A stretch of 64,000 nucleotides of DNA, from contig JBEKXL010000001.1 in NCBI GenBank assembly GCA_049512075.1, positions 160,001-224,000 on the forward strand, given 5' to 3'. The position numbers and the translations under genes were made by a program. The notes under the pieces were generated by a model. The model did not search any database and was not told where the DNA came from. It saw only the letters and a program-made list of their open reading frames with translations. Position 1 is the stretch's first letter; the number at the start of each line of letters is the position of its first letter. This DNA comes from Candidatus Bathyarchaeia archaeon (lineage in GTDB: Archaea > Thermoproteota > Bathyarchaeia > Bathyarchaeales > Bathycorpusculaceae). Shown one piece after another: positions 1-64,000 of this stretch.

Positions 1-2
1 TG

Positions 3-515
3 CTTAAACATCCCGCAGCCTCAAGAAAACTTCGATCAGCGAATATCCTGAGAACCATATTCCACCCGATAACGCTTGGAGGCCCAACCGCACAGGCATG
101 TTCAAACGGGTTCCTAGCCGTGGGCGATGCTGCCTCACAAGTGAAGCCTACCACAGGAGGCGGCGTGATCTTCGGCATGACCTGCGCGCAAGTAGCGGCT
201 GAAGTGGCCTCTGAAGCCCTCGACAAGAACGACTTCTCCAAAGAGTTTCTAGACAGGTACCAGAACAGATGCAAAGAAGTCCTCGGTTTCGACATGAGAA
301 TCATGCTTAGAATGAGAAAAACGCTCGACGCATTGTCTGACGAGAGAATTGACGAGGCGATCGCCTTGTGCGCAAGACTCAGCTTGGACAAAACCCTGCA
401 GAACGTCAAAGACATAGACTTTCAGGGAAAAACCCTTCTACACGTCCTGCGAAGCCCCCGCATGCTGACAGCTCTCGCCTACTTCTTTTTCGCTTACCTA
501 TCTGCGAACCTTTAA
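3..515 (+). CDS. Geranylgeranyl reductase-family FAD oxidoreductase (5' partial)
   Basis: Frame is open from the window edge; LAVGDAASQVKPTTGGGV is the C-terminal FAD motif of the GGR family. Confidence 0.8.
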   Translation, partial: LKHPAASRKLRSANILRTIFHPITLGGPTAQACSNGFLAVGDAASQVKPTTGGGVIFGMTCAQVAAEVASEALDKNDFSKEFLDRYQNRCKEVLGFDMRIMLRMRKTLDALSDERIDEAIALCARLSLDKTLQNVKDIDFQGKTLLHVLRSPRMLTALAYFFFAYLSANL

Positions 516-558
516 AATCCCACGAGGATAAACAAGTACGGAAGGACGAGGCGAACCC

Positions 559-921
559 ATGTACGAGTTTCGTTACAAACAAGTCATAGTCTTCCGTTCA
601 AATCTGAGGTTGAGCAAAGGCAAGACGGCAGCGCAAGCTGGACACGCCGCAGTTTCAGCGGCAGAAGAAGCGCGCAAGCACCACAGAGAATGGTTTGAAG
701 GCTGGTCCAAGGAGGGCCAGTGCAAAATCGCCGTCAAAGTGAAAAACGAAGAAGAACTGTCAGAACTGGAAGAAAGAGCCAGAGAAATGGGTTTGCCGCA
801 CGCACTCGTCATCGACAGAGGCCTCACAGAAGTTCCAGCTGGAACAGTGACATGCCTGGGAATCGGCCCTGCCCCAGTAGAAAAAGTTGACAAGATTACC
901 CGCAGCCTCCCACTCCTGTAA
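559..921 (+). CDS. pth2: Peptidyl-tRNA hydrolase Pth2
   Basis: KQVIVFRSNLRLSKGKTAAQAGHAAV and DRGLTEV..GTVTCLGIGP motifs. Confidence 0.95.
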   Translation: MYEFRYKQVIVFRSNLRLSKGKTAAQAGHAAVSAAEEARKHHREWFEGWSKEGQCKIAVKVKNEEELSELEERAREMGLPHALVIDRGLTEVPAGTVTCLGIGPAPVEKVDKITRSLPLL

Positions 922-925
922 ACGG

Positions 926-2320
926 GTGCCAACCTTGCAGCCTCCAAAACTTGAAAAGCAAGTAGGCATCGAAGTCTATGCTACCCGTTCAACAGGCATC
1001 GGCGGAACCATCCGCAAGAACGTTGAAGACTTTAACGTCGAGGAACTGCTAGTAGACGGCTCAAAAGCCCAGACAGAAACTTTAGAAAGCTGCACCGACC
1101 ACCACGTGCTGGGCTGTTCAACGGCCAAGAACCGTTACCTGTTATGCACCATGGTCAAACGGAACTGGGACACATTTGTAGCTGTCAAAAACATCGCCAA
1201 CCAGCTTGGTATAGGCTCAGAGCAAATTCAAATTGCAGGAATAAAAGACGCAAAGGCCCTAACCGCGCAACACATCACAATCGAAGACGCATCACCCGAA
1301 CAAGTGCAGAAAGCCCATGTTAAAGACATAGAAATCCGCCCACTGGGCTATTTGCACAACAAACTGTCGACATACTACCTCTTGGGCAACAGGTTCCACA
1401 TACGTATCAAAGCCGTGAACCACTCAAAACCCGTAATCAAGAAGAGAATTACGAAAACGGTTGAAGAACTCAAAGCAATCGGCGGGATTCCAAACTTCTT
1501 CGGGCACCAACGTTTCGGAACAATCCGCCCAATAACACACCTGGTCGGAAAAGCCATCATCAAAAAGGACCTGGAAAAGGCTGCAATGCTGTTCCTAGCC
1601 AGACCAAGCCCTTACGAGCACCCCTCATCACGACAGGCTCGCCAAGAATTGCAAGCAACGCAGGATTTCGAAAAAGCTATGAAAGAGTTCCCCAGTCAAC
1701 TACGCTACGAAAGATCAATGCTGAAACACTTGGTCAAACGCCCAGACGATTTTGCTGGCTCTTTCAGAACACTGCCCTTCAAACTGCAGGAACTGTTCAT
1801 CCAGGCCTACGAATCCTACTTGTTCAACAGGTTCCTAAGCAGAAGAATTACACAAGGGCTGCCGCTAAACATGGTTGAAGTCGGAGACTGGGTTGTAGCC
1901 ATAGAACACTCAGGACTACCCAGCCCTACCATATTCAAAACAGTCAACCTGGAAAAACGGTCGGAAATTAACAATTCGATGCGACATGGGAAGCTGAGAC
2001 TGGCAATTCCACTGGTTGGATTCAAACAGCATCCTTCACAAGGAGTTCAAGGAGAAATCGAAAAACGAATCCTAGAAGAGGAAGACGTTTCTCCCAGCGA
2101 ATTCCGCATACTCACGATGCCTGAAGTGAGCACCAAAGGAAGACTCCGAGCCGCCACGACTCCGATCAACAATTTCTCGACGGACGAGATCTCACCTGAC
2201 GCAAACAGACCACGTGGATTCGATATCGGAGTAACGTTCATGCTGTATCGCGGCTCGTACGCAACGATACTGCTGAGGGAAATCATGAAACCAAGAAACA
2301 TAATAAAAGAAGGATTCTGA
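926..2320 (+). CDS. truD: tRNA pseudouridine(13) synthase TruD
   Basis: EDFNVEE, AGIKDAKALTAQ, PNFFGHQRFG and GSYATILLREIMK motifs; start placed at GTG 926, just after the pth2 stop. Confidence 0.93.
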   Translation: MPTLQPPKLEKQVGIEVYATRSTGIGGTIRKNVEDFNVEELLVDGSKAQTETLESCTDHHVLGCSTAKNRYLLCTMVKRNWDTFVAVKNIANQLGIGSEQIQIAGIKDAKALTAQHITIEDASPEQVQKAHVKDIEIRPLGYLHNKLSTYYLLGNRFHIRIKAVNHSKPVIKKRITKTVEELKAIGGIPNFFGHQRFGTIRPITHLVGKAIIKKDLEKAAMLFLARPSPYEHPSSRQARQELQATQDFEKAMKEFPSQLRYERSMLKHLVKRPDDFAGSFRTLPFKLQELFIQAYESYLFNRFLSRRITQGLPLNMVEVGDWVVAIEHSGLPSPTIFKTVNLEKRSEINNSMRHGKLRLAIPLVGFKQHPSQGVQGEIEKRILEEEDVSPSEFRILTMPEVSTKGRLRAATTPINNFSTDEISPDANRPRGFDIGVTFMLYRGSYATILLREIMKPRNIIKEGF

Positions 2321-2534
2321 GGACTTACACCTTCTTCAACGCGCGCCTCTGAAATCTCGCTCGCAAAACGGTCACTTACATTTTTCCCTAAAAAACAAGC
2401 GACTCTCTACAAGCGGAGCACACGTAAGTTCCACAATCGTGGTCTGCATGTCCTGTCCGTGAAAGGAATTGACCACCAATATTCTAAAGCTTTATCGCTT
2501 AGCGACTCGTGAATAGTGGGCAAGATGACATGCC

Positions 2535-3542
2535 ATGGAAGCAGCTGAAGCCGCAAGAAATGCCCTTGAGTGTGTTCTAGAAGCAAAGAAGGGCGAAACC
2601 ATCATGATATTTTGTGACGATGAAAAGACGGATGTCTGCGAACCGTTTTCCATAGGCGCCCTGAGTCTCGGCCTGAAGACACGCTTGATCAAGCTGAAGA
2701 CCGAACCGACCTTACGGAAAGATATTCCTCTAGAGATCAAAGAAATCTTCACAAAACAAAGAACAGACATCTTCGTCAACCTGCTGCGCGGAAACCGAGA
2801 AGAAACAACTTTCAGGATAAAGCTCACCGAATTGGAAACCGAAGACCGCAAAGCACGCCTTGCCCACTGCCCAGGCATCACGCTGGACATGCTCACCGAC
2901 GGCGCCCTAGCTCTCACCATCAAAGATCACAGAGAAATGCAAGACTTCGCGAACAGTCTGATCCAACGGCTAGGACAAGCATCCCGTGTGGAAATAACAA
3001 ACTCGGCAGGCACGAACATTTCGATGAGCGTTGAAAGAAGACCCTTCTTCACGGACACTATGATAGATTGGAACAGATTAAGTTGGATGAACATGCCGAC
3101 TGGAGAGGTCACGGTCGCACCTGTAGAAGACTCGCTTGAGGGCGAACTGATCTGCGACATGGCGATAGGCGGAATAGGCCCAATAAAAGCGGCTGTAGGG
3201 ATCACAGCAAAGGGTGGGAAGGTGCAGAAAACCGAGTCCCAGGACGACCGAGTGCTGAGAAGTGTTGAAGAATCGTTAAAGACCGACAGCCGAGCAAAAA
3301 TTGTGGGCGAATTTGCTTTCGGAATAAACCCAAAAGCAAGATTTGTTGAAGAGTTTCTCGAGGCTGAAAAAATCCTTGGCACGGTGCACGTAGCCTTTGG
3401 CAACAATTCGGATATGCCTGGTGGAAGGAACCCGTCAAGCAACCATATGGACTTCCTCATATCAAAGCCTACGGTCAAAATCGTTAATTCGGACAACTCC
3501 GCTTTTGATGTACTTGTAAACGGAGTATTCAAGAGCCTGTAG
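2535..3542 (+). CDS. M29-family (thermophilic) aminopeptidase
   Basis: NMPTGEV, GEFAFGINP, EAEKILGTVHVAFG and SNHMD motifs. Confidence 0.85.
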   Translation: MEAAEAARNALECVLEAKKGETIMIFCDDEKTDVCEPFSIGALSLGLKTRLIKLKTEPTLRKDIPLEIKEIFTKQRTDIFVNLLRGNREETTFRIKLTELETEDRKARLAHCPGITLDMLTDGALALTIKDHREMQDFANSLIQRLGQASRVEITNSAGTNISMSVERRPFFTDTMIDWNRLSWMNMPTGEVTVAPVEDSLEGELICDMAIGGIGPIKAAVGITAKGGKVQKTESQDDRVLRSVEESLKTDSRAKIVGEFAFGINPKARFVEEFLEAEKILGTVHVAFGNNSDMPGGRNPSSNHMDFLISKPTVKIVNSDNSAFDVLVNGVFKSL

Positions 3543-3607
3543 CGTGTGTGCGCAGTTGAAACGTTTAAGTGCAAAGAGCAAATTCTATGAGTGGAAGGCT
3601 GGAGCGC

Positions 3608-3871
3608 ATGTCTGATAAAACGGAAGAGAAACTGCCGATATCCGAATTCTACAAAGTCGTCGATTCCGTGACGATTTTCAAGAATAAGAACTGGTGGGAA
3701 GCCATAGTTGTCTTTGAATCATACGGAAAAAGGTCAATCGGCATGTACCTTTGGCAAAAAAGGGAAGACATCTGGAAGAGAAAACACAAATTCAACGTCA
3801 GAAATCTGGAAGAATGGAACAAACTCAAGAACGCCGTAGAACAGCTCACACCTAAACTTGCGCCAAAATAG
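3608..3871 (+). CDS. Small basic, aromatic-rich hypothetical protein
   Basis: Clean ORF following the aminopeptidase; likely start MSDK; beta-strand-like segments then a C-terminal helix. Confidence 0.7.
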   Translation: MSDKTEEKLPISEFYKVVDSVTIFKNKNWWEAIVVFESYGKRSIGMYLWQKREDIWKRKHKFNVRNLEEWNKLKNAVEQLTPKLAPK

Positions 3872-3943
3872 CCCATTTTTGAAATTCATCATTTTAATCC
3901 TTATTCTAGATTAAGATCTGAAATTGAATAGTCTTATTACCAT

Positions 3944-4390
3944 ATGCTGGGCAACAAAAACAGGGCGAATAGCATGAGCGCGTCAGAGCAAGAAACACAA
4001 CAGATTTCAGAAGATTGGGAGGTGGGCGAAGAGAGCCAGCAGCAAGAGCAAGAAATCGGCCAGCAAACTGAGAATGAAGAGAACGAGACACCGGCTGAAG
4101 CGGTGCACCTAAAGCAAAAAAGGAATGAACGAAAGCGTAGATCGACCCTGCAACTGGAACGCAGCAGTTTTGTCCATGGGCTTGCCACCGGTCTCGGCAT
4201 CGGATGCATAGCAGCATTCGTCATGTTGTGGCTGACAGTGTTCTTCACCCCGCAATTACCATCAGGAATTACCTACGAAGTCATGCTGTCAACGTTCATT
4301 TATCCTATAATCTATCTTTTCGCACTCGGTTTAATCGCATTAACAGTAGGGATCGTTGGGGAACACTACGCTGTGAAAAGCCGAGTCTGA
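3944..4390 (+). CDS. Membrane protein with acidic N-terminal tail and two C-terminal TM helices
   Basis: E/Q-rich N-terminus, two hydrophobic segments. Confidence 0.65.
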   Translation: MLGNKNRANSMSASEQETQQISEDWEVGEESQQQEQEIGQQTENEENETPAEAVHLKQKRNERKRRSTLQLERSSFVHGLATGLGIGCIAAFVMLWLTVFFTPQLPSGITYEVMLSTFIYPIIYLFALGLIALTVGIVGEHYAVKSRV

Positions 4391-4475
4391 ACACGAAACA
4401 CGGCGCGGGGTAAGGCCGAGAATTGTGCACGGGCAGCGTGGATCATTCCAGATAAAAAGTGAGACAGGCTACTCT

Positions 4476-5237
4476 TCAGAAGGTGTATTTGTCACCTTCA
4501 GATAAAATGCGCTCCAAAGCTGCATTGAAGTTTATGATCCCCTCGCTTGTCTTGGCTGAAATGGGAGTCAACGGAAATCTCAAGCCCAGCTTGTAAATCG
4601 CCTGCATCACGTTTCTGCTCAGCAAGCGTTTCGTCCCATCGAGTTTTTCATCGATTGCAGAAGTCAAGGCGTTGGGATTTGATGACCAATCCACAACCCT
4701 GTCAACTTCTTGTTTGGGAAGCAAATCACACTTCGACAATAGATGCATTTGAGGTAGGAGAAAGCGGTTGCAGACCGCTGCTGAGAGAAAAAGGTTTGAA
4801 ACACAGTTGAGCGGATTGACCGAAAAGACGGCGTCAAACAGGTAAACTATGGCTTTGGGCTCCTTGGTGAGTTCGCTGGCGATGTACGGTCCGCTGGCCC
4901 TGAACGCAAACAATTCCATCTGCCCCGAGGTATCCACCAAAACTATGTCAGACTGTAACTCCTCAATTTCTTTTGAAATGTTCTCCACTTGATCCGCAAC
5001 CAAGTCTGCAGCCATTACCAAAGCCCCGTTTGGTCCTAAACCGTACTCTTCCATCAAATTGCTAACGTCAACGTAGTCACGAACATCCACTTCCGGCGAG
5101 TACGGAAGCGTTAACACTCCTGGATCTAGATTAACGGTCACAACGTCCTGTTTGGACATTTTCAACCATTCCTCAAAAGCCGCCGTGAGTTGAGACTTGC
5201 CAGATCCGGCAGTTCCTATTATGAAAACAACAAACAT
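4476..5237 (-). CDS. GPN-loop GTPase
   Basis: GTAGSGKS, NLDPG, LGPNGA, DTSGQMELF and SKCD motifs. Confidence 0.92.
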   Translation of the reverse strand: MFVVFIIGTAGSGKSQLTAAFEEWLKMSKQDVVTVNLDPGVLTLPYSPEVDVRDYVDVSNLMEEYGLGPNGALVMAADLVADQVENISKEIEELQSDIVLVDTSGQMELFAFRASGPYIASELTKEPKAIVYLFDAVFSVNPLNCVSNLFLSAAVCNRFLLPQMHLLSKCDLLPKQEVDRVVDWSSNPNALTSAIDEKLDGTKRLLSRNVMQAIYKLGLRFPLTPISAKTSEGIINFNAALERILSEGDKYTF

Positions 5238-5317
5238 ACCCTAACAACAACCCCTGTCTAAGTATGAAACGCCGCGCATGATATCAAAACTTCACTCTCG
5301 GGTTAAAGCTTTTCTTG

Positions 5318-6460
5318 TTAAGAAGGAATCTCAGGCGGCGGCGGTTCGGAAATCTCTGAGCCATTATGCCTTGACATCAAAAACACAACTGTGCCGACGC
5401 TGACTAAGACCACAGTCAAACCCAGCAGTGCAATGAAAAACCACGGCAAAACCGTCACCGTCCTAGTCGGACTGTCTGCAGAAGCATAATCTCCATTTCC
5501 AGACCAGCTCGCTCGAAGATAACATATGCCCGAAACGTCTGCACGCCACACATATGCGAAACGCCCGCTAGAGTCTGTAGAGACCGTGCACAATTCCGAC
5601 CAAGATAAACCGTTTGCTTTGATGTAGATTGTAATTGTATTGTTTTGTAGATGTGGTGAAAGCGTTCCTGTAAGTGTGACTGCGGTTGCTTGAATAAGAA
5701 ACGTTGATGAGACATCCAGCGAAGCTGTCGAAATTGCCAAGGCTTTGTAGCTTGCGGAAACCTGTCCTGGAGCGGATTGTTCACAGTTTTCAAGGGTGAA
5801 GGCTTGAAGTGTTGCATTCTGCAGATCATCCGGACATTCGCCTACTCTCCATCCTTCCTGCCAGTCGCCTCCTGTACATTCGGCCATGTAGTATTTCGTA
5901 CCGTCATGCAGGACGTAATTAATATCCCCCCTTGCATACTGCGGCGAATGTGAAAGGCTCACGCCGATGTTCATATGGTCCGCACTTTCATAGTAAAAAA
6001 GCGCTACGTTCAGCCCGCCGGCTTTCATGATCGACGCTGCAATGTATGAGAAAAGGGCGCAATCTCCTTTGTTTGCCACGATTGTCTCAACAGGATACTT
6101 CGAAGGTGTGGTCTCTTCATAGGGTATCTGGTGCACGATCATTAAGACGCCATTTGCAAAATCCTCATTGTCAGAGTATATTCCACGCAGACAATCAGCG
6201 ATCGGTTTCAAAGCATAGGGCGTAACGAACGTGGCAAAATCACTGGTTGAGATTAGCATATGACCCTTTTCAGCATAGTATTCCAAAAGCGACTCTGAAA
6301 CTGCAACATTTAGACTATAGTGTATAGACCCGCTTGGATGATCTAGAAGCTCGTAGGAGAAGACAGAATTCGCGGACAGAACGCTTGGAGGCAAACACGA
6401 AAGCACAACGAAAACAATCAGCACAACAAACGCTAATTCAGACTTGGTCTTCATCTTCAT
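5318..6460 (-). CDS. Secreted, membrane-anchored transglutaminase-like protein with Ig-like domain
   Basis: Signal peptide; YPVETIV..KGDC, HMNIGV and AECTG (Cys-His-acid triad-like); Ig-like C-terminal domain, TM helix, PPPP tail. Confidence 0.7.
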   Translation of the reverse strand: MKMKTKSELAFVVLIVFVVLSCLPPSVLSANSVFSYELLDHPSGSIHYSLNVAVSESLLEYYAEKGHMLISTSDFATFVTPYALKPIADCLRGIYSDNEDFANGVLMIVHQIPYEETTPSKYPVETIVANKGDCALFSYIAASIMKAGGLNVALFYYESADHMNIGVSLSHSPQYARGDINYVLHDGTKYYMAECTGGDWQEGWRVGECPDDLQNATLQAFTLENCEQSAPGQVSASYKALAISTASLDVSSTFLIQATAVTLTGTLSPHLQNNTITIYIKANGLSWSELCTVSTDSSGRFAYVWRADVSGICYLRASWSGNGDYASADSPTRTVTVLPWFFIALLGLTVVLVSVGTVVFLMSRHNGSEISEPPPPEIPS

Positions 6461-6561
6461 CTGAAAATGTTGTTACACGTCAAACTAATGGCACTTATGA
6501 AGAGCCAATCAATAGCGAAAAAATGGTTTAATCGTTCATGTGGAGGTTCGCGACAGGTTCC

Positions 6562-7347
6562 CTATATTCTTGCAGAAGCCCTCTCTCGACGATCGAACAT
6601 ACATGTATGCGTGTAGCCTACTCTTTTTGCCAGTTTTATTGCTTCCTTGAAGTCCCGTCCAACATCCTCGGGTACATGAGCGTCTGAACCGAACGTTACT
6701 TGAACATTGTGTCTGTGCAGTATCCTCAAGAACTGTTCACTTGGATAGATTTCTTGGCAGGGTCTTCTCAAACCTCTTGTGTTAATCTCTATGCACACGT
6801 TTGATTCTGCTAAAGGCTCAGCGGTTTCCACCAGAATGTGCGAAAAATCGGTTTTCGGTTTTGCCCCGAAGATTTTGATAAGGTCTGGATGCCCCAGAAC
6901 ATCGAAAAGGCGGGAGCTGGCCGCGCTTCTGACAAGGCTGAAGTACTCATCATAGACTTGCCACGTGTCCGTCTTTGAAAACTCGTGCATTTCAGAAGGT
7001 TCATCAAAAATCCAGTTGCCAATTACATGAACGGATCCTATCACGTAATCAAACGGGTACTTTCGGATGAATTCCCTTATCTTGCGGGCGTCATCCGGAA
7101 AAAAATCTATTTCGATGCCCAGCTTGACAGGAACACTTGATCTTTCTTTGCATTCGACAAAATCGTGAACATAAGCCGGCATTTGCTGGGCAAAATTGTC
7201 TGAACGCTCCCTGAGAGGACGCAGCAGAACATGTTCTGAAAAACCTATCTCGTGAATTCCTCTCTTCTTTGCTACCCGGACACAATCTGCCATGCTTCCC
7301 TCAGCGTCAGGAGAAGCTCGCGTGTGAATGTGATAATCCGCAATCAT
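6562..7347 (-). CDS. Histidinol-phosphatase HisJ-family PHP hydrolase
   Basis: DYHIHT, GFSEH, GIEID, GSVH, GHPD, EINT and GSDAH motifs; start at MIADYH. Confidence 0.88.
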   Translation of the reverse strand: MIADYHIHTRASPDAEGSMADCVRVAKKRGIHEIGFSEHVLLRPLRERSDNFAQQMPAYVHDFVECKERSSVPVKLGIEIDFFPDDARKIREFIRKYPFDYVIGSVHVIGNWIFDEPSEMHEFSKTDTWQVYDEYFSLVRSAASSRLFDVLGHPDLIKIFGAKPKTDFSHILVETAEPLAESNVCIEINTRGLRRPCQEIYPSEQFLRILHRHNVQVTFGSDAHVPEDVGRDFKEAIKLAKRVGYTHTCMFDRRERASARI

Positions 7348-7391
7348 CCTACTACACCAGTCCCTAACCTGTGAAGAGAATGCTAGAAACT

Positions 7392-8270
7392 TCACTTTCT
7401 GATTTTTCCGCCGTTCTTCTGCACTAGTTCAGATAGTTCAGATACCGACGTATCCAAACGGTTTCTAGCAGTTTTGGGATCATCGGCAGTTGTTGAAAAG
7501 TGAAGTTCAATGTGCGATTTTTCCCCCTCAACCTGAACGATAGATTTCGTGTAGACGTGCGATTTCACGTAAACGTAAGGGTTGTTATGCATGACATTGT
7601 CAATCAATGGTGCCAGGTTTGATTCCATTATGCCTTCTGCATAAATGCTCGTCTCAAAGAAAGCAGATTTTCCAGCCTTTTTCTTGATGATTTCTGCTAT
7701 AGACTCGTTGAAAATGGCTTCCATTTCGGGAGGGACGCCTGGCAATGCAATTATGAACGTTCCTTCCACCATAGCCATCACACCTGGAGCGGTGCCAACA
7801 GGATTAGGTAGTGGCTGCGTGTCTTTCGGTAAGGTTGCCATTTTGACCCTTGGCGGCGTTAGTTCGACCCTCTCGGTTTTCCCCTGCTTCTTGAGGTAAG
7901 CAACATATTTTTCTCTTACCATTTCCAAAGCTTTTCCATTGACTTCGAGACTGCAATTTAGACCCTTGGCGATTCCTTCAAGTGTTTTATCGTCAAAAGT
8001 CGGCCCCAACCCTCCTGTCGTTATTATGAAACCGGGTTTTCGACGCAGCGTTTCTTGCAGAGTTTCTGCAATTTCGTCCACGTCATCGCCTATAACCACT
8101 ATTCTCTTGACCATCAGCCCCAGAGAGGTGACGCGTCTGGCTAGCCAAGTAGCGTTCGTATTCAAAGTTTTTCCAATCAGCAATTCATTGCCCACACAGA
8201 TTATTTCCAAAGAGTTCACCTTTGTTTCTAGTTCACTGGCTGGTGGAATATAACTGTCGCTCAGAGGCAA
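7392..8270 (-). CDS. CinA-like molybdopterin-binding-domain protein
   Basis: VGNELLIG..LNTN, TTGGLGPTFDD, NPVGTAPG and LPGVP.EM motifs; true start may be slightly downstream. Confidence 0.85.
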   Translation of the reverse strand: MPLSDSYIPPASELETKVNSLEIICVGNELLIGKTLNTNATWLARRVTSLGLMVKRIVVIGDDVDEIAETLQETLRRKPGFIITTGGLGPTFDDKTLEGIAKGLNCSLEVNGKALEMVREKYVAYLKKQGKTERVELTPPRVKMATLPKDTQPLPNPVGTAPGVMAMVEGTFIIALPGVPPEMEAIFNESIAEIIKKKAGKSAFFETSIYAEGIMESNLAPLIDNVMHNNPYVYVKSHVYTKSIVQVEGEKSHIELHFSTTADDPKTARNRLDTSVSELSELVQKNGGKIRK

Positions 8271-8503
8271 ATCTGCGTTTTTTTCATGCAGCTATTCTCC
8301 ATTTCTTGGTTATCAAGAAATCGTTTTGAAGGTAAAGAATTGGGAGACAACAGACGTAAAACTTGTGACAAGAACAAGTTCCCTAATGGACATTGAGGGT
8401 TGAGCAGAAGGATATCTACAAACCTCAAAAGATTATTAGAAATGAACGATTTCCGGGCATCATGTTGTTTGCTGATTTTCGGTTTCGAAAGCTGCGTCAG
8501 GGT

Positions 8504-8710
8504 TTATTGTTTCTTGCTTAGATACCATTTAAGGTATTCTTTTTTCTTCCTTTCCCGTTCTTCTTCCTTCGATTCCAAGTTGGGTTTCAGTTTGTCCCTT
8601 AGTTCCATCAGTTCCTGCTGGGTCACAGACAGTCCGCAGCTCTTGCACACGTAGTGTTTGGTGGCTATCATGTACTGCATTTCGCCACCACATTCCGGAC
8701 AGTAGGGCAT
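8504..8710 (-). CDS. Small zinc-ribbon protein
   Basis: CPECGG...CKSCG plus a charged C-terminal helix. Confidence 0.8.
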   Translation of the reverse strand: MPYCPECGGEMQYMIATKHYVCKSCGLSVTQQELMELRDKLKPNLESKEEERERKKKEYLKWYLSKKQ

Positions 8711-8779
8711 TCTTGTTCACTTTTCTGTCTCATGAAGTGAGAATGGTTTGAGAAATAGCTTTCGCTGTGGCTGACAGGT

Positions 8780-9871
8780 TTAGGTAATGAGATTTGATAG
8801 ATTCGCTTCCCTAGCCAAACGAATTGCTCTGTGCATTTCATCACGTGTTAGCCTTCTGCTTAATTCGGGAACCTCAAACGACTTCCACCCGGGTCTATAT
8901 TGAAACATGAGGTTCACCCTTGTTTCGGCCCCCAAGTTTTTGGCAATCCAGTCAACGATTGGTTTTGTACAGCACTCTAAATGGTTCGGCAGAACAAGGA
9001 TCCTTATTATGAGTTCTCCATGTTTCTTAGCTTCCAAGTGATTATACACGCAGGTTTCCCAGTAGTTTGGAGCGTCGGAGATTTCTTTTGCGCATCGGCC
9101 GGGTCCGTACTTGAAATCTAGCAGGTAAACGTCTGCGAAGCCGGCCAAGAGCGCTGCACTCTCTGAGTTGTAGTAGCTGTTTGAGTTCCAAACGACAGGA
9201 ACACTCGTTTCAGCATGCTTGAACGTTTTGAGCCACTGCGGAAGCCACGGAGTAGGCTCTCCTCCCACGAGATTCACATTTCTGCAACCGCCAAGACGCA
9301 ACCGTTGAACCTTGCGAGCCAGATCTACTGGGTCGTACACTTGGCCATGTTCCATCCATTGAGATATGGTCCAGTTTTGACAGTGTTTGCACCGCATCGT
9401 GCAGCCTAGGGTGAAAACTGTTCCGGAAGGCACGAGTTCTGGCTCTTCGCCCATGTGTTCAAAAATGCTCGAGACGGTCATTTCCAGACCGCACCCACAG
9501 TAGCCTGACTTTCCCTCCAACCTGTTGACACTACATTTGCGGACGCAAAGATGACAAGAGGATAGGGTCCTATTTGCAATTTCGATTTTCAAGTCCAAGT
9601 AAGATTTCTCTGAAGTGGGCATTGCCCGAAAGTCTCTTCGTCCTTCGTCGATTTCTCTCTGAATTCTGTTGAATTCTTCTGTAAGTGCCGCGTGTTCTCG
9701 CCAAAGCTGCCTAGTGGAAGCGTTTCTGTGGAATTCTGTTGGAATCTTCTTAGCTATCAGAAATTTTGCTGGTGATTGGTTCTGCATGACGGCAAAGTAT
9801 CGGGCTAGACTCTTCTTGGCTAATCTATCGTTTAGTACGGCAATCGCATCTGGGCGTTGGAACATCCACAT
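8780..9871 (-). CDS. PflX-like radical SAM protein
   Basis: CHLCVRKC.VNR..G.CG, HMGEEPEL.PSGTVF and CTMRCKHCQN motifs. Confidence 0.88.
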   Translation of the reverse strand: MWMFQRPDAIAVLNDRLAKKSLARYFAVMQNQSPAKFLIAKKIPTEFHRNASTRQLWREHAALTEEFNRIQREIDEGRRDFRAMPTSEKSYLDLKIEIANRTLSSCHLCVRKCSVNRLEGKSGYCGCGLEMTVSSIFEHMGEEPELVPSGTVFTLGCTMRCKHCQNWTISQWMEHGQVYDPVDLARKVQRLRLGGCRNVNLVGGEPTPWLPQWLKTFKHAETSVPVVWNSNSYYNSESAALLAGFADVYLLDFKYGPGRCAKEISDAPNYWETCVYNHLEAKKHGELIIRILVLPNHLECCTKPIVDWIAKNLGAETRVNLMFQYRPGWKSFEVPELSRRLTRDEMHRAIRLAREANLSNLIT

Positions 9872-9904
9872 CTTTGCTCAATTTCGCTTGAGGTTATCGA
9901 GTTA

Positions 9905-10960
9905 CTAGAACAAGGCGTACGGATAGGATTGCCCGCTTGCGTGCAGTTTGCCCTTAATTGGGATTTCTTGTCCACACACCGGACAACGCATGTCCTTTGT
10001 CAGATTCCACCGCGTTATCATGAAATTATAACGCTTAATCAAGGTTTCATTACAGTTCGGACAGTAAGTGTTTTCGCACGCATGCCCGGGCACATTCCCG
10101 ATGTAAACATAGTTTAGACCCGCATCCTTTGCGGCAACGTATGCTTTCTCCAGAGTTTCAAGAGGAGTTGCGGGGATTGTGGTCAGCTGATAGTCTGGAT
10201 GGAAACGCAGTAAGTGGAACGGCGTATCCTTTCCAATGCCATCCCTGATCCAAACGGCAAGCTCCTTAATCCTTTCAATCGAATCTCCTGATTTGGGCAC
10301 GATGAGGTTCGTGATTTCTATGTGAATGGCGTTCCGCCTCATTTCCTTCAAAGCCTCAAAGATCGGCGCAACTGAAGGAACAGAAGAAAAAGTCTTGTAG
10401 AATTCCGGGTCTGCACCACCCTTGAAATCCACCGTCGCAGCGTCCAAGTATGGAGCTATCGTTTTCACCGCTTCTGGCGTCATGTAACCATTTGTTACAA
10501 AAGTGTTGAAGAATCCTACTTGGCGAGCGAGTTTGGCAGTGTCGTAGGCGTATTCGAAGAAAATGGTTGGTTCAGTGTACGTGTAGCTTATTCCCTCGCA
10601 GCCGTTGTCTCTGGCGGCTTTTATTACCTCTTCTGGAGGAAAATGTTTGCCACTCATCTTCTTCTCTTGGCTTATCATCCAGTTGTCACAGAACTGACAG
10701 CGGAAGTTGCAGCCAATCGTGGCAATGGACATCACAGAGGCCCCTGGGTTAAAGTGGGCAAGCGGCTTTTTCTCAACGGGATCTATAGCTGCAGATATTG
10801 CCTTGGCATAGTTGAGCGAAAAAAGAGTCCCCCCTTCGTTCTTTCTTACTAAGCAAAAGCCCGTACCGCCATCGTTTATGAGGCATTTTCGGGCGCACAG
10901 GTGACAGTTGACCTTTTTGTCCGGTAGTTTTTCGTAGAGCATTGCTTCGTGAAGCGACAT
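9905..10960 (-). CDS. amrS: AmmeMemoRadiSam system radical SAM enzyme
   Basis: DPVEKKPLAHF, CNFRCQFCDN, YTYTEP, RFHPDY and NTYCPNC motifs. Confidence 0.9.
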   Translation of the reverse strand: MSLHEAMLYEKLPDKKVNCHLCARKCLINDGGTGFCLVRKNEGGTLFSLNYAKAISAAIDPVEKKPLAHFNPGASVMSIATIGCNFRCQFCDNWMISQEKKMSGKHFPPEEVIKAARDNGCEGISYTYTEPTIFFEYAYDTAKLARQVGFFNTFVTNGYMTPEAVKTIAPYLDAATVDFKGGADPEFYKTFSSVPSVAPIFEALKEMRRNAIHIEITNLIVPKSGDSIERIKELAVWIRDGIGKDTPFHLLRFHPDYQLTTIPATPLETLEKAYVAAKDAGLNYVYIGNVPGHACENTYCPNCNETLIKRYNFMITRWNLTKDMRCPVCGQEIPIKGKLHASGQSYPYALF

Positions 10961-11013
10961 TCAACCAGCCTCTTGGCTTTTCATGTAAGTCTTAATCTCC
11001 GCAAATATAAGAT

Positions 11014-11631
11014 CTATTCGCTTGCCTCCGAATGCGGGTTCTCTCTTATCTCGAAAACCAATGGTGGAGACGCGGTTTTCGCGTCCAATTCTATATCGAG
11101 CAAGCCTTCAAGAAACCCAGCCCAGATTTCAGATTCACTGATAAAAGGCGTTTTTATGAGGAGATATTTGTCCTTCAAGTAGAAGTCGCCGAACCCTTGC
11201 ACTCTTAAGCGCTTGAAAACGTCCGGCCATTTCTCACGCTTTGTGGTTTGTATTCCAATCGCGGTTTCTATAGAAATTCTTGTGGCCTCGCCCATTTTCT
11301 TTCCGATATCACGCCATTTCTCTATCGGAACATTATTAATCAGAATGCTAACCAGCTCCGCATTTACGAAGGCTATCCGACTTATCCCGCAATAATACTC
11401 GCCTGGAAAACGCCAGTCATAAATCATCATGCTTCTGTAGACATCAAGCATTTTTGAAATAAGAGGCTTTATGCCCGGCTCCTTTCCTTCTTTAATTAAA
11501 GAGTCAACGAATTCTCTCTCATCTTTCTCCAGAATTATTGTTGTTCTCTTTGCTGAGGTCTCGTTTTTCCTCATTAGTTCTTGAAGTTTTTTCTCTTTGT
11601 CCTCTTGCATAACCGTTATATTTTTCAGCAT
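11014..11631 (-). CDS. Hypothetical protein, possible RHH-like N-terminus and V4R-like C-terminus
   Basis: Long clean ORF co-oriented with amrS; RTTIILEKDEREFVDSL resembles a ribbon-helix-helix; fold is inferred; start may be 11610. Confidence 0.65.
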   Translation of the reverse strand: MLKNITVMQEDKEKKLQELMRKNETSAKRTTIILEKDEREFVDSLIKEGKEPGIKPLISKMLDVYRSMMIYDWRFPGEYYCGISRIAFVNAELVSILINNVPIEKWRDIGKKMGEATRISIETAIGIQTTKREKWPDVFKRLRVQGFGDFYLKDKYLLIKTPFISESEIWAGFLEGLLDIELDAKTASPPLVFEIRENPHSEASE

Positions 11632-11745
11632 ATTTTATATGACTTGTGGTGCAGCAACAGGTAGTTGATATGCTTGGAACTTTAGACGATGCAGTTAAAA
11701 TATTATGTGACTCCATGTGAAAACTTCGCCCTTTAACTTTGACCT

Positions 11746-12670
11746 GCGCGCGCTAATATGTTGAAACACCTTTTGCATCATAGCCCGGCAAAGTCGCTCC
11801 CCTTTTTCACTTGTAATGTCAGATGTAATGTGTATTGTTACAAACCATGAAGAAAAACAGGCTGAACTACTGTTCAGAGTTGACTCGCCCTTTTATTTGT
11901 AATGTCAGATGTAATTTTCATTGCAATAGTCAGGGACTAGGTAGTGTTGCCCGTGGTACAGAGCCAGAACGGTCAGGTCTGGCAGGCTTGCTTCGCCGTT
12001 GCCGTCTACGTCGCGCACGTTGCGTTCAGGTTTAATTTGCTTTCGCCTGGGCGCGCGAACCGTTCTCTGGAAGTTTTCCGGTGACGCTTGTATCTTGTCT
12101 TGAAGTAGTCTCTGAGCTACTTTGATCAGCTTTTTCTGTCCATCTTGAGCAAGCCGGAAGCAGGGAAGATCAAGGACTTGCTTATCATACAGTTCATGAC
12201 TAATTCTCAGAAGCTCTCTTGGGTGAACAGCTTCATCGCTGTCCACGAAGGCATCTAAGATCCGAAAACTATGGAGCTTAGCGGCACTAGTTACGAATGG
12301 AAGTAGGAGAGAACTGTCCCTTGCCTTAGCGCGCGCGGGTTCGCTGCAGGGGGTCGGCCGCTTTTAGTTCGAGCCCGCGCTAGAGCTTTTTGAATGGCAT
12401 GTTTTGGGCTGGAAAACTCTTTCTGCTCAATCACCAATAGTTTCTTCCTTTTCCTTGTGGCGATTTCTGTCCGATATCCGGTGGACTGTGAGATATGTGA
12501 ATACCAAAGCGCGCGCTAGTCATGTAAGTTGTCAACTTAAGTTGTCGAAGTTCGTAGACTAGAATCGTCCAGAAAGCGAAAATCGATGGAGCATCTAAAT
12601 CCGAAAGTCCGCCGACCTTCGCTGAGTTTCGCCAGAGGTCGCTGCATGGGAAAACGATGGTAGCGCGCGC
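11746..12670. repeat. Cluster of TAGCGCGCGC motifs plus a 19-bp direct repeat
   Basis: GCGCGCGCTA at 11746 and 12509; TAGCGCGCGC at 12327 and 12661; TTGTAATGTCAGATGTAAT at 11811-11829 and 11897-11915. Confidence 0.75.
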
Positions 12671-12833
12671 ACAAGTGCCATGAACACCGCGAGAAACAAA
12701 TATTGTGACCGAACGATTTTTAATAGGCTTAAGCCCCTTCTAGAATTGCCGATGAAGAAGCTTTTGCCTGAAAAGATGATGTGCTCTAGGGTATCTGAGG
12801 CGAAAGTTTCCTACGTGTAATGAAGCCCGTGCG

Positions 12834-13073
12834 TCATGAAATAACTTTGTTCTTGATGAGATACCACATGAGCACTAGTCCTATTATCAGCGAAACAAAT
12901 CCGCCGGTGAAAGAAAAGAAAATGCCTCGTTTGAGAACACTGGATGACAAATAAGTCACGTAGGGGGCACCGAAAGTGAACAGCCCCGCTAGGATGACCA
13001 ACAGTAGTTTCCAATACCTTGAACCCATCATTCCAGTTCTGGTCTCTTTGGTTTCTTGGGCCATACATATCAC
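12834..13073 (-). CDS. Small two-TM membrane protein
   Basis: Two hydrophobic segments; directly downstream of the PAC2 gene. Confidence 0.7.
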   Translation of the reverse strand: MICMAQETKETRTGMMGSRYWKLLLVILAGLFTFGAPYVTYLSSSVLKRGIFFSFTGGFVSLIIGLVLMWYLIKNKVIS

Positions 13074-13106
13074 ATGCCGATGATTATCTAAATTTCACGT
13101 TTTCTC

Positions 13107-13751
13107 TTATAACCCTTCCTTCACTTCGTTCCCTAGGGCTTTCATTAAGAACTTGAAGACGGAAAAACCAGCCCCGCGATCCGCTTTAAAACCCGTTGTT
13201 GCACCAAGCAGACATACGCCTTCCAAACCACGTTCCTTTGCAAGAGCCAATGTTAAACCTGTTGCCCCGACTATCCTGCCCTTGCTGTAGATTACTCCAC
13301 CTTTTTCCATAAACTCCAAGGCAAGCCGAGACGAAGTGGCTGCCACATACACCTGCGACTTTTCTTCGGTTATTGGCACACCACCGACCGTTACAAGGAA
13401 ACTGCAACCTTGTTTCTCAACAAAATCTAACGTTTCACCACAGAGTGCGTAGTGAGCGGCAACGTCGTCAAAAGAGGGCTGCGTGTCTCCAGTCATTATG
13501 ATGAAATCGTTCTTCTCCATAGGCGCCGCATAAAACTCGTAGCGGGGCAAACGGCAGATTCCTTTTGAATTGATTGAAACATAGTCTGGGAAATAAGGCG
13601 AATACAACTCTGCAAAGGGTTTTGCACTGCAGAATTTCAGCAAAAGATAAGCCGCGATCTTCCCGACGTTTCCGAAGCCGGGCAGACCCTGGACAAAAAC
13701 TGGATTCTCGAGGACCGGACTGGAAATTTGACGAAAATAGGGCTTTTCCAA
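13107..13751 (-). CDS. PAC2-family proteasome assembly chaperone
   Basis: GLPGFGNVGKIAA, GDTQP, GRIVGATG and CLLGAT motifs. Confidence 0.88.
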   Translation of the reverse strand: MEKPYFRQISSPVLENPVFVQGLPGFGNVGKIAAYLLLKFCSAKPFAELYSPYFPDYVSINSKGICRLPRYEFYAAPMEKNDFIIMTGDTQPSFDDVAAHYALCGETLDFVEKQGCSFLVTVGGVPITEEKSQVYVAATSSRLALEFMEKGGVIYSKGRIVGATGLTLALAKERGLEGVCLLGATTGFKADRGAGFSVFKFLMKALGNEVKEGL

Positions 13752-14054
13752 TCTAACTCACACCAACATCAATAGATAGAGAGTGTAAGTCTAAAATGTT
13801 TCCTTCCTCACAATTGTCAAATGGCTATTACAAATTGCTATCCTTGCTTCATAGATCTGAAGAGCCTACCAAGTCTTTCCACAAAACACGGAATTTTAGA
13901 AGTGCCAAGAACTTCAAGATATCTGCCACAAATGGTCATTGGAACAAGACACAGAAAACGCTTCCTGTATGTGAATGGTCATACGCACAAATCATTAATT
14001 CAACCCTAGAACCAAAATCGTTTGCCAGAACAAGATGTTGCAATAGGAACGGAC

Positions 14055-14321
14055 ATGCAAGTGAGAAAACTAGGATACGAAATCTTGTTGGGGATAGCTT
14101 TACTGTGCGTTTCTGTATCGTGTGTTATTTGGGTTTATAGCATGGTTTATGCCGCGTCTGAAGTTGGAAGCATGGAGCGCAAAGATATAAAGCAATGGTC
14201 CTTGGTTCTCGTACTCCTGAGCGTAACCACTTTGTTCATAGGAAGTGTTGGAGGATACCTCATCGGCAAGTATCTGCACGTCTCACATGGCCAACCGGAG
14301 TTTTCAGGCATGACGAACTGA
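14055..14321 (+). CDS. Small two-TM membrane protein
   Basis: Two hydrophobic helices from ATG 14055. Confidence 0.45.
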   Translation: MQVRKLGYEILLGIALLCVSVSCVIWVYSMVYAASEVGSMERKDIKQWSLVLVLLSVTTLFIGSVGGYLIGKYLHVSHGQPEFSGMTN

Positions 14322-14570
14322 AATGCGGGTGCAGGATAAGACCACAACCCGGGCATGCCCCTCGTCAGAACCTTGAGACAAGGTATTTGAACAGGCAATC
14401 CTTGAATTTCAGAACCCTCGCCTAAATCACCCAGATGATCTGACCGCATGATTTGTTCATCCTTCAACGGCGTACATTCAGAAACGTCAATTCCTATTTG
14501 TAATTCATAACCGTTTTATGCCAACATCAGCAAAACCTATTCTATCCAATCTCACGCGAGGACGTCTGTC

Positions 14571-16229
14571 TTGCCGGCCAAGGATTTCGAAAGGCTTCTA
14601 CTCGATTCCATCGATGAGGCGTTATCTTCAGTAGAGGAAAAGCTGAAGAAGGAAACTTATGCTCAATTGGAAAGTCTCGGCGTCCCAAGATATGAAATTC
14701 CCCGCCATATCGGAATGTTTACGAGAGTTATTGAAAGAGTGTTTGGGACAGGTACTGATGACCTTAAATTCTTGATATTGAAACGACTTCATGAAAAGAG
14801 TGGATGGCCCTTCAAAAGGATAGATTTTGACGAGATGACGTTCTCGGGACAGGTCGAGCGTGTATGCGGAAAAATGTATTCGGAAATCATCAATAATATG
14901 CAAAGCCCCGTGGTCGTCTTTCATCTTGAAGATATCAGCTATCCAAGCCCGCTCAGACTCATCGCCGTCAACCCTGGAGCGGCGAAAACAACAGGAGTAA
15001 ATGTTGAAAACACTATTGGAAAGACCATTGACGAAGTGTACCCCGAGATTTCTGGGACTGACGTCGAAAAGAACATTGTGGAGGTTATCCGCTCGGGAAG
15101 GGCTAAGAATTTAGGAAGGTTGCAGCGCTCAGGTGAGCACGCTCTTGGGGGCACCCTTTCTGCCACAGCCTTTCCTTTCTCTAGTAACTGCGTAGGTTTG
15201 GTTTTCAAGCCAGCTGCTGAACGCCAGGTTATTGCTGAAAGATTGCAGGAAGATGAAAAACACTTCGAAGATGACGCGTCAAACGTAGGTGAGTGGAGAT
15301 GGGAATTGGACACTCTAGGACGCCAAGTCTCCGCCGATAGATCACATGTGCGGGAAAGATGGATTCGAAAAGAAATAACTCATGAACCGCACCGCGCCGA
15401 CTATTTTTCGATAAGGGGCAAAGAATACCTAGAGAGCGGCGATTTGCCAAGGGCCAGAGAGTTCTTCCAACAGGCTGAAGAAATGTACCAGAGATCAAAC
15501 GAGACTGAAGACGCATTTGAAAACGCATCCCTACGTATCAGGACGTATCTTTTTGAAGAAAAGATGTCTTTGGAAGAATACTTTCAAGCAGTAGAGGAGT
15601 ATCTTCATAAATACGCAGATTTTTTTATGGATTGGAATTTCGTAGAAAATCTTGCCAACTACTGTCAATGGAAAGGTTACAAACATAACGAAGAGCACAG
15701 ATTTGAGGATGCCAGAGGATCCTATGCAGAAGCAGAAGAAATGTTCTTAACACTGAAGCAGAGGAACAAAGCACTTTTCAATGGATCTCGACGTATCCTA
15801 ACTTATGTAAACGAAAACATGCTGGAAACGTATGAAAAATCTGCCGAAGAGTTCTTCGACAGATACAGTGAATTCTCAGGAAACAAGTATTACAAAGAAG
15901 TGCACGCCCACTACTACTCCTATAAAGCCGACAAGTCAATCGACCCCCCCAAGACCATGGAATTCCGAAGCGAAGCTGAAAAACTCTTCCTAGAAATCAA
16001 TCAAAAAGAACTAGCGTTCAAGAACGCATGCAAGCTCCTTGATTTGTACTGGGAGAACATCCCTTCCAAAAATGAACAGTTAATCCAAAGATGTCTGGAT
16101 GCAACGGAAAGATTCTTTGAAAAATACCAAGGTTTTTCAGAACATGAGTATTACAGAAAGAGAATGGCTGAATATTACCTTTTGCAGGCTCGTGCACTCG
16201 CTTCGCAGTTGAAGGAAGTTTTGCGCTAG
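14571..16229 (+). CDS. Signal protein: NitrOD5-like helical domain, PAS domain and three TPR-like helical repeats
   Basis: N-terminal LLDSIDEALSS...EIP...F...IERVFG; PAS-like LIAVNPGAAK..G...IGKTIDEVYP; C-terminal repeats AEEMY/AEEMF/AEKLF. Confidence 0.7.
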   Translation: MPAKDFERLLLDSIDEALSSVEEKLKKETYAQLESLGVPRYEIPRHIGMFTRVIERVFGTGTDDLKFLILKRLHEKSGWPFKRIDFDEMTFSGQVERVCGKMYSEIINNMQSPVVVFHLEDISYPSPLRLIAVNPGAAKTTGVNVENTIGKTIDEVYPEISGTDVEKNIVEVIRSGRAKNLGRLQRSGEHALGGTLSATAFPFSSNCVGLVFKPAAERQVIAERLQEDEKHFEDDASNVGEWRWELDTLGRQVSADRSHVRERWIRKEITHEPHRADYFSIRGKEYLESGDLPRAREFFQQAEEMYQRSNETEDAFENASLRIRTYLFEEKMSLEEYFQAVEEYLHKYADFFMDWNFVENLANYCQWKGYKHNEEHRFEDARGSYAEAEEMFLTLKQRNKALFNGSRRILTYVNENMLETYEKSAEEFFDRYSEFSGNKYYKEVHAHYYSYKADKSIDPPKTMEFRSEAEKLFLEINQKELAFKNACKLLDLYWENIPSKNEQLIQRCLDATERFFEKYQGFSEHEYYRKRMAEYYLLQARALASQLKEVLR

Positions 16230-16270
16230 GCATTTTAGGGTCAGTTCGTTTAGTGCGATTGTCTTCTTCT

Positions 16271-17863
16271 TTACCCTGTTGGCGCCACTATCTGTTGAAG
16301 ATTCCCAAAGGCTCCGCCAAACGATACGTTCATCATGGTTTGAGCACCAATCCACGCGGCGCCGCTCAGAATAAGCAGGATTCCGGCGTACATGAGACTA
16401 CTGCCCCAGAACCCACCTCGAGCCTCCTTCAGAGTCAGTGAATTGAGAATCGTTATGAGCAGTATCATAAAGACGTTTCCCATGTTGATCACATCTGTGG
16501 GTATCGACCCGAACGTGAAGTATGGTACTGACGTTAGAGTTTGAGAGAAGTACTTCGTCATGAAAGTCAGGATAGTTAGAAGAGCGACTGTAATTGGTTG
16601 AAGAAGGAATGTTGTGGTTTCTATCGTCTTTACTACTGCCTCCCGTTTCTTCCGAAACTCTAGATTCTTAACACAGTTGTTACCCAAGATTTTTCCCACC
16701 TCCAGCAGATCGGCACCATAGTTGAAGGCGTCAAGGAAAATCTTGTTCGTCATATAGACAGTGTGTGATGCCGCCTCTGAAGATAGAAGACTCAAGGTCT
16801 TCGCGTTGTCTACACCAATCTTGACTCTTGCGTAAGCCCGCTTCAATAGGTCTTTGAGACGACCAAGTTCAAGATAAAGCACATAGGAAAGAGCGTTTTG
16901 CAAACTCGATGATGACGCCATGTTTTCGCCGAGGCCCTTGATTAGCGTAGGGTAGTTTTCATTGACTCCTATAACGAATGTCTCAAACCTGTAAGCGAAA
17001 TATCCCGGAAGCAGAAACGCCAAGCCGCATACAAAAAAGCCGTAGGGGTAGCCGAATATTATGCTAACCAGGACCGCTGGTACTATGCATGCAAAAGCGA
17101 TGGGCAGAGCCACTCTGAAGCGTGTGTACAGTTTGGGTGGCATATCCTTGTCAATGTGAATTAGAACGTCCTTAGGCACGACTGTTCTGAGGCCAAGATA
17201 CATCACTATTAAGACTGCAGAGGCCACGAAGTATCCGAAATAGACGAGGTTGGGTTCATTTGTGAAGACGACGAGGATGTCTAGTATCATGATTAGGAAT
17301 GTTGATACGCTTGAGAAGGTACTGTAGACGCCGCCAAGCATGTCGATAGACTTTATTGCCCTATCGTAATAGCCTGAATATTCTTCAATCATCGTGGACG
17401 ATTCTAGCTCCAAGTAACCCTTAGGGTGCGTTGACGAAAAAGCCTGCAGGCATCTGATCAGAACGTCTTTGAATGGCGCCTTGGTAGTATTGGCCATTTC
17501 AGAGGTGGCTTTGGTAATTCCGTAGCCGTATTCCTTTGCTAACTTGCGGATTCCGCTGAAGATTTCACTGTAGTAACCGTAGTCCTTTGTTTCTGCAATG
17601 ATTTTGACAAGGTCATCTGGCGTAATTTCACCGTGGGAAACCGCGTACATGTGAATTAGCAGCGAAACGAGTTGTTGATCGATTCTGGTGGGAATCCTTT
17701 TCCTAATGTAAAATAGGAGAAACACAACCGTGCCAGCTACAGCGTTTACCGCAATAAGACTTACAACATCACCTCTAACAACCAGATACGCTGAAACTAG
17801 GATGTTAATGACCAGAATTAGTGCTATCTGCCGCTTCTTCATAGAACCTAGTCTGACAGCCAT
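16271..17863 (-). CDS. arlJ: Archaellum assembly membrane platform ArlJ (FlaJ)
   Basis: Multi-TM T2SS-F-like protein directly downstream of arlI. Confidence 0.88.
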   Translation of the reverse strand: MAVRLGSMKKRQIALILVINILVSAYLVVRGDVVSLIAVNAVAGTVVFLLFYIRKRIPTRIDQQLVSLLIHMYAVSHGEITPDDLVKIIAETKDYGYYSEIFSGIRKLAKEYGYGITKATSEMANTTKAPFKDVLIRCLQAFSSTHPKGYLELESSTMIEEYSGYYDRAIKSIDMLGGVYSTFSSVSTFLIMILDILVVFTNEPNLVYFGYFVASAVLIVMYLGLRTVVPKDVLIHIDKDMPPKLYTRFRVALPIAFACIVPAVLVSIIFGYPYGFFVCGLAFLLPGYFAYRFETFVIGVNENYPTLIKGLGENMASSSSLQNALSYVLYLELGRLKDLLKRAYARVKIGVDNAKTLSLLSSEAASHTVYMTNKIFLDAFNYGADLLEVGKILGNNCVKNLEFRKKREAVVKTIETTTFLLQPITVALLTILTFMTKYFSQTLTSVPYFTFGSIPTDVINMGNVFMILLITILNSLTLKEARGGFWGSSLMYAGILLILSGAAWIGAQTMMNVSFGGAFGNLQQIVAPTG

Positions 17864-19593
17864 GTAAATTGACCCTCTTTGACTTTTCTGTAGACTTCTT
17901 CCACGCCGACATTCCCAACTTCTATTACTGTGTTCCAGACATCTTTGAATCTCGGATGCTTGTCAGCCAAGGCTCCCAGGATTCCCGCGCGCATCTTGAG
18001 CTCTTCATACAACTCTGGAAGCCTTTCTGCGGGCCAGCCTCTGTAAGGAAGAATCTTTGCTTCCATCAGGAAACTCGTACCTGAAAAGCGCAGCAAGTCT
18101 TCGTCTGAATCAAAGGTGAAGATGGGCAAGAAGTTGAGTTGGCCTTCTTCTGAATCGTAGTTTATGATCTCATTGACGGAAGTTACTCTTCTAACCAGTT
18201 TGAGTCCCCTCTTGATCCTGTTCTGAAAAATAGCTACGTTCAGACCGTTCATGTGGGACTTCGGAACGTCTATTGGCGATGAGGTCAACCTTTGAAAAAG
18301 CGTCTGCAAGTCTCCGGCGTGTATAGTGGAAACCACGGGGTGACCAGTCTCGATAGCTTGAAATGCTATCTGGCCTTCCTCACCCCTAATCTCTCCCACA
18401 ATTATCTGATCTGGCCTCTGCCTCAGAGCCGCCTTCAGAAGGTCAAACATAGTCACTTTGCTTCCGGTGTGCAGCCGAGTGACCTCTCTTACCCAGTTTC
18501 TGTGAGCCAAGTTCACCTCAGGCGTTTCTTCAATGCTCACAATCTTTGCATCTGGCTTTATGAGCCCTACGAAAGCGTTCAGACTAGTTGTCTTTCCTGA
18601 CGCAGTTTCTCCGCACATGAAGAAAGAAATTCCCACCTCTAGAAGAATCCACATGTAAGCCGCAAGTTCAGCGGACATGGTTCTCCACTTAATACAGTGC
18701 GCCACCGAGATCGGTTCTTTCGGAAACTTCCTTATCGTGAAGTTGCTTCCTTTGATGCTTATGTCTTCGCCGAAAACAATGTTAAACCTAGACCCGTCGT
18801 CCAAGTGTACGTCCAGAATCGGGTTAGTGTAACTTAAAACTTTGCCGTGTCTTTCAGCCAATCCTCTCAAAAGGCTTTCTCCATCTTCCAGAGAGATATC
18901 GGTGTTACTTTCGAGGGCGCCGAAGAACTTGTGATACACATATACGTGGCCCGCGCCAGGCACACTTATGTCCTCGAGCCACGGATCTGCCAAGAAATCG
19001 TCAAGCACGCCGTGGCCCACTTTTTCTCTTAAGAAGTGATACAGAACACTCCTTTGTTTGCCTGGAGGCAACTTCAGTATTTTCTTCTTGACCGCTTCTT
19101 TGAACAGTTTCTCAATGAGCCTTTCCTTTTCCTTAGCACCCTCCGCGACCATTGTGTTTTCTGTTATTGCCTTTGCAATTGCATCTTCAACTTGTTCTAG
19201 AATCTTTCTGGGCGGTTTTTCAGGCTCGATGATGTTGTACTTACCGTATTCTCCTCCAAATTTTATGTGAATGAATGCGCCCAGCCCGATCGGATAGACG
19301 AGGTCCAACACCAATGCTGCGGACATCAAGTCAGCGTCGGTCCCAACCTGGCTCGGGTCGATGACGTATTCGGGTGTGATGCCCGTAGTCTCCGTGTATG
19401 TCTTCAAATAAGGATATTTCTCGTAGGCCTCTTCAAGAGTCTTCGGCACTTCCAAGTCGTATAAACTCACAAACTTTGCCTTTTCACTCTTCTTTTTCTC
19501 CTCGCTCTTTAGGACTTGGACCGTGTTCTGACTCGCATTCTGACCTGCATTTTGGCTAGGCTTAGCCTTTGGCTGAGAGAAGGGACTTTTCAT
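17848..19593 (-). CDS. arlI: Archaellum motor ATPase ArlI (FlaI)
   Basis: DPWLEDIS, GETASGKTT, SIEETPE, ALRQRPD.IIVGEIRG.E and TGH..STIHA motifs. Confidence 0.95.
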   Translation of the reverse strand: MKSPFSQPKAKPSQNAGQNASQNTVQVLKSEEKKKSEKAKFVSLYDLEVPKTLEEAYEKYPYLKTYTETTGITPEYVIDPSQVGTDADLMSAALVLDLVYPIGLGAFIHIKFGGEYGKYNIIEPEKPPRKILEQVEDAIAKAITENTMVAEGAKEKERLIEKLFKEAVKKKILKLPPGKQRSVLYHFLREKVGHGVLDDFLADPWLEDISVPGAGHVYVYHKFFGALESNTDISLEDGESLLRGLAERHGKVLSYTNPILDVHLDDGSRFNIVFGEDISIKGSNFTIRKFPKEPISVAHCIKWRTMSAELAAYMWILLEVGISFFMCGETASGKTTSLNAFVGLIKPDAKIVSIEETPEVNLAHRNWVREVTRLHTGSKVTMFDLLKAALRQRPDQIIVGEIRGEEGQIAFQAIETGHPVVSTIHAGDLQTLFQRLTSSPIDVPKSHMNGLNVAIFQNRIKRGLKLVRRVTSVNEIINYDSEEGQLNFLPIFTFDSDEDLLRFSGTSFLMEAKILPYRGWPAERLPELYEELKMRAGILGALADKHPRFKDVWNTVIEVGNVGVEEVYRKVKEGQFTWLSD

Positions 19594-20295
19594 TTAGACC
19601 TTTACACCACCAAGAGGCAGTACTCTTAGGCCGAGGTGCGGGTTGACTTCCAAGCTCACTGATTCTTTCCTGTCACCAGTGGTTCCCCACAGTTTGACTA
19701 TTTTCAGCACCTTAACCTGAACACCTGCAACTTTCGCGTTCGAAATGCGCAAGTATACATCTGATGATGCCTTGAGCTTCATGCTAGAATTTTCGGGTAG
19801 GAAATTCGGATGGAAGGTCAGGATTATTGTTTTCCCGATTGAAACTAGGTTCTTCATCCTTGTGACAAAGGTCAAAAACACGTGTGGAGGAGTGTCTGCC
19901 GCTAACATGCTGAGACTGTCAATGATGATGAGGTCGTATCGTTTCTTGTACATCTCCAGAAAGTTTCTCGTGACTTTGAAGAACATTGATGACAGAAACT
20001 GGCTCCATTTGCCTCCCTCGACGTGTAACGCGAATACATCCAGTTTTGCACTTACATAGTAGGGGTACGGATCTATTTTTATGGATTTCATCATAGCAAG
20101 GTATTCTTTGGCCGTCGTCTCGCTGGTTATCACGCAGACTCTAAAGCCTGCTTTCAATGCAGAGTACCCTATCTGCTGGGTGACTGCAGTTTTTCCAGAA
20201 CCAAAATCCCCTTCAATCGACGCTAGGCAAGGATATGGGAAACCTCCGCCTAGAGCCTTATCAAGATCTCTTATACCTAATGATATTACATTCAT
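19594..20295 (-). CDS. arlH: Archaellum KaiC/RecA-like ATPase ArlH (FlaH)
   Basis: LDKALGGG.P, GDFGSGKT and IIIDSLS motifs; lies immediately upstream of arlI. Confidence 0.9.
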   Translation of the reverse strand: MNVISLGIRDLDKALGGGFPYPCLASIEGDFGSGKTAVTQQIGYSALKAGFRVCVITSETTAKEYLAMMKSIKIDPYPYYVSAKLDVFALHVEGGKWSQFLSSMFFKVTRNFLEMYKKRYDLIIIDSLSMLAADTPPHVFLTFVTRMKNLVSIGKTIILTFHPNFLPENSSMKLKASSDVYLRISNAKVAGVQVKVLKIVKLWGTTGDRKESVSLEVNPHLGLRVLPLGGVKV

Positions 20296-20456
20296 GCATG
20301 AACTCCCTCTAACACTCTTGAATTCTCCTTCATGGATCCGAAGTCACACTGCAGGGGCATAAGGCGGTCGAACAGTCGAAACATCTCTCGGATCGTCACC
20401 TTCCATGCCTCTTCGGGTCACATTAGATTTCTTTTCTTAGTCAGACTTCGACTTCG

Positions 20457-20539
20457 AATCCAGATTGTCAGTTCACAAGCTTCGACGAAACAGCTATTTG
20501 ACCCTTCTGAACCACAAATACATATTGACAATTCAGGTT
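20457..20539 (-). promoter_or_regulatory. Duplicated upstream element of arlH-arlI-arlJ
   Basis: ~85 bp homologous to 24405-24482: AATCCAGATT, TTCACAAGC, CTATTTGAC.CTTCTGAACC and AACCAC-N18-CAGGTT. Confidence 0.75.
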
Positions 20540-20540
20540 G

Positions 20541-22229
20541 CTAATTTTCTTCTCTTGAGCGATGCTTTTCTCTGAATGCGACGATAAGCAACGTCATTAT
20601 GATGAATAAAAATGCAGCTTCCAATGGAGGAAACTCCGGCACAACCGCATATATGTAGTATTGTCCTTGATTGTCTCCGATTTTTTCGTTTCCAGCGTTG
20701 TCATACGCGAGTATTCTGTATTCCACTCGAGTATTTGCTTGTTGCCCTGGAACGGTGCACTCATACAACCCTGTTGTAGAATTGAAAGACATTTGGGCGT
20801 CAAACCAAGTGTTGTTGTTTATGGTGTACGACAATGTGACACTTTTAATACCGCTTCCAGGATCGGTAACGTTCACCAAGATTTTTGTTCCTTGAGCGGG
20901 TTGAACTTCATTTTCGGGCATGCGCGATTCGTTTTCAATCAGGGGAACCGTCGTTTCCAGTGTCACATTGGCCGAATAAGCGTCGGAAACCAGACCCGCA
21001 TTGTCCATAAACTGGACATAGACTGTTTTTGGCCCGTCACCGGAGGCAAGCATCCAGTTACTTGAAGAATTGAAGGTTCCCCAATCCGACCAGGTCATGT
21101 TGTCATTGCTGAACCGCATTTGGGCAACAGCTGAAATGGCGTCACTTGCAGAAAGCGCCAAGATCACCGATGTTGAGTTCACATAGGCCGCATTCCCATT
21201 GACAAATATGGAACCGTTAGGCGGAGTCCTATCCAGTTTTATGCCTGTCAGGAGGTTGTGCGGAAGTTCTTCGTGCCCCGAATTGTCCGTGCTCCAGTAC
21301 TCCAGCGTATTGTTGGCGCTTTCCACGCTGATTTGCGGTTGACCGCTTGTGCTTACGTTCTGGATTGGCCCGTTGTCGATCCGATAATACGTTTCTGCCA
21401 CACCACTTTCACCGTCAAATGCCATCAGTGTTATAGTAAAACCTGTGGTGTGCCACAATCCATCATAATTGTCAAAAGTAGAGGGCAAGGTTGAATTTTT
21501 CACGACTACGAAAGTGACAGAGTCTTCGATAGGATTCCCAGCGACAATAGACTTAGCAGTACAGTGAAATACACCTTCTTCAGATGGCAAAATTAGAAAA
21601 ACAGTTACTCGCCCGTAAACATCTGTTAGGTTGTTTTGACTGCTTAAGAGGGTTCCGTTGGGGCCAAATACTTGGAACAAAACACTCATTCCGGGCACGG
21701 GACTGCTATCATTGCTTATGCTGGCCATAAATGAAGCCTGTTCTCCCAAGCTGTAGGATTGCTTGTCGCTTGTCACGTGGACCTCATAGGTATCGATGCG
21801 GTACAAAGCAACGAAATAGATGTCTATCGGGGGTGCACCAGTATCGTTTTCATAATTCACAAAAGTGAAATACCACCGATCCGTGGCTGGAATAACGAAC
21901 GTTCTATTCAAGAATGAAGTCGAGCTGTTCCATTCTGAGGAAACCGTCAGCCAACGGGTTGAGTTGCTCATTTCAAAGTCCCAAGAATTCTGGCAATAGA
22001 AGTCTATTGTTCTTGAAGCATTGAACGCAATTTTCACGTTGGTTCCGCCGTTTAGGGGTATGCTAGAAAAATTGTAGTGCATTGATGCCACATAATATGA
22101 ATCTGTAAAGATTGTGGTCTCTATCGCAATTGTGGAGGCTGATTTGGCCCTTTGGATGTTCGATCCGATAATTAGAATACTAATCAAAATCAGTGTGCAC
22201 GTTGCCCCGTATAGCTTTGGTTTCGACAA
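20541..22229 (-). CDS. Cell-surface multi-Ig-like glycoprotein with PEF-CTERM-like sorting signal
   Basis: Signal peptide, many N-x-S/T sequons, beta-rich modules, C-terminal VVPEFP + TM + basic tail. Confidence 0.8.
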   Translation of the reverse strand: MSKPKLYGATCTLILISILIIGSNIQRAKSASTIAIETTIFTDSYYVASMHYNFSSIPLNGGTNVKIAFNASRTIDFYCQNSWDFEMSNSTRWLTVSSEWNSSTSFLNRTFVIPATDRWYFTFVNYENDTGAPPIDIYFVALYRIDTYEVHVTSDKQSYSLGEQASFMASISNDSSPVPGMSVLFQVFGPNGTLLSSQNNLTDVYGRVTVFLILPSEEGVFHCTAKSIVAGNPIEDSVTFVVVKNSTLPSTFDNYDGLWHTTGFTITLMAFDGESGVAETYYRIDNGPIQNVSTSGQPQISVESANNTLEYWSTDNSGHEELPHNLLTGIKLDRTPPNGSIFVNGNAAYVNSTSVILALSASDAISAVAQMRFSNDNMTWSDWGTFNSSSNWMLASGDGPKTVYVQFMDNAGLVSDAYSANVTLETTVPLIENESRMPENEVQPAQGTKILVNVTDPGSGIKSVTLSYTINNNTWFDAQMSFNSTTGLYECTVPGQQANTRVEYRILAYDNAGNEKIGDNQGQYYIYAVVPEFPPLEAAFLFIIMTLLIVAFREKHRSREEN

Positions 22230-22408
22230 TTTCTTTTTTCTGCCTAGTTAGAGTAGTAATGTCGGCAGATATATTTTGCGACTTTTCCCACCTGCTAGCA
22301 TATTGGCGTACAGTCAATCGTTCATACCAAGAATGGGCGGTGAGGAAAGAAGTAGAAATAGATGATTTGCTTGTATCTGTCTGACTGTCTCCTGCGCACA
22401 AGTAGCCA

Positions 22409-22993
22409 CTAGCCAACGAGGCCTCCGCCAACGATGTATCCGCCTAGCCCGGATGCGTGCGCTATTTGTTCACCATAGGTTAGTACTAGGACTTCTTGTC
22501 TGGCAGTGACGCCGTAGTGAGACGCGAAGACAACGTTAACGACGCTCCCAAGCTGAATATCAGGAGCGCCTGATGGCAGATCTACCTGAATAAGTGCTTG
22601 TTCGCCAGGTTTGATGCTCTGATGAGACGTAACGTCAAACGATTCGTTGGTGCCGATAGCATTGATGGCCAAAACGGCATAGTTGTCTACCAAGTATGCT
22701 TGCCAATCGGTATTGTTGTACGTGACTATTACACTGTTCCACGCGAACGTCTCATTTCTCAGGAATATGTCCCTCGAGCCAGTGTTTTGAACAGAAAAAT
22801 TGAGCGATCTGCTTTCTACACTTGCGATTGCGAGGCCGAGCTGAACATTGAGTCTGACGTCATCACTTGACGGTGAGTTAACTAGGGTCCCTACGTTGTT
22901 CAAGGTAGTAAGCAACGCGGTTGAAATCGCCCCGACGAAAGCTATCCAACCCACCAGAACAATCGCTGAAGCTATTGACACCGAGAGCCCCAT
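22409..22993 (-). CDS. arlF: Archaellum stator protein ArlF (FlaF)
   Basis: MGLSVSIASAIV N-terminal TM, VQNTGS and IKPGE motifs; next to arlG. Confidence 0.8.
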   Translation of the reverse strand: MGLSVSIASAIVLVGWIAFVGAISTALLTTLNNVGTLVNSPSSDDVRLNVQLGLAIASVESRSLNFSVQNTGSRDIFLRNETFAWNSVIVTYNNTDWQAYLVDNYAVLAINAIGTNESFDVTSHQSIKPGEQALIQVDLPSGAPDIQLGSVVNVVFASHYGVTARQEVLVLTYGEQIAHASGLGGYIVGGGLVG

Positions 22994-23007
22994 TGATGGT
23001 CACCGTT

Positions 23008-23505
23008 CTAGGGAGGTGAAAACATGTAGCTGCTAGGGATTCCCCTGTAAGGGACGACCTTTGCCTCGTAAAGGTTGCCAGACACGTTTGTCGCGTTGTA
23101 AACCTGTATGATGGCGGCTTCTCCTACCTGAACGACACCGTTTCCGTCTGCGTCAGTCATATTGAACATTCCACTTCCCGTTGTCGCGCTTGCGTTGTAA
23201 GAGTACAACATAGCCTGACCGTAAGCACCGACGTAGACACTGATCAGTTCAAAGTCTGACATTGGAAGACTTCCAGTGTTCTTTGCGTATATCGTGAACA
23301 GTGGACTTGGATTCGATGTCTGGTTAACGACGGCGTAGACTATGTCCAACTGCGTGTTCATGTTCTTCTTAGCGGCGTCAAGGTTTTGCATTATGTTACT
23401 CTGAAGCGACGTCCCAGCGTATATCGCGTAGGCTGCAAAGCCGCTTGCCATAACGACTGATGCGATAACCATGATTGCTTCGGTTATTGTAAGCGAAAAC
23501 CCCAT
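23008..23505 (-). CDS. arlG: Archaellum stator protein ArlG (FlaG)
   Basis: ITEAIMVIASVVMA, IYAKNTGS and VGE motifs. Confidence 0.85.
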   Translation of the reverse strand: MGFSLTITEAIMVIASVVMASGFAAYAIYAGTSLQSNIMQNLDAAKKNMNTQLDIVYAVVNQTSNPSPLFTIYAKNTGSLPMSDFELISVYVGAYGQAMLYSYNASATTGSGMFNMTDADGNGVVQVGEAAIIQVYNATNVSGNLYEAKVVPYRGIPSSYMFSPP

Positions 23506-24351
23506 TTATGGCTCTGCCGCCTTGCATTTCTTTAAGACACGCATTATCAGCCCGCTCAGATCCTGTGGGTCCGTCTTCGCGCCGGAAGCATGTGCTGCAC
23601 CATAGATGATGAGAATCACTTCTTCGGCTGATAGGTTCTGAGATCTTGCTCTGACGACGGCGCCAACCAAGTTTGACACGTGCTCACTGTAACCTTTGGG
23701 CATTAAATCGGAGAACTCGCAATAGTCACATATTCTGTGTATGCTCTCTTCGTCAAAACCCAAGTCCAACATCGTATAAACCCACTGTACAATTGAAGTT
23801 CCTTTGTTCACACTGCCCATTCCTTCTAGGGGATTATCAGTCATTCTTTCTTTCCCTCCTATTTCTCCAACTTGTTTTTCCGTAGTGAACTTGTTTTCAG
23901 GCTTCTCGATTTCAGGGACTGAAGGAAAGCTAGCAGCATCTTTGGTGTCAACGTAGCTCTCCACGGCGAACCCAGCCTCTTCGGCCTTTTTGGGCTCGCA
24001 TGCAGCAGGCATCTGCGTTTCTGAAGCACTCTTTGCTTCGAGTTTTCCTGCTGCTTGTCCTTTTGCTAAGAGCTTATTCTCAATAATCGGTTTTGCTTGA
24101 ACTACCTTGTTGAGGTCTTCCTCGCTCGTGATAAGCTGCAAAAGATTGAACGGGTTCTGAGACTCACTCAGAAGACTTCGAATGTCCACAATCGTATTCT
24201 TCAAATCTTCAACCGTGTTCTTGAGCGTCATGAAAGTATCAACATCGGACTTGAGCTTCTTGACATCCTTCTCAACCTCCCCAATCCTCCCATTCTCGTT
24301 CGCACCAGCATTTGGAGCCCCACTCGCTGCCACATTCGGATTTTCACTCAT
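23506..24351 (-). CDS. ArlC/ArlD-E-like fused archaellum accessory protein
   Basis: N-terminal coiled coil ending in SQNPF (FlaC-like); C-terminal QWV.TML..G...I.DYC (FlaD/E-like); first gene of the arlG-arlF unit. Confidence 0.65.
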   Translation of the reverse strand: MSENPNVAASGAPNAGANENGRIGEVEKDVKKLKSDVDTFMTLKNTVEDLKNTIVDIRSLLSESQNPFNLLQLITSEEDLNKVVQAKPIIENKLLAKGQAAGKLEAKSASETQMPAACEPKKAEEAGFAVESYVDTKDAASFPSVPEIEKPENKFTTEKQVGEIGGKERMTDNPLEGMGSVNKGTSIVQWVYTMLDLGFDEESIHRICDYCEFSDLMPKGYSEHVSNLVGAVVRARSQNLSAEEVILIIYGAAHASGAKTDPQDLSGLIMRVLKKCKAAEP

Positions 24352-24404
24352 ACCATCACCTTCGACCTATTCAATACATGTGCTTGATCGGATTCCAACT
24401 CTAA

Positions 24405-24482
24405 ATCCAGATTGACACTTCACAAGCCCCAAAGACCTATTTGACACTTCTGAACCTGAAATATGAATTAGTAATACAGGTT
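24405..24482 (-). promoter_or_regulatory. Duplicated upstream element of arlCDE-arlG-arlF
   Basis: Homologous to 20457-20539; perfect AACCTG-N18-CAGGTT at 24453-24482; TTGACACTTC twice. Confidence 0.75.
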
Positions 24483-24732
24483 GGCAACTCTACTAAGAGC
24501 ACTCTCGAAAGCTCTCACGTTTACTGAAGACTCTGGACAATGAGAATGGGTGAATGCGAAATCAACATATGCAACTCCCACGTGTTTCAGGAATATTGTT
24601 CAACGAGAAAGATTGCAGATTTTCACAGGTGATCTTAACAGCCTCTTCATAAGGTTCATACTCGCCGCCGCGATCACAGTTGACATAGGGCGAACCACTC
24701 CCAACAAACGTTTCAAGAAGGGCTGAGTAAAA

Positions 24733-25113
24733 ATGATGGCAAAGATTACAACCATTGTCGTTTCAATCGCCATAATTGTAGGGCTAACGGCCAGTATGCT
24801 GGTTCCCCGCATAACGAATCCGACCTCTCCACAGACCCTCCTGAACAGAACGACAATTCTCACCGACGATAACTACGAAGTGGGATACCCTCTCAACCTG
24901 ACAAGAGGCGAAAGAGTTGACGCTAAGGTATCAGGCAACGGTCAACCCATCGACTTCAGAATAACGGATGACCAATCTTCAACGCTTATAGAAAAAGTAG
25001 GAGACACCTTTTATGATGTCCCCTGGCAGGCCCCGGCTGATGGGACTTACACTTTCTACATCAGTGCCTATGTAGGGGACGTCACAACGACAGTGATAGT
25101 GACCAAAACATAA
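24733..25113 (+). CDS. Small membrane-anchored beta-sandwich (GOLD/PPC-like) protein
   Basis: N-terminal TM; W.APADGTYTFYI motif. Confidence 0.65.
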   Translation: MMAKITTIVVSIAIIVGLTASMLVPRITNPTSPQTLLNRTTILTDDNYEVGYPLNLTRGERVDAKVSGNGQPIDFRITDDQSSTLIEKVGDTFYDVPWQAPADGTYTFYISAYVGDVTTTVIVTKT

Positions 25114-25244
25114 CACTTCTCGTTCCAAGCTTTCCTTGTCTATTGGTCAAAAAGAGGATTGTTGATACTGAGCAAGAATTCATAAATCTCTTTAATAAAG
25201 TGGGCTAACAAGATAAAACTGAAAACCCAATACATGGTGAAATA

Positions 25245-25442
25245 ATGTCCTCGGAAGTCGTTGTCCCACGTCCAGCTGAAACCAAAAAGAACAGCGCAGG
25301 CGGAAGGTGCTTGTTATGGCGGATGTGTCCTGTCGTCACCCTAAAAGAAAAAGATTGCATCCACAAGGGCAGTCCGTCCTGCAAAGAATTCATCAGATGG
25401 CTGAACAGCTCTGAAGGCCGATACACGGGAGACCTGCGCTAA
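25245..25442 (+). CDS. Small Cys-rich hypothetical protein
   Basis: GGTGA RBS-like site 5 nt upstream; four Cys (C-x4-C-x9-C-x7-C); T-rich tract downstream. Confidence 0.4.
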   Translation: MSSEVVVPRPAETKKNSAGGRCLLWRMCPVVTLKEKDCIHKGSPSCKEFIRWLNSSEGRYTGDLR

Positions 25443-26187
25443 ACAAAAACATTATGGCGCACAGCCGGCGGGAAACAGAAACACACGCCTGCACATCCCT
25501 TTTTCTTATTCGACAGGAGCAAATTCTCGCAAGCACAAGAACAACCAACACACTCGGACAACTCTTCAGACGGAAAACTTTTAAACATCAAATGCTAACA
25601 GACGGGAGTTTGCATTAGAAGAAAGGAGAAACAGTCCCTCCGCCCAAAATCTTTCTGAACACAAAAGGTTTTGCGTTCCATCACTTCTTGAGACCCTGAG
25701 ATCAGAACTCAGAGACTCTGAATGAAGTGAGGCTCGTTAGAGCACTTATGTCTGAAAAGCAGCATTGTTCCAGCGTCAATGCTAGAAGTGATTAAACGCA
25801 TGCGAGAGGTGTGGAGGTGACGATGAAGACGTTTATACACCTCTCGCACGGGCACCTGATCTCTTAGGCTGTGGACACATAGACGAGATAGAGTCATGGT
25901 TCACCAGTTTGGCAAGCCCGAAAGATATCTCTAATATTAATACTTAATAAATATTACCGTTGAGCCGTGCAACAGAAGCACATAGCACGAAAACAGGACA
26001 GAAAAAGCGCCGACAGGACACACAGCAGGCATCTCCCACAAAGGCGGGATGAAATGAGGCCATTTTGCGGGCGGTTTCTCGCCCGAATGATATTCCAGTG
26101 CAGAAAGTGAATCTGGATTGGGAATCAAGATTCCGTATTCATAACTGATATCAATATAGACTCGAAAAGGTGACTTCGTGATAGCCT

Positions 26188-29100
26188 TTGGTAAGAGTTC
26201 TGGCCTTGAAAAGGAAGCTATTGGTTCTAGGCATAATCATCATGATGACCTCATTATTCGTCAAGCTAGAACCCGATGTGAACGCCCAACCCGGCTCAGA
26301 GTATCAGAGATACGTGCTCAATTACTCAAACGGCACTTACATCGGAAAGCCAATGTTTCCGGTACTGATTAACGATTCTCAAATACTTGTGGGTCAAAAC
26401 TGGACGATAGTATGTCCCCTGGAGGCCGCTCATTCTTATCACGCTTACCTTTACGGCGCTTGGGTCAACAACGGATCGCAGCCAAAAACAGACTACAACG
26501 TCTACGTCTACGACCCAAACGGTGCACTAGTGGGCATACACACGGAATCCGCGGGGCTACTTGAACACCTAGGAGACACTGTGGATACACCGTTCTTCAC
26601 GCCGGAAAAAACAGGCAACTACACCTTCATAATAGCAAACAATGCAGGAACAAGCCAAGCAGCACAACAAGCAACATTCATGATAATAGAAAACATCCAG
26701 ACAAACACTTGGTACCAACAATACATCGCGGGCCAAATATTCGGCATGCCCATGTTCAACACCAGCTGGGCCTACGACTTTGTGACAAACAGCCAGAACG
26801 TGGAAGTGCAAGTCAAAGTACCTTATACATTAGACATGTACGAAGCCAGGCTCTACGTCATGGCAGACCCGACAGTCCCAAATGAGACAGTCCTGGACGG
26901 CGTACCACTGGCATGGGAACCAGGACTCTACGGCAACACAACCAGCACAACCATGACAGGCACATCTGGCACGAACGCAACAATAGGCGGCTACAACTTA
27001 GACGCTGAAGGGTACCGAGGAGTAGCCTACGCAAGCTGCGAATACCCAGGCCAAGACATGCTCATAAACTACACGTCACCACACAGAGGGCAAACCCTGT
27101 ACCACCTGGTACTAATAGGCGAGTACGGCTCAGGAACAGTTGACTTCCTAGTCAAAACAATATTCGACGCTTCCCTGCAACCGTCAATAGTCCCGGGCAA
27201 CGTGTATTTGGACACTGATGCCACCATATCTTATGTTTTAGAGTCCACGGACCTCATTAACGCAACCCTACGATACTCAACCAACAACTGGACAACCACA
27301 ACCACGATTCCAATGGAAATCTCAGACGACAACAGAACCTGCACCGCAGTCATTCCCGCACAAGCTGCAAGCACACTTGTCACCTACAGCGTCCAAGCCT
27401 ACGATTATCTAGAAGACTTACTTGTTGCAAGTGGAAACTATACCGTGAGGCAATCTTCGTTAACCTTCTTAACAAAACCCATGTTCCCAGTAATATTCAA
27501 CAATTCCCAGATCGAGATAGGCCGAGACTGGAGCGTCGTCACCACTTTGCAGGCAGGTCATTCTTATCACGCTTACCTTTACGGCGCCTTCGCGAACAAC
27601 GGGTCACAGCCAAAAACCGAATACGACGTCTACCTTTACGACCCAAACGACACGCTCGTGGGTTACCACACAGAATCCGCAGGACTACTTCAACACTTGG
27701 GCGACACCGTGGACGCGCCGTACTTCACGGCGAAAAGCACTGGCAACTACACGTTCATAATCGCAAACAATGCAGGCGCAAGCCAAGCAGCACAACAAGC
27801 AACATTCATGATTATCGAAAACATTCAACTCAACACTTGGCACCAGCAATACATAGAAGGAGAAGATAACAACAACTCGTCCGCCTTGAACACCAGTTGG
27901 GCCTACGATTTTGTAACGGGCAGCAAGCAAGTGGAAGTAGACGTCAAAGTTCCTGACGCACTGGACATGTACGAGGCCAGACTCTACCTTATGGCCGATC
28001 CGACAGTCGCAAACGAGACAATCTTGAACGACGTACCACTAGCATGGGAACCAGGACTCTACGGCAACAGAACTGGCATCTTCGGCGGCTACAACTTGAA
28101 CAGTGAAGGGTACCGAGGAGTAGCCTACGCAAGCTGCGAATACCCAGGCCAAGACATGCTCATAAACTACACGTCACCAGACGCTGGGCAAACCCTGTAC
28201 CACCTGGTACTAATAGGCGAGTACGGCTCAGGAACGGTACAGTTCCGAGTCAAGACCGTGTTTGACCCTGCCTTGCTGCCGTCAATAGTGCCAGATAAGG
28301 TGTACCCAGACGCTGACGTTACAATCGCTTACGTTTCAAAGTCCACAGACCTCATTAACGCAACCCTACGATACTCAACCAACAACTGGACAACCACAAC
28401 CACGATTCCAATGGAAATCTCAGACGACAACAGAACCTGCACCGCAACAATCCCAAGACAGGCCGCAGATACATTCGTCTTTTTTGGAGTTGAAGCTTAC
28501 GACTCTCTGGATAACAGGCTTATCGCTTACGGAAACTATACTGTAATACGAAGCTCGACCTATCTCGAAAAACCGATGTCACCCGTATGGTTCGATGATT
28601 CCCAGATGGAGATAGGCCGAAACTGGAACGTCACCTGCCTACTAGAAGCAAACCGAACCTACCACGTCTACCTTTATGGCGCTTGGGTGAACAACGGATC
28701 TAACCCGAAAACAGACTACAACGTCTACGTCTACGACCCCTACGGCAATTCTGAAAGCAACCACACCGCGTCTGCGGGACTACTTCAACACCTGGGCGAC
28801 ACCTCAGATACACCCTTCTTCACTCCAAGATACAGTGGCAACTACACCTTCCAAATAGTGAACAGTGCCGAGGGAAGCGTTGAAGCTCAGCAGGCAACTT
28901 TCATGATAATCGAAGACGTTGAACCCAACACGTGGAATCAACGTTACATAGAAGGCACGAACAACGGTGTCCCAACTCTTAACACGAGCTGGGGCTACGA
29001 ATTTGTAACCGACAGCCACAATGTACAGATTCTAGTCAGCGTTCCAGACACGTTAACCATGTACGAGGCTAGGCTTTACCCGATGGCCGATCCAACAGTA

Positions 29101-30090
29101 AAGAATGAAACCATCCTAGACGGCGTACCACTAGCTTGGGAACCAGGACTCTACGGCAACACAATTAGCACAACCAACGCAACAGGGGGAACAGGCACAA
29201 CCGTCACCATAGGCGGCTACAACTTGGATGCTGAAGGGTACCGAGGGGTAGCTTTTGCAACCTGCGATCACGCGGGTCAGGACATGCTCATAAACTACAC
29301 GTCACCACACGCAGGGCAAACCCTGTACCACTTGGTACTCATAGGCGGAAAAGGTAGCGGGACAGTGGAGTTTCTGGTCAAAACAATTTTCAATGCCAGT
29401 TTGCAGGCGTCAATCGTCCCGGGCAGGTTGTATCCCAATGACACCGGCCTAGTCGCCTATGTTTCCACTTCAACGGACTTAATTAACGCAACGCTACAGT
29501 ACTCAACCAACAACTGGGGAAATGCAACTACCATCCCAATGGAAATCTTTGACAACAGAACGTGCAGAACGACTATTCCGGGACAAGTTGCTGGAACAAA
29601 CGTGGTTTACGGAATCGAAGCTACAGATTTGCTGACAGACATTCTTGTTGCCAACGGAAGCTACACCGTGAAGAACCCCTCAATGCTTAACATAACTGTG
29701 ATCCGTCCAACGGTAACATTTGGGGACAACATAACCGTCAAAGGCTCCATGACTCCACAGGCAGCGGGCATGCCTATCACTGTTTATTTTGACTCTGGAA
29801 ACGATAGCGAAAACATAGTGTGTTTCACGCTTGCAGATGGTTCGTTCACGGCAAGCCTCTCGTCGAATGCCACGGGAACTTGGAACGTTCAAGCTGTGTT
29901 CTATGAGGATGCGTCAACTTATGGAAGCATGAGCCAACAATTGGTGGCAACCGTTGAAGGACCGTCCTTTTTGGCCCAGTATTCTCTCTACATAGGTCTA
30001 GGAGTCGGAGCCGCAGCAGCAGGCTCAGCAATCCTGATGCTATATCTTAGAAAATGGCGTGGTCGCGCACTAGCAGAAGAAGAATGGTGA
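26188..30090 (+). CDS. 1300-aa cell-surface glycoprotein with three ~370-aa tandem repeats and a C-terminal Ig-like domain + TM anchor
   Basis: Signal peptide; repeats start KPMFPV/KPMFPV/KPMSPV; abundant sequons; TM followed by RKWRGR. Confidence 0.9.
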   Translation: MVRVLALKRKLLVLGIIIMMTSLFVKLEPDVNAQPGSEYQRYVLNYSNGTYIGKPMFPVLINDSQILVGQNWTIVCPLEAAHSYHAYLYGAWVNNGSQPKTDYNVYVYDPNGALVGIHTESAGLLEHLGDTVDTPFFTPEKTGNYTFIIANNAGTSQAAQQATFMIIENIQTNTWYQQYIAGQIFGMPMFNTSWAYDFVTNSQNVEVQVKVPYTLDMYEARLYVMADPTVPNETVLDGVPLAWEPGLYGNTTSTTMTGTSGTNATIGGYNLDAEGYRGVAYASCEYPGQDMLINYTSPHRGQTLYHLVLIGEYGSGTVDFLVKTIFDASLQPSIVPGNVYLDTDATISYVLESTDLINATLRYSTNNWTTTTTIPMEISDDNRTCTAVIPAQAASTLVTYSVQAYDYLEDLLVASGNYTVRQSSLTFLTKPMFPVIFNNSQIEIGRDWSVVTTLQAGHSYHAYLYGAFANNGSQPKTEYDVYLYDPNDTLVGYHTESAGLLQHLGDTVDAPYFTAKSTGNYTFIIANNAGASQAAQQATFMIIENIQLNTWHQQYIEGEDNNNSSALNTSWAYDFVTGSKQVEVDVKVPDALDMYEARLYLMADPTVANETILNDVPLAWEPGLYGNRTGIFGGYNLNSEGYRGVAYASCEYPGQDMLINYTSPDAGQTLYHLVLIGEYGSGTVQFRVKTVFDPALLPSIVPDKVYPDADVTIAYVSKSTDLINATLRYSTNNWTTTTTIPMEISDDNRTCTATIPRQAADTFVFFGVEAYDSLDNRLIAYGNYTVIRSSTYLEKPMSPVWFDDSQMEIGRNWNVTCLLEANRTYHVYLYGAWVNNGSNPKTDYNVYVYDPYGNSESNHTASAGLLQHLGDTSDTPFFTPRYSGNYTFQIVNSAEGSVEAQQATFMIIEDVEPNTWNQRYIEGTNNGVPTLNTSWGYEFVTDSHNVQILVSVPDTLTMYEARLYPMADPTVKNETILDGVPLAWEPGLYGNTISTTNATGGTGTTVTIGGYNLDAEGYRGVAFATCDHAGQDMLINYTSPHAGQTLYHLVLIGGKGSGTVEFLVKTIFNASLQASIVPGRLYPNDTGLVAYVSTSTDLINATLQYSTNNWGNATTIPMEIFDNRTCRTTIPGQVAGTNVVYGIEATDLLTDILVANGSYTVKNPSMLNITVIRPTVTFGDNITVKGSMTPQAAGMPITVYFDSGNDSENIVCFTLADGSFTASLSSNATGTWNVQAVFYEDASTYGSMSQQLVATVEGPSFLAQYSLYIGLGVGAAAAGSAILMLYLRKWRGRALAEEEW
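26347..29670 (+). repeat. Three intragenic tandem repeats of ~1.1 kb
   Basis: Units start at 26347, 27475 and 28570 (periods 1128 and 1095 bp); identical patches, e.g. 27250-27348 vs 28348-28446. Confidence 0.92.
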
Positions 30091-31445
30091 CAGACTTACG
30101 GGCTTGCCTCATCTCGACATTCCGAAGAGACATTAAATTCCTGTTTCGTTGATCGAGAAACTGAAAACGCATCAACCCGAAACTTTCCTTCATCCTCAAA
30201 GAGAAGGACCGACCAAATAGGCTAACAAAATATATTCGTGCTGATTTGCACTCTGAAATTCGGGACAGTTTTGCCGAGGGCAGCCACACGGAGCGCGTGC
30301 GTTCGGGGTTCTCAGTATTGCACTTCATAGCACTTTCGGCCTCTTCGATCGTCCAAGCACAATCGAACAGCTCTAAATTACAGCTTCCCAACCTTTAGAC
30401 CCGGGAGAACACGTTCAACTTTCTGGAATCCTGTCCCCCTTCAGGTTCGACTTGCGCAAAGCTTTCATCTGCAACCCATAGCACAGCTTCCGTGCCCCCA
30501 ACGATTACACCTCTTTTTTACCAATCCGAGAACGCTGAAGCTACCAGTTCATTGTTTCTCAGGGAGAGCGAGGCCAAACTTGGGTCGTCTTTCCGATGTT
30601 CAGAGTTGCAGGTTCCGCGCGCGGTGGAAGGGGTCAGTAGGAAAAACATACACCTCTCCATAAACAAGGTAAGAAACGCAAAGCTACCAACAAGAAGCAC
30701 ACTGTGACTCATAGACACAAGCTAACTTGAAACGCAAACAATCAGCTAAGAAAGTCTAGGAATTCTTGCTCGGTCTCTCTTACCGAATGAAACTTTTTTC
30801 TACGTATTCCTGAGCCTGCCCGCAACAGACAGAGTAAACAACAATACAACTACGGTAGGATAATTTGAGGAGCTCTTTGACTTTTCTATCGCAAAGGATG
30901 AAGGCAGAAAGCGAAAATAGGAATTTAGTCTTCCCAACCCTTATGTTTAGATTGTCTAGCGCAAAGCACGCAAACGAAGCTTCGACGGGTTTCAGGTCAA
31001 AGGCATGCGGTATCGAAACAGCGCATCTGCACGGTCAGCTCTCGCCCGAGACAAGTTTGGCAAGGTATGCCCGTCCTCATTTGAACATCCATCGCACAGG
31101 AAGCCAATCTGCCGATTCGAAACCGAATAGAATTTGACTTCAACCATCCAGTTCTAAACGACGTGTTTGAAGCATATTCTATTCAATGTTACTGCTTCTG
31201 CTCTAGTTGCTCGCAAAGATTCTTATGACTTCATCCATTCTATTCGCTTTTGGCCTCATGCATCGGTTCAATGAGCAAAAATGCCTGTTCAGGCAAACGA
31301 ATTGAACAAATCTAGCAGATTTGCCGTTAGCCTTCACGAGCTCTCTAAAAAGACAAATGGGTAGTATCGGTCTCAAAATCTGTTTGCGGTTTGGTTTCAG
31401 AAAAAACGGAAAGAAAATGGGGTGGATCTCGGCTGGAAGAGTTTT

Positions 31446-32111
31446 CTAACCGAGGCTGATAGTTGAATTTGTAGGTAGTCCGCCTGGTATGTCTCTCTGT
31501 ATCATCAAAGCTGCGCCTACGCTGGTTCTAATTTCAACTGTGACCGAACTGTACGAATTCAGCGCATATGTCGGTCCCAGCCAGACGATCATGAATGCCT
31601 TACCATTTTGCTGCAGAACCGTTTCATTCGCGACTAGAGCGTTGTATAGGAAGGCTGTCGCATTTGGCGTAGCTCCGCTCCAATTATTGGAATTCGTTGT
31701 GCTAATGAGGGTCATGATGTCTGTCGCGGTTGAAGTTGTTGAGCCATTGTATACGTTGGCAAGTGAGAAGTTCGCGCCTTCCACCGCAACTACAACGGTG
31801 TTGCCAGCCATGTCTACTTGTTGCTGGGCTACCGCTAGTTTCAATGGAATAGCGAGAGCCGTCACGTTGCAAGTGCTGCCATCGCTGCTTGTCCACGCTG
31901 TTATGTAGCCGTCAAGTTCTAAAGCGCTTGTCGCCTCGTTGATGCCCTTGCTAATCGTTGACTTCGCCGTCTGAGCCGAGTAGAAACCCATGTTGATGAC
32001 CACGTAGGCCAAGGCTGCGGCTATCACTACGAAGGCAATCAAAACGATTGCAGCTTCAATGCCGACGATGCCGCGCTTCTTGCGGATGCAACGCATCAGG
32101 GTGTTCATCAT
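31446..32111 (-). CDS. arlB: Archaellin
   Basis: Class III signal peptide KKRG/IVGIEAAIVLIAFVVIAA. Confidence 0.93.
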   Translation of the reverse strand: MMNTLMRCIRKKRGIVGIEAAIVLIAFVVIAAALAYVVINMGFYSAQTAKSTISKGINEATSALELDGYITAWTSSDGSTCNVTALAIPLKLAVAQQQVDMAGNTVVVAVEGANFSLANVYNGSTTSTATDIMTLISTTNSNNWSGATPNATAFLYNALVANETVLQQNGKAFMIVWLGPTYALNSYSSVTVEIRTSVGAALMIQRDIPGGLPTNSTISLG

Positions 32112-32118
32112 GGTTCAC

Positions 32119-32820
32119 CTAACTGCCTACTGTGCTCCATCCTGGAGCTAGCTGGGGCGAAACAACGAAACTCACGGCGAGCGGTGCGCCTTGCTCAGGC
32201 CTAATCTGGAGGTAAATGGTTTGGCCGTGAACTGCGCGGTCCTGTGGTGCGAAGGAGACCACTAGAAATCCTTTTTCGTTGCTGTCAAGCGAAGTGTTGT
32301 TGTTACTATTGCCTATGAACAGCTCCGCCGTAGTTGTGGTGCCTCCATTGGACAATGCGGTTTGACCCACATCGGTGACCAAACTGTCCATTGTAGTACT
32401 ATATGGATCGATAGTGCTGGCGGTGGTGGCGTTGACTCCATAGTAGCAATTGGCGATTGCTGTTTGGTTAGAGACCGTCAAAGTAATTTGGGTTGAATTT
32501 GCATCCATTGGAACGTATCTGACTCCGATTACTTGCAGCGGGACCATCAAGGCGTCAACGTAGTAAGGAGCAGTAGTGTTGGCTCTTACCATGATGTCTC
32601 CGTCGACAACTAGAGGGCTACTTGCTTCTGACAAGCCCGTCTGAATTGTCTGTTTGCCGCTCTGTGTTGCGAACAGACCCATGTTGACAACCATGAAGGC
32701 GAAGGCAGCAGCGACAATGACGAAAGCGATGAGCACGATTGCAGCTTCAATGCCTACCATAGCGCGATTTTGTTTCAGTAGTTTTCTTAGGCTTTGTTTT
32801 ATTTTCATTTTCTTTTTCAC
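32119..32820 (-). CDS. arlB: Archaellin
   Basis: NRA/MVGIEAAIVLIAFVIVAA and LDSNEKG; true start may be the downstream ATG after AGGTGA. Confidence 0.93.
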   Translation of the reverse strand: MKKKMKIKQSLRKLLKQNRAMVGIEAAIVLIAFVIVAAAFAFMVVNMGLFATQSGKQTIQTGLSEASSPLVVDGDIMVRANTTAPYYVDALMVPLQVIGVRYVPMDANSTQITLTVSNQTAIANCYYGVNATTASTIDPYSTTMDSLVTDVGQTALSNGGTTTTAELFIGNSNNNTSLDSNEKGFLVVSFAPQDRAVHGQTIYLQIRPEQGAPLAVSFVVSPQLAPGWSTVGS

Positions 32821-33144
32821 CTGAGCCTAAGAGTATTGACTATTGCGATATAATACTCTGTGCGTCACAGCCCCCACAAACAACGCTCGCCCAAAAAGGA
32901 TAGTTCGACGTTTCCGAGCTCGGCCGACGACCATCAACTGGGCAGATGTTACGGGGCCTCGAGGTCGGAGTTGACTGAGTGCCTGAAAGCCTAGACTCCC
33001 CGTTCCGTTTTCTAAGACCTTTCTGCAGGTTTCAGTGCACGTCTGTTGCGTTATCCATGTCCAGGGTTCAACAGCGGGTTCAGCAACGCTGTCCTGTTCT
33101 GCGGTTGAGACGCGGAAAGGAGGTTTAGAAGCGTGTAGTTTTGC

Positions 33145-33801
33145 TTAGCTGCCTACTGTTAGCCATCCGTTGGTGAGATCCGGCGGGACGAAGATTTCAA
33201 CTGAGAGAGGAGCACCGTTCTGCGGTCGGATGTCGATATAGATGTGTTCTCCTTCGGCTGCCTGGTCGGTTCCGCTGAAATAGAATACCAAGAAGCCTTT
33301 TTCGTTAGAGTCGAGAGACGAGCCACCATCACTGTTGCTTATGAAGAGTTTTGCGCCTGTGCTGCTGTGTCCGACGGCGTTTACGAGCGTATCAAACTGA
33401 GCTGTGTATGGGTTAGTATCATTTATTCCTTCGTAAACATCGGCAATTGCGGTGTGATTCCCCACTCTTAACGTTACTTCAGTCGAGTTTTGGGCCATTG
33501 ACACGTATTGTGTTCCAATAGTCTCCAATGGAATTACCGTGGCATCCACTTTTCCAGAGCTTCCTCTCAGGTATATGCTACCATCAATCATCAGTGGGCT
33601 ACTCACATCCGATATGCCCTGCTGAATTGTGTCTCTTCCCCTCTGCGTTGCGAATAAACCCATATTGACCGCCATGAAGCTGAAAGCAGCAGCAACAATG
33701 ACGAAAGCGATGAGCACGATTGCAGCTTCAATACCTATCATACCGCGATTCTGCTTCAAAGATTTCTTCAGAGCTTTCCTAATATTCATTAAAGCCTTCA
33801 C
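33145..33801 (-). CDS. arlB: Archaellin
   Basis: NRG/MIGIEAAIVLIAFVIVAA and LDSNEKG; close paralogue of 32119-32820. Confidence 0.93.
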   Translation of the reverse strand: MKALMNIRKALKKSLKQNRGMIGIEAAIVLIAFVIVAAAFSFMAVNMGLFATQRGRDTIQQGISDVSSPLMIDGSIYLRGSSGKVDATVIPLETIGTQYVSMAQNSTEVTLRVGNHTAIADVYEGINDTNPYTAQFDTLVNAVGHSSTGAKLFISNSDGGSSLDSNEKGFLVFYFSGTDQAAEGEHIYIDIRPQNGAPLSVEIFVPPDLTNGWLTVGS

Positions 33802-34228
33802 CTGTAGCTGTGCTCAGTATTCAGAATATTTAGATATAATCTTCTGTATGTCGCAAACTTCACAGACAACGGTTTCCCGCAGAATTTTGACCCTATCTCC
33901 CGATAAGTTTCTCTTTCAGAGCATCATGCTGAGCATCGTTTGCCTCAAACTGCTATAAATTCAAGAATTCCGAAAACGAAGCATCTTTCAAATTCTCAAC
34001 GATAAGCGTGTTGAGACACACCATCCATTCAACAAGACCCAAAATGAGAACGCCACATTGACGAGAGACTGATCAATATTGACTCTAATGGTAAACTTTT
34101 CCGGGCAGACGGATACAGTCTTCAATGTGTTTGGCGTGGTTATCTGTCAGAACGTGCGGTTTGTTGCGGCCTCGCACAATACAAAGATGCTAATTGAGTG
34201 CAGAAGCCTGAGAAAACGATTGAAGAAT

Positions 34229-35155
34229 TCAGTGTCTCAAGCAGATTTCTTGAACTGTTTCTGCGGTTTCATCAAGTTTAGAGAACAGCATTTCTAGTGT
34301 TTCGATGAAAGCATTGTAGTTTGTCCAGAGAGCCACCGTTTTGGATTTCTTTTTGTCGATGTCGTCCTCTCCTTCTTCGTTTTGTTGAATGGCGATGAGC
34401 AGTTCTTTTCTGTCAGATATTATAAAGCAGGGTATGTTTTTCACATCCACTACCCGGTGCTTGTGGCCTGCCCAGCTCATTTTGTCCAAGAAGAATCTGC
34501 CTTTCAAAGAGTTTTCCGTCAACAACGCGATGTCCAGCTTCTTCGAGCACACTTCCAGGTTGTCTATGAAATCGCTGTGGTACAGTTGACCCAAATATTC
34601 GCCTGGAGCAAATATCTGGATTTCTCTTGTCGCCCGTTCAAGAAGCTCATTTGCTTTGAGAAGTATTTGCTGACCGCCTTCGAGTATCTGAAATATCTCC
34701 TTCTTGTTGCTTTCAAGTTTCGGCTGCGGCATAGATGACCAAAGCTCGACCAAGCCGGCTTTTTCCTTCTCCAAGAGCCTGATTCTCATTTTCTGAGCTT
34801 CAATCAGCAGGTCTACAGCTTTCTCCAAGGGTGCCGCTGTGAACTTCAGCGGTCTTTCGAAAACCGAAAAAACGATACCCTTCTTCTCGAGATCGCGCAG
34901 AATCCTGTAAGTCTCCGTTCTATGAAGCGATATTGCCTCCGCAACTTCAGCGGCCTTTCTCTCCCCCGCTCTTGCAAGATATACGTAGACTCTTATCTCG
35001 TTTTTCAGCAGCCCGAACCTGGACAGTGTGTCCTCTATCATCATCAGCTGCTTGCCAAGCCCCTTGTCTCTCTTGACGAACTTCCATGACTCATTCTTCT
35101 CATCATAAACTTTGATCAAATCATCGATTTTTTCCATCGCCAGCTCCATAGCCAT
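34229..35155 (-). CDS. TrmB-family transcriptional regulator
   Basis: LSRFGLLKNEIRVYVYL...HRTETYRILRDLEKKGIV wHTH, coiled coil, C-terminal effector domain (FIISDRKELL, ALWTN). Confidence 0.88.
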   Translation of the reverse strand: MAMELAMEKIDDLIKVYDEKNESWKFVKRDKGLGKQLMMIEDTLSRFGLLKNEIRVYVYLARAGERKAAEVAEAISLHRTETYRILRDLEKKGIVFSVFERPLKFTAAPLEKAVDLLIEAQKMRIRLLEKEKAGLVELWSSMPQPKLESNKKEIFQILEGGQQILLKANELLERATREIQIFAPGEYLGQLYHSDFIDNLEVCSKKLDIALLTENSLKGRFFLDKMSWAGHKHRVVDVKNIPCFIISDRKELLIAIQQNEEGEDDIDKKKSKTVALWTNYNAFIETLEMLFSKLDETAETVQEICLRH

Positions 35156-35204
35156 TCTCCTAGCTCATCGCGATCCGAGCTGACGACCAATTCTAACGAA
35201 GCAT

Positions 35205-35250
35205 ATACTTTATACTTATGAACCTGAAATCTGAATCAGAAATTCACCAT
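35205..35250 (-). promoter_or_regulatory. TrmB gene TATA box plus third copy of the archaellum operator-like motif
   Basis: TGAACCTGAAATCTGAATCAGAAATTCA matches TGAACCTGAAATATGAATTAGTAATACA at 24451; minus-strand TATAAAGTA adjacent. Confidence 0.65.
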
Positions 35251-35678
35251 CGACGGACTCACCCCGCGATAAGAGCAAAGTGGACCGAGAAAAAACCGTC
35301 AAGGCGATCCTATTCTCGAGGTTTCTATGGAAGACCGTGAAAAAACAAACCTCCCTCCTCAATCTTGTAGACCGTTAAATAAAGCCTGCAAATACGATCG
35401 ATAACACGACCAAGCTCTTGAAGTACGTAATCCATAAACAAAACCAGAGATAAAGGATACTTGAAAACTGGAGAAATGATTAAGAGAATTATCGAAAATT
35501 GCGGAGAAACTGCTATTATGGCGTCTCATACGTTATTTTTGACAATTCATATAGGCTTATTGCACCTCAGAACACCTTTCAGACTCCTCAAACGCACGAA
35601 ACGCAAAGGTCTCAGTTAGATATTTACAACTGGAAAATTGAGTTCAGCGAATTCATGATCAGAATGAAAAATTCGTAA

Positions 35679-36515
35679 ATGATTTATCTGATCTTTTGCC
35701 GATTCTTAGATGGAGACTCAGGATTGCAGAGAGATTTCGACGACATCCTGCGCCAAGCCATAAACGAGACGCTGTCTTCGCTAGGCGAAAAAGTTGAGAA
35801 CGCAATATATGAGTGCTTAGAGAAAATAAACATTCAGAGACCAGAAATTCCCTATAAGATTGAGGCCTTTGCAAAGTGTCTCAGTGTAACCTTAGGCCAA
35901 GACGCTCGCATCGTCGAGGCCAATGTTGTGAAACGTCTATTTGAGAACTTAGCAATCCCGTTACAACCGGAAGAGCACTGCGAATTATTGTTAACTGACT
36001 ACGTTAGACGCGCACGTATGCAAATTTACGAGAAGTTCGTCAGTTGCATACGTAGCGGCCTGGCTGTCCTACATTTTGATAACATGAACGATCTTTGCGT
36101 CGTCAAACTCATTGCTGCTAACACTGCTGCGGCGACGATTATGGGTCTAGATGTAGGCAAGGATCTCGGAAGGGCCATTCTGGAGATCTACCCAGGTATG
36201 GAAATAAATATCTTGGAATCTCTTACTGAGGTAATTCATTCAAGAAGGGCAAGAATAGTAGGAAGAATTAAAAGTGAATCTGAGCCCAAAGTGGCTTTTT
36301 CCATCCTATCCTTTCCATTGTCAAGCAACTGTCTTGCCTTGGCTTTCACCAGGGTCGATCAGGTCAGAAAGGACCAAAAGGGGCTATTTGGAAAAGAGGA
36401 GCATTTACATGATGATATTCCAGAGCCAATCGAGGTGACTCTGGAAATCCCTGAAGGAAGGCACGTCTGGCCCGTGCGGGAATGCAAGAAAGCAGAGTCT
36501 GGTCCTGCGGAATAG
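35679..36515 (+). CDS. NitrOD5-like + PAS signal protein, paralogue of 14571-16229
   Basis: Collinear similarity (AINETLSSLGEKV, EIP, LIAANTAAA, EIYP, FPLSSNC); start may be TTG 35724. Confidence 0.72.
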   Translation: MIYLIFCRFLDGDSGLQRDFDDILRQAINETLSSLGEKVENAIYECLEKINIQRPEIPYKIEAFAKCLSVTLGQDARIVEANVVKRLFENLAIPLQPEEHCELLLTDYVRRARMQIYEKFVSCIRSGLAVLHFDNMNDLCVVKLIAANTAAATIMGLDVGKDLGRAILEIYPGMEINILESLTEVIHSRRARIVGRIKSESEPKVAFSILSFPLSSNCLALAFTRVDQVRKDQKGLFGKEEHLHDDIPEPIEVTLEIPEGRHVWPVRECKKAESGPAE

Positions 36516-37127
36516 TCAAGACGAGGGAAAAACGAGGGCGAAGGCCCTATAAGTGTTTTCTTCGTTCTTTTCTCTAGCCAGATTTGGTTGGGACATCGCC
36601 AGCTTTCGGACGAACAAGAAGTAAAGGAGAATAGAAACCATGAATCGTAGTTCAAAGCTAACATGCGCTTCTAGCTCCGCCCTATGAAATTGAGCTTGCG
36701 GAAGAACATTCTGGGGCAATGGCGGAATCGCAAATACATGTTTCTGAATTCTCTGAAAAGCAAGGAATCTGAATGATACGCGTGTGCGTCCCTAGTCTCG
36801 CTTCTTCGAATTATGACCTGAGCCATGTCGCAACGTTCTAGACTACGCTTCCCGTGTCCCAAGACAGCATTTCATCCTGCTACCAAGCTAGACCGGAAGC
36901 AAACAGTCCAGCAAACGAATTTGGGAATAGCCACGTACACTGTGCGTAACTTACTCAGAATTCGTGATGTTGGTGGAACAGGGTGTTCTGAGGTAGCTTT
37001 GTTACAAGACGAGAGAAGAAAAGTGGATGGTGTTCATGAATCGATTTTAGGCATATTTCGGCAATAGAAGGATGGTTTAACTGTCTTGCAGGCATCCTTC
37101 CATTTGTAGAAGTCCAAGCAGGGGCTG

Positions 37128-37481
37128 ATGGAGTTGATGGAGAAAGTCGAGGCGCGGTCAGGAAATGCGCATTGTGTGATACTAAGCTATAATGGAACAC
37201 TTTTTTACGTATCCACGGTTCGCGTTCATCTCTGTGAAGGAGGCACGAAGCATAAGGCGACATTCTGTGCCAGAGAAGCAAATGATGGAACATCGAAGGA
37301 ATTGGCCATGGAAATACCTCAAAACCTATACGAAGTCTTGTTAAGATACGTCGGCTTGAATAACCCTGATCTCATACTCGTTTTACAGGCCCAGGGTGAC
37401 GAATTCAAATGGGGTTTCACTAGCGAAACTTGGCTCAAACAGTATTCATGCAGAGACAATTTCCGAAAGTGTGTTGTCTAG
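37128..37481 (+). CDS. Hypothetical protein
   Basis: 117-aa ORF with protein-like composition; no motif recognised. Confidence 0.45.
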   Translation: MELMEKVEARSGNAHCVILSYNGTLFYVSTVRVHLCEGGTKHKATFCAREANDGTSKELAMEIPQNLYEVLLRYVGLNNPDLILVLQAQGDEFKWGFTSETWLKQYSCRDNFRKCVV

Positions 37482-37732
37482 CTCGACTTTGAACATGTGA
37501 AGCGCACGGAAAAAAAGGCGACAAGACTCTGCCAGCGTGCGCGGAAATAGCCCGAGGATGCAACGTTATAGATGAAGTACGGATCGAGAAAGTTCAGCTT
37601 GCATTCTGATCTGGGATTCATAACCTATTTATTCGCACAAGGACACTTTTTCTAAGAAGAGAGGAATTTGATTGTCTATTTGCAAGTATACTGAACTAGT
37701 GCGGAAGGGAAAATCTTTCTCGGTGATGTGAG

Positions 37733-39031
37733 TTGCGAATTGGGTTCTTTGTCTGGGAATATCCACCTGCACTCGTCGGTGGTTTGGGCACGTATGCAGA
37801 GTATATAACGCGTCAATTCGTTGCCATGGGCAACGACGTGACAGTGTTCACCCTTAACCCGGGAAACCTGAAAACCCGTGAAATCCTGAAGGGCGTAGAA
37901 GTTCACAGACCCTTGATCGCCGACGCAAGCAATGTTTTCCCGATGTTCGTCATCGACGATCTGAAAAAGTGGGGCACAAACATACGCATGTTCAATGACA
38001 TATTCATCTATAATATTCTCAGCGCCTCAAAATTCATAAATAGCATGCTGAAAAAGGAAGGCTGCAACTTCGACGTAGTCTGTGTACACGACTGGCTGAG
38101 CAGCATATCCGGCCTCATGGTCAAGAACGAGACAAAAACACCAGTGGTTTTTCACGTCCACAGCACCGAGTGGGGTAGGGCAGGAGGGCAGGGATCAGAA
38201 GTCGTCTCACACCTCGAATGGGCAACATCCCAGAAAGTGGACAAGATCGTAACTGTCAGCCATGCCATGCATGAAGACTTGGTCAGACACGGATGGCCAA
38301 AATCCAAAATAAGCGTAGTCTGGAACGGCGTGGACCCTGAGTATTATAACCCAAGAAAATGCAAACCCGAAGATGTGGAAGCAATCCGTAACCGGTACGG
38401 AATAAAACCCGACGAAAAAATGGTTTTGTTCCTCGGAAGGCTCACCTGGGTTAAAGGAGTCACGGACCTCGTTCAAGCAATGCCCACAGTGCTAGCAGAC
38501 TATCCCAACACCAGACTGGTCATTCTCGGAAAGGGTGAACAACAGAATGACATTGTTGAAACTGCAAACAGACTCGGAATAAGCGAAAAAGTTGCTTGCA
38601 GGTTTGAATTCGTACCCGAAAAAGAGCGTATCCTGCACTATGCAGCAGCAGACGTCTGCATTTTCCCATCCACATACGAACCATTCGGAATAGTAAGCCT
38701 AGAAGCCATGTCGATGGAAAAACCCATAATCGTCGGAGCCCAAGGCACAGTTGGATTCAGAGAACAGGTAATTCCCACCGGGCCAGACCAGAACGGAGTC
38801 CACGTAAACGGTGGCAACCCGTCCGATATCGCATGGGGCATCAAAGAAACCCTATCTGACCCCGAAAGGGCCATAGAATGGGGAATAAACGGCAGAAAAA
38901 GAGTGATTCAATACTTCACGTGGCGAGAAGCTGCAGAACAGACACTTCGAATATATGAGACGGTGGAACATCCGCGAGGGCACGAGGAATTCAAACTCGT
39001 CGATTTGGTCGAGAAACTGACAAGATCATGA
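37733..39031 (+). CDS. GT4 glycosyltransferase (glycogen-synthase-like)
   Basis: WEYPP..VGGLG, HDWL, FLGRL..KG and EPFGIVSLEAMS motifs. Confidence 0.92.
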   Translation: MRIGFFVWEYPPALVGGLGTYAEYITRQFVAMGNDVTVFTLNPGNLKTREILKGVEVHRPLIADASNVFPMFVIDDLKKWGTNIRMFNDIFIYNILSASKFINSMLKKEGCNFDVVCVHDWLSSISGLMVKNETKTPVVFHVHSTEWGRAGGQGSEVVSHLEWATSQKVDKIVTVSHAMHEDLVRHGWPKSKISVVWNGVDPEYYNPRKCKPEDVEAIRNRYGIKPDEKMVLFLGRLTWVKGVTDLVQAMPTVLADYPNTRLVILGKGEQQNDIVETANRLGISEKVACRFEFVPEKERILHYAAADVCIFPSTYEPFGIVSLEAMSMEKPIIVGAQGTVGFREQVIPTGPDQNGVHVNGGNPSDIAWGIKETLSDPERAIEWGINGRKRVIQYFTWREAAEQTLRIYETVEHPRGHEEFKLVDLVEKLTRS

Positions 39032-39146
39032 AAAAGCAAAATGACTTTGCACGCGTCCCCCCTCATAGTCTATGACCCATAGACATAGAACGTTCTAGAC
39101 AGAAAGACGCGATCAAGTGCAGGCGTCGCCATAGTCGTTGCGCGTC

Positions 39147-39162
39147 CGAAAGGTTTATTAAA
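39147..39162 (+). promoter_or_regulatory. Canonical BRE/TATA promoter for the candidate ncRNA
   Basis: CGAAAG-GTTTATTAAA about 24 nt upstream of the 5' arm of the closing stem. Confidence 0.65.
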
Positions 39163-39184
39163 TCTCACTACTACATACATTGTA

Positions 39185-39347
39185 GTGAAGGGCTGCCGAC
39201 AGGCTTGGACTAGGCTTGTAGACTTGAGTCCTGACTTGCTTGTGATCCTCGAATCCCGGTCTTGTCGTGCATCGCGGCTCTTGACGCAGCTTGAAGCTCA
39301 GTGTTGGCAGCCCCCGGGCAAGATGCACTGTAGGTCTTATCCTTCAC
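39185..39347 (+). ncRNA. Candidate structured non-coding RNA with eight CUUG motifs (family not recognised)
   Basis: GTGAAGG/CCTTCAC and GCTGCCGACA/TGTTGGCAGC stems; 8 CTTG in 90 nt; upstream promoter. Confidence 0.6.
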
Positions 39348-39451
39348 ATTCAGTTCCTGGTTTGAAGAAAAACTGCAAAAACGGAGGATCCATGCTTAAT
39401 CGCTGGTTTTGATGAACGCCTTCAGGGTTGAACATTCATAAACTGGTTACG

Positions 39452-39898
39452 CTAGATTGCGCGCATGTTGGAAAGCTTTTCGACTATGTCAATCATTTCT
39501 TGATCAACGCTGACCGTTCGGGCAATGTTGGTTAGGGTAATCAAACCTATCAGCTTTCCATTCTCCACGATGGGGAGCTTCTTGATCTTCCTCTTAAACA
39601 TGAGTCTGGCAGCTTCGTGGATTTCCATGTCAGGGTTTCCCACGACAAGCTTCTGTGTCATGATGTCCGAAACAGCCAGTTTCCTAGGATCCTTTGCCTT
39701 CTCCAGGACTTTCTCCAGAAGATCTCTCTGAGTTACAATCCCTCTTGCTTCCCCATTGTCCTCGATAATCAAACATCCTATGTTATTCTTGTTCATCATT
39801 TTCACTGCATTGTCGACAAGGGTACAGGAGTTTACTTTCACCACTTCTTTAACCATGATGTCTTTGGCCTTCAAGAAGTCCGCCGATAGGGAAATCAT
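39452..39898 (-). CDS. CBS-domain pair protein
   Basis: AKDIM...GIVTQRD and VSDIM...KLPIV...GLITL. Confidence 0.9.
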   Translation of the reverse strand: MISLSADFLKAKDIMVKEVVKVNSCTLVDNAVKMMNKNNIGCLIIEDNGEARGIVTQRDLLEKVLEKAKDPRKLAVSDIMTQKLVVGNPDMEIHEAARLMFKRKIKKLPIVENGKLIGLITLTNIARTVSVDQEMIDIVEKLSNMRAI

Positions 39899-40380
39899 TC
39901 AATTATTCTTTTAAGGAATTGTGTGTAACAGGACCCTACTATCAACGGAATGGGCGCTGCCTACGTGATCTTGTTGCGTGTCTCGCTACATATGCCCTTC
40001 TTCTTATTAGAATCATACAGAAATCAAACCTGAGGATAACCTATGCTTAGCGCGTGCGCTCACATAAACGGCGACATTACATCGGATGTGTGTAAAAAGG
40101 GGACAGGGATCAGCTCTCGAAAGTATTTCTCATGACGCACAGCCTCCCACTCTCCGACGCCAACGTTTCAAGCGGTCAGAAGCTGGACAGCACGCGCACG
40201 AACTTCGCGCCAAAGATCCCGTGTGGCGAATACAAACACGCTGAAGTGCGCCAGAAGATAATGGCAAGTTTCGCCTCTTCACCTAGATCTTTCACGGCAC
40301 AGAAAATCTTAATTCACTATGCTTAAATCAAAGTGTGCTGTTAACTTCCGAAGACGAATCCTAAGTCGTTAATCCGACGC

Positions 40381-40480
40381 AGCGGGGTGGGGTAGCCAGG
40401 ATTAACCCGCTGGGCTCATAAAAGCTCAGTTGCTTTGAGAAACCCAGAGATCAGTAGTTCAAATCTACTCCCCGCTACCA
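40381..40480 (+). tRNA. Initiator tRNA-Met (CAT) with a 21-nt intron at 37/38 (40421-40441) and encoded CCA
   Basis: A1:U72 pair, GGG/CCC anticodon stem, TTCAAAT T-loop, bulge-helix-bulge CTCA/TGAG with AAGC/GCTT intron helix. Confidence 0.95.
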
Positions 40481-40660
40481 AAGCCTACACGAAACTTCTC
40501 TTCACAAAAGCTTACGTCATCTTCTCGCACCTTTAGGCTTCAGAGCGCTTGAAATATCCGCTTCCTTCAAATCTCTCAAGATGCTTGATACTTGATCTAA
40601 CACTAGAAGGAAATCAAAAGTATTAATACCTCAACGTTCCAAACCCTAATGTGACTTACT

Positions 40661-42181
40661 TTGCAGATTGATGCCATAGAGAACTCTTTGCTTCAGGCCA
40701 CGATTAATCCGTTCCTCAAACGGATAATCAGCCTCATAGACAAGGAATGCCCGAGGGACGGAAATCTTCTCTTAAACTCTCTAAAAGACTTTTGGGCGAA
40801 CCGATTTCTCTATGTCCAACATGTAAGAGTGTAAGCAAAGCTGGCTAGACACTTTTACAGACTTGGAAGCAGCTTCCTACGAGTAGACAAGGACTTTATG
40901 CGAAATCAGTTTCTGAACGACGAATTCGGAGAAGCCTGGTTCAGAGGGTTCGACCTCATGATGAAGGGTGTAGAGAAATATGGCGTACGCATACCTTTTA
41001 CGCCCGCAGGACCCTTCGAAATCGTTTGGAACGTTACTTATCAATGCAATCTGAGATGCAAACACTGCTACGAGAACGCTGGCCAGAAACGCCCAGAACT
41101 CTCCACGGATGAAGCCAAACAAGTGTTAGACAAAATCGCAAAGCTGTCGGGCATCGGTCTGCCAGCGCTGTCCTTCAGCGGCGGTGAACCACTTGCGAGA
41201 AAGGACTTTTTTGAACTTGCAGCCTACACGAGAAAACGTGTGGGCTACTTAAGCATCGCCTCAAATGGCACATTGATTACTCGTGACAACGCAAAAAGAA
41301 TCAAGGATGCTGGGGTCGATTACGTTGAGATAAGCATCGATGGAACAACGCCCGGGGTTCATGACTCGTTCAGAGGCATCCCAGGCGCGTTTGAAAGGGC
41401 GACAGATGGTGTAAAAAACTCTCTTGAAGAGGGCGTGGACACTTGCATCGCAACCGTCTTGCACAGGGACAACATAAATGAGCTGAACAAGCTTATCGGA
41501 CTATCGAAACAGTTGGGCACGAGGTTCATGCATTTCAACTACATTCCCACGGGAAGGGCAAAGGCTCACGTTGAACTGGACTTGACTCCCAACCAGAGAT
41601 ACGAAGTGCTTGAAACCATCGGCAAAGAAATAGTAGGGCTTTACATGCAAAAGAAAGGAGAGGAAATCAAGTGGGGAAAATCGGACATCAAGGTTGACAG
41701 GTTCTTCAGCACATGTCCCCAGTACGCCAGTGTTACAAAAGAGCTGTCACAAAGGCAGGGTGGAAGGTTTATGGTGGAAGCTCACTATGCGACGAAGCAG
41801 GGTGTTGAGAACGTCGCTAACTTCTTAGGTGGATGCGGTGCTGGACGGCTGTACTGCTGCCTCGAACCAAACGGAGACATAAAACCCTGTGTCTTTTTCC
41901 AAACGTCCAAGGAAACAGTTCTTGGAAACATGCTGAAGGACAGCTTCGAAGAAATATGGGACACAAATCCGCTACTGTGGAAACTTCGCATAAGAGAAGA
42001 CCTTGAAGACTGTTCAGTGGACGGAAAGAAAGTGGGCTGCGGTGAATGCCCGGACAAGTACATATGCGGAGGGTGCAGGGCCAGAGCCTACAGCTACTTT
42101 GATGGCAACGTGAAAATGCCGGATGTCGGCTGCATTCACAATCAGCCTCTGTGGGAAAAGATATCTAACTCAAGGAACTAG
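40661..42181 (+). CDS. Radical SAM/SPASM protein; N-terminal region (40661-40897) interrupted by apparent indels
   Basis: CNLRCKHC, FSGGEPL, CGAGR...PC and CGEC...CGGCRARA; intact ORF from 40898; upstream coding-like sequence has TAA at 40832. Confidence 0.85.
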
Positions 42182-42224
42182 CGTGAAAAGAAAAATTAGA
42201 TATCTGCGCCAACAGTCGGCGGAC

Positions 42225-42422
42225 TCACGCCTTTCCTTTCTCTTCCTTTCCGAAATAGGTGGTCCATTTGAGTTTGCGCGCGTCTCTCCTCAAAAATAGG
42301 GAGCTTTTTCTGCACTTGCTTGAACAGAACCACAGAATCGATCCGTCATTCTTGATGAACATCATGCCGGTGCCCGCTGGGAATTCGCTGCCACAGAATG
42401 AACATTTTCTAGGCCTCGGCAT
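42225..42422 (-). CDS. rpl24e: 50S ribosomal protein L24e
   Basis: CSFCG...GTG.M....G....FCSSKC and RKLKWT. Confidence 0.96.
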
Positions 42423-42454
42423 CAGCCATCTCTCCGAATAATCTGGATGCGAGC

Positions 42455-42685
42455 TTATCTGTTAATCTTCTTTGCTTCTCTCTCGGTTTCCCTGAGCATC
42501 AAAAGGTCCTGGATTCGCACGGGCCCTTTCACGTTGCGCGTTATAATGCGACCCTTGTCCTTCCCTTCAAGGATGCGTATTCTGACCTGCGAGATCTCGC
42601 CCGTAACACCAGTGCGTGCGATTACCTGAATCACTTCTGCCGGCGTAAGCTCTGCCTGCTCAGCCTCTCTCTCCTCTCTGCTCAT
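42455..42685 (-). CDS. rps28e: 30S ribosomal protein S28e
   Basis: RTGVTGE..QV and [18 protein letters not shown]. Confidence 0.96.
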
Positions 42686-43065
42686 TAGGTCGTTCCTCTT
42701 CTCAACTGTTCAACTCTCGTGACAATCTCTTTTACCAATCCCGCGGCGTCTCCTTCTTTGACGATGCACGCCGCTCCAGCAGGAACGTCAATACCTATGG
42801 CACTGCCAATCTTTTCCTTGCTCGGAACGAATATGTAGGGAATTTTCCTCTCTTCACACAGCAAAGGCAAATGGGCAACGACTTCCGGTGGCTGTACATC
42901 TTCAGCTATCACCACAAGTTTGGCCTGAGCTCTTTCAATAGCCTTCGTCGTCTCATTCGTGCCTTTCCTAACTGCACCTGTCTTAGCGACTATTTGCAGG
43001 GCTTCATAGGCGGCATCTGCCAGCTCTTTTGAAACTTCAAACTTCACATAGAATGGCTTGGACAT
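42685..43065 (-). CDS. rpl7ae: 50S ribosomal protein L7Ae
   Basis: [12 protein letters not shown] and [20 protein letters not shown]. Confidence 0.97.
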
Positions 43066-43670
43066 AAGCCTCTCCCTTCAAATGCACAGTCTAATCAACA
43101 GTTCCTATTTAAGAAGGTTTCGACCCCAGTTAGCGGGCGCGCATGCGTATTCCTGAAACGGTTAAGAATGGTGTTTATTTCTTTTTCGCGGGGTTTGAGT
43201 ATAGGAAAACTCTTCGTGTAGGGTCTGCCCGAGCTCCCATGATATGCCATGCCTCAAAGCGGCCAAAATTTGCCTATCAAACAAGTCCATACCAGATGCT
43301 AACAAGCATGAGAAGAACATAAACCGTTTTACACAAACTCGAGAAAAAACATGCGCGTCACGGCACACTAAACCCGATAAAGCATATTTGGCTCCAAATA
43401 GAGGGGCCTACACCCGTTGCGCGCACACACAAAAACAACACGAAACAAGAACACTGCTCAGCCTCACTACACCTAAAAACCGAATTCAGGAACACACATG
43501 CACGCTACTAATTGTACAGAGAGACAACCCAAAGGAGCCAGAGCCAAAACCATAGCTTTGAAACCTCAAGCAGACTCCGAGCGCGCACGAAAACTTGAGG
43601 GGACAGCCTACTTCGGAAAAGAAGAAAAAGGAAAACCCTGACAACCCTTCATGCAGTGCCCGTTTTCCTT

Positions 43671-44513
43671 CTATACATTTTTCTTTGGCAAATAAACGGC
43701 ACAAAGCAGTCCGAAGTACGTGGGTACCTGATAAGATAACAGACGCCCAACCATTTCAGTGTGATTCAGAATGCCCTGCAATATGGCCAATTGCCAGAGG
43801 CTATCAGGCTTCGCATCTTCGACAAACTGCGGCGGTAAGCTAAGCAGCGGAACCAAATCATTCTTCAAAACAGCGTTCCTAACTTCTTCGTCATACTTCG
43901 CAGATGCCAAATGAAAGCCATACGGACCCTTAGCATCGTGAGCGTGACCTTGGTCAGCGCTTGCCACGAAAGCAATCTTCCTGCCTGAAGCCTCAGCGGC
44001 CTCGGCGACCACGCGTCCGAAACGCACAAGGCTCTGCAACGGAATTTCCCTTGAAGGCGTGACTATCACAACATTAGGCCCTGCCTGACCCTGCCCAACA
44101 AGAAACCATAGCGGTATCAGTGTACCCCAATCCATAGGCATACAAGAAGCTTCACCTTCGCTAGCACCATAGTTGACACCTACGACAGGAAGCGCAAGCT
44201 TCCTTGCGCTTTCCAGGATCTGCCTTGCCAGTTGTCGATCACATTTACAGCGAAGTCTAATCGTGTTGCCGTTGGCCTCCAACTTTCCCTCAGCAAACTC
44301 TGCAGTTACAACGCCTACAGTTCCCTCCAAACGCATATTATGCGGCGTGGCTAAAACAATCGTGTCAGGCTTATTCTGCTTCATCTCCTTCCCCAGCTGT
44401 TCCATCCCCCTGCGGGTCTCAGCAAAAGCTTCAAGCATGTCCCCAGCCAATTCTGGAATGGCCTCCGCTCCATGCGGTGCAATGCACGCAAAAACCACAC
44501 TCATCTTCGCCAT
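43671..44513 (-). CDS. LigB/MEMO-like extradiol dioxygenase subunit B family protein
   Basis: APHG, TPH, MDWGTLIPL, ASADQGH and YQVPTYFG motifs. Confidence 0.85.
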   Translation of the reverse strand: MAKMSVVFACIAPHGAEAIPELAGDMLEAFAETRRGMEQLGKEMKQNKPDTIVLATPHNMRLEGTVGVVTAEFAEGKLEANGNTIRLRCKCDRQLARQILESARKLALPVVGVNYGASEGEASCMPMDWGTLIPLWFLVGQGQAGPNVVIVTPSREIPLQSLVRFGRVVAEAAEASGRKIAFVASADQGHAHDAKGPYGFHLASAKYDEEVRNAVLKNDLVPLLSLPPQFVEDAKPDSLWQLAILQGILNHTEMVGRLLSYQVPTYFGLLCAVYLPKKNV

Positions 44514-44611
44514 CCACCACGGATATTGTCCACGAACCTCAAAGTAATAAACTAGTGGTATTCCGGTTCTGTTAACTCTTCGGGTCTTGCATGGATAAAT
44601 GTTTGTCCATG

Positions 44612-45301
44612 TTAACCAAAGGGGCTTTTCTGCGAAACTTCATCTATTTTTACAATAGACGATATGTCCATAGATCCATCGAGCATATGTACCCCAATTT
44701 GGTAGCAACGACTTACACTAGGATACTTCGGTTGAATCTGTCTAATGAGTTCGGCGATTTTTTGAGCATGATATAGACAACTATCGTCAACTCTAGTAAA
44801 CTCAGTAGATGGTCTGATTGTTTTGTTAAAATTAACTATGATGTCTTTAACCTCCTCTTCTTTTGCCTCGTATGGACAAATGGCTGCTACTTTATTCTCT
44901 TCCCATCTTGCTAGCCCATCTCCCAATGAGGGATGAACCACATCAAGTCTAAGCTTTGGGATTTCATTCAAAAGTGTTATGTAACTGTATATCCATCCTG
45001 TTAGCCCAATGTCGTCTTCAGTAATTGAAAAAAGAATCTTAGCAGACTTGAAGCGTTCTTCTTTAATTATCTCATAGATTTGGTCTGTGTTGGTAATAGT
45101 TTCTTTTTCAAGTCTAGTTTTCACGGCATTAAGCAAGTCAGTTCTTCCAGCTCCAGTAATCAATCCGCAACTCGTTTTTTGAATTTTCACGGAATTATCG
45201 GTATAACCTATTATTTGTTTTGCTTGATTGAAGAAAACAGTTCGCGTGTCCGCAGCCAGAAGAACATAGTTCCCAAAATTGATTCCTAATGCGATTGTCA
45301 T
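44612..45301 (-). CDS. Proteasome-beta/Ntn-hydrolase-like protein with N-terminal Thr
   Basis: M-T1-IALG...AAD17-T-R19, VKI and ITGAG match the proteasome-beta/HslV active-site pattern. Confidence 0.72.
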   Translation of the reverse strand: MTIALGINFGNYVLLAADTRTVFFNQAKQIIGYTDNSVKIQKTSCGLITGAGRTDLLNAVKTRLEKETITNTDQIYEIIKEERFKSAKILFSITEDDIGLTGWIYSYITLLNEIPKLRLDVVHPSLGDGLARWEENKVAAICPYEAKEEEVKDIIVNFNKTIRPSTEFTRVDDSCLYHAQKIAELIRQIQPKYPSVSRCYQIGVHMLDGSMDISSIVKIDEVSQKSPFG

Positions 45302-45534
45302 AGTATTCAGAAGAGTTCTAACACAGAGCTACTAAAAAACATAAATGAAAACACACGGTTCGAGCACGCATTTTTCTGATGGTGTGTGCAGGGTTCTGCT
45401 TATTTCGGCTGAAAATTTACCAAGAGCAAATAATGATATTAGCGAGCACTGTCTAAGCATGTTTGTTACTTTTATTAAGGTCGACCTATTCCAATCATAC
45501 GAAGTGCCTCCACCCGCATTTATGGTGACAGTAA

Positions 45535-45957
45535 ATGAATAGAAAATTGTTTAATCTTGCGAAAAGTTCTGCATTGGTTTTTGCTCTTGGTTTTCTTCCA
45601 GTTCCCTTCTTGATTCATGTGGGTTATGCTCCCTTGCTTGTCTGCAGTTTTTCTATGGCACTCATGCTTTTGTGGTCTGATGGACTGTTGACGTTATTTT
45701 CAATACGAAAAGGAGCTACCGAAATCAATCCCATCATAAACTTCCTAAACAACATAGCTGGAGAAAAAAGGGGAGTTTTGTTGTCTAGGGTTGTAGGTTC
45801 AATTTTTCCATTAGTCGGCTTGCTGGAAAGGAATCTCTATTTCACTTTGGCGATTTCGTGGGTGTTCGCTGCGGTGATTTTTCTAAATTCTGCAACTCTA
45901 CTCTCGGTACTTGCCGAAAATATAGATGCAAAACAGACCTACCACGCCAATGAATAG
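45535..45957 (+). CDS. Membrane protein, DUF5658-like
   Basis: About four TM segments; D.LLT....G..E.NP motif. Confidence 0.6.
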   Translation: MNRKLFNLAKSSALVFALGFLPVPFLIHVGYAPLLVCSFSMALMLLWSDGLLTLFSIRKGATEINPIINFLNNIAGEKRGVLLSRVVGSIFPLVGLLERNLYFTLAISWVFAAVIFLNSATLLSVLAENIDAKQTYHANE

Positions 45958-46083
45958 CAACCAATACTGAGGCGCTAAAAGCGATCCCACAGCGGAAGCA
46001 ACTATCCATATCGTCCCGATTGCAAAGCAAGCTATTAAAAACACTAGAGCTATGTTATGCCAGCTCACATCGTCCTCACTCAT
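45898..46083 (-). CDS. Small two-TM protein
   Basis: GAGGTGA RBS upstream; two hydrophobic helices; overlaps the convergent gene. Confidence 0.45.
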   Translation of the reverse strand: MSEDDVSWHNIALVFLIACFAIGTIWIVASAVGSLLAPQYWLLFIGVVGLFCIYIFGKYRE

Positions 46084-46541
46084 CTTGAACCTTCACCTCT
46101 CTCCAAATTGTTTCTTTTACTGGCTAAGAAAGGCTGGCAACGCTTCTAGCCCTCTGATCGGTCGCCCCTCAAAACACAAGTTTTAAATGTGCAATTATGC
46201 ACATTTCTACTTGCGAAATCTGAGAGAGTGGCGATGACCCTTTGGCTAGGAGAGTCACCCGCCTCGTTTATAGCCATTTTAACAGTAGTACAGCTTACAT
46301 ATTTAAGATTAACTGTAATCGCACTAGTATGACCAAAACGACGCGAGAATCCTTTGCATGTTGGTGAAACTTAGTGTGCATGATGATGCTGTACAACATG
46401 GTCAAAGGATTTTCGCTCATGCATGAAATCTGCTTCTCACTGGGAGTTAGAACTGTGTCGATTTTATTTTATTACAAAACGGCATAGACAGTTAACTATA
46501 TATTGCCGATGTTACAACACACTCTACAAGTGTGATTCACG

Positions 46542-46832
46542 TTGGAGAAGCCTCAAAAGATGAAGATTGTAAGTGTCAAGGAGATTCCTTTCAAGCTAAA
46601 GAAAAAGGGTGATGAGTGGTTACAACAGATTCTAAAGATACCTCCTGGCAAGGCTTGGGTACTTACAGAGGAAGAGGCGGGCATACAAGCTGCATCACTT
46701 AGAATGATGGTGGACAGACTGAAAAAGATTGGAGAACTATCAGATCATTACAAGCTAACACAACGTATGATTAAAGGCAAGGTTACGGTATACATCATTA
46801 ACACTGCAGAGGAAAAGACAGAGTTGGTATGA
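46542..46832 (+). CDS. Small basic hypothetical protein, possibly DNA-binding
   Basis: Lys-rich 96-aa ORF inside the transposon; TATA-like TAACTATATA upstream. Confidence 0.6.
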   Translation: MEKPQKMKIVSVKEIPFKLKKKGDEWLQQILKIPPGKAWVLTEEEAGIQAASLRMMVDRLKKIGELSDHYKLTQRMIKGKVTVYIINTAEEKTELV

Positions 46833-47090
46833 CATACAAAATTACAAGTTAAGAGTAGACGACCGATAACAGAGAACATGAACGCATACCGCAGGGTTAT
46901 GGCCACGGTGTTGGGCGTGCCCAATAGCACTAGCGGTATGGTATGCCAGCTATGGTGGCGGGCTGTTTCTGTTTCTCTGTCGGCATACGTCTGCCCTTAT
47001 TATAGAGTCTCTTCGTATAAAAGTTTATTCCTCGGTACATACTTCAGTATATGAGTGGGAATAGACGCCTGAATATACTTCAGCATACGC

Positions 47091-47255
47091 CTATTTGCCT
47101 TCACGTTCTACTATGAGCTTGCTCCCATCAATTCTAACAGTGATGATCTCGCCCACTTTAAAGGGAAAGTTACTGTCTTCGATTAGGTCTTTCTGCAAAT
47201 AGATTGTGTGCCTAGAACCAACTCTACTGATTTTTGTCTTCACTTGACGCACCAC
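47091..47255 (-). CDS. AbrB/MazE-like DNA-binding protein (54 aa, absent from the ORF track)
   Basis: VRQVKTKISRVGSRHTIYLQKDLIEDSNFPFKVGEIITVRIDGSKLIVEREGK; divergent from the transposase. Confidence 0.75.
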   Translation of the reverse strand: MVRQVKTKISRVGSRHTIYLQKDLIEDSNFPFKVGEIITVRIDGSKLIVEREGK

Positions 47256-47317
47256 TTTGAGCACCGTCGCATATACCTAAGTATGCAGACTTATTTAAAT
47301 CTTTATACACGTGAGTT

Positions 47318-47377
47318 TATACCACGGTGTAGAAACTGTTATATACTTGTGTGTACATTAGTATATACCACGGTGTA
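47318..47377. promoter_or_regulatory. Operator-like repeats between abrB-like gene and transposase
   Basis: TATACCACGGTGTA at 47318 and 47364; variant TATACTTGTGTGTA at 47342. Confidence 0.65.
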
Positions 47378-47382
47378 AACCG

Positions 47383-48553
47383 ATGAGAACCTCAAACACA
47401 CGCAAAATCCGTGCGTACTCTCTCCTAGCTCACGGAAAGGTTGACAAGATAAGCGATTTTGCTTATCGTGTCTGGTCTCAGACTGAGGAAGGCAAACACT
47501 ACATTGTTGTTAGGGAAGGGCTTGAGTGGAGATGCGAGTGTCCAGATTTTGTTTTCAATCATGTGGCTTGCAAGCACATTCATGCGGTTGAACAGATTAG
47601 GTTAAATGAGCAAGTCGCATTTCCTTCTGAGAAAGAGGGTGAGAACCTATGCAAAGAAGTGGAATCACCAGAGTCGGTTTGTAAATTCTGTGGCTCCGAG
47701 AACATCGTGAAGAGAGGGTACAGAAGCACTCAGAACGGAAAGGTTCAACGGTTCTTCTGCAACAACTGCAAAAGAAAATTGAATGAAGGCTACTCCTGAA
47801 ACAATCACGGTAGCTCTAGATCTGTACTTCAAAGGAATCAGTATGAGGGCAATCGTTGACCACATAAAGCAGTTTTATGGAGTAGAGGTTAGTCATGTGG
47901 CGATTTACAAGTGGATTCGCAAGTACGTTTCGATGATGAAGAAATATTGTGATCAGCTAGTTCCTAGAGTTAGCGGAATTTGGCACAGTGACGAAATGGC
48001 CTTGAACATAAAGGATTTGGACAATCACGACAGCTTGAGATGGGCTTGGAACGTGATCGACAACAAAAGTCGGTTCTGGCTTGCTAGTCAGATAACGGAG
48101 AAGAGGGAAATTGCTGACGCTAGGAAAGTGTTGGCTCAAGCCTCGACACTTTCGCAAACGAGACCTATGGCCGTTGTGACTGATGGATTGAGAGCTTATC
48201 AGGACGCGATACCCAAGGAGTTCTTCACTATGAAGGGGCCAAGGACTCAGCACGTTAGGATTCCGAACATTAGAGACAGGTCGAACAACAACATGGTTGA
48301 AAGACTTCACGGAACGATTAGGCAGAGGAACAAGGTTATGCGTGGACTAGATGATACGGAAACAGCACAGACAATGATGAATGGACTCAGAATCTACTAC
48401 AACTTCATGAGACCTCATATGGCACTAGATGGAAAAACTCCAGCACAAGAAGCAAGAATCGTCGATAGTTCAAAACCCGAGAATTGGCTCTCCCTAATCA
48501 AGAAGGCAAGTCAACACCAGATGTTTGAGGCACAGCCCAAGGACTCTCGCTAG
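47383..48553 (+). pseudogene. IS6-family DDE transposase with N-terminal SWIM and Zn-ribbon, split into two overlapping frames
   Basis: CECPDF..CKH (SWIM) and CKFC..CNNC in ORF1; HTH, WHSDE, VVTDG and NNMVERLHG in ORF2; frame change at ~47783-47799. Confidence 0.85.
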
Positions 48554-48568
48554 AAGCTCAAAAGTAGG

Positions 48569-49165
48569 TTATATAACTGTGATTTCGATACTACCAAATT
48601 TTGGATCTGAAGAAAGATGGGCGAAGCTTTTGTCTGCGGTTATTAGGCCATCTGCAAAAAACCCTAATGCGAGAAAAGCATGAACTAGGTCAATCCATCC
48701 TAAGCCCTTGTAGGTGTAATGTTCAAAAGAACCGTTACAAATTTGGCATCTGTAATACTTCTTGGCAATTCCGAAATAGTCCTTCGAGTAATCATAGACA
48801 TCTTTCATCATTTGTTTTAGATCGACTGGAGTAAAATCGCTAAAAAGAATTAGTCCCTGATCTTCCATTTGAGTAAGAACTTGTAGCAGGTCTTTGATTT
48901 TTGTGTCAGATTCTCCTTTTAGATATAAGTTCTGTGATATTGTGTCCAACAAATCAAGTTTTGACTTATCTGTTCTTTCAGTAACTCTGCGCCTAATGAC
49001 ATCTATAACCTCCATTAATGTTAGCATAGAAACCAACCCGATAATTTTCTTCTTCATTATGTCGTCTTCGATTATTCTCCTTGCATCATTGTAGAATCTG
49101 TCTGTTGGGCCTAACTGATATGACAATATAATTGAAGAGTCAAGATACTTGACTGGCAAAGTCAC
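48569..49165 (-). CDS. PIN-domain (VapC-like) nuclease with a CxxC insertion
   Basis: YLDSSII, LTLME, D.VH..A and LITAD.SF; CQIC insert. Confidence 0.85.
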   Translation of the reverse strand: MTLPVKYLDSSIILSYQLGPTDRFYNDARRIIEDDIMKKKIIGLVSMLTLMEVIDVIRRRVTERTDKSKLDLLDTISQNLYLKGESDTKIKDLLQVLTQMEDQGLILFSDFTPVDLKQMMKDVYDYSKDYFGIAKKYYRCQICNGSFEHYTYKGLGWIDLVHAFLALGFFADGLITADKSFAHLSSDPKFGSIEITVI

Positions 49166-49527
49166 GAGCGTTTCCTCAACGTCCTGACTAACTCTACTGC
49201 ATCTTTTTCATCAGAGTATTTTGAAAGAGAACCATCAAGCAAAGAAAGATCGACTCTCTCATCGGTTATTTCTGGCAAAGAGTATTCATCTCGAAGTTTC
49301 TTTGATAATGTCATGCTTTGTCTCGTTATCATATTACGAATGATCAACTTTTTTGCGGAAAAAGGTTGTTCTGCAGAATTTTCTTTCACGATAGGTCTTA
49401 TTTGAAGTTGGGTCGTGATTTCAGCCATAAAACCGCTATCTCTAAGAAAAGCCAAGAGTTCGGCCCATTTCTCGGGAAGCTGTTCTCTTTCGCTCTTTTT
49501 CTCAAACAGTTGACTGTAATTGGCCAT
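49162..49527 (-). CDS. Hypothetical protein, putative antitoxin
   Basis: Stop overlaps the PIN start (GTGA); C-terminal DAVELVRTLR resembles archaeal VapB-like tails. Confidence 0.6.
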   Translation of the reverse strand: MANYSQLFEKKSEREQLPEKWAELLAFLRDSGFMAEITTQLQIRPIVKENSAEQPFSAKKLIIRNMITRQSMTLSKKLRDEYSLPEITDERVDLSLLDGSLSKYSDEKDAVELVRTLRKRS

Positions 49528-49529
49528 GT

Positions 49530-50222
49530 TTAGCCCTTCAAGATGCTCAAGAACTCGTTACAGTCTTTAATTGAGTCTTGAACCAACTTAGCTAATTCAA
49601 TAGTCGCGGGGGAAGTCTTAAACTTTGTTATCAATTCGATTTTTAGAAGATTTTTCTCCATATCTTCAAGTATATCATAACTTTGTTTCTTGTCAGTAGA
49701 TTCTTGTGATACCATGATTTCCCGTAGTCCAAATGTAAATTCATTTCTTTGGCTCTTCAATTTCTTTACTAGGGGAAAGTCAATTTCACTAACGAGGTAT
49801 TCTTTTAGAGGAACTTCAAATCTAGCAGTCAATTTTACATTTGCGCTTTCAACGACTTTGGCACTTGCCCCTAGAAAGACACCGAGAAACAGATTGAAAT
49901 TTGATTGTGCCTCACGAAGAATTTCCTCTCGGGGAGGTTGCGCTTCTTTCTCTGGCGGGATTGATGTCTTATGAACCTTGAAGTCCATTTGAAGAGTGAT
50001 TTTCTTGGATGACACGAATATGTTGTATCCTCGACCTGATCTCAAGCCCTTCCTAGGCATTTCGTCAAGGGTTTCGCTTATTTCAATAGGTAACGAAAAT
50101 TCAGTCTTCATATCGCCTAATTTTATGTTGTCAATTGCTCTGTCAATTTTTTCCCATTCAGATTCGTATTTAGTGGTTATTTCCAAAATCAGAAAATTAG
50201 CATCTTCGTCTCTGAGCATCAT
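49530..50222 (-). CDS. Hypothetical alpha/beta protein, first gene of the PIN operon
   Basis: 230-aa ORF ending 2 nt before the next start. Confidence 0.7.
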   Translation of the reverse strand: MMLRDEDANFLILEITTKYESEWEKIDRAIDNIKLGDMKTEFSLPIEISETLDEMPRKGLRSGRGYNIFVSSKKITLQMDFKVHKTSIPPEKEAQPPREEILREAQSNFNLFLGVFLGASAKVVESANVKLTARFEVPLKEYLVSEIDFPLVKKLKSQRNEFTFGLREIMVSQESTDKKQSYDILEDMEKNLLKIELITKFKTSPATIELAKLVQDSIKDCNEFLSILKG

Positions 50223-50528
50223 GTAAACTCCAACATAGTTTCATTCTTCGCTTTCAGTATAAATCGTTTGTCTGTCGCAAAGAAACACTCTCATTCTAAT
50301 TTAGGGCAACATATATTCGTAACGGTAGAAAAAAGCCCCGCGGGTTAACAAACTTCTTTAAGACCCTAAGAGTTAACAGAACCGGTATTCCTAAAATGGG
50401 AAAAAATGGTCTCAAGCCCCTTCTTACATGTACAGGTTTGCCATGGATTTGTTTGATGAGCGTGTTGCCCAGGGAATAAAACCATTTTGCACCATTTTCG
50501 GAACACACATGCGCGCCCGAACCAAATG

Positions 50529-51281
50529 TTACATGTTCAGCACTCTGGTCAGTATGAAAGTCAGTATGAATATCAGTATGAATCCAGCGGTACACGTAAT
50601 TATTGTGAGTGTTACAGGATTCTTCTCATGCGCTGTTGGCAGGAGGTCACTCGCTCCTAGATATAGGAAACCGCCTGCAAAGAAAGGCAGAAGGAGCACT
50701 ATGTAATACGGCGGCAACTGAATAAAAAGTGTGACAACTGCCCCCAGAACTGGGGCAACTGCGTCCAAGAGCAGCATCCTCAAAGAATTTCGCAGTGAGT
50801 TGCCAGAATTCAGCATCACAGTGACCGTACTCAGCCCGTCAGTGAAGTCGTGGCATATGACTGCAAATGCAATTATGATGCCAACGTGAATATCAGCTTC
50901 AAGACCGAACCCAATTGCCAAGCCGTCTATGAAACTGTGAACTGAGAGTTCTGATGTTGCAAAGACTCCACCCAAAGGGTGCTTCACTTCAACGTATTCG
51001 CCATCTTGGCTGAAAACATGTTCATTTATCATTCTGGAAACGATGTAGAGGAAAAGGAATCCGACAACCGTAAGAGCCATCACGTCTTCAAGATCTACAC
51101 TGGCAGATTGGGCGAGCTTGAAAGTCTGTGGTAGTACATCAAGCAAGGAAGTTGTAATCAGTACACCAGCTGCAAAGGCTCCCAGAATTCCGATGTTCTT
51201 CCGATGTCGCGCTGCGAAAATCCCGCCGAACATTGTGGAAAAGCAAGTAATGACAGCCAAGAGAATTGCATCAAAGTTCAT
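50529..51281 (-). CDS. ZIP-family metal transporter
   Basis: HSFIDGLAIG, HDFTDG and AGGFLY motifs; multi-TM. Confidence 0.9.
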   Translation of the reverse strand: MNFDAILLAVITCFSTMFGGIFAARHRKNIGILGAFAAGVLITTSLLDVLPQTFKLAQSASVDLEDVMALTVVGFLFLYIVSRMINEHVFSQDGEYVEVKHPLGGVFATSELSVHSFIDGLAIGFGLEADIHVGIIIAFAVICHDFTDGLSTVTVMLNSGNSLRNSLRMLLLDAVAPVLGAVVTLFIQLPPYYIVLLLPFFAGGFLYLGASDLLPTAHEKNPVTLTIITCTAGFILIFILTFILTRVLNM

Positions 51282-51456
51282 ATGAGCATTAGGTTCTGAG
51301 ACTGAGCTACTTAACGGTTTTTGTGACCGAAGTATTTTCCACTCTTTAAGTTCTTGTACTATATGCAGAATAAACTTCCGAAGGCTCTATGTGTAATGTT
51401 TAAGGCTGTTCGCCTAGTGAAAGGAAAGATCAGCGCGCGCTGGATGAGCGGAGCCA

Positions 51457-52536
51457 CTAGCGTTTTCTTTTTCCTTGCATGTACTCTTCCACAGACTGTT
51501 TTGCCATGGAGTCTGGCACCTGGATGGGCGGATGCTTGAACGCATAGGAGGATATGCTGAGCAGCGGCCCGGCTATCTTGCGGTCCAGCGCTATCCTCAC
51601 TGCTCGTATTATGTCAATCACAACGCCTGCACTGTTAGGCGAGTCCTCAACCTCAAGCTTCACCATCACCGTCAACGGCCTGTCCCCGAACTTTCTTCCT
51701 TTCAACCACAGATAGCATACCTTCTTGTTCCCCAAGAAAGGCACGTAGTCCGAAGGCCCAATCCGCGTGGGCAAATCGTACGGCACGAGACTCGTAACCG
51801 CCTCCGTCTTGCTTATACGCTTTGTCTTCAAACGCTCCTCAACCGTCATGTTCAAGAAATCCGTGTCCCCGCCCAGATTCAACTGGTAAGTCTCGTCTAT
51901 AATCACGCCCCTATCGACGCAAAGCTTGGCCAATGCCCGATGCAATATCGTTGCGCCCAACTGACTCTTGATATCGTCGCCCGCAATCGGAAGCCCCTTT
52001 TCCTCAAACTTCTTGCCCCATCCGAAGTCTGAACCGATAAACTCCGGCATACAATTGATAAAAGCACAGCCAGAGTCCAATGCTGCCTGAGCATAGAACC
52101 GCGCTGCATCATGACTTCCAACCGGCAGATAGTTAACGAGAATCTCCGCCCTCGACTTCTTCAACACTTCAACAACATCCACCGGCTTGACTTCACCGTT
52201 CTTGTAAACGCTGAAGACTTCTTTCATGTGGTCAGCCACACCGTCAAGGACGGGGGCAGATGAAACCTTCACTCCCAGTTTCGGCACGTCCGCGAATTTG
52301 GCACAGCAGTTCGGCGCTGTGAATATGGCCTCAGACAAATCTTTTCCAATCTTGTTCTTGTTAACCTCAAAAGCCGCAACAAACTTCACGTCCCTAACGT
52401 GGTATCCGCCAAAATTAACATGCATCAAACCCGGCACCGTCACGTTCTCCCCAGCATCCTTGTAATACTGCACTCCTTGAACCAGCGCTGACGCCGAGTT
52501 TCCCACGCCTACGAGCGCCACTCGAATTTCTGGCAA
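51457..52536 (-). CDS. ino1: myo-inositol-1-phosphate synthase
   Basis: VGVGNSAS, NYLPVGS, GDDIKSQLGAT and DSPNSAG motifs. Confidence 0.95.
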   Translation of the reverse strand: MPEIRVALVGVGNSASALVQGVQYYKDAGENVTVPGLMHVNFGGYHVRDVKFVAAFEVNKNKIGKDLSEAIFTAPNCCAKFADVPKLGVKVSSAPVLDGVADHMKEVFSVYKNGEVKPVDVVEVLKKSRAEILVNYLPVGSHDAARFYAQAALDSGCAFINCMPEFIGSDFGWGKKFEEKGLPIAGDDIKSQLGATILHRALAKLCVDRGVIIDETYQLNLGGDTDFLNMTVEERLKTKRISKTEAVTSLVPYDLPTRIGPSDYVPFLGNKKVCYLWLKGRKFGDRPLTVMVKLEVEDSPNSAGVVIDIIRAVRIALDRKIAGPLLSISSYAFKHPPIQVPDSMAKQSVEEYMQGKRKR

Positions 52537-52885
52537 AACAAACTACTCCTTAAGGTATATCAGTCTAAGCGTTTAACAATCGTCTGCTCTATAACTTTTT
52601 CTAAGAAGCGCAAACAGTTTGAAGAAAGTGAATTTGCAGTATTTGAGCCAGACACCACACTTCTAGTCTGACAAAGCGCTTCTTAGAGACTGTACCAAAT
52701 GCTGGAACACCCCGTTCCAATGCTTAGCATAATATCGCTCTGAACGCAATTATTAATGCGATGATGTTATATGCAAGGTTATATCGAGAAGCGCGCACTA
52801 GGCCACAAAAAGCCGACAAAGCACTTGTTCACTCATGGTTCTTCCACAATATTAATCAAAGACTTACTCTACATGTTTAATTGGG

Positions 52886-55192
52886 GTGGAAAGAATGAAG
52901 GTTCATAGAACCAACGTTCTGATCCTACTGACTTTGCTGAGTTTACCTTTGTTCTCATCTGTTTCGAGAATTGTCAGCGGCGCGGGAACTTCTTTCGACC
53001 CGTCCAGCATAAGCTATTACGATGCCGTCAAAAAGGCTCTCAACCTCACACATGATCAAGAGACGATGCTTGCGAATAACGGGTTCGTCGTAGTCGAAGC
53101 CCCAAACACAACAGTGGACTACATGTACACGCCTGGCATGCGGTTTGAAGACTTCTACTATACAGAAGTCTACGGAAACGACTTGCCAGTGTTCGTCACA
53201 ACCGACTCGATTCTTCACCTCTTCCACGTGGTCTTCGACTGTTCCGTCAGGATGCTTGAACAAGATGCCTTCTATCCGATGATCCTTGAAGTCTCACAAT
53301 ACGCCTTCAACGCGTCGTTGAACGATTACAACACGATGGCGCATGACGGCTCCCTGAAGTACTGGGCAGTCAGGAATTCGACCGTATACTTTGCTGTGGG
53401 TCTGTCTCTGATAACTGGTCAGAACGTGACCCTGCCACCCGAGCTTTCTGCTGACGAGTCGTTCTATCTGGGTCAGATTTACAGTAACGAGCTCCAGTTC
53501 GTCAAGGCAGGCACGTGGAATTTCCCAGAAAGCCCTTACGCCGCAGAGGTTCAGTACGATTTCACTCAGTTCAAGGTGCGAGGGCATTACTTGGGTGTGC
53601 CCGAGCTTGAGAGGTATTTCCGCACCTTCATGTGGTACGGCAATTATCCAATTTTCGTTCCGCGCAACGACGAAAGTTACGATTGGGCAGTCAGCCACAT
53701 AGATGATGCGGCCATCGTCTACATGAGAGACCTGCTCAAATCGAGCCAGCAATATTATGACGAGTGGGTTCTAATGTACAACGTAACCAGCGCCTTGATA
53801 GGTGAGAGCGACTCCATAAACCTGCTAAGCCTAGAGACAGCTCTTCACAACGTCTTCGGAGACGCGGGACAATACTTGGACCTTGTCGCCGCACAAGGCG
53901 GCCTGGCAAAACTGAGGCAGGAACTGGGCAAACCCGAGTATCACCAACAGATACTGTCACAGGCTCTGTTGTCAAACTTTCCCGTACCGCTTCCGCGTTA
54001 CCCGACCGTTTTCCAGTTCATGGGCCAACGCTACATACCAGACTCATACATTTTCCAGATGCTCACCTGGGACAAGGTAGACACCAACTCTACAGGAAAA
54101 AGACGAATCATGCCCGAAGGAGCAGACGTCTTCGCTGTTCTAGGCTCCCAACGCGCATACCAACTGGTAACACCAGATTTCAACTACACCGGCTACGCAC
54201 AGAACCTACAAACGCTAAAGCAGACTTTCGATAACCTCACAGAACAAGACTGGACGGCCTCATCTTACATGGCATGGATGCACGCCCTTCAGAGCCTAGT
54301 TAACGTCGATTATAATGACACCCACCCGCAGTTCATGAGAACCCTTGCATGGCAAGATGAAAAACTAAACACCGCACTGGGAAGCTGGGCTCAACTCAGA
54401 CACGACACACTACTCTACGCCAAACAAACGTACATTCCAGGCACCCTCTGCAGCTACCCAGAAGCTTTCGTTGAACCTAACCCCACATTCTACGCAAGAA
54501 TGCAGCAACTGACCGAGAGAACATCAGAAGCAGTTAGCATCCTTCCTCCGAACGCTGCTACGCCTACTATCATGAATTCGCTAGAAACCCTGAACAACGC
54601 CACCCAAACACTTGAGACAGTTTCCACGAAAGAACTGGCAGGGCAACCACTTGTAGAAGACGAAATAAACTTCATAAAGCAGCTCGTGTACGGCTGCGGA
54701 TCTGGCTCCCCCGTAGGATGGTACGTCAACACGATGCACATCATTGCCATGGCTGCAAACTACACTTCAATCCTAGATGTTCCGGTCATTGCCGATGTCG
54801 CCACGTTTCCTCCCGGCGACATTCTTGATCCCCCTCAAATACTGCACGTCGCCGACGGCTACGTGGAGGCAGTGGTAGTCTTCTATCCCAGATCCGATGG
54901 AACACTTGCGGCGGCAGTGGGACCCGTGTTCTCCTACTACGAGTTCAGACTCATCGGAACCACGAGGCTGAACGATGACGAATGGAAAACCATGCTGGCG
55001 TGGGACAACAGAACCCAGTATCTTCCCGAATGGCTCAGAGACGTCTACGGAACCAGCCTACCATGGCCCGCCCCAGAATACAACGCAATCATACTGGTCG
55101 TAATGATAATGACCACGACGATAGCCATAGCAGTGACGAAAGGAACCACAAAGGCCAAGAAGTATAGAGAGTTGTCAACCAAGACACGATAG
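52886..55192 (+). CDS. DUF3160-family secreted protein with PEF-like (PEY) C-terminal anchor
   Basis: PVFVTTDSILH, RGHY....L.RYFR, FMGQRY.PDS, SWAQLRHDTLLYAKQ and GPVFSYYEF motifs. Confidence 0.88.
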   Translation: MERMKVHRTNVLILLTLLSLPLFSSVSRIVSGAGTSFDPSSISYYDAVKKALNLTHDQETMLANNGFVVVEAPNTTVDYMYTPGMRFEDFYYTEVYGNDLPVFVTTDSILHLFHVVFDCSVRMLEQDAFYPMILEVSQYAFNASLNDYNTMAHDGSLKYWAVRNSTVYFAVGLSLITGQNVTLPPELSADESFYLGQIYSNELQFVKAGTWNFPESPYAAEVQYDFTQFKVRGHYLGVPELERYFRTFMWYGNYPIFVPRNDESYDWAVSHIDDAAIVYMRDLLKSSQQYYDEWVLMYNVTSALIGESDSINLLSLETALHNVFGDAGQYLDLVAAQGGLAKLRQELGKPEYHQQILSQALLSNFPVPLPRYPTVFQFMGQRYIPDSYIFQMLTWDKVDTNSTGKRRIMPEGADVFAVLGSQRAYQLVTPDFNYTGYAQNLQTLKQTFDNLTEQDWTASSYMAWMHALQSLVNVDYNDTHPQFMRTLAWQDEKLNTALGSWAQLRHDTLLYAKQTYIPGTLCSYPEAFVEPNPTFYARMQQLTERTSEAVSILPPNAATPTIMNSLETLNNATQTLETVSTKELAGQPLVEDEINFIKQLVYGCGSGSPVGWYVNTMHIIAMAANYTSILDVPVIADVATFPPGDILDPPQILHVADGYVEAVVVFYPRSDGTLAAAVGPVFSYYEFRLIGTTRLNDDEWKTMLAWDNRTQYLPEWLRDVYGTSLPWPAPEYNAIILVVMIMTTTIAIAVTKGTTKAKKYRELSTKTR

Positions 55193-55401
55193 CACGCCAA
55201 AACATTCGAAGAATAACAACCTTCCAATGTGAACAGTAGCTGCGCTTCTTTTTCCCACGCGTCCACCGCGCCCACGCGAAAGCCCCGAAAATCCGTCAAC
55301 CCAATCTGCCAACATTCACCAAAGCATTGCCAGTTTTTTCCTTTCCGGAAACATGACAAGATTAAAAGGGAACTTAAACCAGATAGACAGCGAATAGAAA
55401 G

Positions 55402-55779
55402 GTGAGCTTTATGGAAGAAGGAGAAGCAGTCGTCAAGTATGAACCTTTCAAAGAAGTCGTAGTGATGGAAAAGGATGTCTTCCCAACCCCTGATGACATA
55501 GCAAGGTTTGCCTCCATCATCGCAGGCGGCAAAGCCGCAGGCCTGTACTGGGCTGAAGGCGTCATTTTCCTGTATTTTCCCCTTCCAGCGTCAACAGAAA
55601 CCACGGCGAAAATGCTCGTTGAACACGGGCGAGTCTACTGGACTTTTCTCGGGTACTCTCTCATGCCCAAGTACCAGCCGATAATTGAAACTCGAGAAAA
55701 AATGATTGTGCCAGTAGTCGATATGTCCACCAACAAGCTCATGAAGACAGTTGCAACTTGGCTGAAAGAACAAAAATAG
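55402..55779 (+). CDS. Conserved hypothetical protein
   Basis: Clean 125-aa ORF with purine-rich RBS; LYWAEGVIF. Confidence 0.75.
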   Translation: MSFMEEGEAVVKYEPFKEVVVMEKDVFPTPDDIARFASIIAGGKAAGLYWAEGVIFLYFPLPASTETTAKMLVEHGRVYWTFLGYSLMPKYQPIIETREKMIVPVVDMSTNKLMKTVATWLKEQK

Positions 55780-55824
55780 GCCCATCATCCACAATTTTCA
55801 GCCCGTCATTTCGGCGGTTCCATC

Positions 55825-56229
55825 ATGCGGTGGGAAGCATTCTTGAAGACTCTGTGTTTGAGGGGCAAGGTTTTCTCGGGGAAGGGTGAAGGAGCCAAAT
55901 TCATGAAGCTTTCGTGGGTGAAGAAACAGATTGAAGAAAAACTGGGTTTTGTCCCCTATCCTGGAACGTTAGACGTGAGAATTACCAGGGAAAGCGTCGA
56001 ACTCAAAAGGGCGCTGGCAGAAGGCGGCGTGGATATCTTGCCCGCCGCAGGTTTCCACAGGGGAAAGTGTTACAGGGCTTCTTTCAAGACAGAGCTGTTG
56101 TGCGCTCTTGTCGTTCCAGAAGTTGCGGGCTACCCGGATAACGTGATAGAGGTTATTGGGCTGGAGAATCTGAGGGAAAAGTTTCATCTCTCAGACGGTG
56201 ATCCCGTCGAAGTTAAGGTGATGTTTTGA
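55825..56229 (+). CDS. ribK: CTP-dependent riboflavin kinase
   Basis: G.VFSGKGEG..F, LGF.PYPGTL and EVI...LR...L.DGD; start may be TTG 55843. Confidence 0.9.
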   Translation: MRWEAFLKTLCLRGKVFSGKGEGAKFMKLSWVKKQIEEKLGFVPYPGTLDVRITRESVELKRALAEGGVDILPAAGFHRGKCYRASFKTELLCALVVPEVAGYPDNVIEVIGLENLREKFHLSDGDPVEVKVMF

Positions 56230-57730
56230 CGCTGATCCTTTTCCGTTTGCTTTGCAGAAAGTTTTGGGTATATTCTTCGAAGCACCCTTTTTTCTGCAGG
56301 TAACGCCCATATCTAACAAGACCGCTCATTGCTCTTGCAGCGTCCTCTGGTGACGAATAAGCTGGGATACCCTGCTTGTCAAACCTGGTGCGCGTGTGCA
56401 TAGCCATTTCTGTTTCTCCGATGTCGCAGGCAACGATAGGCTTGTCGAACGAAGCCGTCATCTTCGCCACCTCGTCAATGTAGTCTTCCTGCACGGCTGG
56501 CGTCTGATGGAGGCCTAGCAGTATTATGCCGCAGATGTCTGGGTCTTGGAAAAGAACCTTAGTGGCCAATTCAAACATCTCATCGGTTCCTGAACCGGTT
56601 ATATCCACGGGGTTAAGGTTTGACGCAAACTTGGGCAGTTTTCCCTCTACCTTCAGCTTCTCAAACTTCGCCACTGTTTTCTCAGAGAGACGTATCACGT
56701 TCAACCCTTTCAGCTCACTTTCGTCAACGGCCATTATGCCCGGACCGCCGGCGTCCGTGACTATTCCCACGTTTTTTCCGGCTGCAGGCGGCTGCATGGC
56801 CAAGGCTTTCCCCATGTGGAAAAACTCGTCCATGTCCTCCGCCCTCAAGATTCCTGTTTGTTCGAAAACAGCGCTGTAGATCCTGTCTGAACCGGCAAGA
56901 GCTCCAGTGTGTGAAGACGCAGCTCTTGCTCCCGCATCTGTCCTTCCGGCCTTGATAGCCACAATGGGCTTTTTTAACGTGACCTTCTCGGCTATCTTGA
57001 TGAATTCGCGCCCAGCCTTGATGTCTTCAACATACAACAGTATTACCTTCGTTTGGTCATCTTGCAACAGGAAATGAAGCATTTCACCCTCATTCACGTC
57101 AGCCTTGTTTCCGAAACTCACAAACTTGCTAACCCCGACCTCTCGTCCAGCCAGGTAGTCCAGAGCCGCAACGCCGAAAGCCCCACTCTGAGTGACTATA
57201 GCGATGTTTCCAGGAATCGGCCGCGGCGTAGCAATAACCTCGTCTCCATTCGCCAAGACCTTTGTCTCAGGCAGAAAAAGCATGTCCACACCAGTTCTCG
57301 AATCGTAAACTCCGAGACAGTTTGGTCCCAAAACACGTATTCCCGCCTTTTTCGCTATGTCAATTATCTGCTGCTCAAGCTCATGATTTCCAACTTCCCC
57401 GAAGCCAGAAGTGATTATGACAGCATCTTCAACTTTCTTGGCTGCCGCATCCTTCATTATGGTTGACACAACAGCAGCTGGAACAACAACAACGATTAGC
57501 TCAACCTCACCGGGGATTTTGGTCACCGAAGGGTAGCATTTATAACCCATTATAGAGTCTTCAGTCGGGTTAACCGCGTAGAGTTCGCCTTTGAAGATGC
57601 CCCTCATCTTGTTTTCAACGAAATTCTTGAAAATCACGTGGCCCGCCTTGTTTATCTTCTTCGTCGCCCCAACAATCGCGACCGAGCGAGGCCTGAAAAA
57701 GGCGCTCAGCTTCTTCGTTTTCTCTTCCAT
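56213..57730 (-). CDS. acdA: Acetate--CoA ligase (ADP-forming) alpha subunit
   Basis: PRSVAIVGA, GPNCLG, QSGA, SFGNKADV, SSHTGALAG and NPVD motifs. Confidence 0.9.
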   Translation of the reverse strand: MEEKTKKLSAFFRPRSVAIVGATKKINKAGHVIFKNFVENKMRGIFKGELYAVNPTEDSIMGYKCYPSVTKIPGEVELIVVVVPAAVVSTIMKDAAAKKVEDAVIITSGFGEVGNHELEQQIIDIAKKAGIRVLGPNCLGVYDSRTGVDMLFLPETKVLANGDEVIATPRPIPGNIAIVTQSGAFGVAALDYLAGREVGVSKFVSFGNKADVNEGEMLHFLLQDDQTKVILLYVEDIKAGREFIKIAEKVTLKKPIVAIKAGRTDAGARAASSHTGALAGSDRIYSAVFEQTGILRAEDMDEFFHMGKALAMQPPAAGKNVGIVTDAGGPGIMAVDESELKGLNVIRLSEKTVAKFEKLKVEGKLPKFASNLNPVDITGSGTDEMFELATKVLFQDPDICGIILLGLHQTPAVQEDYIDEVAKMTASFDKPIVACDIGETEMAMHTRTRFDKQGIPAYSSPEDAARAMSGLVRYGRYLQKKGCFEEYTQNFLQSKRKRISVKTSP

Positions 57731-57739
57731 CCGACCATC

Positions 57740-58582
57740 TCACCGCCTTTTCCTAACAATGACTATAGGTTTATGTCTTACTGTCTCAAGCATCTCCCAA
57801 CTCACATCGGATAACGACACCTTGAACATTTCAGCCATATCCCAAACGGTTCTGCCCGCCCCAAAACCTCTCGCACGATTCGCAACCTCAGCCACCCTCA
57901 AAGCCACCTCCGCCGACATGAAACATCCAGCAACAGCCAAAGGCGTAGCCCTCCGCTCAAGCTTAAACATCCGCCCGACAACATAGGCGGCAAACCCCCC
58001 GAAAGAATGAATGCCACTAACCGGATTTGGCCGCGGCGTAAAATGAAAGTTCCTAAACGAATACGTCTTGTCAGTATCCACGACCATTACCAAGACTCTC
58101 TTCCTTGAAGCCGCCCATATCAGCAGACGTATCCTCTCAGCTACTGCACCAGCCTCGTTCAGCGGGAGGCTCACGTAAGAGTACGGCAAGTTGCTTCCGT
58201 CAATGCCTCCCTCGGAACCGAACATTAGAGCCTGCAACAAACCTGCACCGTGCAAGGCAACCTGCTTGTGGCGGCTTCCCACTTTCACAGGGTAATCGCG
58301 AAGCTGCAACAACAACTTCTGTCGAAGATGGCACAACGGCCCGAGAAAATAGCCCCAACCTGTTCTCATCCAAAAACTCGCAATCCACCTCGCGCCCAAG
58401 CCAGGCTTAACCTCACACTCATCCACGATGTTACTCAACGCGATTGAAATTGCCTTCTCAGACACCACAACAAAATCATCATCAACAATTTTTCCCTTGA
58501 CCGCCTTCACTATTTCATTCAGGTAGTCTTCTCCAGGTCTCCAATATTTCGTCGTTACAGCAAGAACCTTTAACCCTGTCAT
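57740..58582 (-). CDS. CofE-like gamma-glutamyl ligase family protein
   Basis: YWRPG, VVVSEKA, GGIDGSN and VVDTD motifs; start placed at MTGLK. Confidence 0.75.
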   Translation of the reverse strand: MTGLKVLAVTTKYWRPGEDYLNEIVKAVKGKIVDDDFVVVSEKAISIALSNIVDECEVKPGLGARWIASFWMRTGWGYFLGPLCHLRQKLLLQLRDYPVKVGSRHKQVALHGAGLLQALMFGSEGGIDGSNLPYSYVSLPLNEAGAVAERIRLLIWAASRKRVLVMVVDTDKTYSFRNFHFTPRPNPVSGIHSFGGFAAYVVGRMFKLERRATPLAVAGCFMSAEVALRVAEVANRARGFGAGRTVWDMAEMFKVSLSDVSWEMLETVRHKPIVIVRKRR

Positions 58583-58614
58583 TCGCATCGCGCTGATTCT
58601 GAACACAACGGTTT

Positions 58615-59313
58615 CTATAGGCTTCGAAACTTTGCCTTTATCTCTAAAACGCTGCATTCTGGCGGCTTCATTTTCCCTTCAGGACAGTATCCAAGCTCGA
58701 CGCATGAAGGCCCGCTGTTCTCAAACAGGGCGGGCGCAGCTTTCTTCGCATGCTTCAGCATTTCCGTTGCGACTTCTCTTATCTCCCACTGCGCGCGAGC
58801 ACAACATCGTAAGTTGAAGAAGTGTCGCAGTTCCCGCGCGTTCATCGTTACCATGATGTTTGTTTTTGCAGCGTTCGGCAAGATAAACCTCGCATCCTCT
58901 TTCGGAATCGTCATCTTCAGAAGCTTCTGATAGGCCTCAGAGATTTTCTCCAGTGCCTCGTCGAAAACCTTCTTGGCTTCCGCATTTCGCGCTATGCTCG
59001 GCGGCGTCGCATACTTTTCTAGGGTATCATATGTCACATAGCGTTGGCTCTGCTGCGTGTACGAGGCGATGCGGTGCCTGACGAGCTGATGAGTCATGGC
59101 TCTGGACACGTCCTCGACGCTGAACGTGAAGGACGCGTGCTCAATGACTGACGCGTGTCCGTAGCCCGTCACCTGCCTGATTTTCCGCTTGGCAGTTTCT
59201 GCGTCCATTTTCTCGAAGATTTCCGAGGGCCTTCCACTCTTTATGGTAGTGGATGCCGCAGCTCCGCACAGAAGCTCCGAATCTGCCGTGTGACGAAGAA
59301 GCTTAACCTTCAA
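58615..59313 (-). CDS. thyX: FAD-dependent thymidylate synthase
   Basis: GHASVIEH, RHRIASYTQQSQRY, EDARFILP and AQWEIR motifs. Confidence 0.96.
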   Translation of the reverse strand: MKVKLLRHTADSELLCGAAASTTIKSGRPSEIFEKMDAETAKRKIRQVTGYGHASVIEHASFTFSVEDVSRAMTHQLVRHRIASYTQQSQRYVTYDTLEKYATPPSIARNAEAKKVFDEALEKISEAYQKLLKMTIPKEDARFILPNAAKTNIMVTMNARELRHFFNLRCCARAQWEIREVATEMLKHAKKAAPALFENSGPSCVELGYCPEGKMKPPECSVLEIKAKFRSL

Positions 59314-59455
59314 CCTTCAACCCCACCCTAGACACGAGATCATTTGGACTGATTGGAACGATCGTAAATTGTCCGCTGGAGCATATAAAATAATATTCAC
59401 CGAACTTTGCTGGTGGAAGACAAGGAAAAGGCCGGCCATCTGCTGGCGTGCGCTG

Positions 59456-60520
59456 TCACACGTGTGCGTAGACGCGGTCGTTGGTGTACTTTCCAGTCTT
59501 CATTTCCTGTTCTATTTCGCGCAGCAGCATTATGCGTTTGAAGGTGGGCGGGTGGGTTGAGAACCACGTGTTGACCGTTTTCCACGTAGACTTGGCTTCT
59601 TTCTCCATGGCCAACTCCAACTCTTTTTCGTTCAGTACGCCGTCGTGGTCCAAGTCGTACTCATCCTTCTTGTCAATGATATCATGGATTTCCTGTTTGG
59701 CCTGCACTGGGTCACTTATGTAGAAAGCTCTGACGCCCTCGGGAGGTTTCGGCGAGAGCGACAGGCCATACGTGATTTTTGTGAGGGCGCTCTCCAAGCT
59801 TCTAGGCGAGCCCGTCACGTAGGCTGAATACGCATCTGAGTAGTGTTCCCGTAGTCTGCTGAGACGCATCACGCTCAACTGTGAGATAAAGTAGACTACG
59901 AAGGAGAGCACAGCGATGATGATGAGGGCTGCTCCGATACTGCCCTGGTTTTTTTTGTTCGAAGAACCGCCTCCCAACCACGCCGCCGACATTGTTCCCC
60001 GCGCGACAAGATAGGCCAACAACGGCAACGCAGAAAGTAGCGTCATAATGGCATAATCCTTGTGTCTTATGTGTCCCAGCTCGTGGCCGATTACGCCTCT
60101 CACTTCGTCCTCGTTCAAGTTTTGCAGCAGTCCCTGGTGGACTGCCAGCGTGGCTGAGTGTGCGGTTCGGCCAAAAACGAAGGCGTTAGGCGTGTTGTTC
60201 GGGACGATGGCCAGCCGCGGCATGGGCACCTTGCTCTTGTCCGCGAGTTCCTTCACAGTGGATTCGAGCCACGGGTTTTCACCCGGCTTGAGGTATTGCA
60301 AGTGCGTCGAAAATTTAACGATTGAGGGCCCGATGGCATACTGAAACAGCACGAAGAGGAGTGGAAGGGCCACAATGAGAACTAAGTCAAGACTCAGCGT
60401 CAACGGAGCAACGAACACTTGAATGATAAACAGCACCAAAGCTAGGAAAGCTGCGAATATGAAGAGCGTGATGAATATGCCTGCTCCCATAGCAAACTTC
60501 AAACCGGCCAGACCAGGCAA
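59456..60520 (-). CDS. htpX: HtpX-like M48 zinc metalloprotease
   Basis: PNAFVFG, HELGH, SRLREHYSD and STHPP motifs. Confidence 0.9.
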   Translation of the reverse strand: MPGLAGLKFAMGAGIFITLFIFAAFLALVLFIIQVFVAPLTLSLDLVLIVALPLLFVLFQYAIGPSIVKFSTHLQYLKPGENPWLESTVKELADKSKVPMPRLAIVPNNTPNAFVFGRTAHSATLAVHQGLLQNLNEDEVRGVIGHELGHIRHKDYAIMTLLSALPLLAYLVARGTMSAAWLGGGSSNKKNQGSIGAALIIIAVLSFVVYFISQLSVMRLSRLREHYSDAYSAYVTGSPRSLESALTKITYGLSLSPKPPEGVRAFYISDPVQAKQEIHDIIDKKDEYDLDHDGVLNEKELELAMEKEAKSTWKTVNTWFSTHPPTFKRIMLLREIEQEMKTGKYTNDRVYAHV

Positions 60521-60629
60521 CGAATTTCACCCTTTTGTTCTTTACCACAGAAAATCCTGAGAGAATTAAAGCTTTCTAAGAGCCAGCGCTATTAAGTAAT
60601 CTGGCACAGTAGGGCCGCAAAACCCCTGG

Positions 60630-61033
60630 CTACTTGCCAAACTGTTTAGCCGGATGCTTCTCCACTTCCTGTACAACGACGAGTATAGGGATTGCCAAGG
60701 GAACGGGCAGTAGCGCCTGCTGGACACCGCACCTTCGCAGGTAAAGATTTGCGTGCGCCAACTCTTCCGCAACCTCCTCCCGTGCGCTCTTCCTACGGCT
60801 GACAGCAATCGCATAGGCGAAAAGTGGCACATAGTTCAACCCCAGAAATACTAGGTAACCGCCAAAAAAGACCCGAAAAGAGAGTGTCCGTAACCAACGA
60901 TCATAAAGAACAAGCCGAAAAACACCAGTAGGAATGCGCTAAATCCAAACTCGATTAGAATAAGACGCGGACCATGTAAGGCAATGTCTAAGGCTGCGAG
61001 CTTCCTCACTTCAATGAATCTACCCTGTTTCAT
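60630..61033 (-). pseudogene. Membrane protein split by a 1-bp deletion
   Basis: VRKLAALDIALHG...GSFL continues as GGYLVFLGLNYVPL in another frame at the A6/C2 run 60862-60869. Confidence 0.7.
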
Positions 61034-61225
61034 AGTTTCACATTGAGGACCGTGCGCTATTAAGGTTCAGAGAGCATCTAGGGAACAACACTTGCAGGCC
61101 GGAGTCCAGCAAGAAAACCATGATCCTCACAAGACCTCATGATAAAAAGTTCACAGTGCCCTAAGAAGCTTCAGGGGAAAATTAAGATAGTAGATGATTC
61201 GTACATTACCTAAAATAACCGCCGG

Positions 61226-61924
61226 ATGCTCGTCCGTGTTGAGGTGAAATTGAGCGTGAATTGGGGGCTAGTGACACTTGCGATGGAGTTTGTGAGCTCT
61301 CTGATAAGCTTCATCCTTGGATACTACGCGTTGAAGGGTTACCGGGCGTCTGGTTCTCGCGGACTCTTCCTTTTATACACGGCGTTCATGGTTCTCGGCA
61401 TCGGCATTTTCCTTCGACTGATAGCCCTGACTTACTTCGCTGTTATCCTTGGAGTTCACGAAGCATCGAGGGCTCAACTGCTCGGCCTTGTCAACCTCAC
61501 CGTGTGAATTTACTCGGTGACTCAGCTTATAGCCTACAGCATCTTTGCGGTTACGTACATCCTGCAGGCGAGGGACCTCGGAAAACAAAGTACCGCTGCA
61601 TTTGCAGTTGCGGCCGCTGCTACCGTTCCCTTCAGTGCAAGCTTGTTCTTCATTCCGCAACTTGAACTTGGGGCTATAACATTGCTTGGCTTCGTAACCG
61701 TCTACTCCTTCATGAACCTGCTTCTGAGGAAGGGCAGCGATGCCACACTGGTGTTTCTTGGCTTTGGCTTCATGATGTTGAGCCATGTGTTCTTCCTACT
61801 GGAAGGATTCAAGAGTGCGTCAACAGCATTCCTGTTTCTGGGGCAGTTAACTCAGCTGACCGGGTTCGTCTGCCTGTTAATTATGCTGGCGAGGGTGAAC
61901 AAAATAAATGTCCCGAGAGCATAA
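61226..61924 (+). pseudogene. Multi-TM membrane protein with an in-frame TGA at 61505
   Basis: ORFs 61226-61507 and 61517-61924 share a frame; hydrophobic pattern is continuous (LTV*IYSVTQLIAY). Confidence 0.7.
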
Positions 61925-62198
61925 AGAATACCGCTCTAAGACCCGCATTTACGCCGACATACTAAACTCCATAATGAAACACGGCGGAAAATCCGGGCCA
62001 ACACGTATTCTTTATGGTGCAAACCTCTCATACGACAGGTTGATGAAACACCTCAGCCAGCTCATCGAGCTGGGACTGATTCAAGAGGAAAAAGAAGACG
62101 ACGAAGTCGTTTTCAAACTCAGCGACAAGGGCAGAGCCTTCGTGTTAGAATTCATCAAGGTAGAGAAGTTCGCCGAAGCCTTCGGAATAACCATCTAA
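61908..62198 (+). CDS. Winged-helix (HTH_45-like) transcription regulator
   Basis: RSKTRIYADIL, TRILYGANLSY and L.DKG motifs. Confidence 0.88.
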   Translation: MSREHKEYRSKTRIYADILNSIMKHGGKSGPTRILYGANLSYDRLMKHLSQLIELGLIQEEKEDDEVVFKLSDKGRAFVLEFIKVEKFAEAFGITI

Positions 62199-62268
62199 GC
62201 TCTATCGCACGCTACAGCTTTTCGGATGACGCTAAATTCTTATTGGCCATGTTGCCCTAGTAACAGAT

Positions 62269-63118
62269 TTGCTTTAGCGAAGGTGAATTTATAACGTCAG
62301 CAAAAAAAGGATGGAATATCATTTCCCGAAGCTATCAGCGGAAGACGAGAATCTCTCTTGAGGATGTGCATTACGGACCGATTTCAGCTGGAGAGCGGGA
62401 GCTGAAGCTGCTTGGAAAAGTGAAGGATAAAGATGCTCTTGAAGTCGGCTGCGGCGGTGGACAAAACGCTATAGTTCTTGCTAAATGGGGTGCTAGGTCT
62501 GTCGGTCTGGACATTTCTGAAGAACAGATTAAGCATGCCCGGAAACTCGCAAGGAAGGAAAAGGTGAGGGTTCCATTTCACGTTGGCAAAATGGAAGATC
62601 TAGGTGTCTTCAAGGCTGAAAGCTTTGACATTGTGCTCTCCTCATTCGCTGTGGAATATGCAGATGATATTCTGGCAGCTTTTGAGGAAGTCTTCAGGGT
62701 GTTACGGAAAACGGGATTGTTTGTCCTTGCTGTGACACATCCTATTATCGGCAGGGGGAGGACGTCACGTTGTGGAAAGAGAAGAATTTGGTCGGTGAGC
62801 AACTATTTTGACCGACGAAAACGCGTCTGGAAGTGGAAGGTCGAGGATGGTGTGGCTGAATTCCGCGGCCAGCAAGTAACAATTCAAGACTATTTTGACC
62901 TGCTCGGTGAAGCTGGTTTCGCTGTCGAACGAGTCTTGGAGCCCGAGCCGTACCCTATTGATAAAATGAGTGAGGCTGAACTCGCAAAGATTCCTTATTT
63001 GGAAGCTGGATACTTGAAAGATTACGATTTGTGGCAGAAAGTGCCTTACACCATCATTTTCAAAACTAGGAAGAACTTCAAAAGCGCCCACGACGCACTA
63101 GTTGGCGCTCGTAACTGA
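62269..63118 (+). CDS. Class I SAM-dependent methyltransferase (start uncertain)
   Basis: LEVGCGGG, GLDIS, FDIV and RVLRKTG; frame is open upstream of 62366 (AKKGWNIISRSYQ) with no in-frame canonical start. Confidence 0.85.
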
Positions 63119-63252
63119 TAACTGTGCGTCAGTCTGTTTCCAAAAAAAGAGAGCGCACTTGAAAAACGCATTTGATCTTCGGCGTTAACTACAGTTAATC
63201 TTAAATAGGTAAGCTGCACTACCGAACCTGTAAGTCATCTGGTGTAACATGG

Positions 63253-63945
63253 GTGCTGGTTGTCTCAAACATCGAGTTACCGACATACTTGCACGCAATG
63301 AAACCGACCGCGTTCCTGAACTCGTCAATAAAAGATTTTACTCTCAATCTTAACAATGACTACCGCTACTTGAAGACGGGCTACTATGTGTCTGTGCATG
63401 CGGAGGTTCTGGGAAACCGCGTGATTCCCTCAAGTGAGAGCATAATTGACGCCAGCAGAACGCCTATTTTACTGCTTAAAGCTTCAAAGGCCGAGATTCC
63501 AACCTTGCCTTATCTGGTCACCGGATCGGTGAAAAAGATAATCTCAGAACTTGGGTTTCCACTCGTCGTTTTCGCCGTCAACCCATTCTGCTACGACGGT
63601 TTCAGAATCGCCCAGAATAAGAGCGCACTGTACAGGGCCGTCAAGAGCCTAAGCATGAACTATAAGTTCGCTGTCTGCGCCCAGCCGCTTAAGGGTGAAA
63701 TGGTTTCGTTCAAGTCTGTCTTTGGAAAGTGTGAGATGGAGGGGGAGGTCGCAAATATTTCGATGAAGGTTTACGAAGTTTTTCGACTTCCAATATGCAA
63801 GTTACACGTGCAAAACGTTGGAAAAGAAGCGTACCTGTGCGGGCTCCAGCCCTTGAGGATGGAGGAGGTTTTGCCCGCGGATTTGGAAATGGCTAGTGAA
63901 GAGGTTTCTCGCATGTCGAGAAAGGGTGAACACCTAGTTGGCTAG
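63253..63945 (+). CDS. RimK-like ATP-grasp N-terminal (RLAN) domain protein
   Basis: NL..DYRYL.TGYYVS.HAE..G..VIPS motif. Confidence 0.8.
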   Translation: MLVVSNIELPTYLHAMKPTAFLNSSIKDFTLNLNNDYRYLKTGYYVSVHAEVLGNRVIPSSESIIDASRTPILLLKASKAEIPTLPYLVTGSVKKIISELGFPLVVFAVNPFCYDGFRIAQNKSALYRAVKSLSMNYKFAVCAQPLKGEMVSFKSVFGKCEMEGEVANISMKVYEVFRLPICKLHVQNVGKEAYLCGLQPLRMEEVLPADLEMASEEVSRMSRKGEHLVG

Positions 63946-64000
63946 GATAGCCTGTTTCGTCGAGAAGTACAACTTTTCAGATCAAAGAGAAGCAACTGCC
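63938..64000 (+). CDS. Probable RimK-family ATP-grasp ligase (3' partial)
   Basis: TTG start overlapping the RLAN stop, MARIACFVEKYNF; call rests on the usual RLAN-RimK pairing. Confidence 0.5.
   Translation, partial: MARIACFVEKYNFSDQREATA

What the first reader, a model, noticed from the sequence alone, without database searches (positions are those of the whole stretch)
39147..39347. Candidate new archaeal ncRNA: own promoter, closed multi-stem fold and eight CUUG motifs
Seen: a BRE/TATA (CGAAAG-GTTTATTAAA, 39148-39162) lies ~24 nt before GTGAAGG (39185-39191), which pairs with CCTTCAC (39341-39347). Inside, GCTGCCGACA (39192-39201) pairs with TGTTGGCAGC (39302-39311) using one G-U pair that only works on the + strand, and there is a side hairpin AAGAT...GTCTT. 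The enclosed ~100 nt has CTTG at 39204, 39215, 39223, 39235, 39239, 39261, 39280 and 39290, against <1 expected. Several sit in small hairpins (GACTTGAGTC, AGCTTGAAGCT). It lacks tRNA, 5S, SRP, RNase P and C/D hallmarks. Established: bacterial CsrB/RsmZ RNAs use reiterated short loop motifs to titrate a protein. Inference: a multivalent protein-sponge or scaffold RNA of a kind I do not know in archaea.
Basis: partly seen in the sequence, partly recalled or inferred. Interest (0 to 1): 0.85.

Follow-up and report, generated by a model that had tools for sequence, protein, structure and literature searches.

The report
tRNA-Pro-derived small RNA gene in Bathyarchaeia
This is a real, previously uncatalogued small RNA gene of uncultured Bathyarchaeia archaea that evolved from a proline tRNA gene and no longer looks able to decode, while the striking CUUG repeats are mostly a local peculiarity and not a conserved protein-sponge design.

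Summary

Comparison changes the interpretation. A block from the TATA box (39147-39162) to 39321 is conserved in 6 related genomes and 15 distinct metagenome sequences, and the flanks are not. The TATA box lies 36-38 nt upstream in 20 of 20. A 12-bp closing helix (39190-39201 / 39302-39313) is 99.6% paired with compensatory changes.

Only 3 of the 8 CTTG sites survive in at least 15 of 20 sequences.

Its first 37 nt are 30/37 identical to the genome's own tRNA-Pro(UGG), and a model built from the family finds tRNA-Pro genes across the order.

It is not a working tRNA. It has no T arm, Rfam's tRNA model and ARAGORN find nothing, the anticodon-like loop varies (UGA, CGA, UCA, UGG, UAG), and simulated splicing fails.

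It is not coding and is single-copy. Its function is unknown. A non-decoding tRNA-like RNA is the best reading; the sponge idea is unsupported.

The parts
39147..39162 (+). BRE/TATA promoter (CGAAAG + GTTTATTAAA)
   Evidence: A TTTAT(T/A)A box lies 36-38 nt upstream of the first G of the closing helix in 20 of 20 family members. It is conserved while the upstream flank is not.
39185..39189 (+). Inferred short 5' leader; the transcription start is inferred near 39184-39185
   Evidence: Inference from the TATA-to-helix spacing and recalled archaeal promoter geometry. No RNA data were available. The leader differs between clades: GUGAA/GCGAA, CGCAC, CGCUC, GAGCA.
39190..39201 (+). 5' strand of the 12-bp closing helix P1 (acceptor-type helix extended by 5 bp)
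   Evidence: 99.6% of cells are paired in 20 sequences. Pair 12 occurs as C-G (16), U-A (2), A-U (1) and U-G (1). The first 7 nt and the partner strand match the acceptor strands of tRNA-Pro.
39190..39226 (+). tRNA-Pro-like 5' half (acceptor strand, D-loop UUGG, anticodon-stem strand and loop start)
   Evidence: It is 30/37 identical, without gaps, to the genome's own tRNA-Pro(UGG). That is the best of the 43 tRNA-model hits of the genome, score 39 against 18 for the best non-Pro tRNA. It is 80-86% identical to tRNA-Pro genes of other genera.
39218..39234 (+). Anticodon-arm-like hairpin (GUAGA-CUUGAGU-CCUGA)
   Evidence: 78% of cells are paired, and pair 32-49 occurs as U-A (9), C-G (8) and U-G (2). 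The loop triplet varies: UGA, CGA, UCA, UGG, UAG, and there is no such loop in G101. Alternative pairings exist.
39239..39265 (+). Hairpin candidate H3/P3 containing the block CCCGGUCU (39255-39262)
   Evidence: P3 (39249-39251 with 39257-39259) is 96.7% paired and H3 (39240-39244 with 39261-39265) is 77% paired. H3 is weak in the window's own clade. CCCGGUCU is also present in G101 and G021, which were found by covariance model and not by pattern. 39249-39259 resembles the T-loop plus stem strand of tRNA-Pro by eye.
39264..39278 (+). Hairpin GUCGUG-CAU-CGCGGC
   Evidence: Predicted by RNAalifold on the four genus sequences, with one-sided G-C/G-U changes only. The other clades have a hairpin of different sequence at this place.
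39288..39301 (+). Hairpin AGCU-UGA-AGCU (or 3' strand of a helix with 39202-39206), followed by the 3-nt bulge CAG
   Evidence: Two mutually exclusive pairings. Neither is conserved in all clades, from my reading of alignment A4.
39302..39313 (+). 3' strand of closing helix P1
   Evidence: It corresponds to the T-stem 3' strand plus acceptor 3' strand of tRNA-Pro.
39314..39321 (+). Conserved single-stranded 3' tail CCGGGCAA
   Evidence: One to three C followed by CCGG(G)CA directly after P1 in 20 of 20 members, although the search patterns ended before it. Conservation stops after it.
39341..39347 (+).
   Evidence: The arm reads CGGTCAC, TATACAT and CAGACAT in the three genus relatives.

Best explanation
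39147-39321 is a single-copy, independently transcribed gene for a structured RNA of about 130 nt on the + strand. It arose from a tRNA-Pro gene and is no longer a decoding tRNA.

What it keeps from tRNA-Pro:
- the promoter type;
- both acceptor strands;
- the D-loop UUGG;
- an anticodon-arm-like hairpin.

What has changed:
- The D stem is gone, because its 5' strand now extends the acceptor helix to 12 bp.
- The T arm is replaced by two or three hairpins that differ between clades.
- A conserved 3' tail, CC(C)GG(G)CA, has been added.

Inferred mechanism (not shown): the 12-bp end helix has the length of the stacked acceptor plus T stems of a tRNA. The transcript is therefore probably trimmed by tRNA end-processing enzymes. 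The mature RNA would then act as a non-decoding tRNA look-alike that binds a tRNA-recognising protein or another partner. The ancestry, the promoter, the closing helix and the non-coding nature are shown. Processing and partner are inference.
For: Conservation:
- The core is 92% identical in the genus. With flanks included, identity falls to 74% and the flanks carry indels.
- Homologues were found by covariance model in 6 of 151 family genomes: G000, G001, G002, G004, G021 and G101. A seventh hit, G093, is a true tRNA-Pro.
- 19 of 30 metagenome loci, giving 15 distinct sequences, are members.

Promoter and helix:
- TATA lies 36-38 nt upstream in 20 of 20.
- P1 is 99.6% paired and one pair shows four pair types.
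- The G-U pairs fit the + strand only.

tRNA-Pro ancestry:
- 30/37 identity to the genome's own tRNA-Pro(UGG), the best of 43 tRNA hits.
- Family model R2 hits tRNA-Pro genes in 83 of 151 order genomes at 23-36 bits, against 135.6 bits for the element. All 14 that I inspected are tRNA-Pro genes.

Not a tRNA:
- No tRNA-model match at E<=10 over the element, while the same run finds the tRNA at 40381-40477.
- ARAGORN finds nothing there.
- The anticodon triplet varies.
- All three tRNA-Pro isoacceptors exist elsewhere in the genome.

Not coding, not repeated:
- Variable columns by codon position are 12, 14 and 15 of 44 each.
- 1-nt indels occur within the genus, and the ORF has no Pfam hit.
- It is single-copy.

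Fold stability: other clades fold significantly better than shuffles, z = -2.3 to -3.9 in 5 of the 9 sequences folded.
Against: - No transcript evidence of any kind. No RNA run was listed.
- The window's own clade folds no better than shuffles. z is -0.54, -0.75 and -1.60 for the three clade-A sequences folded, and -0.15 for G101.
- Only P1 has solid comparative support. Inner helices are 75-78% paired and differ between clades.
- Part of the apparent invariance (GGGCTGC.GA, CCCGGTCT, GGCAGYCC) was imposed on the 14 metagenome rows by the search pattern.
- The distribution is patchy. The element was not found in G003 of the same genus, nor downstream of the GT4 orthologues of 7 other genomes. 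It is therefore dispensable.
- Processing by RNase P or tRNase Z, and any binding partner, are pure inference.
Confidence: 0.6

Rival explanations
1. It is a decaying relic: a tRNA-Pro pseudogene, or a scar left by an element that once integrated into a tRNA-Pro gene. It has no function of its own.
For: - The distribution is patchy and the element is absent from a same-genus genome.
- The 3' tail CCGGGCA looks like the start of a second copy of the tRNA-Pro T-stem/acceptor strand, as partial duplications at integration sites do. This is my reading.
- The window's clade folds no better than shuffles.
- An IS (SWIM + DDE transposase) lies 8 kb away.
Against: - The promoter is kept at fixed spacing in 20 of 20.
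- The 12-bp helix is kept by compensatory and wobble changes across four clades, while the flanks are unalignable.
- The conserved block ends sharply at 39321.
- Clades B and C fold with z = -3.0 to -3.9.
Confidence: 0.12
2. It is an unusual but functional tRNA gene (several non-canonical introns, split or permuted) that standard finders miss.
For: - Only about 36 tRNA genes pass the Rfam cut-off in a 99.76%-complete genome, so some tRNAs are hidden.
- Relatives carry tRNA-Pro genes with an intron of about 30 nt in the variable region.
- The anticodon-like arm is well formed in several members, and no clear tRNA-Ser(UGA) was called.
Against: - The anticodon triplet changes between close relatives: UGA, CGA, UCA, UGG, UAG.
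- 0 of 8,211 single deletions gives an ARAGORN tRNA.
- 1 of 46,623 bulge-helix-bulge-guided removals of one to three introns, over all 20 members, gives one.
- The same procedure recovers tRNA-Pro from 6 of 6 intron-bearing control genes.
- There is no T-arm. Sequence conservation is not concentrated in exon-like blocks that assemble into a cloverleaf (my reading).
Confidence: 0.08
3. It is a tRNA-like processing signal (t-element). It is cut by RNase P or tRNase Z to define the end of a neighbouring transcript, for instance the 3' end of the upstream glycosyltransferase mRNA.
For: - The GT4 gene ends 117-205 nt upstream on the same strand in 13 of the 14 loci examined.
Against: - It has its own strong promoter.
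- No conserved RNA adjoins it on either side.
- In L068 the upstream gene is a different one on the other strand.
- GT4 orthologues in other genera do without it.
Confidence: 0.08
4. One reading: a multivalent sponge whose reiterated CUUG motifs titrate an RNA-binding protein, in the manner of CsrB/RsmZ.
For: - Eight CTTG in 100 nt is unique in the genome.
- Members of the window's clade carry 4-8 copies.
- If CUCG is counted with CUUG, more sites persist.
Against: - The eight sites are kept in 15, 9, 15, 1, 11, 16, 8 and 5 of 20 sequences.
- Clade B has only 3 copies.
- Two of the three best-kept sites are inherited tRNA-Pro positions.
- Several CUUG lie in predicted stems as G-U-rich strands and not in loops.
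- No CsrA gene was found.
Confidence: 0.07
5. It encodes the 75-aa ORF at 39185-39412 or another small protein.
For: An ORF exists, and the G+C-rich core is free of stops in several frames.
Against: - There is no third-position bias: 12, 14 and 15 variable columns of 44 each.
- Compensated 1-nt indels occur within the genus.
- The ORF's 3' part, 39322-39412, is not conserved.
- There is no Pfam match.
Confidence: 0.02

Closest known systems
tRNA-Pro (UGG/CGG isoacceptors) of the same organisms
   Same: Strong TATA promoter, both acceptor strands, D-loop UUGG, anticodon-stem strand and loop start. 30/37 identical over the 5' half. The family model cross-hits tRNA-Pro genes.
   Different: No D stem, no T arm and a variable 'anticodon'. 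About 50 extra nucleotides, a 12-bp contiguous end helix and a conserved non-CCA tail. Not recognised by Rfam's tRNA model or by ARAGORN.
Archaeal t-elements (tRNA-like elements of Haloferax volcanii)
   Same: tRNA-like structures in an archaeon that are not tRNAs. They are expected substrates of RNase P and tRNase Z (PMC4326828, passages read).
   Different: t-elements flank another RNA and serve as cut sites. This RNA has its own promoter and no conserved neighbour RNA.
Bacterial Y RNA / YrlA (tRNA-like module plus end helix that binds Ro/Rsr); comparison recalled, not from a call
   Same: The 5' and 3' ends form a long helix that closes a tRNA-related body. It is non-decoding.
   Different: No TROVE/Ro gene in this 99.76%-complete genome. 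No Rfam Y RNA match.
CsrB/RsmZ-type protein sponges
   Same: A short motif is reiterated many times in one small RNA, in the window's own copy.
   Different: The motif copies are not conserved, many are predicted to lie in stems, and no CsrA was found.

Membership tests
tRNA (Rfam RF00005) | Cloverleaf that scores against the tRNA covariance model | tested here: not met
   No tRNA match at E<=10 over 38950-39550 or 39100-40600. The second run does find the tRNA at 40381-40477 with 49.6 bits. The whole-window gathering scan missed even that tRNA, so I do not lean on it.
tRNA (Rfam RF00005) | T arm next to the acceptor 3' strand, detectable after intron removal | tested here: not met
   ARAGORN finds nothing. 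0 of 8,211 single deletions and 1 of 46,623 intron-guided variants give a tRNA. The control worked in 6 of 6 genes.
tRNA (Rfam RF00005) | Anticodon conserved among orthologues | tested here: not met
   UGA, CGA, UCA, UGG and UAG occur, and G101 has no comparable loop.
tRNA (Rfam RF00005) | Acceptor helix formed by the 5' and 3' ends | tested here: met
   Present, but as a contiguous 12-bp helix; 99.6% of cells paired.
t-element (tRNA-like processing signal) | Directly flanks another functional RNA whose end it defines | tested here: not met
   Conservation stops at 39147 and 39321, and the RNA has its own promoter.
t-element (tRNA-like processing signal) | Cleaved by RNase P and tRNase Z | not testable with these tools
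   Needs enzyme assays or end mapping. No RNA runs were listed.
CsrB/RsmZ-like sponge | Reiterated binding motif conserved in number and in loop position | tested here: not met
   Members carry 3-8 copies. Only 3 of the 8 sites are kept in at least 15 of 20 sequences.
CsrB/RsmZ-like sponge | Cognate CsrA-family protein in the genome | tested here: not met
   PF02599 not found in G000, which is 99.76% complete. A different, unknown protein cannot be excluded.
Y RNA / YrlA | Ro/Rsr (TROVE) protein partner | tested here: not met
   PF05731 not found in G000.
MITE or other repeat | Multiple copies per genome | tested here: not met
   Only the locus itself matches, plus weak partial hits at the tRNA-Pro genes.
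RNase P RNA / SRP RNA | Would be the genome's copy of that RNA | tested here: not met
   Both are found elsewhere, at C3:197264-197570 and C20:30495-30808.
Riboswitch or 5' leader | Sits just upstream of a same-strand gene | tested here: not met
   The next gene in the window is convergent (39452-39898, minus strand). The nearest same-strand ORF is 600-1700 nt away in the other loci.

The most novel reading that the evidence does not exclude
A tRNA-Pro gene copy has been rebuilt into a new class of archaeal regulatory RNA. It would be a non-decoding tRNA mimic whose 12-bp acceptor-like helix and conserved 3' tail dock a tRNA-recognising enzyme or factor. Its fast-evolving G-U-rich (CUYG) arms would tune or multiply that binding. 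In the window's genus this has gone as far as eight CUUG copies. It would be the first stand-alone tRNA-derived regulator described in Archaea.
Probability: 0.2. Interest if true: 0.75.

Novelty: new variant of a known kind. Interest (0 to 1): 0.55.

Why it matters
Bathyarchaeia are abundant, uncultured sediment and peat archaea whose non-coding RNAs are almost unknown. This locus shows a tRNA gene turned into something else while staying under selection: promoter, end helix and tail are kept, and the T arm and anticodon identity are lost. RNAs made from tRNA genes are well known in eukaryotes and bacteria. My four literature searches listed no archaeal stand-alone example and no description of this RNA. 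That covers only the open-access library searched, and I read mostly listings. The practical gain is a defined family of 21 sequences, a covariance model and clear coordinates for transcript mapping. The finding also warns that tRNA-like genes can escape both tRNA finders and Rfam.

Tried and rejected
- **Rfam.** The whole-window gathering scan gave nothing, but it also missed the real tRNA at 40381-40477 that narrower scans find. I therefore rely on the permissive local scans. Their only other hits were chance-level: IRES_Tobamo, IMES-1 and TeloSII, at E 4-8.
- **Expression.** No RNA holder was listed for 38900-39600.
- **Bulge-helix-bulge scan.** The only candidate shared by all four genus sequences is the 12-bp helix, a 3-nt bulge and a 4-bp helix, with no second outer helix in 3 of 4. 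Removing that 'intron' leaves no tRNA. I dropped the circular-RNA idea for lack of a complete motif and because clades B-D lack the bulge arrangement.
- **K-turn, C/D and H/ACA motifs.** CUGA (39231-39234) followed by GUGAUCC (39241-39247) looks like a D'/C' pair, but the GA dinucleotides are not kept in G004, G001 or L062. This was judged by eye against recalled consensus motifs. The L7Ae gene 3.3 kb downstream is therefore treated as coincidence.
- **Pseudoknot.** Internal CCCGG (39255-39259) could pair with the tail CCGGG (39314-39318). The idea is attractive because it recreates the tRNA-Pro T stem. Both sides are invariant, so it cannot be tested by covariation.
- **Antisense targets.** blastn of 39100-39420 against the genome gave only hits of 15-35 nt at E>=0.1.
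- **Genome contigs pattern scan.** 37 loci, of which 4 are Bathyarchaeia (the same as G001, G002, G004 and G101). The other 33 are chance matches in high-G+C bacteria.
- **Metagenome scan.** 11 of 30 loci were chance matches without the promoter, and I dropped them. L089, identical to the window, was left out of alignment A4.
- **Stop-free frame survey.** Not informative, because the frames were not comparable between loci.
Full report

Every element is in the sequence at the stated place. The only error is that the BRE starts at 39147, not 39148. The inner helix is longer than described: GGGCUGCCGACA (39190-39201) pairs with UGUUGGCAGCCC (39302-39313), 12 bp. All eight CTTG positions are correct.

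The motif density is exceptional. CTTG occurs 0.59 times per 100 nt in the genome. This is the only 100-nt window on either strand of the 2,725,246-base assembly with eight copies.

The fold as such is not exceptional. The 163-nt + strand fold has z = -0.01 against dinucleotide shuffles, the minus strand z = +0.80, and the 129-nt core z = -0.54.

**2. Is it conserved, and which parts?**

blastn against 40 relatives found the intergenic region in three genomes of the same genus: G002 at 91% over all 420 nt, and G004 and G001 over the core only. In the alignment, the region from the TATA box to CCCCCGGGCAA is nearly invariant. The core is 92% identical. With flanks included identity falls to 74%, and the flanks carry many substitutions and indels.

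That stem is therefore not part of the conserved RNA.

A covariance model of the four sequences (R1) was run over 151 genomes of the family.
- It found two further full-length homologues in another genus, G101 and G021.
- A third hit, G093, is a genuine tRNA-Pro(UGG) with an insertion.

A pattern scan of 185,579 species genomes returned only the same Bathyarchaeia genomes plus 33 chance hits in high-G+C bacteria.

A pattern scan of metagenome contigs returned 30 loci.
- 19 loci, giving 15 distinct sequences, carry the same promoter and architecture. One of them is identical to the window.
- 11 are chance hits, which I dropped.

The 20 distinct family sequences fall into four clades, A to D. 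The window belongs to clade A. Mean column identity is 76%.

**3. Promoter, strand, coding**

A TTTAT(T/A)A box lies 36-38 nt upstream of the first G of the closing helix in 20 of 20 sequences. This places the start of transcription about 5 nt before the helix. That placement is inference from recalled archaeal promoter geometry. Most members have a T4+ run 14-44 nt after the conserved block; G000 and G002 do not.

In the closing helix, 9 of 20 sequences have G-U at one pair and 7 of 20 have U-G at another. These would be A-C mismatches on the other strand, so the + strand is the RNA.

The region is not coding.
- Variable columns in clade A fall 12, 14 and 15 on codon positions 1, 2 and 3 of the 75-aa frame, 44 columns each.
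- There are 1-nt indels within the genus.
- The ORF's downstream third is not conserved.
- Pfam finds nothing.

The RNA is single-copy in the genome.

**4. What is it related to?**

The blastn search gave an unexpected lead. The segment 39190-39226 matched many other places in relatives at 80-86% identity. These places are tRNA-Pro genes.

Against the genome's own tRNAs, the first 37 nt align without gaps to tRNA-Pro(UGG) at 30 of 37 positions. That is the best of all 43 tRNA-model hits of the genome: score 39, then 35 for tRNA-Pro(CGG), and 18 for the best non-Pro tRNA.

By eye, against the tRNA-Pro sequences:
- 39249-39259 resembles the T-loop plus a T-stem strand.
- 39302-39313 corresponds to the T-stem 3' strand plus the acceptor 3' strand.
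- The conserved CCCGG (39255-39259) equals the T-stem 5' strand.
- The tail CCGGG equals the T-stem 3' strand.

A second model built from all 20 sequences (R2) was run over 151 genomes of the order. It scored 135.6 bits on the window and 23-36 bits on 82 other genomes.
- All 14 top hits that I inspected are tRNA-Pro genes.
- Six of them carry an intron of about 30 nt in the variable region.

The family is therefore homologous to tRNA-Pro, and no other element-like gene was seen in that sample.

**5. Is it a tRNA?**

No evidence says so, and several tests say no.
- Rfam's tRNA model gives no match at E<=10 over the element. The same run finds the intron-bearing tRNA at 40381-40477 with 49.6 bits.
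- ARAGORN finds nothing in the element in any of the genus loci.
- The D stem cannot form, because its 5' strand is used to extend the acceptor helix to 12 bp. No T arm adjoins the 3' strand.
- The anticodon-like loop reads UGA in most of clade A, CGA in L084 and UCA in L085. It reads UGG in clade B, L066 and L068, and UAG in L087. G101 has a different hairpin there. A decoder could not tolerate such changes between close relatives.
- The genome already has tRNA-Pro CGG, UGG and GGG.
- Simulated splicing gave no tRNA for 0 of 8,211 single deletions. It gave one for 1 of 46,623 bulge-helix-bulge-guided removals of one to three introns over all 20 members, a three-intron variant of G004 only. 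The same procedure recovered tRNA-Pro from 6 of 6 intron-bearing control genes.

**6. Structure**

The closing helix P1 is solid. 99.6% of cells are paired. Pair 12 occurs as C-G, U-A, A-U and U-G, and pairs 8, 9 and 11 vary through wobble.

One caveat applies. Positions 1-7, 9-10 and the outer eight 3' positions were fixed by the metagenome search pattern. Only the inner pairs are free to vary in those 14 rows. G101 and G021, which were found by model, agree.

The interior is less clear.
- An anticodon-arm-like hairpin is 78% paired, with U-A/C-G exchange at one pair.
- A competing helix (alignment columns 37-42 with 55-60) is 88% paired without double changes.
- A hairpin formed by H3 plus P3 around CCCGGUCU is 77% and 97% paired.

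Single-sequence folds are significantly stable in some clades. Clades B and C have z = -3.0 to -3.9 and L068 has z = -2.3. There they give a four-way junction: P1, a D/anticodon-derived arm, the H3/P3 arm, and a hairpin with a 7-nt loop next to the 3' strand. Clade A and G101 have z = -0.15 to -1.6 and give different inner pairings.

I therefore claim only an end helix closing a multi-hairpin body, cloverleaf-like in clades B and C.

**7. The CUUG motifs**

Family members carry 3 to 8 CTTG. G000 has 8, G002 has 7, and five of the six clade-B rows have 3 (L061 also has 3).

| Window site | Kept as CTTG (of 20 sequences) |
|---|---|
| 39204 | 15 |
| 39215 | 9 |
| 39223 | 15 |
| 39235 | 1 |
| 39239 | 11 |
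| 39261 | 16 |
| 39280 | 8 |
| 39290 | 5 |

- Sites 39204 and 39223 are the D-loop and anticodon-loop CTTG that tRNA-Pro genes also have.
- Site 39261 overlaps the block fixed by the search pattern.
- Many replacements are CTCG. Several copies lie in predicted G-U-rich stems. Both fit helix constraints better than loop-displayed binding sites.
- No CsrA gene was found.

The multiplicity is thus real in this genome but is a recent, genus-level feature. It is not the design principle of the family.

**8. Context and distribution**

A 432-aa GT4 glycosyltransferase gene (Pfam) ends 117-205 nt upstream on the same strand in 13 of the 14 loci examined. Several of these are near-identical samples. 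In L068 the upstream gene is a different one on the other strand.

Downstream genes differ between clades. In clade A there is a convergent CBS gene, and further on a radical-SAM/SPASM gene and L7Ae.

In seven other genomes of the order (six genera), the GT4 orthologue (75-85% identical) is followed directly by a convergent gene, with no element. One further genome, G012, also lacks the element but has a different downstream sequence. In G003, of the same genus, a minus-strand tRNA sits at that place.

The element is therefore a lineage-restricted and dispensable gene. Its link to GT4 may be no more than inherited gene order.

RNase P RNA and SRP RNA are elsewhere in the genome. No Ro/TROVE protein was found.

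**9. Best reading and rivals**

The evidence best fits a functional, non-decoding RNA derived from tRNA-Pro.
- Shown: ancestry, promoter, selection on the end helix and tail, non-coding nature, single copy.
- Inferred: the 12-bp end helix has the length of a tRNA's stacked acceptor and T stems, so the RNA may be trimmed by RNase P and tRNase Z and act as a tRNA look-alike that binds a protein.

The rivals are a decaying relic, a hidden multi-intron tRNA, a t-element-like processing signal (t-elements are documented in Haloferax; PMC4326828, passages read), the CUUG sponge, and a small protein. Each is listed with its odds in the Rival explanations section.

**10. Novelty**

There is no Rfam family. 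Four literature searches listed no paper describing such an RNA in Bathyarchaeia or a stand-alone tRNA-derived regulator in Archaea. I saw listings and abstracts only, apart from passages of PMC4326828, and the library is open-access only.

It is a new variant of a known kind, the tRNA-derived or tRNA-like non-coding RNAs. Its interest is moderate. It is a clean case of a tRNA gene being rebuilt under selection in an uncultured archaeal lineage, but it has no functional evidence yet.

Noticed in passing
window 40381-40477 (+): An intron-bearing tRNA with a CAU anticodon according to ARAGORN with introns allowed. It scores 49.6 bits with Rfam's tRNA model in the genome search and in a local scan. 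The whole-window gathering scan reported no match at all, so that scan mode can miss intron-bearing tRNAs.
   Followed up: partly
G000 whole genome: Only about 36 tRNA genes pass the Rfam cut-off in a 99.76%-complete genome. ARAGORN's anticodon set lacks several expected species, for example clear Asp, Lys, Gly(UCC) and Ser(UGA). Many tRNA genes of this organism probably have non-canonical introns or other odd structures.
   Followed up: no
L023 1508-1612; L122, L123, L125, L126, L127, L130 (tRNA-Pro loci of relatives): tRNA-Pro(UGG) genes of several genera in this family carry a non-canonical insertion of about 30 nt between the anticodon arm and the T arm. ARAGORN mis-names or misses some of them.
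   Followed up: partly
window 47383-48553 (+): Two adjacent ORFs with SWIM zinc-finger and DDE transposase (IS240-type / rve_3) domains. This is probably an insertion sequence.
   Followed up: no
window 42685-43065 (-): Ribosomal protein L7Ae gene (a K-turn-binding protein). It recurs 0.9-3.5 kb downstream of the RNA in clades A, C and D. I found no conserved K-turn in the RNA.
   Followed up: partly
L095 2959-3055 (-), genome G003: In this same-genus genome, the place downstream of the GT4 gene is taken by a 97-nt minus-strand tRNA gene (ARAGORN: tRNA-Leu UAA). The RNA element and the CBS gene are missing. This points to a local rearrangement.
   Followed up: partly
G000 C4:59381-60616 and C5:116533-117771: The genome holds two further paralogues of the GT4 gene, 72% and 54% identical. 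Several relatives have versions with a single in-frame stop.
   Followed up: no

Follow-up and report, generated by a model that had tools for sequence, protein, structure and literature searches.

Insertion sequences of the IS6 family are the textbook case of elements that move other genes only as pairs. A review of the family describes their terminal inverted repeats as short, tipped with GG, and carrying a cTGTt motif, gives the duplication as 8 bp, and describes functional IS6 compound transposons as built from directly repeated IS copies. It also reports transposases that are 40-94% identical within the family, and two clades, h and i, of 1230-1760 bp with an N-terminal zinc-finger extension, clade h being drawn entirely from Clostridia. 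In the parts of that review that deal with passengers, ISDsp3 is the only IS6 member named with a passenger gene. For archaea, the relevant passage of a 2019 survey of integrated elements states that passenger-carrying transposons were not detected, and a 2025 preprint reports Tn7-type transposons.

Here we analysed a window of 64,000 nucleotides (the whole stretch of DNA studied) from a Candidatus Bathyarchaeia archaeon. We are confident that window positions 44565-50383 (5819 bp; C1:204565-210383) are a unit transposon, or "transporter IS", of what appears to be a deep archaeal branch of IS6. One pair of inverted ends encloses the transposase and a variable cargo, which are moved as a unit. 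The features of the locus, in window coordinates, are as follows.

44557-44564, no strand: left copy of the 8-bp duplication (TSD), GGTATTCC; one copy (GGTGTTCC) at the G002/L060 empty site
44565-44588, plus: left terminal inverted repeat (TIR), GGTTCTGTTAACTCTTCGGGTCTT, from the sequence and end scans
44610-44629, plus: left subterminal copy of the end motif, TGTTAAC-N4-GGGGCTTT, from an inverted-repeat scan; putative second transposase-binding site
44612-45301, minus: cargo, 229-aa proteasome beta/Anbu-like N-terminal-nucleophile hydrolase, from a family of 67 and a fold match
45535-45957, plus: cargo, 140-aa hydrophobic ORF, predicted from its sequence to be a membrane protein (ORF call)
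46542-46832, plus: 96-aa ORF of cluster c1, found left of the transposase in 6/38 elements
47091-47264, minus: 57-aa small ORF of cluster c2, divergent from the transposase and conserved in position; putative AbrB/MazE-like DNA-binding regulator
47265-47382, no strand: divergent, operator-like control region with the motif TATACCACGGTGTA at 47318-47331 and 47364-47377 (repeat scan)
47383-47799, plus: N-terminal piece of the transposase, 138 aa, SWIM zinc finger and Zn ribbon (PF04434, 25.3 bits)
47780-47781, plus: site of a 23-nt deletion that breaks the transposase frame, from DNA alignment with 7 intact relatives
47783-48553, plus: C-terminal piece of the transposase, 256 aa, HTH and IS6-like DDE catalytic domain (NF033587, PF13610)
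48569-49165, minus: cargo, 198-aa PIN-like protein (PF01850), last gene of a three-gene operon
49162-49527, minus: cargo, 121-aa ORF with a 4-nt overlap with the PIN-like gene; candidate partner or antitoxin from gene order
49530-50222, minus: cargo, 230-aa ORF, first gene of the PIN-like operon (ORF call)
50331-50350, minus: right subterminal copy of the end motif, from the inverted-repeat scan and end-motif comparison
50360-50383, minus: right terminal inverted repeat, top strand AAGACCCTAAGAGTTAACAGAACC, reverse complement GGTTCTGTTAACTCTTAGGGTCTT, from the sequence and end scans
50384-50391, no strand: right copy of the 8-bp duplication, GGTATTCC, from the sequence and the empty-site comparison

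An earlier, sequence-only reading had described inverted ends each flanked by an 8-bp repeat, and both are seen directly in the sequence. The terminal inverted repeats span 24 bp, are 23/24 identical between the two ends, and both carry GGTTCTGTT with its GG tip and CTGTT motif. Inside this terminal pair lies a subterminal inverted pair (44610-44629 and 50331-50350; 85%). In a scan that tolerated up to 3 mismatches, the 16-nt end tip occurred exactly twice in the window, with 0 mismatches each time, a count that is not decisive alone, since at least 2 matches also occurred in 11 of 100 shuffles. Within C1:204565-210383, only the two outer ends were found at up to 6/24 mismatches, and hence no closer TIRs around the transposase, which that reading had named as evidence that would count against it. 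An Rfam search over 43000-51600 gave no match at E <= 0.1.

The sequence-only reading had also proposed looking in relatives for an empty site with one 8-mer joining the LigB-like and ZIP genes, and such a site is present in the same-genus genome G002 (locus L060), with the single 8-mer GGTGTTCC. The left flank aligned to positions 1501-2165 of this locus (95.3%) and the right flank to positions 2158-3150 (94.6%); the overlap is the one 8-mer, and precisely all 5819 bp of the element are missing. G002 thus has an empty site rather than cargo without TIRs, the other finding that would have spoken against a transposon. Because a same-genus genome has this uninterrupted junction with a single 8-mer, we conclude that the LigB-like/ZIP junction received a true insertion and that the 5.8-kb element is a genuine mobile element, inserted as one unit with its extra genes. 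Contigs of four sequencing runs contained no joint matching an empty-site allele and no informative joints; a joint of 44631 to 50358 in run contigs, with 27 letters on its short side, probably represents short end-to-end derivatives or other organisms.

As a separate observation, degraded relatives are present in the same genome, as are short derivatives that consist of ends only. A full-length distant transposase is located at C2:146624-147718, with family-type ends at 143295, 150744, and 151306 that lack a matching duplication.

The transposase gene of the window copy is single and central, as had been read from the sequence, except that the 23-nt deletion splits it into two overlapping ORFs in different frames. 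The 138-aa ORF1 scored 23.8 bits with NF050000, under the cutoff of that model, and aligns to residues 1-133 of fused homologues of ~390 aa. The 256-aa ORF2 matched NF033587 over positions 6-202 of its 202 positions (118.6 bits; cutoff 125) and PF13610 (DDE_Tnp_IS240) at 60.2 bits (cutoff 27). The deletion is not present in the seven intact relatives, and an identical junction was recovered, with 0 differences, in contigs of runs X1 and X5. With this frameshift, intact TIRs and an intact duplication do not imply that the copy is still active. Since its transposase gene is broken, the window copy is probably not autonomous, and it is most likely a single-copy resident that became immobile recently.

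An affinity to IS6, also proposed in the earlier reading, is probable: the transposase matches the IS6 model above any other IS family, and the ends have the GG...CTGTT form with an 8-bp duplication. NF033587 was the top NCBIfam model, with full or near-full coverage, for all five proteins tested; four scored below the cutoff of 125 (118.6, 122.1, 122.7, and 93.6 bits) and one above it (138.0 bits; L046), the window protein and those nearest to it falling just short of this curated IS6 cutoff. Ten homologues share D211, D275, E314, and R321 (numbered as in P0005) without exception, and window ORF2 has all four; from the IS6 motif, we take the first three to be catalytic and R321 to be the K/R seven residues after the Glu. 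In a tblastn search against plasmids, all 325 records fell below 60% identity, and the best places in a listed sample of 25 of these records were 22-27% identical. With the exception of one generic DDE entry, every named feature under the listed matches was a transposase of the IS6 family, and the best listed match, on a Clostridium botulinum plasmid, aligned from residue 90 and included the Zn ribbon. Because identity to IS6 transposases on bacterial plasmids reaches only these values, sequence comparison indicates that the transposase represents a deep archaeal branch of IS6 and is not a close relative of IS26 or IS257.

Like IS26, IS257/IS431, IS6100, and IS240, the family described here has a DDE transposase that best matches IS6, GG and CTGTT ends, and an 8-bp duplication. 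By contrast, known IS6 elements are 0.7-0.9 kb (at most 1.76 kb) with one gene, whereas family insertions range from 2108 to 8112 bp and the window element is 5819 bp; known IS6 elements move cargo only as directly repeated pairs, whereas here a single transposase lies inside the cargo. Unlike IS26 and IS257, these elements have two motif copies at each end and SWIM and Zn-ribbon N-terminal domains on the transposase, and 22-27% identity in the listed sample of 25 of 325 plasmid records places the family outside the 40-94% range of IS6 transposases. Clades h and i have in common with it a Zn-finger extension before the IS6 core, but those elements are <1.8 kb, whereas here the hosts are archaeal, a SWIM domain is added, and multi-gene mosaic cargo is the rule. 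Tn3 transposons have inverted ends, a single DDE transposase, internal passengers, and replicative cointegrate chemistry. However, their ends are ~38 bp, their duplications 5 bp, and their transposase ~1000 aa, and they encode their own resolvase, whereas the window element has 24-bp ends and an 8-bp duplication, its transposase is ~390 aa in intact homologues, and domain scans of the ORFs of the window and related elements revealed no resolvase domain. Tn7-like transposons are reportedly carriers of defence systems (Benler et al. 2021) and resemble the family in having cargo rich in restriction-modification and other defence genes, but the TnsABC proteins, target selector, and site-specific targeting of Tn7 are unrelated to the one-protein IS6-type enzyme here. 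ISDsp3 is likewise an IS6 element with a passenger, but what the review names there is a single gene in a single element.

Cargo functions, in the window and in relatives alike, are read from HMM and fold matches. The "about eight passenger ORFs" noticed earlier amount to seven to eight non-transposase ORFs, but two of these (46542-46832 and 47091-47264) are probably element functions rather than cargo, because both recur in related elements. The first, the c1 ORF, had no Pfam match. Copies of the second, the c2 ORF, are 57-91% identical and occupy the same place in L037, L038, L039, L043, L044, and L086; its model (pLDDT 71.5) gave MazE, AbrB, Sso7c4, and VapB as top Foldseek rows, which were not significant (E >= 2.8), and we treat the AbrB/MazE-like fold as a lead only. 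The pattern TATAC-N4-GGTGTA is visible at the same two intergenic places in 7/7 c2-bearing elements, two of which (the window and L086) were flagged by an exact-repeat scan. The small upstream ORF and this repeated operator-like motif may have a regulatory role.

The 229-aa hydrolase has T2, D18, and K39 invariant across its family of 67, and its model (pLDDT 91.6) gave Anbu and 20S beta subunits as top Foldseek matches (E 2.5e-7, prob 1.0); its similarity to the proteasome-like cargo of L131 was not significant (E 0.012). The 198-aa PIN-like protein scored 22.2 bits with PF01850, under the cutoff of 23.6, and 4/10 homologues have a precomputed PF01850 match. Pfam, NCBIfam, and PADLOC gave no match for the 140-aa, 121-aa, or 230-aa ORF. 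PADLOC returned nothing on the window cargo except AbiLi (E 8.9e-4, with no qualifying stretch), and we do not claim the window cargo as a known defence system.

Related elements were sought in MAGs and metagenome contigs. At 40 of 97 related loci, an end pair has a perfect 8/8 duplication (39 in one scan, plus L051); removal of 3 re-samplings leaves 37 independent insertions, or 38 with the window. Nine further loci (L044, L069, L072, L089, L090, L096, L111, L116, and L141) have end pairs without matching duplication, which may be rearranged or mis-paired. The transposase family comprises 423 clusters at 50% identity (E <= 1e-30) and occurs in 41/301 sampled genomes of class Bathyarchaeia, representing 25/108 genera. 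The conserved core includes, besides the transposase, an upstream gene whose small product is a putative DNA-binding protein, and each end has two motifs that resemble binding sites. The family ends listed all begin with G, followed by G in most and A in several (GATTCTG). Terminal and subterminal motifs covary across subfamilies, and it is this visible covariation, not the ungapped score, that argues for bipartite ends: 12/74 ends reach an ungapped subterminal-motif score of at least 13/19, compared to 0.9% of shuffles, an excess that is modest because the spacer is one base longer in one motif copy than in the other. Each element has 2-10 non-transposase ORFs, and cargo across the family includes type II/IIG restriction-modification, methyltransferase-Mrr, Fic, PIN, Panacea, and proteasome-like genes. 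The window cargo fits this pattern, in which the modules carried are restriction-modification, toxin-antitoxin, and others of an addiction or defence type, and the variability of cargo between homologous ends suggests that it is dispensable.

It could be argued that a core-only element inserted and gained its cargo in situ, by nested insertion or recombination, and that the 5.8-kb unit never moved as such. The exact window element is single copy in its genome, and the arms vary from element to element in a mosaic fashion (L037, L039, and L088, for example, share the c6+c10 left arm but each have a different right arm), a pattern indicating that recombination between elements does occur. Yet none of the 69 loci that could reveal a compact form, each with a near-full transposase flanked by at least 400 bp to either side, has its left end within 400 bp of the transposase gene, the G002 site lacks the whole element precisely, and GC content is uniformly low across the element (0.37-0.46, versus ~0.45-0.54 outside). 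Moreover, L045 and L049 are near-identical loaded copies of 4035 and 4037 bp at two sites on one contig, with different duplications, showing that a loaded unit spreads as a whole. We consider in-situ gain of the entire cargo unlikely, while some of the window cargo may conceivably have been swapped in by recombination after insertion. Acting as a "non-composite gene carrier", as the earlier reading proposed, proves to hold throughout the lineage.

Very unlikely, in our judgment, is an IS26-style pseudo-compound remnant, in which two IS once flanked the cargo and the outer ends and one displaced transposase survive. The movement of cargo by IS6 pairs described in the review and the degraded relatives and end-only derivatives in this genome would suit such an origin, but IS6 compounds are direct IS repeats, whereas here inverted ends surround a single central gene. 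Furthermore, tblastn detected no transposase remnant near either end or within the element, no internal ends were found, and the single-transposase layout recurs in the 37 other insertions, with the transposase never adjoining the left end. Least probable of all is an integrated plasmid- or virus-like element using an IS6-like DDE enzyme as integrase: two relatives have partition-type genes (ParA-like in L115; ParB_N-DUF488 in L052) and a viral-contig scan (IMG/VR) found partial copies on two contigs, but only these 2, both truncated and giving no evidence for a viral vector, while the ORFs scanned from 36 elements included no replication, capsid, or conjugation gene and the elements measure 2-8 kb, with ends and 8-bp duplications of the kind usual for transposons.

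For the unit transposon that we favour, we propose that the SWIM/Zn-ribbon/HTH/DDE transposase would recognise the two inverted ends, each presenting putative binding sites in the form of two copies of a ~19-bp motif, one terminal and one subterminal. The enzyme would link the GG tips to target DNA whose strands are cut 8 bp apart, and the element would be copied into the target via a cointegrate, a replicative pathway borrowed by analogy from IS26-type members of IS6. Host recombination would then resolve the cointegrate and leave the whole 5.8 kb flanked by an 8-bp duplication. In the window copy, the 23-nt deletion leaves the Zn-finger and DDE portions in separate pieces.

A literature search found no description of this archaeal cargo-bearing IS6-type family, in which a single IS6-type transposase is regularly accompanied by kilobases of exchangeable cargo, much of it of restriction-modification or toxin-antitoxin type. 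We regard as evenly balanced the broader proposal that these elements are an undescribed, widespread archaeal class of unit transposons built on an IS6-type enzyme, with their own small regulator and bipartite ends; that in Bathyarchaeia they are a main shuttle for modules of addiction or defence, among them restriction-modification and toxin-antitoxin systems; and that their insertions tend to fall exactly at the end tip of a relative already in place, giving arrays separated by one shared 8-mer. If true, insertion against resident ends would be an archaeal counterpart of the preference of IS26 for sites adjoining itself. A compact one-protein transposon with defined ends would also be a candidate genetic tool for archaea. 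The family would offer its hosts, the Bathyarchaeia, an archaeal class that is abundant and uncultured, a concrete vehicle for the flow of defence genes.

The window element proper occupies 44565-50383 (5819 bp), and its boundary features are as follows.

Boundary features of the window element
44557-44564, left 8-bp direct repeat, GGTATTCC
44565-44588, left 24-bp inverted end, GGTTCTGTTAACTCTTCGGGTCTT
44610-44629 and 50331-50350, subterminal inverted pair
50360-50383, right 24-bp inverted end, AAGACCCTAAGAGTTAACAGAACC
50384-50391, right 8-bp direct repeat, GGTATTCC

The 24-bp inverted ends are identical at 23 positions. The 16-nt tip occurs at two places in the window, both exact and both being the two ends; the search tolerated three mismatches, and at least two matches also arose in 11 of 100 shuffled sequences, so that this is a weak test alone. 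GC content is 0.37-0.46 within the element compared to roughly 0.45-0.54 in the surroundings.

The left flank was searched in 40 relatives and in the window's own genome, and matches were obtained in five of the relatives and in the window's own genome. In G002, a genome of the same genus, the left flank aligns to positions 1501-2165 of locus L060 (95.3% identity) and the right flank to positions 2158-3150 (94.6%), and the two alignments share exactly eight bases, GGTGTTCC. Thus, the LigB-like and ZIP genes are adjacent in G002 with one target copy, and the window has 5819 more bases and two target copies compared to this site. We conclude that L060 is the empty site of the window element, for which the sequence-only reading had proposed a search at this gene junction in relatives. 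In the likely source run, depth was about 97 across the element and 92 across the flanks, and no empty-site joint was present in the contigs of the four public runs examined, in which rare alleles are invisible. Just beyond the right duplication, at 50477-50516, is an intergenic repeat of about 40 bp (AAAACCATTTTNNACCATTTTMGGAACANGCATGCGCGC) with a reverse-oriented copy near 43140. This repeat occurs 19 times in the window's genome at up to 6 mismatches and is without an Rfam match; its contig depth is very high in other peat runs.

The transposase of the window element lies in two ORFs in different frames. In Pfam/NCBIfam searches, the N-terminal ORF (47383-47799) matched SWIM (25.3 bits) and, under cutoff at 23.8 bits, an IS1/IS1595-type Zn ribbon. 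The C-terminal ORF2 (47783-48553) matched DDE_Tnp_IS240 (60.2 bits), and its score against the IS6 model NF033587 was 118.6 bits (cutoff 125) over positions 6-202 of this 202-position model. A search with ORF2 returned 540 homologues, and those listed are mostly 380-392 aa with both parts fused. DNA alignment with seven intact relatives revealed that 23 nt are absent from the window between 47780 and 47781. The identical deletion junction, with zero differences, is present in a contig of public run X5, a run not marked as the source, implying that the deletion did not arise as an error in a single assembly. The one central transposase of the sequence-only reading is present, but it is split in two ORFs, and a frameshifting deletion has crippled the window copy. 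ORF2 keeps the catalytic residues, starts at a conserved Met and spans nearly the whole canonical IS6 core, and it may have residual activity, though the Zn-finger domains are now detached. A fused homologue, P0005, is 90-91% identical to the two pieces. No other complete transposase with more than 42% identity to P0005 is present in the window's genome, where a copy with 84% identity is cut off by the end of contig C17. Elsewhere in this genome, C2:143295-151306 contains a full-length but distant transposase of the family (42% identity to P0005) with family-type ends on both sides, 3 kb off, and mismatched flanking 8-mers; this locus may be rearranged.

The family survey covered 97 transposase loci, comprising the 17 best-matching of 22 fetched from species-representative genomes and 80 of 304 metagenome relatives. 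At 39 of the 97 loci, a search with consensus ends identified a pair that encloses the transposase and has a perfect 8/8 duplication, and one more perfect duplication (L051) was found under looser criteria. Three loci were re-samplings (L113 of the window's own locus, L105 of L037, and L071 of L038), and the independent insertions number 38 including the window, ranging from 2108 to 8112 bp; among those with a full-length transposase the minimum is 2424 bp. At nine other loci the end pairs are not flanked by a matching duplication, and at the remaining loci one or both ends are beyond the contig or undetected. Among the 38 elements, ORF calling showed a transposase split in two in 5 cases and a truncated one in 2 more.

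Compactness was tested at 69 loci where the transposase match is near-full and no less than 400 bp of sequence is available on each side. The right end was within 400 bp of the transposase gene at seven of these loci, the left end at none, and both ends at none, so that the plain IS form was not seen. Two elements of 4035 and 4037 bp (L045 and L049) are more than 97% identical and occupy separate sites on the same contig, where their duplications differ (TTGGATAG and TGTTTGGC); one of the copies has a split transposase. The different duplications of these near-identical loaded copies imply that the loaded unit spreads whole. The element is genuine, and its initial interpretation as a non-composite IS6-type gene carrier was right in substance.

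Family ends consist of the 24-bp tip and, about 33-46 bp inward at each end, an inner second copy of TG(T/G)TAAC-N4-5-GGGNCTT. Inner and outer copies covary across subfamilies in their variable part (GGCGCTT/GGCGCTT, GGGACTT/GGGACTT, and GGGAGAT/GGGAGAT), and this covariation suggests that each end has two putative sites at which the cognate transposase binds. At three loci (L038, L046, and L127), a second family-type end begins exactly 8 bp past a complete element's right end (L046:6019-6042 and 10174-10197, L038:14708-14731, and L127:3099-3122). The intervening 8 bp are the duplication of the complete element itself (TGATAAAG in L038 and L046, TGTATTTG in L127). On one side, L038 and L046 share their chromosomal flank (about 92% over 4.2 kb), and different elements occupy the same TGATAAAG. 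This arrangement suggests insertion targeted against resident ends.

ORF clustering resolved one constant part, the transposase (38/38 elements), and several recurrent parts. Directly upstream of the transposase in family elements is a small ORF, which in six of the 38, including the window (47091-47264), and also in L044, outside the 38, encodes a conserved 56-67-aa protein. From its sequence pattern and non-significant fold hits, this protein may resemble AbrB/MazE. Eleven other elements have unrelated ORFs of 46-61 aa (155 aa in L138) at the same place, which look like putative ribbon-helix-helix proteins on a sequence reading and one sub-threshold RHH_6 match. Between the upstream ORF and the transposase, TATAC-N4-GGTGTA is visible twice, at matching positions, in all seven elements examined, and an exact-repeat scan flagged it in two of these (the window and L086). 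A 96-108-aa ORF (window 46542-46832) is likewise recurrent in 6/38 elements. Hence, of the ORFs that had been read as passengers, those at 47091-47264 and 46542-46832 are conserved family parts recurring in other elements, but the others are variable cargo.

The window cargo includes a 229-aa ORF (44612-45301) that belongs to a family of 67 with invariant Thr2, Asp18 and Lys39, the pattern of proteasome-type threonine hydrolases. Its structural model (pLDDT 91.6) is similar in fold to Anbu and to 20S beta subunits (E 2.5e-7, probability 1.0, TM about 0.6). A second, unrelated proteasome-like gene is carried by another family element (L131:7818-8699; PF00227, 47.7 bits), without significant similarity to the window Anbu-like protein. 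Three overlapping minus-strand genes occupy 50222-48569, the last encoding a 198-aa PIN-like protein that scores just under the PF01850 cutoff and has PF01850 on record in 4 of 10 homologues; its 121-aa and 230-aa operon partners had no match. No window cargo matched PADLOC models.

Across the 38 elements, all parts beyond the core are variable and mosaic. One left arm (297- and 393-aa genes) recurs in L037, L039, and L088, each of which has a different right arm. Recognizable cargo is listed by locus.

Cargo of family elements
L038, L040, L086, L088: type IIG restriction-modification enzymes (PADLOC, up to 667 bits)
L050: type II pair
L039: methyltransferase-Mrr fusion
L085, L097: type I-like methylase and specificity subunits with Schlafen/AlbA_2 ATPase
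L093: Fic
L109, L110: DUF3800
L052: ParB_N-DUF488
L115: ParA-like ATPase
L106: ClpP-like protease
L131: proteasome-like protein
L043, L046: PIN
L042, L044: Panacea-domain proteins

Inside the L037 element, an extra right-type end lies 59 bp past the transposase stop (L037:11220; also L105:10220), and the duplication-matched right end is 643 bp beyond it. The extra end may be a trace of right-hand cargo capture.

Of the 301 genomes sampled from the class, 41 contain the transposase at E <= 1e-30; among those of high quality the figure is 26 of 152, and by genus it is 25 of 108. This threshold is reached by 423 clusters at 50% identity. By record titles, the hosts are Bathyarchaeia, with single distant matches in Thermoplasmata and others. 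The window's genome also contains two short non-autonomous derivatives, C5:9664-10712 (1049 bp), which retains only the last ~83 transposase codons, and C5:84296-85096 (801 bp), each with 8-bp flanks matching at 7/8 positions. Two IMG/VR contigs classed as viral (L145 and L146) have truncated transposase copies (86% identity) with one family end each.

NF033587 was the top-scoring IS model for all five proteins tested, with one relative at 138 bits, above cutoff, and the window's closest relatives at 122. In a tblastn search of 72,556 plasmids, 325 records matched, all below 60% identity and at 22-27% among the matches listed. The named features beneath these listed matches are IS6-family transposases, save one generic DDE entry. 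The alignment of the best match, a Clostridium plasmid copy, begins at residue 90 and thus includes the Zn ribbon. A review of the IS6 family (Varani et al., 2021; PMC7986276) gives sizes of 700-890 bp, with seven members of 1230-1460 bp that have a zinc-finger extension and three of 1710-1760 bp, describes GG tips with a cTGTt motif and 8-bp duplications, and mentions a passenger gene in a single member, ISDsp3. The present elements share enzyme type, tips and duplication with the IS6 family, but differ from it in size, gene content, and sequence distance. Krupovic et al. (2019; PMC6563490) stated that passenger-gene transposons were undetected in archaea, and a 2025 preprint reports archaeal Tn7-family elements. 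In the literature searched, neither a multi-kb IS6 element with a single transposase nor any IS6 element of Bathyarchaeia was found to be described. We conclude that the window element is a representative of a large family of IS6-type unit transposons that is apparently undescribed and carries exchangeable cargo, largely of defence or addiction type.
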